12,934 nucleotides of DNA, taken from positions 1 through 12,934 of the forward strand of contig JBHLMQ010000073.1 of NCBI GenBank assembly GCA_048938005.1, given 5' to 3'. Shown in pieces: positions 1 to 12,934 of this stretch. A model generated the notes under the pieces. It was not told where the DNA came from and did not search any database. It saw only the letters and a program-made list of their open reading frames with translations. Positions within the stretch are counted from its first letter, which is position 1. Every line of letters begins with the position of its first letter. This DNA comes from Promethearchaeota archaeon. GTDB taxonomy: Archaea; Asgardarchaeota; Lokiarchaeia; Sigyniarchaeales; SOKP01. Both the position numbers and the translations under genes were made by a program.

Positions 1-162
1 ATGTGAGTAGATAAGATATTAAGAATATTCTATTTACTATAGTAAATGATTAAATATTTTTCAACTTAAATGATAAAAATGTACTCACTTAGAAAAGCTA
101 CTCTTAATGATATAAACAAATTAATAGATTTTCGAGTTGAATTTTTAAGAAAAATTAAAGAA
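1..162 (+). repeat. Diverged direct repeat, copy 1 (upstream region plus 5' end of GNAT); copy 2 is at 5648-5809
   Basis: Ungapped alignment with offset 5647. Hand count: 56/78 identical upstream of the ATG and 72/84 in the coding part. The repeat may extend beyond the left window edge. Confidence 0.85.
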
Positions 163-213
163 TTTCAATTTTTTCTTATTCTTATTCTTTTTCTACAAAA
201 AATAAATTCATAA
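79..213 (+). pseudogene. Truncated remnant of the GNAT acetyltransferase gene (paralog of 5726-6193)
   Basis: Reads MYSLRKATLNDINKLIDFRVEFLRKIKE..., against MYSLRKANPNDIDKLIEFRVEFLKEVQE for the intact gene (hand count 20/28 aa, 72/84 nt). It then runs into T-rich sequence and stops at TAA 211-213 after 44 codons. Confidence 0.8.
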
Positions 214-278
214 AATTTAGCATAAAAAAACTAAATAAAAAAAAGAATAATTAATAATTATATTACTATTCTGTTGTT

Positions 279-668
279 TTAGCCTAGAAGTGCAAAAATA
301 TCTTTTAACGCCATCATTTTTCTTAGACCACGCAATTTTATTTTACCAGTGATCCACTTTTTTAATAAAGTACCCGTAGATAAACCTTCACTAAATAAAT
401 TTAAGAACATTTCTGCGGGTGCTTCAAATAAAGAATCAAATTCCAAGGATTTTAAAGATTCTTTATCATTTCTAACACCTTCTACATCTAACGTCCCATT
501 TTCAATTTTTAGCAAAGCAGCCCATTTTTGATCTTTAGGATTTAATAAAATATAAAGACGTGTATCTCCAAACTTTTCTTTAAACTCTGGATTGAAATTT
601 ATAGGCTCAACAAATTGCCATATCAATCCAGCAAGACCTCTTTTTACTTTTACTTTTTTAATTGACAT
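279..668 (-). CDS. SCP2 (sterol carrier protein-2)-like lipid-binding domain protein
   Basis: 129 aa. The C-terminal WITGKIKLRG resembles the SCP2 'F/M-x-GKLKxxG' signature and is preceded by KIENG-type beta strands. Family assigned by eye. Confidence 0.65.
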   Translation of the reverse strand: MSIKKVKVKRGLAGLIWQFVEPINFNPEFKEKFGDTRLYILLNPKDQKWAALLKIENGTLDVEGVRNDKESLKSLEFDSLFEAPAEMFLNLFSEGLSTGTLLKKWITGKIKLRGLRKMMALKDIFALLG

Positions 669-773
669 TCAAGATCATTTGGTTTATATTTTTGATTATT
701 TATTTTATACTTCATTTCGTATTTTATTTCTTTATTATTTATCCTATTCTTGTTTTATTATATGGATTATAAT

Positions 774-2576
774 TTAAGGTATTTGTAATGCATGAGAAAA
801 TTCATGAGTAAATCTTGGATGGATAGTTAATTCAATGTATTTAACTCGATTGGCGATACTCTCAGCAATGGATCGTTGCTCCTTTGATAATAATGCAAGT
901 TTCGCTCCTGTTCCAGCAGCATTTCCCACTTGTACAAAGCGATTCAAAGGAATAGAAGGAAACAGGCCAATTTTAATAGCACTCTCCACATTTATGTAAG
1001 TACCAAAAGCTCCAGCGACTATGATTTTATCTATTTTCTCCTTACTAATACCACATTCATTAAGTAAAATGTTAATCCCAGTACGTATCGCGGCTTTAGC
1101 TAGCTGTATTTCACTTATATCGTGTTGATAAATGATTATATCTTGTTCGATTCCCGTATTATGCTTTGGAACCAAAAGAAATTCTCGAATATTTTTGGTT
1201 TGACGAACTAAATCGTGATTTTGTAATCTTCCACGCGAATCTATTATTTTTTGTTGACGTAATTGGCTAATTGCATCTAAAATACCAGATCCACATATAC
1301 CAATTGGAGCAACATCTCCAATAACTTTTAAAGCAACTTTATTATTTCTGATTTTTACTTTTTCGATTGCACCATTACTTGCTCTCATACCATGTTTGAT
1401 TCCGGCACCCTCAAAAGCAGGGCCAGAAGCACAAGAAAGACTGGTGATATCCCCTTTCACCGATAATGCCACTTCTGTATTAGTACCAATATCAATACCG
1501 ATAACATTTTTATTCGTTTTATAAATTTCTGTAGCAAGAAGCATAGCTACATGATCTGAACCTATAAAACCAGCTATATTTGGTAAAAAATGAATATATG
1601 CACCTTTAGCAACATTAAGCCCGAGATCACGGGCTTTTACATCTAAAGAATGACTAATAGCGGGTATATAAGGAGCTTGCCCTAATTGTTTTACAGGTAA
1701 ACCAATAAAAAGGTGATGCATTGCCGTGTTGCCAACTATAGTTACATCTACAACTTTTTCTATACTATCGGTTAATTCTTGAATTAATTTATTAAGAATA
1801 TTTAGAAGACATTTCCTCAATTGCTCATTCCCATTTTCCATGGCATAACTTATACGACTCATTACGTCCTCACCAAAAAAAATCTGGGGATTCGTTGCTC
1901 CTTTAATACCTATATTTTTTCCAGAATACAAATCCACTAAATAAACAGCCAGCTTAGTGGTACCAATATCAATTGCGATCCCATATAAGTCTTGATCTGG
2001 CTCATTAATCCCAATAACTTCATCATTTCGAATTAAAACTGAAATCTCCCTATTTAATTTGCGCAACCTAGATGATAGATTTTGTAAAAATGAAATATCT
2101 GGTATTAGATTCTTTAATCCATATTTATCGTCTAGCGATTTATATATATTTTCCCAATCAGATAATGGATTTTCCAAAGAAGGCTCTTGTAATTTTAACT
2201 TATATTTATTGATTATAGGGTTCAAAATTAAATGTGGTTCTTTTCCTAATAATTCTAATCGTTGGACAGCTGTCAGTGATATAAGGGGAATTTCGACCTT
2301 TATATCACTTAATACGCGCATAGTACATGCTAATCGATATTTGGATTTAATTTCTTCCTCACTTAAAAGATTTTTTTCATTTTTATTAATTGAGGATACA
2401 TTTCCATCAACGATACGTATTTTGCAACGACCACAAATTGCTTTTCCACCACAAAATGAAGCTATGGGAATCCCCACTTTTTCTGCAGCCTCGAAAATAG
2501 TTTTTCCTTTTATACAGGGAATATTAAGTCCAATTGGTTCAAAATAAATATTATAACTCATATATTCATCCTCCAT
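774..2576 (-). CDS. ATP-dependent reductive activator of corrinoid proteins (RACo/RACE, ASKHA ATPase with N-terminal [2Fe-2S] ferredoxin domain)
   Basis: N-terminal CGGKAICGRC...RLAC [2Fe-2S] motif. ASKHA motifs AIDIGTT, GEDVMSRI, GNTAMHHLF, DIGTNTE, SGPAFEG, GICGSG, QLAKAAI and AGAFG. The ATG abuts the upstream stop (TAAATG). Confidence 0.93.
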   Translation of the reverse strand: MEDEYMSYNIYFEPIGLNIPCIKGKTIFEAAEKVGIPIASFCGGKAICGRCKIRIVDGNVSSINKNEKNLLSEEEIKSKYRLACTMRVLSDIKVEIPLISLTAVQRLELLGKEPHLILNPIINKYKLKLQEPSLENPLSDWENIYKSLDDKYGLKNLIPDISFLQNLSSRLRKLNREISVLIRNDEVIGINEPDQDLYGIAIDIGTTKLAVYLVDLYSGKNIGIKGATNPQIFFGEDVMSRISYAMENGNEQLRKCLLNILNKLIQELTDSIEKVVDVTIVGNTAMHHLFIGLPVKQLGQAPYIPAISHSLDVKARDLGLNVAKGAYIHFLPNIAGFIGSDHVAMLLATEIYKTNKNVIGIDIGTNTEVALSVKGDITSLSCASGPAFEGAGIKHGMRASNGAIEKVKIRNNKVALKVIGDVAPIGICGSGILDAISQLRQQKIIDSRGRLQNHDLVRQTKNIREFLLVPKHNTGIEQDIIIYQHDISEIQLAKAAIRTGINILLNECGISKEKIDKIIVAGAFGTYINVESAIKIGLFPSIPLNRFVQVGNAAGTGAKLALLSKEQRSIAESIANRVKYIELTIHPRFTHEFSHALQIP

Positions 2577-3479
2577 TTAGAATATTTTGAAAATTGGATG
2601 GGTATTTGTTATTGGCCTTAATCCCCTCATTCGGTTTCCATAAGCAATGAGTCCATCAATTGTTGCCATTGCTGGATATACCCAACTTGCGTTTTTTATG
2701 GGACCATAGAGGCAAAAATCCGCTCCTAATAACCGTGTTATAGATATTACTGACGATGCCGCTGCTTGAAATGATGCCTTTCCCAATTGTTTCATTTTCT
2801 CCCAGGTATAGAGCGCATTAGCAGGAGCGCACCCTGTTGGATACCCGAATTTTTCTTTTATTTCACGAATGGCTAAAGATACCCAACTTACACTGGCGAC
2901 ATCCATCACTCCGGTGTCGATAAATATGTTTTCAATATCCGCTAATTTAGCAGCTCGTATCAAATTTTTTTCTAATAATTCTATTTTTCTTTCGGGTTTC
3001 ATCGCCTTCATACTAAAAGCAAGTAAAATAGCACTTTTTACTCCACACTCTTTTAAACAATTCAATTCTTTATCAGTGTGATCAACTCCGATACTGTTAT
3101 ATATCAATCGTGGAATTAATTCAGTACCGGCAAAATATTTTATTGTTTCAATCCTTACCTTCTGAGAAGAAGAATCAACAATTATTGGTGCAGAAGTTTG
3201 TGATGCTACGAATTCAATATATCTAATGAGAGCTTCTGCTGTTTCTCCAATTACATCAATAAATCTTGAGTTTCCCGTAAATTTCGCTATTTTTTCTTCA
3301 TTTTTCAATAAAATTTTTGCTTTTTCTTTGTCAAAAATCCCTTTTAATGGATCTTGAACAATTTTATCTCCTGCGAAAAATAAACTACCGATGAGTACTG
3401 TAGGTCGTTCCCATGGTTGTCCTCCAATCTCAACTCCTGCTATATTGTAAATTTTCTGATCTTTCAAAAATCTCAGCAT
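2577..3479 (-). CDS. mtrH: MtrH-family methylcorrinoid:tetrahydropterin (H4MPT/THF) methyltransferase (stand-alone, MtgA/MtoA-like)
   Basis: MtrH-typical N-terminus (IAGVEIGGQPWERPTVLIGSLFF), plus IYNSI, FIDTG, GYPTGCAPAN and GADFCLYGPI. AAGGTG RBS-like sequence upstream. No other mtr subunits are present. Confidence 0.9.
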   Translation of the reverse strand: MLRFLKDQKIYNIAGVEIGGQPWERPTVLIGSLFFAGDKIVQDPLKGIFDKEKAKILLKNEEKIAKFTGNSRFIDVIGETAEALIRYIEFVASQTSAPIIVDSSSQKVRIETIKYFAGTELIPRLIYNSIGVDHTDKELNCLKECGVKSAILLAFSMKAMKPERKIELLEKNLIRAAKLADIENIFIDTGVMDVASVSWVSLAIREIKEKFGYPTGCAPANALYTWEKMKQLGKASFQAAASSVISITRLLGADFCLYGPIKNASWVYPAMATIDGLIAYGNRMRGLRPITNTHPIFKIF

Positions 3480-3534
3480 TCTTGAGCACCTTAAAATAAT
3501 CCCTTGCTTCTAATAACGGAATACTAAAATTTGA

Positions 3535-4734
3535 TTATACAGGTATTTCTTTAGCTGTTTTTTCTTTCCATTCCTTAAATGTTTCGCGTTTAGGTAATTT
3601 GAATTCGACATCATCAAGATTATCAGATATTGGAAAGCGACCGTATGTATGTGTAGCAGCAATTGCAGCATGTATATGGTCAGGTGGGGCATCAGCAGGT
3701 ATATTTGCTAGAAAAATTGTCAAATTATGATCTCTGGCAAATGTATCAATGAATCTTTTAATATTGTCCACAATTTTTTCCACAGGTCCATCTCGTAGCA
3801 AACGACCATTAATTCCAGCTGCGATTGTGGGTTTGACACCTTTTTCTCGAAATTTTACAGTATAGTCTCTAACAGGTTCAAGTGGATATTCATGCCATCG
3901 TCCCATACCTAGAAATAGAGAAGGAATATCTCCTTGACTTGCTATTTCTATGTCAAATGAGTCATGAAGTATCTTAGTATCAAACTTTTCCAACCGTTCT
4001 TCACAGTAATCACCACTAATATTCATAGCCATTACTCCAAATTTTTTAGCTTTTTCGTTTATACGATTATTATAAGGCACAACCCACTCTTGCATGTCCT
4101 TAATAGATAGATTTGGAATACAAGCCCAGGCATCAGCACCTATAGCCATCATAATACCACAATAATCGTTTTGGGCTTTAAGATAAGGTTCTAATACATC
4201 ATCAACAATGAATGTATATATTTCATGGGCGAATTCAGGTTGCTTTCTCATGAATTTTATTAATCTTGGATATGAACACAGTCCTACAGCCATACTAAAC
4301 GGAGAACAGAATATTCCTTGAACTGTTCCATATTCCATATTTAAATTAATGCTTTCTAATGCATAAGGTAGCCTCCCATCTTTATACCAGTCAACTTCCT
4401 TTTTCTTAAGTTTGGATAAATCTTCAGGTTTTTTAATGAGGGTGTCACGAAAATCTATTGTTGGCATTGATTTTTCACCGTAAACCATTTTACCACCTAA
4501 AGCTTCTATCTCAAAATTATAAGCATCAGCAAAAGCAGCACATGTATCCATATTATAATAATTTGCTACATCGACCGATGTCTCAATCAAACAATTAGCA
4601 TCGTAATAAAATTTTTTAGCTGGGACACCAGCCACTGTCATGGAATGGTCATGCATCTGAGCAGCGATTTGAATCCAAGGTTTTTCCCCGCTTATAAGAA
4701 AACCAGCTAATCCTTCTATTTTTTCATCGGGCAA
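3535..4734 (-). CDS. Uroporphyrinogen-decarboxylase/MtaA/CmuA-fold corrinoid-dependent methyltransferase (probable substrate-specific MT1)
   Basis: 399 aa with YNFEIEALG, GRLPY, SPFSMA, LLRDGPVEKI and IPADAPPDHIHAAI, typical of the URO-D-like TIM barrel. TTG start with GGAGGTGG RBS (4741-4748) inside the end of the upstream gene. Sits in a corrinoid operon. Confidence 0.82.
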   Translation of the reverse strand: MPDEKIEGLAGFLISGEKPWIQIAAQMHDHSMTVAGVPAKKFYYDANCLIETSVDVANYYNMDTCAAFADAYNFEIEALGGKMVYGEKSMPTIDFRDTLIKKPEDLSKLKKKEVDWYKDGRLPYALESINLNMEYGTVQGIFCSPFSMAVGLCSYPRLIKFMRKQPEFAHEIYTFIVDDVLEPYLKAQNDYCGIMMAIGADAWACIPNLSIKDMQEWVVPYNNRINEKAKKFGVMAMNISGDYCEERLEKFDTKILHDSFDIEIASQGDIPSLFLGMGRWHEYPLEPVRDYTVKFREKGVKPTIAAGINGRLLRDGPVEKIVDNIKRFIDTFARDHNLTIFLANIPADAPPDHIHAAIAATHTYGRFPISDNLDDVEFKLPKRETFKEWKEKTAKEIPV

Positions 4735-4735
4735 T

Positions 4736-5395
4736 TTAGGCCACCTCCAAGGGTTTTTCTATAATTTTTTTAGCTTTTTCTACTGCATCAAATGCATCTT
4801 TCCCCCATGCATCAGCTCCTATTTCATCAGCAAATTCTTGAGTACAGGGGACTCCACCAATCATGACTTTAACATCGTTACGAATTCCATTTTCTTGAAG
4901 AGATTTGAGAATTTCTTTCATTTCCAACATAGTGGTTGTCATATAACAGCCAAGTCCTAAAATGTCGGGATTATATTCTTTTACTTTTTCTAAAAAGGTC
5001 GCTACTGGTATATCTTCTCCAATATCTATAACTTCAAATCCACCACTTCTCAACATAGCTTTAACCATTAATTTACCTAAAGTATGCATATCCCCTGCAA
5101 CTGTACCAATCACAACTCTTCCTGATCCTTTAAATTCCTGGGGTGATAATTTTGGTTCAATAACTTCCATTGCCATTCTAAATGCTTCTGCGCTCATCAC
5201 TATATCCGGTTGGAAATATTCATTCCGTTTCCATAATTCTCCAGCTTCTTGAATCCCAGGGACAATACCTTCCTTCATTATATTGATTGGTGCTTCACCA
5301 TTATCGAGAGCTTTCTGGGCCAATTCAAAAGCTAAATCATCATCACCTTTTAATACAGCTTCTTTTAAATCCTTTAAAATATTTGAATTAGTCAT
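4736..5395 (-). CDS. Methyltransferase cognate corrinoid (B12-binding) protein, MttC/MtbC/MtoC family
   Basis: N-terminal four-helix cap. B12-binding motif GTVAGDMHTLGK (DxHxxG), plus GLGCYMTTT and VMIGG...FADEIGADAW. AAGGAGG RBS upstream. Confidence 0.95.
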   Translation of the reverse strand: MTNSNILKDLKEAVLKGDDDLAFELAQKALDNGEAPINIMKEGIVPGIQEAGELWKRNEYFQPDIVMSAEAFRMAMEVIEPKLSPQEFKGSGRVVIGTVAGDMHTLGKLMVKAMLRSGGFEVIDIGEDIPVATFLEKVKEYNPDILGLGCYMTTTMLEMKEILKSLQENGIRNDVKVMIGGVPCTQEFADEIGADAWGKDAFDAVEKAKKIIEKPLEVA

Positions 5396-5402
5396 AATAT
5401 AA

Positions 5403-5409
5403 CCTCCTT
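5403..5409 (-). promoter_or_regulatory. Shine-Dalgarno site for the corrinoid protein gene
   Basis: cctcctt on the + strand reads AAGGAGG on the - strand, 7 nt before the ATG at 5395. Confidence 0.75.
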
Positions 5410-5647
5410 GTTATGTAATTTTTTTTTAAAGAAAAAAAATTTTTAGAACAATGAAAATTTTGATACTTACCTTTAAATAATTTTACTTTTAAAGAATTTT
5501 TTGTAGTTGAAAATAATCAAAGGTAAAGAGACTTTTTGGCGAAATATTGAAAGAAACTGAAGGTTAAATCTAAATTTTTATTATTTCTTTTTTTTTCTAA
5601 TCTCAACATTCATTAAAATAGTTCTATTTGGGGGTTAGGTAGTCCCA

Positions 5648-5809
5648 ATGTGATTAGAATAATTATTAGAAATATTATAAAAACTAATGTTAAGGATTAA
5701 ATATTTCTTAAATTAAGTTATAATTATGTACTCACTAAGGAAAGCTAATCCTAATGATATAGATAAATTAATAGAGTTTCGTGTTGAATTTTTAAAAGAA
5801 GTTCAAGAA
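5648..5809 (+). repeat. Diverged direct repeat, copy 2 (copy 1 at 1-162)
   Basis: Colinear ungapped match to 1-162, including the shared GATTAAATATTT block and ATGTACTCACT start. Confidence 0.85.
5695..5706 (+). promoter_or_regulatory. Probable archaeal TATA box of a leaderless GNAT transcript
   Basis: TTAAATA at 5697-5703 lies 23-29 nt upstream of ATG 5726, with no SD. The 12-mer GATTAAATATTT is perfectly conserved in the repeat copy (48-59) while the flanks diverge. Confidence 0.5.
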
Positions 5810-6193
5810 TCTCCATCTGATAGAGAAATTGAGAAATTCAGAAAAATTTTAAATGAATTTTTTTTAGATAAAATGAAATCTAATGAATTTATCGCTTGGT
5901 TAGCAGAATCTGATAAAGAAGTCATCGCTACAAGCGGATTATCTTTTCTACAGAAACCACCTCATTTTATCAATATGACTGGAAAATTTGCCTATATTAT
6001 GAATATGTATACTAAACCTAAATGGCGTAGAAAAGGAATTGGGGCAGCATTACTTGAAAAATTATTTGAAGAAATAAAGAAAAAAGGGATACAATCAGTA
6101 GTTCTACATACGACTCCAGGTGGAAGATCTCTATATGAGAAATATGGTTTTAGAGAAAATGATGGCGATAAAGAAATGATATTAAAATTATAA
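5726..6193 (+). CDS. GNAT family N-acetyltransferase
   Basis: Acetyl-CoA motif A (MYTKPKWRRKGIGAALL) and motif B (GRSLYEKYGF). 155 aa. Confidence 0.93.
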   Translation: MYSLRKANPNDIDKLIEFRVEFLKEVQESPSDREIEKFRKILNEFFLDKMKSNEFIAWLAESDKEVIATSGLSFLQKPPHFINMTGKFAYIMNMYTKPKWRRKGIGAALLEKLFEEIKKKGIQSVVLHTTPGGRSLYEKYGFRENDGDKEMILKL

Positions 6194-6316
6194 ATAAAAG
6201 ATCTACATTTCGGATAATTTTTTTATTAAACTTAAAGAGAATTTTTTTATCTATTATTACATTAAGAAAATCTGTAATTTTAAAATATACAGATTAGTCT
6301 GATAATCAAAAGGGGA

Positions 6317-7102
6317 TTGATAATGGCTAAACATAAAGGAAGGAGAATGGAGGCTTTTTTCGGATTATTTGGAGCAATGTTTCTTATTATTATATTACCT
6401 TTAACAGCATATCTCACCCCTGGCTATACTCCATTGGAGCAGATGATAAGTAGCCTGGGGTACGGTAGAGCAAAATCTTTATTCAGTATTGGTTTTGTAG
6501 TTTCTGGTTCACTGTTAATCCCTTTTTATATTTATTTAGAAAGAGAACTAATAAATATAAAAGAAGTAGTTAGAAGAATTGCTACAGGAATTGCAATCAT
6601 TACTAACGTAGGTATCGCTTTAGTGGGTATAATACCTGATGAAACTATTATTGATGCTTTTAAGATATTTCATGGTATAGTCGCAGTAGTTAGTTTTACA
6701 GGATCATCAGTTTATATTGTACTGTATAGTGTATTAATGTATCAAGGTCCTAAATCTAAATTGTATAGAGGGCCAATTTTTAAAAGAATTTTAGCTTATT
6801 TTGGATTTTTATTAGGAATTTTAATGGTAATATATCTATTTGCACAGGTTCCTTTATTTGAATGGATTCTAACCATCCTTATGCTAATCTGGGTTCTAAA
6901 TGCAGCGATACAATCAATTTCTTTTAAATTTTTTAACATACCTGGAATGTATTATAAACGTTCTCAATTTCCTGAGGCTTTAGAACGATTTGAAAAAGCA
7001 TTTCAAGTTTTAGATAATCTTGGAATGAAAAATGATCCTATAGCAGAGACACTTCAAAAAAACATTGATTATATTAAGACTCAAATAGAAAAAAGTCAAT
7101 GA
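6317..7102 (+). CDS. DUF998-like multi-pass membrane protein with C-terminal TPR-like helical tail (start TTG 6317 or ATG 6323)
   Basis: About 6 hydrophobic segments. PGYTPLEQMISSLG and FHGIVAVVSF resemble DUF998 motifs. The soluble tail GMYYKRSQFPEALERFEKAFQV is TPR-like. Confidence 0.7.
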   Translation: MIMAKHKGRRMEAFFGLFGAMFLIIILPLTAYLTPGYTPLEQMISSLGYGRAKSLFSIGFVVSGSLLIPFYIYLERELINIKEVVRRIATGIAIITNVGIALVGIIPDETIIDAFKIFHGIVAVVSFTGSSVYIVLYSVLMYQGPKSKLYRGPIFKRILAYFGFLLGILMVIYLFAQVPLFEWILTILMLIWVLNAAIQSISFKFFNIPGMYYKRSQFPEALERFEKAFQVLDNLGMKNDPIAETLQKNIDYIKTQIEKSQ

Positions 7103-7368
7103 AATACAGCCATAATTAAAGTTGCATCTCTATTCAAAGAATACTTATCATTAAAGATATAGATCAAATCTGAGAATAAAATTTAATAAATTAATCATTA
7201 TTAGACTATCAGATTTAATGAGAGCAATATGAAATTCTATAATAATTTAATTTTAATAATATAGATTATTTACTTTATCATCAAATATTACTAAGAATCT
7301 CTTAGTATAAAGCATAAGAAATTAGATCTTTAAAAATTAGGAGGTTAGGCCTAACAAAGGTGGTTGAA

Positions 7369-9339
7369 TTGTCTGAAAAACAGACCAATGAAGAAGAAAA
7401 TCAACCAAGAATAGGTGTGTTCGTGTGTCATTGAGGTATTAACATTGCGGGAATACTAGATATTCCAAAAATACTAGAAGAAATTAACAAACTGGATAAT
7501 GTTTGGGCTTATCCATATCTATCTTTATGCACTGAGGGCGGATCTACTGTAATCAAAGAAAAACATGAGGAGTTTAAATTCGATAGGGTTTTGGTTGCTG
7601 CTTGCACGCCAAGAACTCATCAACCAGTTTTTCATGCGATATTAACAGAGATGGGGTTACCTCCAAGATATTTAGAATTTGTCAACATACGAGAGCATTG
7701 TTCTTTCGTGCATCAAGCTCCAGAGGTTCGTGAGAAAGCTACTCTAAAAGCTATTGAATTAATCAAAGCTGGGATTGCCAGATCAAAATTATTAGAAGAT
7801 GTTCCAACTAAGACTGTTCCAGTAGAGCCTGCTGCTCTTGTAGTCGGTGGAGGTATTGCAGGATTATCTGCAGCAATCGATTTAGGTGATGCGGGATACA
7901 AGGTATATTTAGTAGAAAAGAATACGACGATAGGAGGACGTATGTCCCAACTTGATAGAACTTTTCCAACAGATGATTGTTCAATATGAATCTTGGGACC
8001 AAAAATGCTTGAAGCTAATCGCCATCCAAAAATAGAAATCTTATCATACAGCGAAATTGACGAAATAGATGGATATATTGGCAATTTTAAAGTTAAGGTT
8101 AGAAGAAAAGCCCGATTTGTCGATGAAAAAGAATGTACAGGTTGCGGATCATGCGCTGAAGTGTGTCCTGTATACACGAGCAATTACTTCGATGAACACT
8201 TATCAGCTAGAAAAGCTATTGATATTGCTTTTGCTCAAGCAGTTCCAGCAATTTCGCAACTTGATAGAGAAGTATGTATTGAATGTTTTGCATGTGTTGA
8301 TGCATGCGAACAACAAGCTATAGATTTTAGTCAACAAGATAAAATTGAGGAGCTTAAGGTCGGTACAATAATAATTGCTACAGGGTGGGACCTCTATAAG
8401 GGAGATGATTATGGTTATGGTATTTATGATAATGTAATCAATCAAATAGAATTAGAGAGAATTCTTGCTCCTAATGGTCCAACTTATGGTCATTTGAAGC
8501 GTCCTTCCGATGGCAAACGCCCTACAAAAGTATTGTTCATTAATTGCGTTGGATCAAGAGATATAAATAAAAATGCTCATTGCAGTGTTATCTGCTGTAA
8601 TTTATCCCTTAAAAATTCTAAATTAATCAAGTCAGAGTATCCTGATTCACAAATCGTTTGTTGTTATATAGACATGAGATGCGCTGGAAAAGACTATGAA
8701 GAATACTATAGAAGATCCCGAGATGCTGGAATAATATTTGTTAAAGGTATGGTTGGTAAAATTGAAGAGGATCCTTTAACAAAAAACCTTAAAGTACAAT
8801 TTGAACCAGTTGGAACTAATAGTGTAGTTTCTATGGAATTTCATATGGTTGTATTATCATCAGCATCATTACCATCTCAAGGTACGATAGAAATTGCTAA
8901 GGTATTAAACATGGAAAAAAGCCCTGATGGTTTCTTAAAAGAATATCATGCTCGGCTTGATCCAATTAGTACCAAAGTACCTGGTATTTACATTTGCGGT
9001 TCTGCTCAAGGTCAAAAAGAGATTGATAAAACAGTGAGTCAAGCGAGAGGAGCGGCATCAGTAGCAGGTATCCCAATGAGTAAAGGAGAATACACTATGG
9101 AATTAATCCGAGCTACAGCATCAGATGAACGCTGCGCTAAATGCTATAAATGTATAGAAGCCTGTCCATATACTGCTATTTCGGTAAATGAAAAAGGAAA
9201 TCTTGTTGTGGATCTAATTAATTGTCGGGGTTGCGGAACATGTGCGTCTTTATGTCCATCAAAAGCGATTGAACTAACGTACTTTAGAGATGATCAATAT
9301 ATGGCATTAATAGATGAATTATTACCAATTGAGGAGTAG
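7369..9339 (+). CDS. hdrA: Heterodisulfide reductase subunit A (FAD/Fe-S), selenoprotein with two in-frame UGA (Sec22 at 7432-7434, Sec207 at 7987-7989), 656 aa
   Basis: Single frame from TTG 7369 (AGGTGG RBS; GTG 7360 is an alternative start) to TAG 9339, interrupted only by TGA in RIGVFVCH-U-GINIAG and TFPTDDCSI-U-ILGPKM. Both are conserved Cys/Sec positions of HdrA. Also AACTPR, NIREHCS, GGGIAG (FAD), CVGSR...CSVICC and four ferredoxin CxxCxxCxxxC motifs. The ORF track splits this into 7591-7989 and 7993-9339. Confidence 0.95.
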
Positions 9340-9352
9340 AGAGGTAAGTAAA

Positions 9353-9811
9353 ATGGGAGAAGATAATGATATTAAAATAATTGTATATGCTTGCTGGAAA
9401 TGAGGATATGGTTCAGCAGATATGGCAGGTACCATTCGTGCACAATATCCCGATTCGATAAGAATTGTTTTGGTGCCATGTACTGGTCGTGTCGGATCTG
9501 ACTTAATAATGCGAGCGTTTGGTAGGGGTGCTGACGGTGTGGTCATTAATGCTTGATATCCGGGTGAATGTGATTATGAGACGGGAAATTACTATGCATA
9601 TCGACAAGTTGAATACATTAAAGAAATCTTAAAAGTTGTTGGAATAAGCCCTGAAAGAATTAAAATAATATATTGCACTGCAGCTGAAGGCCAGAAATTT
9701 CAAATAGAAGCTACAGAAATCGATAAAAATATTCGCAAATTAGGACAAAGCCCTTTACGTCCAAAAAAGAGCACGCCTAAAGAAAAAGCTAAAGCGAAAG
9801 CTGAAGCTTAA
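9353..9811 (+). CDS. mvhD: MvhD/VhuD [2Fe-2S] subunit, selenoprotein with two in-frame UGA (Sec17 at 9401-9403, Sec68 at 9554-9556), 152 aa
   Basis: Absent from the ORF track. Translation: MGEDNDIKIIVYACWK-U-GYGSADMAGTIRAQYPDSIRIVLVPCTGRV...GADGVVINA-U-YPGECDYETGNY...GISPERI...CTAAEG...LGQSPL. This matches the MvhD motifs CxxC-Y-xADxAG, CxGR and GADGV..GCxxGxCxY. GAGGT RBS at 9341-9345; TAA stop. Confidence 0.95.
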
Positions 9812-9819
9812 AAAATTTA

Positions 9820-9892
9820 ATGTGTTTACTGATGAGACTGAGTTAAAAAAATGAGAACTCAGTTGAGGAAATGGGAGCACCATATGACACAT
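9820..9892 (+). promoter_or_regulatory. Eukaryote-type SECIS element in the 3' UTR of hdrA-mvhD
   Basis: ATGA (9832-9835), G, ACTGAGTT (9837-9844), loop AAAAAAATGAG, AACTCAGT (9856-9863), T, GA (9865-9866), G. This gives an AUGAN/NGAN core, a perfect 8-bp helix plus G-U, and an A-rich apical loop. A lower helix is possible via GTGTTT/GAGCAC or ATGTGT/ACACAT. The core starts about 20 nt after the mvhD stop. Confidence 0.8.
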
Positions 9893-9904
9893 ATAAAAGG
9901 TTTA

Positions 9905-9937
9905 ATGAAAATTAATAAAAAATTTTAATAATTTGAA
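9905..9937 (+). promoter_or_regulatory. Possible second tandem SECIS-like hairpin
   Basis: ATGA (9905-9908), AAATTAATAA, loop AAAATT, TTAATAATTT, GA (9935-9936). Nine of ten positions pair between the AUGA and GA cores, but all pairs are A-U. Confidence 0.35.
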
Positions 9938-10003
9938 TCAAAAAATTTGGGAAATTTAAGAAAAGAGTAAATAAATCAAGTATATATTTTGAGTTGGAAG
10001 TAC

Positions 10004-11143
10004 ATGGAAGCAATGGCAGAATACCTGATAAAAATTGAAGATTTTTCTAAAATCTTAGCAACTCTATTAAAAGAAAAAGTAGTAGATAAAATTATTGGCG
10101 CTCAATTGAGAGTCGATAAAAAATCTGGTAATATAGATAGATTTACTGTTCAACCAAAATTAGCAGAAAAAGAAGAGGATGTGAAGGATTTTCCACTAAC
10201 ACCTCTAATTGCTTTTGGATATGCAAGAACAGATTCAGCTTCAAAATTCTTGCATAAATCAGTAGCAGGTGCAATGAAAGAGAAAGTGGGACTTATCGCA
10301 CGCCCTTGTGATACAAGAGCATTAATAGAACTTGCCAAAATCAAGCAGGTAAATCTAGATAATCTATTTATAATTGGTATCGAAGATAGAGGTATGTTAC
10401 CTAAAGCAGGACGAGAAATGAGATCAGTAAAGGATGTTGATGCTACTAAAATAGTTAAGGAAAAGGTAGGTGATAAAGGTCTTGTTGTTAAAATGGAAGA
10501 TGGAAGCACAAAAGAACTAAATCTGACTGTGGCAGAGAATTGTTTGAGATGTTATCGAAAAATTCCTGTTGTTGCTGATTTAACAGTTAGTGATCTTGGA
10601 ATTTCAATCGATTCAGATGAGATTATCTTAAAAGTATATTCAGATAAAGGAAGTGATATTTTAGATAAATCAGGTATCAATAAAAAATCACTTCCAGATA
10701 AGGAGAAAAAGACACATACAGATAAATATAATGAAATTATTGAAAAAGCGAAAGAAAAAAGAGAAAAAGATTTGGCAGAATGGGAAAAATTATCACAAGA
10801 AGAAAAAATTGCTGAATTACTGAAGTGCACAGCATGTAACACATGTATAAGAGGGTGTCCAGTTTGCTACTGCGTGGATTGTATCCTAATGAAGAAGAGA
10901 AAAGAGAAAACAATAGATGCAGCAACCTATCAACTCACAAGAATTGCTCACGATGCTGACAGATGCGTTGAATGCGGTAATTGCGATAATAATTGCCCTC
11001 AGAATTTACCATTATCGCTCTATTTTCAATCATTAAATGAAGCTTTTAAGGAGAAATTCAAGTATGAAGCAGGAATGTCTCTTGAGGATATTCCATTTAG
11101 GTCTGGAAAGGCAATATCCCAGATGGAATTAGAAAAAACATAA
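10004..11143 (+). CDS. FdhB/FrhB-like Fe-S protein (F420-dependent dehydrogenase beta-subunit family with C-terminal 2x[4Fe-4S]); start 9989, 10004 or 10013
   Basis: GLIARPCDTRALIEL, ENCLRC...VADL, CTACNTCIRGCPVCYCVDC and RIAHDADRCVECGNCDNNCP match the motif order of methanogen FdhB-type proteins. Lies downstream of hdrA-mvhD. Confidence 0.8.
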   Translation: MEAMAEYLIKIEDFSKILATLLKEKVVDKIIGAQLRVDKKSGNIDRFTVQPKLAEKEEDVKDFPLTPLIAFGYARTDSASKFLHKSVAGAMKEKVGLIARPCDTRALIELAKIKQVNLDNLFIIGIEDRGMLPKAGREMRSVKDVDATKIVKEKVGDKGLVVKMEDGSTKELNLTVAENCLRCYRKIPVVADLTVSDLGISIDSDEIILKVYSDKGSDILDKSGINKKSLPDKEKKTHTDKYNEIIEKAKEKREKDLAEWEKLSQEEKIAELLKCTACNTCIRGCPVCYCVDCILMKKRKEKTIDAATYQLTRIAHDADRCVECGNCDNNCPQNLPLSLYFQSLNEAFKEKFKYEAGMSLEDIPFRSGKAISQMELEKT

Positions 11144-11342
11144 AGAAAAAATTTTAAATCGTTTATTTTAATATTTTTTTCTGTTTTAATTATACGACCA
11201 AAATATTTTTGAAATTCTTGTTTTATCCTTTACTACTACAACATTTTAATATCTTGTGATTTGGTTAATCTCTTGGTAAATAAAAATTAGAATGATTTAT
11301 TAAGATCAAATATTTTTAATAAATAATTCACCAATGTGATGA

Positions 11343-12071
11343 CTTATTTCGATATTTAGAAAAGTTAGAAAAGATATTAGAATTGGACTAGTATTTGGGT
11401 TTTTTGGCGCATTATTAATTCTAATTTTTCTTCCATTAACAGCATTTATTACCCCGGGATTTACCCCTTTAAGAGATCCTATAAGTTCTTTAGGGCATAG
11501 CAATGCAAATTCGTTTTATAGTATTGGGTTAGTAATGGGGGGTTCATTATTAATCCCTTTTTATATCTATTTGGAAAGAGTATTATTAAATATAAAAAAA
11601 AGTGTTAGAGGACTTACTATGATAATAGCAATTTTTACTAATGCATGTGTTGCTCTAGTTGGAATACCTCCAGACCCATTAAATATGGAAGCTTTTAATG
11701 CATTTCATGCATTTGTAACTATAGTTGGTTTTTTAGGAACTTCAATCCACATTGTGTTCTATAGTATAATGATGCACAAAAGTTCTAAGTCTATAATGCC
11801 TGTAGGTCCAATATTTAAAAAATACTTAGTGTTTTTTGGAATTTTTATTGGAGTTTTATTTACAATATTTCTCATCACGCGATATTCAATATTAGAATGG
11901 ATAGTAGGAGCTCTTATAGTATTTTGGGTCTTAATTACGGCATTACAAGGTATTTCATTTAAGTTTTGTAAGACCCAAGGAGGATCCTATAATAAATCTC
12001 AAGATCTCGAAGTATTACAGCAACAAAAAGACCAAATTCAGCTTATAAAACGTCTTGATAAAGGAAACTAA
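11343..12071 (+). CDS. DUF998-like membrane protein, paralog of 6317-7102; start codon unresolved (possible pseudogene)
   Basis: The frame is open from 11343. Similarity to the first paralog (FGFFGALLILIFLPLTAFITPGFTPLRDPISSLG...GSLLIPFYIYLER) starts about 50 codons before the ORF-track ATG at 11535. There is no in-frame ATG/GTG/TTG in 11343-11534; it is preceded in frame by ATG TGA TGA (11334-11342). Confidence 0.7.
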   Translation, partial: LISIFRKVRKDIRIGLVFGFFGALLILIFLPLTAFITPGFTPLRDPISSLGHSNANSFYSIGLVMGGSLLIPFYIYLERVLLNIKKSVRGLTMIIAIFTNACVALVGIPPDPLNMEAFNAFHAFVTIVGFLGTSIHIVFYSIMMHKSSKSIMPVGPIFKKYLVFFGIFIGVLFTIFLITRYSILEWIVGALIVFWVLITALQGISFKFCKTQGGSYNKSQDLEVLQQQKDQIQLIKRLDKGN

Positions 12072-12201
12072 CTATAACACATTGTTTTATCATATTTGAA
12101 TAGGAAGTATTAAATGACATTATAGAATAAAACCACTTAAAATGTATGATATTTCAATAAATTTACACATAAAATAGATAATGGAAAAATATTTTCCAGA
12201 T

Positions 12202-12934
12202 CTATTTTTGAAATTCTTTCGGAATTTGAACCGCAAATTTGCATAGTGTTCCTCCGGTAAGAGGTGTTTCTACCGGCTCTACTTCAACTGATTGATCGAA
12301 GATAACATCCCAGTATTTCTTAGTATATCCAGCACTACAGTAGCAGAAGTAAGATGATATTTCTTGATCAGTACTATTTTTGATAGCGCCACGGATCCAA
12401 GGACAATAACAACTATAAAAACCTTTCATTTTCTTATCTTTTGATTGTATATGTTTCTTTGTTTGATAGGGCATCTTGGTTGTGATAACTTTATTACCTT
12501 CTCTTATTCCAGGAGAAATTGAGGGAGTACTTTTTATAAATTCTATAACCTCATCATCGATATATTGTGCAAATTCTAAAGTCCCCTCCTTTTGATGTTT
12601 TTGAAGTCTTTCAATTAATTCTTGCTTTTTTAGTTTTAAAAATTCATCAATGTCGTTTAATCTTAAGAAATCTTCTCTATCCTTTTTGATATCCCCAGGA
12701 CGACCATGTAAACATGGCTTTAATAACTCTATTGTTTTTCCTTCACCAAATTTATCTTCTAATCTTCTTAAAACAATTTTAGTAAATTCTGGCTTTCTTT
12801 CTGGATGAGTACCTAAAGGGGGAATGCTAATTTTTTCGAAAATTTCATCACGTATTTTTTCACCATGTTGTTCACCAATTCTTTGATAAAGATTATCCAT
12901 TGCATTATAAGATTCTGAGATATCGATAATCTCA
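12202..12934 (-). CDS. Cys-rich uncharacterised protein (DUF6144-like / V4R-like C-terminus), probably 5'-truncated by the window edge
   Basis: Motifs PCLH, SCYCPW, FCYCSAG and GGTLCKFAV. The frame stays open upstream of ATG 12900 to the window end (..EIIDISESYNA-MDNLY). Family name from recall only. Confidence 0.6.
   Translation of the reverse strand, partial: EIIDISESYNAMDNLYQRIGEQHGEKIRDEIFEKISIPPLGTHPERKPEFTKIVLRRLEDKFGEGKTIELLKPCLHGRPGDIKKDREDFLRLNDIDEFLKLKKQELIERLQKHQKEGTLEFAQYIDDEVIEFIKSTPSISPGIREGNKVITTKMPYQTKKHIQSKDKKMKGFYSCYCPWIRGAIKNSTDQEISSYFCYCSAGYTKKYWDVIFDQSVEVEPVETPLTGGTLCKFAVQIPKEFQK

What the first reader, a model, noticed from the sequence alone, without database searches (positions are those of the whole stretch)
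7369..9937. Hidden two-gene, four-selenocysteine operon (hdrA 2xSec + mvhD 2xSec) apparently decoded from a distal eukaryote-type 3' SECIS
Seen: four in-frame TGA codons (7432, 7987, 9401, 9554), each at a conserved Cys position. The true stops are TAG and TAA. Only 13 nt separate hdrA and mvhD, too little for an intergenic SECIS. An AUGA/AA/GA hairpin follows mvhD. Known: HdrA and VhuD are selenoproteins in Methanococcales, and eukaryote-like SECIS elements have been described in Lokiarchaeota. Inference: the 3' SECIS region must recode UGAs in two cistrons, the first about 2.4 kb upstream and across a termination/re-initiation event. That is a eukaryote-style recoding element working on a polycistronic mRNA. 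Standard gene callers would report fragments or pseudogenes and miss mvhD entirely.
Basis: partly seen in the sequence, partly recalled or inferred. Interest (0 to 1): 0.9.

Follow-up and report, generated by a model that had tools for sequence, protein, structure and literature searches.

The report
Two selenoprotein genes sharing one SECIS
Two adjacent archaeal redox genes (hdrA and mvhD) each carry two UGA codons read as selenocysteine, apparently served by one RNA hairpin behind the second gene; the arrangement is real but was already described for Lokiarchaeota in 2016.

Summary
hdrA (7369-9339, TAG stop) has in-frame TGA at 7432 and 7987. mvhD/vhuD (9353-9811, TAA stop) has TGA at 9401 and 9554. 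The gap between them is 13 nt. A hairpin at 9832-9866, 20 nt after the mvhD stop, has all the published features of a 'lokiSECIS': AUGA, 9-bp stem, 11-nt A-rich loop ending AG, then GA.

The genome holds tRNA-Sec, SepSecS, a PSTK-like gene, two Sec-containing selD genes and a SelB-like factor, and TGA otherwise works as a stop. In 26 orthologous loci all four TGA codons, the 10-19-nt gap and an ~80-nt 3' element are conserved. I found no second SECIS-like element in hdrA or upstream of it. So the shared-SECIS reading is the best-supported inference.

It is not new. Mariotti et al. 2016 (PMC4989117) state that Lokiarchaeal HdrA-VhuD pairs share a single lokiSECIS downstream of VhuD on a probable polycistronic mRNA. 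Huang et al. 2024 repeat this for Asgard MAGs. There is still no experimental proof.

Two modest additions: this element is a divergent sequence class, and lokiSECIS elements here look like three-way junctions with a mini-hairpin 3' of the GA. Seen in passing: a candidate Sec-Sec protein family elsewhere in the genome.

The parts
7369..9339 (+). hdrA (heterodisulfide-reductase subunit A-like flavo-iron-sulfur protein), 656 aa with 2 Sec. The start is TTG 7369 or GTG 7360; the stop is TAG.
   Evidence: Orthologues are 75-95% identical.
7432..7434 (+). UGA/Sec codon 22 of hdrA, 2400 nt upstream of the SECIS AUGA
   Evidence: TGA in 27 of 27 orthologous genes. It aligns with Cys in solved HdrA.
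7987..7989 (+). UGA/Sec codon 207 of hdrA (the canonical HdrA Sec site), 1845 nt upstream of the SECIS
   Evidence: TGA in 27 of 27. It aligns with X in 9sfi_A. Mariotti 2016 gives the canonical position as about 200.
9340..9352 (+). 13-nt intercistronic gap with a Shine-Dalgarno-like GAGGT
   Evidence: The gap is 10-19 nt in the 26 orthologous loci. Synonymous diversity is reduced at the hdrA 3' end and the mvhD 5' end.
9353..9811 (+). mvhD/vhuD (FlpD family iron-sulfur subunit), 152 aa with 2 Sec, TAA stop
9401..9403 (+). UGA/Sec codon 17 of mvhD, 431 nt upstream of the SECIS
   Evidence: 27 of 27 orthologues. Cys in 9sw2_D.
9554..9556 (+). UGA/Sec codon 68 of mvhD, 278 nt upstream of the SECIS
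   Evidence: 27 of 27 orthologues. Cys in 9sw2_D.
9818..9897 (+). Full conserved 3' element, predicted to fold as a three-way junction:
- P1: 9820-9826 with 9886-9892
- AUGA: 9832-9835
- P2: 9836-9844 with 9856-9864
- 11-nt loop: 9845-9855
- GA: 9865-9866
- P3 mini-hairpin: 9871-9874 with 9880-9883
   Evidence: Model R2, built from 26 orthologues without the window, scores it 103.3 bits, E 1e-25. It is the only hit in the window and in the genome. The free MFE fold gives P1, P2 and P3.
9832..9866 (+). lokiSECIS core: AUGA, 9-bp stem, 11-nt apical loop, GA
   Evidence: The defining features are quoted from Mariotti 2016.
9944..9964 (+). Semi-conserved A/T-rich block with a TTTAAG-type box about 40 nt before the next gene's ATG. 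It may be that gene's own promoter, which would place the SECIS in a true 3' UTR.
   Evidence: Spacer alignment of 29 loci. This is inference only.
9989..11143 (+). FrhB/FdhB-like iron-sulfur protein gene (the likely start is the conserved ATG at 10004). It is a conserved downstream neighbour and has no in-frame TGA.
   Evidence: Pfam FrhB_FdhB_C plus Fer4. It lies on the same strand 114-190 nt after mvhD in 28 of 29 loci.

Best explanation
This is a bicistronic selenoprotein operon of a Lokiarchaeia-type Asgard archaeon.

hdrA and mvhD/vhuD encode two subunits of a flavin-based electron-bifurcating Hdr/Mvh-type module. Each has two UGA codons decoded as selenocysteine at positions that are Cys (or Sec) in relatives. 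Both cistrons are read from one mRNA. mvhD initiates at its own Shine-Dalgarno site 13 nt after the hdrA stop.

One eukaryote-like SECIS (a 'lokiSECIS') lies 20 nt behind the mvhD stop. It recruits the Sec-specific elongation factor with Sec-tRNA(Sec) to ribosomes at all four UGAs, 278 to 2400 nt upstream.

Shown here:
- the genes, codons, hairpin and their conservation;
- the Sec machinery;
- no detectable second SECIS.

Inferred:
- co-transcription;
- that this hairpin is the functional SECIS for both cistrons;
- the mode of action at a distance. No SBP2-like adaptor is known in these archaea (Mariotti 2016, discussion passage seen).
For: Genes and codons.

Sec machinery in the same genome:
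- tRNA-Sec, 61.7 bits, anticodon TCA;
- SepSecS next to it;
- a PSTK-like gene (146 bits);
- two selD genes, each with one TGA;
- a SelB-like factor (232 bits, best family selB).

UGA is normally a stop. It ends 202 of 1546 frames of 300 codons or more, and none of the 9 other genes of the window has an in-frame TGA.

Purifying selection, from 26 orthologous loci plus the window:
- hdrA TGA at both sites in 27 of 27, and mvhD TGA at both sites in 27 of 27;
- extra hdrA sites that are TGA in 3 or 4 genomes and Cys in the rest;
- no hdrA with a TGA at its end;
- a gap of 10-19 nt.

The SECIS meets all the published lokiSECIS features. The pattern occurs 6 times in the genome against 0 in 10 simulated genomes. 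The ~80-nt element is present in 26 of 26 full orthologous loci, with 2 stem pairs showing compensatory changes in 8 cells.

Only one element: model R2 finds 9818-9897 and nothing else on the + strand above 9.1 bits. R1 finds nothing convincing in hdrA or its leader; the best hit is 9.4 bits, E 0.9, among 25 noise hits. Synonymous diversity dips only at gene ends, not after the UGAs.

Within the same genome three more Sec-hdrA/Sec-mvhD pairs have one lokiSECIS after mvhD. One Sec-hdrA without mvhD has a lokiSECIS 11 nt after its own stop. So a 3' element about 2 kb from the first UGA is the rule for hdrA here.

The literature reaches the same conclusion from other genomes.
Against: - No transcript, Sec-peptide or reporter data exist. 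No RNA run could be listed, so co-transcription is inferred only from spacing.
- Model R1, built from the seven other lokiSECIS elements of this genome, scores this element at only 5.4 bits, against 55-62 bits for its training set. R1 did not list it in the whole-window search. By that test it is not a typical member in sequence.
- Rfam has no matching SECIS family at E up to 10.
- Within the orthologues, P1 and P3 never vary, so they give no covariation evidence.
- A structured element unlike either model inside hdrA cannot be strictly excluded.
- The next gene follows on the same strand in 28 of 29 loci. The transcript could therefore be longer, and the SECIS intercistronic rather than in a 3' UTR.
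Confidence: 0.85

Rival explanations
1. hdrA has its own, so far unrecognised recoding signal. This could be a structure inside the coding region, the 5' leader or the mvhD coding region, or a local Sec-redefinition element. The 3' hairpin would then serve mvhD only.
For: The 2.4-kb distance and the crossing of a stop/start boundary have no experimental precedent. Synonymous diversity is low over hdrA codons 10-28, just before the first UGA. R1 gives a weak hit at 7456-7492 (9.4 bits, E 0.9).
Against: - The dip at codons 10-28 lies at the gene's 5' end, where such dips are usual, and diversity is above average right after the UGA.
- There is no dip around UGA 207.
- The R1 hit is one of 25 hits at noise level.
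- R2 finds nothing else.
- Mariotti 2016 report that RNAz found no other conserved structure in these genes.
- The mvhD-less hdrA on contig 78 has a lokiSECIS at its own 3' end.
Confidence: 0.07
2. The two genes are on separate transcripts, or the SECIS acts in trans, so that 'one SECIS on a polycistronic mRNA' is wrong even though both proteins contain Sec.
For: No transcript data exist. Archaeal internal promoters are common.
Against: The 13-nt gap (10-19 nt in 26 orthologues) leaves no room for a terminator plus a promoter. An hdrA-only mRNA would carry no SECIS at all.
Confidence: 0.05
3. The TGAs are real stops (pseudogenes or fragments), or UGA is reassigned genome-wide to another amino acid.
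For: Database entries of related proteins are often truncated at TGA or read it as W (for another family).
Against: - The frames stay open and 75-95% identical downstream of every TGA in 27 of 27 loci.
- TGA alternates with Cys at two further sites.
- TGA ends 13% of long frames.
- tRNA-Sec and the Sec pathway are present.
Confidence: 0.01

Closest known systems
Lokiarchaeota HdrA-VhuD pairs with a single shared lokiSECIS (Mariotti et al. 2016, PMC4989117; extended to Asgard MAGs by Huang et al. 2024, PMC11227280)
   Same: Gene order, very short gap, multi-Sec HdrA that includes the canonical site, two Sec in VhuD about 50 codons apart, HdrA never ending in UGA, and one AUGA / 9-bp / 11-nt-loop / GA element just after VhuD.
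   Different: In kind, nothing differs. This element's sequence is far from the seven other lokiSECIS of the same genome (5.4 bits with R1). The same genome also has one Sec-hdrA without vhuD, whereas the 2016 text says all pairs are tandem. The P1 and P3 helices are not mentioned in the text I could read; figures and supplements were not visible.
Methanococcales/Methanopyrus hdrA and vhuD with archaeal-type SECIS
   Same: Same two selenoprotein families in the same order. The 3' SECIS and the AUGA...GA motif at the VhuD element are as reported by Mariotti 2016.
   Different: According to those passages each gene there has its own GAA_A-type SECIS and HdrA has one Sec. Here there are two Sec in HdrA and one eukaryote-like element for both genes.
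Eukaryotic type I SECIS (kink-turn AUGA...GA core, AAR apical motif; bound by SBP2)
   Same: AUGA/GA core, A-rich start of the apical loop, 3' location, and action at kilobase distance.
   Different: The stem is shorter (9 bp). No Rfam SECIS family matches at E up to 10. No SBP2 is known in these archaea (paper passage). It acts across two cistrons. There is an extra mini-hairpin (P3) between the GA and the lower stem.
Bacterial SECIS (hairpin immediately 3' of each UGA inside the coding region, bound by SelB)
   Same: It recodes UGA to Sec.
   Different: No conserved or synonymous-constrained segment follows any of the four UGAs. The element is distal and non-coding.

Membership tests
lokiSECIS (Mariotti 2016) | AUGA immediately 5' of the main stem | tested here: met
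   9832-9835
lokiSECIS (Mariotti 2016) | 9-bp stem and 11-nt apical loop | tested here: met
   9836-9844 pairs with 9856-9864 (8 Watson-Crick pairs plus 1 G-U). The loop is 9845-9855.
lokiSECIS (Mariotti 2016) | First five loop bases A; last loop base G, mostly preceded by A | tested here: met
   The loop starts with seven A and ends AG.
lokiSECIS (Mariotti 2016) | GA (or AA) directly 3' of the stem | tested here: met
   9865-9866 is GA.
lokiSECIS (Mariotti 2016) | Located just downstream of a selenoprotein coding sequence; for HdrA-VhuD only after VhuD | tested here: met
   It lies 20 nt after the mvhD stop, and no other element is found.
lokiSECIS (Mariotti 2016) | Recognised by a covariance model of other lokiSECIS elements | tested here: not met
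   My own model R1, built from 7 elements of this genome, gives 5.4 bits and did not list it in the window scan. R1 is sequence-heavy: its columns are 78% identical on average. The authors' own model was not available.
lokiSECIS (Mariotti 2016) | Supports Sec insertion | not testable with these tools
   Needs a reporter assay or proteomics.
HdrA (heterodisulfide reductase subunit A) | Full-length similarity to characterised HdrA; FAD/NAD-binding and 4Fe-4S domains; Sec/Cys at the canonical site | tested here: met
   9sfi_A at 1.1e-208 over residues 12-652. U207 lies opposite X. Pfam Fer4 and Pyr_redox families match. The NCBIfam HdrA2/HdrA models are the best hits but score below their cut-offs: 742 against 1100 bits. 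Those models are 762-777 positions long and include a C-terminal MvhD-like part.
MvhD/VhuD (Pfam FlpD, PF02662) | FlpD domain above the gathering score; two Sec/Cys sites about 50 codons apart | tested here: met
   141.6 bits against a cut-off of 22.3. U17 and U68 lie opposite Cys. NCBIfam VhuD gives 138.5 bits, below its cut-off of 215.
Eukaryotic SECIS (Rfam SECIS families) | Match to the curated covariance model | tested here: not met
   No SECIS family is among the 10 hits at E up to 10.
Sec-decoding organism | tRNA-Sec, PSTK, SepSecS, SelD and a Sec-specific elongation factor present | tested here: met
   PSTK and SelB are the best-scoring families but fall below NCBIfam's equivalog cut-offs.

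The most novel reading that the evidence does not exclude
The Lokiarchaeal SECIS may not be a simple eukaryote-like stem-loop. It may be a three-way junction: a lower closing stem (P1), the kink-turn stem (P2), and a short G-C-containing mini-hairpin (P3) that starts 3-5 nt after the GA.

P1 and P3 differ in sequence between paralogous elements but keep pairing. Examples of P3 arms are ACCC/GGGU, AGGA/UCCU, CCUU/AAGG, and here AUGG/CCAU.

If P3 is real and undescribed, it is a candidate docking site for the unknown factor that replaces SBP2. That factor would let one element serve UGAs 2.4 kb away in another cistron.
Probability: 0.35. Interest if true: 0.5.

Novelty: already known. Interest (0 to 1): 0.25.

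Why it matters
The arrangement bears on how a eukaryote-type, distance-independent SECIS arose in archaea, and on how one RNA element can serve several UGAs across a cistron boundary. Those points were made in 2016 and remain experimentally untested.

This window adds a clean, well-conserved example: 27 orthologous loci with all four UGAs kept. It also gives a precise ~80-nt element to test, and a hint that the functional unit is larger than the published core hairpin.

In practice it shows that table-11 gene calling breaks hdrA in two and loses mvhD in such genomes.

Tried and rejected
- Rfam scan of the whole window at E up to 10 found no SECIS family, only noise.
- ARAGORN found no tRNA in the window.
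- Model R1, built from the seven other lokiSECIS of the genome, failed to find the window's element. I kept this as evidence that the sequence is divergent, not as evidence against a SECIS.
- My strict pattern finder found the element in only 18 of 29 orthologous loci (L033-L061) because of a bulged U, longer A runs or a G at loop position 1. An anchor-based extraction then showed it in 26 of 26 full loci.
- MAFFT misaligned the window element against the paralogous ones (A1). I did not use that alignment for counts.
- Public RNA runs: no RNA holder listed.
- I did not use scan_promoters_terminators, because it models bacterial sigma-70 sites.
- I considered the second AUGA hairpin at 9905-9937 inside the finding's range and dropped it. 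It is low-complexity A/T, scores 9.2 bits with R1 (E 1.1) and is not conserved.
- I rejected a genome-wide UGA reassignment and a pseudogene reading.
- For the Sec-Sec family seen in passing, Foldseek against the PDB gave only weak beta-grasp matches (best E 1.2e-3) and Pfam gave nothing.
- Supplements and figures of Mariotti 2016 (S4 SECIS alignments, Fig. 4C) and Huang 2024 (Tables S3-S5, Fig. S11) could not be seen. They may already show the P1/P3 helices, this very locus, or the extra families.
- One search for the word 'lokiSECIS' found only the 2016 paper.
Full report
WHAT IS THERE. Reading TGA as Sec joins the table-11 fragments into two genes.
- hdrA runs 7369-9339 (656 aa, TAG stop) with TGA at 7432 and 7987.
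- mvhD/vhuD runs 9353-9811 (152 aa, TAA stop) with TGA at 9401 and 9554.
- The 13-nt gap between them carries a GAGGT.

Gene 2 is a clear FlpD/MvhD protein (Pfam 1.6e-41). Gene 1 aligns over its whole length with solved HdrA chains (9sfi_A, 1.1e-208), and its best NCBIfam families are HdrA2 and HdrA. U207 lies opposite an 'X' in 9sfi_A, which I take to be the deposited Sec. U22 of HdrA and U17/U68 of MvhD lie opposite Cys.

On the other strand upstream lie genes for a corrinoid methyltransferase system: RACo, MtrH, a URO-D-type methyltransferase and a B12-binding protein. Downstream lies an FrhB/FdhB-like iron-sulfur protein.

THE GENOME DECODES SEC AND OTHERWISE STOPS AT UGA. The window is contig 21 of a 3.72-Mb assembly with 29.8% G+C. 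The assembly holds:
- a tRNA-Sec (61.7 bits, anticodon TCA);
- SepSecS beside it;
- a PSTK-like gene;
- two tandem selD genes, each with one TGA;
- a SelB-like factor on the same contig as tRNA-Sec.
PSTK and SelB are the best-scoring families for their ORFs but lie below NCBIfam's strict cut-offs.

TGA ends 202 of 1546 frames of 300 codons or more. One window gene (6317-7102) ends in TGA. None of the nine other window genes (2728 codons) has an in-frame TGA.

THE HAIRPIN. Twenty nucleotides after the mvhD stop come AUGA (9832-9835), a 9-bp stem, an 11-nt loop that starts with seven A and ends AG, and then GA (9865-9866). These are, point for point, the features that Mariotti et al. 2016 list for the 'lokiSECIS' (section read). 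The strict pattern occurs six times in the genome, every time just 3' of an ORF with in-frame TGA. It occurs zero times in each of ten first-order Markov genomes.

CONSERVATION. A protein search with MvhD in 60 relatives found 28 close orthologues in the same genus, all with two TGA. I fetched 26 complete hdrA-mvhD loci. Counting the window as well:
- both hdrA TGA and both mvhD TGA are present in 27 of 27;
- two further hdrA sites are TGA in 3 and 4 genomes and Cys in all the others;
- no hdrA has a TGA at its end;
- the gap is 10-19 nt.

An ~80-nt element is present behind mvhD in 26 of 26 loci. In the alignment 98.6% of cells are paired. Two P2 pairs show changes on both sides (8 cells). 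P1 and P3 never vary, which says nothing either way about pairing but shows strong constraint in a non-coding stretch. Model R2, built from these 26 without the window, finds 9818-9897 at 103.3 bits (E 1e-25). It finds nothing else in the window or the genome.

IS THERE A SECOND SECIS FOR hdrA? I found none.
- R2's next + strand hits are 9.1 bits or less.
- R1 was built from the seven other lokiSECIS of this genome. In the window it gives only noise: 25 hits at E up to 10. The best inside hdrA is 7456-7492 at 9.4 bits, E 0.9.
- Synonymous diversity along the 27 orthologues (mean 0.43) dips more than 2 sd for a run of windows only at the hdrA 5' end (codon columns 10-28), the hdrA 3' end, the mvhD 5' end and the mvhD 3' end next to the SECIS. 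Two single windows in mid-gene (starting at columns 317 and 437) also fall just below the line. No dip follows either hdrA UGA.
- The same genome has three more Sec-hdrA/Sec-mvhD pairs, each with one lokiSECIS after mvhD. In one of them the UGA of AUGA is the likely mvhD stop.
- One Sec-hdrA without mvhD has a lokiSECIS 11 nt behind its own stop.

A RESULT AGAINST A SIMPLE FILING. R1 scores its own seven elements at 55-62 bits but scores the window's element at 5.4 bits, and it did not list that element in the whole-window scan. So the element meets the published descriptive definition but is a separate sequence class, tied to this orthologue group within one genus. R1-type elements occur in 41 of 41 genomes of the same family that were searched, and in 0 of 19 genomes from other families of the order (stricter filters).

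HOW IT MOST LIKELY WORKS. One mRNA carries both cistrons. Ribosomes on hdrA meet UGA 22 and 207, terminate at UAG, and mvhD is initiated 13 nt later. The 3' element brings the Sec-specific factor with Sec-tRNA(Sec) to ribosomes at all four UGAs, 2400, 1845, 431 and 278 nt upstream.

The genes, the element and their conservation are shown. Co-transcription, function of the element, and the adaptor are inferred. The FrhB-like gene follows on the same strand in 28 of 29 loci; the 29th contig ends. The spacer holds a semi-conserved TTTAAG-type block about 40 nt before that gene's ATG. I read this as its own promoter, but a longer transcript is not excluded.

COMPARISON WITH WHAT IS KNOWN. Mariotti et al. 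2016 (passages and section 11 read) state the following:
- HdrA has up to four Sec, including the canonical site near position 200;
- VhuD has two Sec;
- only one lokiSECIS is found, downstream of VhuD;
- the element would serve up to six UGA over about 2 kb;
- HdrA always ends in UAA or UAG.

Huang et al. 2024 (passages) find hdrA-frhD always adjacent in Asgard MAGs, with almost all pairs sharing one eSECIS-like structure. A 2026 review (passages) summarises this. No experimental test turned up in the papers I read.

WHAT MAY BE NEW.

(a) The divergent sequence class noted above.

(b) A larger architecture, seen in several ways:
- Free MFE folds give a lower stem P1, the SECIS stem P2 and a mini-hairpin P3 just 3' of the GA in 6 of 8 elements of this genome, and in 17 of 27 distinct elements from eight genera.
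- With P2 fixed, 25 of 34 elements fold this way, against 17% of flank-shuffled controls. The median z is -1.83, and 15 of 34 are below -2.
- A stem of 4 bp or more with at least two G-C pairs, starting within 6 nt of the GA, is present in 31 of 34 elements against 30% of shuffles. There are 29 different stem sequences.
- A cruder measure separates less well: any 4-bp hairpin occurs in 32 of 34 elements against 76% of shuffles.
The elements are related, so these numbers overstate independence.

Neither paper's text mentions such a hairpin. Huang's model has a lower stem and an internal loop. Their figures and supplements were not visible.

VERDICT. The feature itself is ordinary for this lineage.

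OTHER NOTES. The notebook holds the running record.

Noticed in passing
Own genome, contig 17: G000:C17:134497-134973 (+) = L027:1498-1974; SECIS at C17:134982: A 158-aa ORF with two ADJACENT in-frame TGA (...HAD-U-U-AD...), a TAA stop and an R1-type lokiSECIS 8 nt downstream.

- No Pfam family at E up to 1.
- 191 database relatives, mostly 118-aa 'hypothetical proteins' of Asgard-labelled MAGs cut exactly at the first TGA. The few full-length entries read WW there, probably TGA called as W; I did not check this on DNA.
- Found in 38 of 201 genomes of the phylum that were searched: 36 of 40 in the own family, 1 of 3 in a second family, and 0 elsewhere.
- 52 of the 53 listed matches have 2-3 TGA; the other is a fragment at a contig end. 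No Cys form was seen.
- Many matches have an R1 SECIS hit just downstream.
- The AlphaFold model (pLDDT 76) gives weak beta-grasp matches to Urm1 and SAMP1, with the dyad right after the last strand.
- Neighbours are ArsR, an SBF/ACR3-like transporter, a 96-aa CxC ORF and SAM methyltransferases. The transporter is kept in 6 of 11 relatives' loci and the 96-aa ORF in 8 of 11.

The family is not among the 11 archaeal selenoprotein families listed in a 2026 review (passages), and it is not PrxL. It is a candidate obligate Sec-Sec selenoprotein family that Sec/Cys-homology pipelines would miss.
   Followed up: partly
Own genome: G000:C73:12141-12278 (+) and G000:C80:580-816 (-): Two further lokiSECIS-linked small ORFs with one in-frame TGA each. 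One is a 45-aa membrane peptide ending ...GUGG, with the SECIS 86 nt downstream. The other is a 78-aa membrane protein with a T-U-P-S-T-C motif, with the SECIS 20 nt downstream. Neither has a significant Pfam family, and neither has a tblastn hit in the 30 R1 loci of relatives.
   Followed up: partly
Own genome: G000:C78:7075-9162 (+) (L026): A Sec-containing hdrA (2 TGA) with no mvhD behind it and its own lokiSECIS (AA instead of GA) 11 nt after the stop. This is an exception to the published statement that all Loki HdrA/VhuD genes are tandem pairs.
   Followed up: partly
window 9898-11143 and loci L033-L061: hdrA-mvhD-SECIS is followed on the same strand by an FrhB/FdhB-like iron-sulfur gene in 28 of 29 loci, with a 114-190-nt spacer. 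A semi-conserved block at 9944-9964 is a possible promoter. Together the three genes look like a split HdrA2-type module with an F420H2-type input subunit. That last point is recalled from the literature on Methanosarcina HdrA2 and was not tested.
   Followed up: partly
Own genome: contigs 12 and 63: Many Cys-type HdrA-like genes, split or rearranged into three ORFs each, lie in repeated clusters, each followed by a Cys-type mvhD. Examples are C12:28864-45423 and C63:17960-21334 and 80099-87311.
   Followed up: no
Own genome: G000:C86:1934-4019 (-): Two tandem selD genes, each with one in-frame TGA. Multiple selD copies in Loki/Thor genomes are noted by Huang 2024.
   Followed up: no
window 279-5395 (- strand): A corrinoid methyltransferase cluster: RACo activase, an MtrH-like gene, a URO-D/MtaA-like gene and a B12-binding protein. 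The DUF998 gene at 6317-7102 ends in TGA.
   Followed up: no

Follow-up and report, generated by a model that had tools for sequence, protein, structure and literature searches.

The window analysed here, 12,934 nucleotides at its full length, is an entire 12.9-kb contig of a 3.72-Mb metagenome-assembled genome (MAG), 30% G+C, assigned to Promethearchaeota, a phylum within the kingdom Promethearchaeati whose name is the current one for the Asgard, or Loki-type, archaea. Two neighbouring genes on its forward strand carry in-frame UGA codons. The first, hdrA, encodes heterodisulfide reductase subunit A (positions 7360-9339, 659 codons, stop UAG; E 1e-208 by phmmer against solved HdrA chains), and its read-through frame contains UGA at codon 25 (7432-7434) and codon 210 (7987-7989). 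Codon 25 aligns with Cys in solved structures, and codon 210 aligns with the non-standard residue X of 9sfi_A, at a site that is reported in the literature as the canonical Sec position. The second gene, vhuD (mvhD), belongs to the FlpD family (9314-9811, stop UAA at 9809-9811; Pfam PF02662, E 2e-41) and contains UGA at codons 30 (9401-9403) and 81 (9554-9556) of its read-through frame, both of which align with Cys of solved MvhD chains. It comprises 165 codons if translation starts at ATG 9314, in which case it overlaps hdrA by 26 nt, or 152 codons if translation starts at ATG 9353, which is preceded by a purine-rich stretch and at which the two genes abut.

The next gene downstream (9989-11143, forward strand) encodes an FrhB/FdhB-like iron-sulfur protein; it has no in-frame UGA and lies outside the element that is the subject of this report. 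On either side of the hdrA-vhuD-frhB block are genes for paralogous DUF998-like membrane proteins (6317-7102 and 11334-12071, both on the forward strand). The similarity of the second of these proteins begins upstream of the table-11 ATG at 11535, so its true start is probably earlier and is not an ATG. On the reverse strand, positions 774-5395 carry a corrinoid methyl-transfer cluster made up of a RACo-type activase with a 2Fe-2S domain, MtrH, a URO-D-family methyltransferase and a B12-binding protein.

A three-helix element in the vhuD 3' spacer

The stop codon of vhuD ends at 9811, and 20 nt separate it from an AUGA motif at 9832-9835, which forms the end of a 9-nt unpaired stretch (9827-9835). 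The motif leads directly into helix II, in which 9836-9844 pair with 9856-9864 in the predicted fold (9 bp when G9836-U9864 is included, otherwise 8 bp with a G/U beside the core). The apical loop at 9845-9855, AAAAAAAUGAG, is 11 nt long, consists of seven A followed by UGAG and fits the published loop rule. Helix II is followed by GA (9865-9866), opposite the GA of AUGA, and the core hairpin from AUGA through GA spans 9832-9866. Since the sequence allows the pairs G9834-A9866 and A9835-G9865, the AUGA/GA core is a candidate kink-turn-like pair of G-A mismatches, in which the two pairs would be tandem and sheared.

Two further helices surround this hairpin. Helix I closes the structure through seven base pairs between 9820-9826 and 9886-9892 (identified by the fold, by covariation and by RNAalifold), while a small 3' hairpin at 9871-9883, found in the fold and by RNAalifold, has a 4-bp stem (9871-9874 with 9880-9883) and the loop GAGCA and is flanked by GAA at 9868-9870 and A at 9884. 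The whole element occupies 9820-9892 of the forward strand as three helices around one junction, and it scores 82.3 bits against the structure model R2 introduced below. An earlier note on this DNA had described the hairpin, with a helix II of about 9 bp and with 9820 and 9892 as its outer limits. AUGA, helix, A-rich loop and GA are all present as described, helix II has the length given, and the two limits are the exact ends of the 7-bp closing helix.

Folding of 9818-9895 with ViennaRNA yielded a minimum free energy structure identical to the centroid, at -17.9 kcal/mol (z-score -3.62), and none of 200 shuffled sequences equalled this energy; the slightly longer segment 9812-9900 gave a z-score of -3.15. 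When the spacer was folded from 9812 to 9988, the only pairing that the centroid retained anywhere in the spacer was that of the element: helix II, the small 3' hairpin and five of the seven closing-helix pairs. The 29-nt hairpin of the window is found in identical form in the related locus L032, where its energy is -8.7 kcal/mol; the published criterion is an energy below -5 kcal/mol.

Conservation and restriction to UGA-bearing genes

Loci related to vhuD come almost entirely from MAGs labelled Promethearchaeota, Promethearchaeia or Asgard candidate phyla, the best at 96% protein identity, and the closest relatives being Promethearchaeota (Asgard) MAGs agrees with the Asgard origin proposed in the earlier note. 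TGA is present at both vhuD sites in all 75 related loci. Because no Cys-only orthologue of the window's vhuD occurs among these 75, the control on Cys-only orthologues was replaced by one on paralogues within the same genome.

Two structure models were used in the searches. R2, whose training took in 23 of the rows from the 74 loci with downstream sequence, finds exactly one match in the window and in each of these 74 loci, on the gene's strand and at the gene's end. It finds no other match at E <=0.01 in the 261,658 bases of the loci, and a calibrated structure model this quiet over 262 kb may be useful in itself. R1 was built from the other sequence clade and from paralogues only, the window's clade being left out. 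All three helices of the window's element are nevertheless covered by the R1 alignment (30.0 bits, E 5e-5), and with its filters off R1 detects no second element below E 1 in the whole window. With default filters R1 missed all elements of the window's clade. Once the filters were turned off it recovered that of the window and seven of the ten relatives examined, the other three (L013, L045 and L061) having E values above 0.01; R2 found them all.

The earlier note had proposed covariation across orthologous loci as a check on the hairpin. A MAFFT alignment of all 81 elements (A1) placed two sequence clades 12 columns out of register, so the clades were aligned apart (A2, A4) and joined through the model (A5). 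In A4, a MAFFT alignment of the 52 orthologous rows that is not fitted to a structure, 98.2% of the cells are paired, and shifting the partners by 1-3 columns lowers this figure to 26-51%; nine pairs show changes on both sides, and helix II has such changes in eight of its nine pairs. RNAalifold recovers the same three helices from A4 unaided. In A3 84.1% of cells are paired versus 65.4% in shuffles, and in A5 89.5% versus 51.7%, all 20 pairs of A5 showing changes in both partners; both of these alignments are fitted to the model structure, which favours pairing. The unpaired nucleotides behave differently from the stems: AUGA is invariant in all 52 rows of A4, and the unpaired AUGA, the A's of the loop, the loop-final AG and the GA are kept across orthologues while the stems covary.

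Across a sample of 151 genomes of the class, R2 matched 133, and within the same family it matched 126 of 126, usually with 5-12 copies each. A tRNA-Sec match was obtained in 77 of the 151, some of them genomes with no R2 match, and many R2-positive genomes gave none, perhaps owing to the tRNA intron reported in print. At least 15 of the 18 class genomes that R2 did not match (G018, G019, G039, G055 and G091 are examples) have a tRNA-Sec match, and these genomes therefore probably contain SECIS variants that lie beyond the reach of R2.

The frequency of such hairpins was determined with a strict pattern, consisting of AUGA, 9 bp with at most one mismatch, an 11-nt loop with at least four A in its first five positions and G in its last, and then GA or AA. 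This pattern occurs at 10 places in the 3.72-Mb genome, at none in the reversed genome, and at 0, 0, 0, 0 and 1 in five block-shuffled genomes. Seven of the 10 places come after frames with in-frame UGA. The places on contig 17 (132883), contig 57 and contig 70 have no credible UGA-bearing gene ending just upstream and no model support, and were rejected; one of the three sits inside a long reading frame. R2 gives nine matches of at least 46 bits in the whole genome, the next reaching only 25.6 bits, and every one of the nine comes after a frame with in-frame TGA. No Rfam family, SECIS families included, matches at the site up to E 10 in a search of the whole window.

An equal presence of the hairpin after Cys-only orthologues had been named in the earlier note as an outcome that would speak against a SECIS; the comparison was run on the FlpD paralogues of the genome, and the element withstood it. 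There are 15 FlpD genes, four with two TGA codons and eleven with none. With filters off, R2 matched all four Sec-type genes at 66-82 bits, just downstream and on the gene's strand, and the element was absent from all 10 Cys-type loci searched in this way; the eleventh Cys-type gene gave no R2 match in the whole-genome search, the one search that covered it. A 19-bit R2 match after a Cys-type FlpD gene (contig 12, 41844-41929) was rejected as chance, since the matched stretch lacks AUGA and falls within an ongoing reading frame.

These results bear on two other accounts of the hairpin. Its position in an AT-rich spacer, immediately behind a stop codon, is one that a generic 3' end hairpin could occupy, which would stabilise or terminate the transcript and take no part in recoding. 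However, there is no terminator-like site in 9300-10300 and no T run after the hairpin, the unpaired AUGA, loop A's, loop-final AG and GA are conserved although the paired positions covary, and the element is confined to the Sec-type genes among the paralogues compared; this account is highly improbable. The second concerns L7Ae. C/D-box small RNAs combine a guide region with a conserved C box (RUGAUGA) and D box (CUGA); CUGAUGA at 9829-9835 is C-box-like, the UGA on the 3' side could pass for a portion of a D box, and the genome encodes L7Ae-family proteins, so the hairpin might be a kink-turn RNA bound by L7Ae for some other purpose, such as a C/D-box-like RNP or translational feedback, that lies near selenoprotein genes by coincidence. 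Yet the base before AUGA is G, A or T in orthologues, from which it follows that the C-box likeness is not conserved and is probably incidental to the kink-turn core. With no Rfam C/D-box match at the site and with nine of nine strong copies in the genome placed after UGA-bearing frames, coincidence is scarcely credible as an explanation.

Relation to known SECIS elements and a possible third arm

In the lokiSECIS of Mariotti et al. 2016 (PMC4989117), AUGA is followed by a stem of 9 bp with an 11-nt loop, and GA comes after the stem. The loop opens with five bases that are mostly A and closes with an ultraconserved G, usually with an A before it. The element is known from that work for hdrA-vhuD, vhuU and prxL genes, and in hdrA-vhuD pairs it is present as a single copy after vhuD. 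The core of the window's element shows no difference from this description, and the setting is likewise the same, with a single element after vhuD, overlapping or abutting genes and no SBP2. Huang, Xiao and Zhang 2024 (PMC11227280) extended this description to a type I eSECIS-like model; of the 1439 Asgard selenoprotein genes in their survey, 85% had such an element, and hdrA and frhD/vhuD had a single one in common. This model has the core GA_[G/A]A, an upper stem of 7-15 bp and an apical loop of 8-20 nt, is without a ministem, and has no highly conserved nucleotides in the lower stem and internal loop across families. The window's element fits it in core, stem and loop, while the junction with a third hairpin lies outside the model.

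The agreement with the lokiSECIS and type I eSECIS-like descriptions extends over the core, stem and loop size, energy, loop bases, UGA gene context, Sec machinery and conservation. We conclude with high confidence that the element at 9820-9892 is a SECIS of this Asgard kind, which would recode the UGA codons of vhuD and most likely those of hdrA. The earlier note had called it a eukaryote-like SECIS, and this call is sustained feature by feature, since core, stem, loop and placement, behind a UGA-bearing vhuD/hdrA pair, match the published Asgard elements. The novelty that the note implied is not supported: the window's element agrees with every published point, so its kind is already known, and both the kind and its hdrA-vhuD gene context were described in 2016 (PMC4989117) and surveyed in 2024 (PMC11227280). 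The importance of this kind of element is that it connects selenocysteine decoding in archaea with that in eukaryotes, a point made in 2016 and broadened in 2024, and the window provides a further clean example from the classic hdrA-vhuD context.

With eukaryotic type I SECIS elements the window's element has in common the AUGA_GA quartet, unpaired apical A's, placement in the 3' untranslated region and a presumed action at a distance. Eukaryotic SECIS elements have a helix II of about 12-15 bp, whereas that of the window has 9 bp; the element further differs from them in having no Rfam match, no SBP2 and a hairpin on the 3' side of the internal loop. SECISearch3 is reported to fail on Asgard elements (PMC4989117, PMC11227280).

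The vhuD SECIS reported for Methanococcus-type archaea and Methanopyrus has an extra stem, AUGA and GAC/AAC (PMC4989117). Like it, the window's element lies in the 3' UTR after vhuD and sets AUGA against GA(C) across a junction closed by an extra stem. There is also a likeness to the methanococcal SECIS with its GAA_A motif, in that the mini-hairpin of the window's clade is flanked by GAA and A. Unlike the methanococcal element, however, the main hairpin of the window has neither the GAA_A bulge nor G-C clamps, and the mini-hairpin has no lower stem of its own.

Beyond the published core, a common frame recurs among the elements. Seven unpaired nucleotides lie between helix I, of 6-7 bp, and the GA of AUGA; on the 3' side, GA is followed by 3-5 further nucleotides, a hairpin of 4-5 bp and then 1-3 nucleotides leading into helix I. 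The loop of the 3' mini-hairpin nearly always contains GCA or GCG. Its stem is invariant within the window's clade, and many other complementary sequences form it in the other clade, in loci labelled Sifarchaeum or Borrarchaeota and in paralogues of the same genome; the three-helix junction recurs in two sequence clades and three selenoprotein contexts. The flanking GAA (9868-9870) and A (9884) are invariant or nearly so in the 52 rows of the window's clade, and the other clade differs. Folding of the 24 nt after the 3' GA in 56 distinct sequences, unfitted, gave a mean of -4.2 kcal/mol as compared with -1.9 kcal/mol for shuffled sequences. A hairpin formed at the same place in most to nearly all of the 56, with 39 distinct hairpin sequences; taken singly, these 3' hairpins are weak (p <=0.05 in 19 of 56).

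The published models stop at the core, the upper stem and the loop, and the third arm is absent from them (PMC4989117, PMC11227280). The main text on lokiSECIS has neither the closing helix nor the GCA-loop mini-hairpin, and a third arm goes unmentioned in the main texts of both papers, the figures or supplements of which may draw it. A literature search for archaeal SECIS elements with a three-way junction returned nothing relevant. The element as it extends over 9820-9892, in the form of three helices, is a possible addition to the published core.

In k-junctions, as reportedly described by Lilley and co-workers, a third helix is inserted on the strand carrying the second GA. At the level of sequence, the window's element resembles kink-turns and k-junctions in its tandem G-A/A-G beside a regular helix and in the location of its third helix on the second-GA strand. 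It departs from them in having seven unpaired nucleotides before GA instead of three, and 3-5 unpaired nucleotides between GA and the third helix. We advance only tentatively, with the balance of probability against it, the proposal that the Asgard type I SECIS is a conserved k-junction-like three-way junction in which the third arm is a second recognition point for the reader. For the choice of constructs in binding and reporter tests, the conserved unit of about 73 nt with three helices offers a guide.

Proposed selenocysteine decoding and further UGA-bearing frames

The genome that contains the window also encodes machinery for selenocysteine. Its tRNA-Sec reaches 61.7 bits, above the cut-off of 47, and the gene for SepSecS adjoins it. 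A SelB-like gene 4 kb from the tRNA-Sec gene scores 231.9 bits, just under the bacterial family cut-off of 242, and a PSTK-family gene and two selD genes with one TGA each are present as well. SepSecS, tRNA-Sec and the SelB-like gene lie within 7 kb on contig 97 (100492-107065), in a cluster that resembles the EFsec/tRNA-Sec linkage reported for Lokiarchaeota. The two selD genes are adjacent on contig 86 (1934-4019, reverse strand), where R2 with filters off gave no match above 17 bits, a result that agrees with published accounts of a distinct, type II-like SECIS for selD.

In the most likely mechanism, the element would form part of the 3' untranslated end of a transcript shared by hdrA and vhuD. 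It would enable a Sec-specific elongation factor to bring Sec-tRNA(Sec) to both UGA codons of vhuD, and the same element would most likely serve the two UGA codons of hdrA, all four being read as selenocysteine and not as stop. The parts recognised would be the AUGA/GA core, the helix with its fixed length of 9 bp and the 11-nt loop rich in A, with the closing helix and the small 3' hairpin framing the core as a three-way junction.

Service to hdrA across the second cistron is proposed on the grounds that the window contains no other element and that the same inference has been drawn in print. The vhuD UGA codons lie 278 and 431 nt upstream of the element and those of hdrA 1845 and 2400 nt upstream, in a separate cistron. 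It might be argued from these distances that the SECIS serves vhuD only, the hdrA UGA codons being recoded by another signal or the hdrA product being truncated or otherwise decoded. Furthermore, hdrA genes can carry an element of their own, as is the case for the hdrA on contig 78 of the same genome, where one lies 11 nt after the stop. On the other hand, neither R1 with filters off (below E 1) nor R2, with its one match, provides a second element in the window; hdrA and vhuD overlap or abut; and in both surveys every such pair has just one element, located behind its second gene (PMC4989117, PMC11227280). Eukaryotic SECIS elements, according to the literature, act over kilobases. A role confined to vhuD is accordingly unlikely, and one element for both genes is the reading we prefer.

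The protein that would read this element has few candidates in the genome. L7Ae-family matches are two only, in open frames of 125 and 143 codons. No SBP2-like gene is found in this genome, and none is reported from Asgard archaea in the main text of PMC4989117. A lokiarchaeal SECIS has been reported to be non-functional in Methanococcus maripaludis (PMC11881835), a failure consistent with a reader, or a required RNA part, that methanococci lack. If the third arm is indeed a recognition point, the reader could be the Sec elongation factor or an L7Ae/L30e-type protein, and an interaction of this kind could account for the failure of the lokiarchaeal element in Methanococcus.

R2 also points to UGA-bearing frames elsewhere in this genome that belong to no known family, and these unannotated, SECIS-linked frames are worth attention. 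Three of them have a single in-frame TGA each and a strong R2 match behind them (46-77 bits), and gave no significant Pfam family: a 308-codon frame on contig 60 (80754-81680, reverse strand), a membrane-like frame of 53 codons on contig 73 (12117-12278, forward strand) and a membrane-like frame of 83 codons on contig 80 (580-831, reverse strand).

A further frame, on contig 17 (134470-134973, forward strand; locus L082:671-1174), has 167 codons and two adjacent in-frame TGA codons (..HAD-U-U-AD..), with an R2 SECIS match of 61.9 bits 8 nt after its stop and no Pfam family. Matches to it were found in 38 of 41 genomes of the family, and all of those listed contain 2-3 internal TGA codons. Homologues in the databases either are truncated at 118 aa or have WW at the site, and Cys-Cys was not seen among the 10 aligned. 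An AlphaFold model of moderate confidence (pLDDT 69.6) finds as its best PDB folds SAMP1 and Urm1 (E 2e-3, TM 0.66 on the target), which share the ubiquitin-like sulfur-carrier fold, and in this model the predicted Sec pair sits at their Gly-Gly end. The frame is a candidate for a selenoprotein family outside the seven Asgard families named in the text of PMC11227280.

Lastly, contig 9 (12830-13072, forward strand) encodes a VhuU-type small hydrogenase piece, with Sec in C-U-x-x-C-x-x-H, after a hydrogenase large-subunit frame of 436 codons. The SECIS of this VhuU-type piece, in which AA replaces GA, is detected by R1 at 41.2 bits but not listed by R2, and the UGA of its AUGA is the in-frame stop, as has been reported for vhuU in print.
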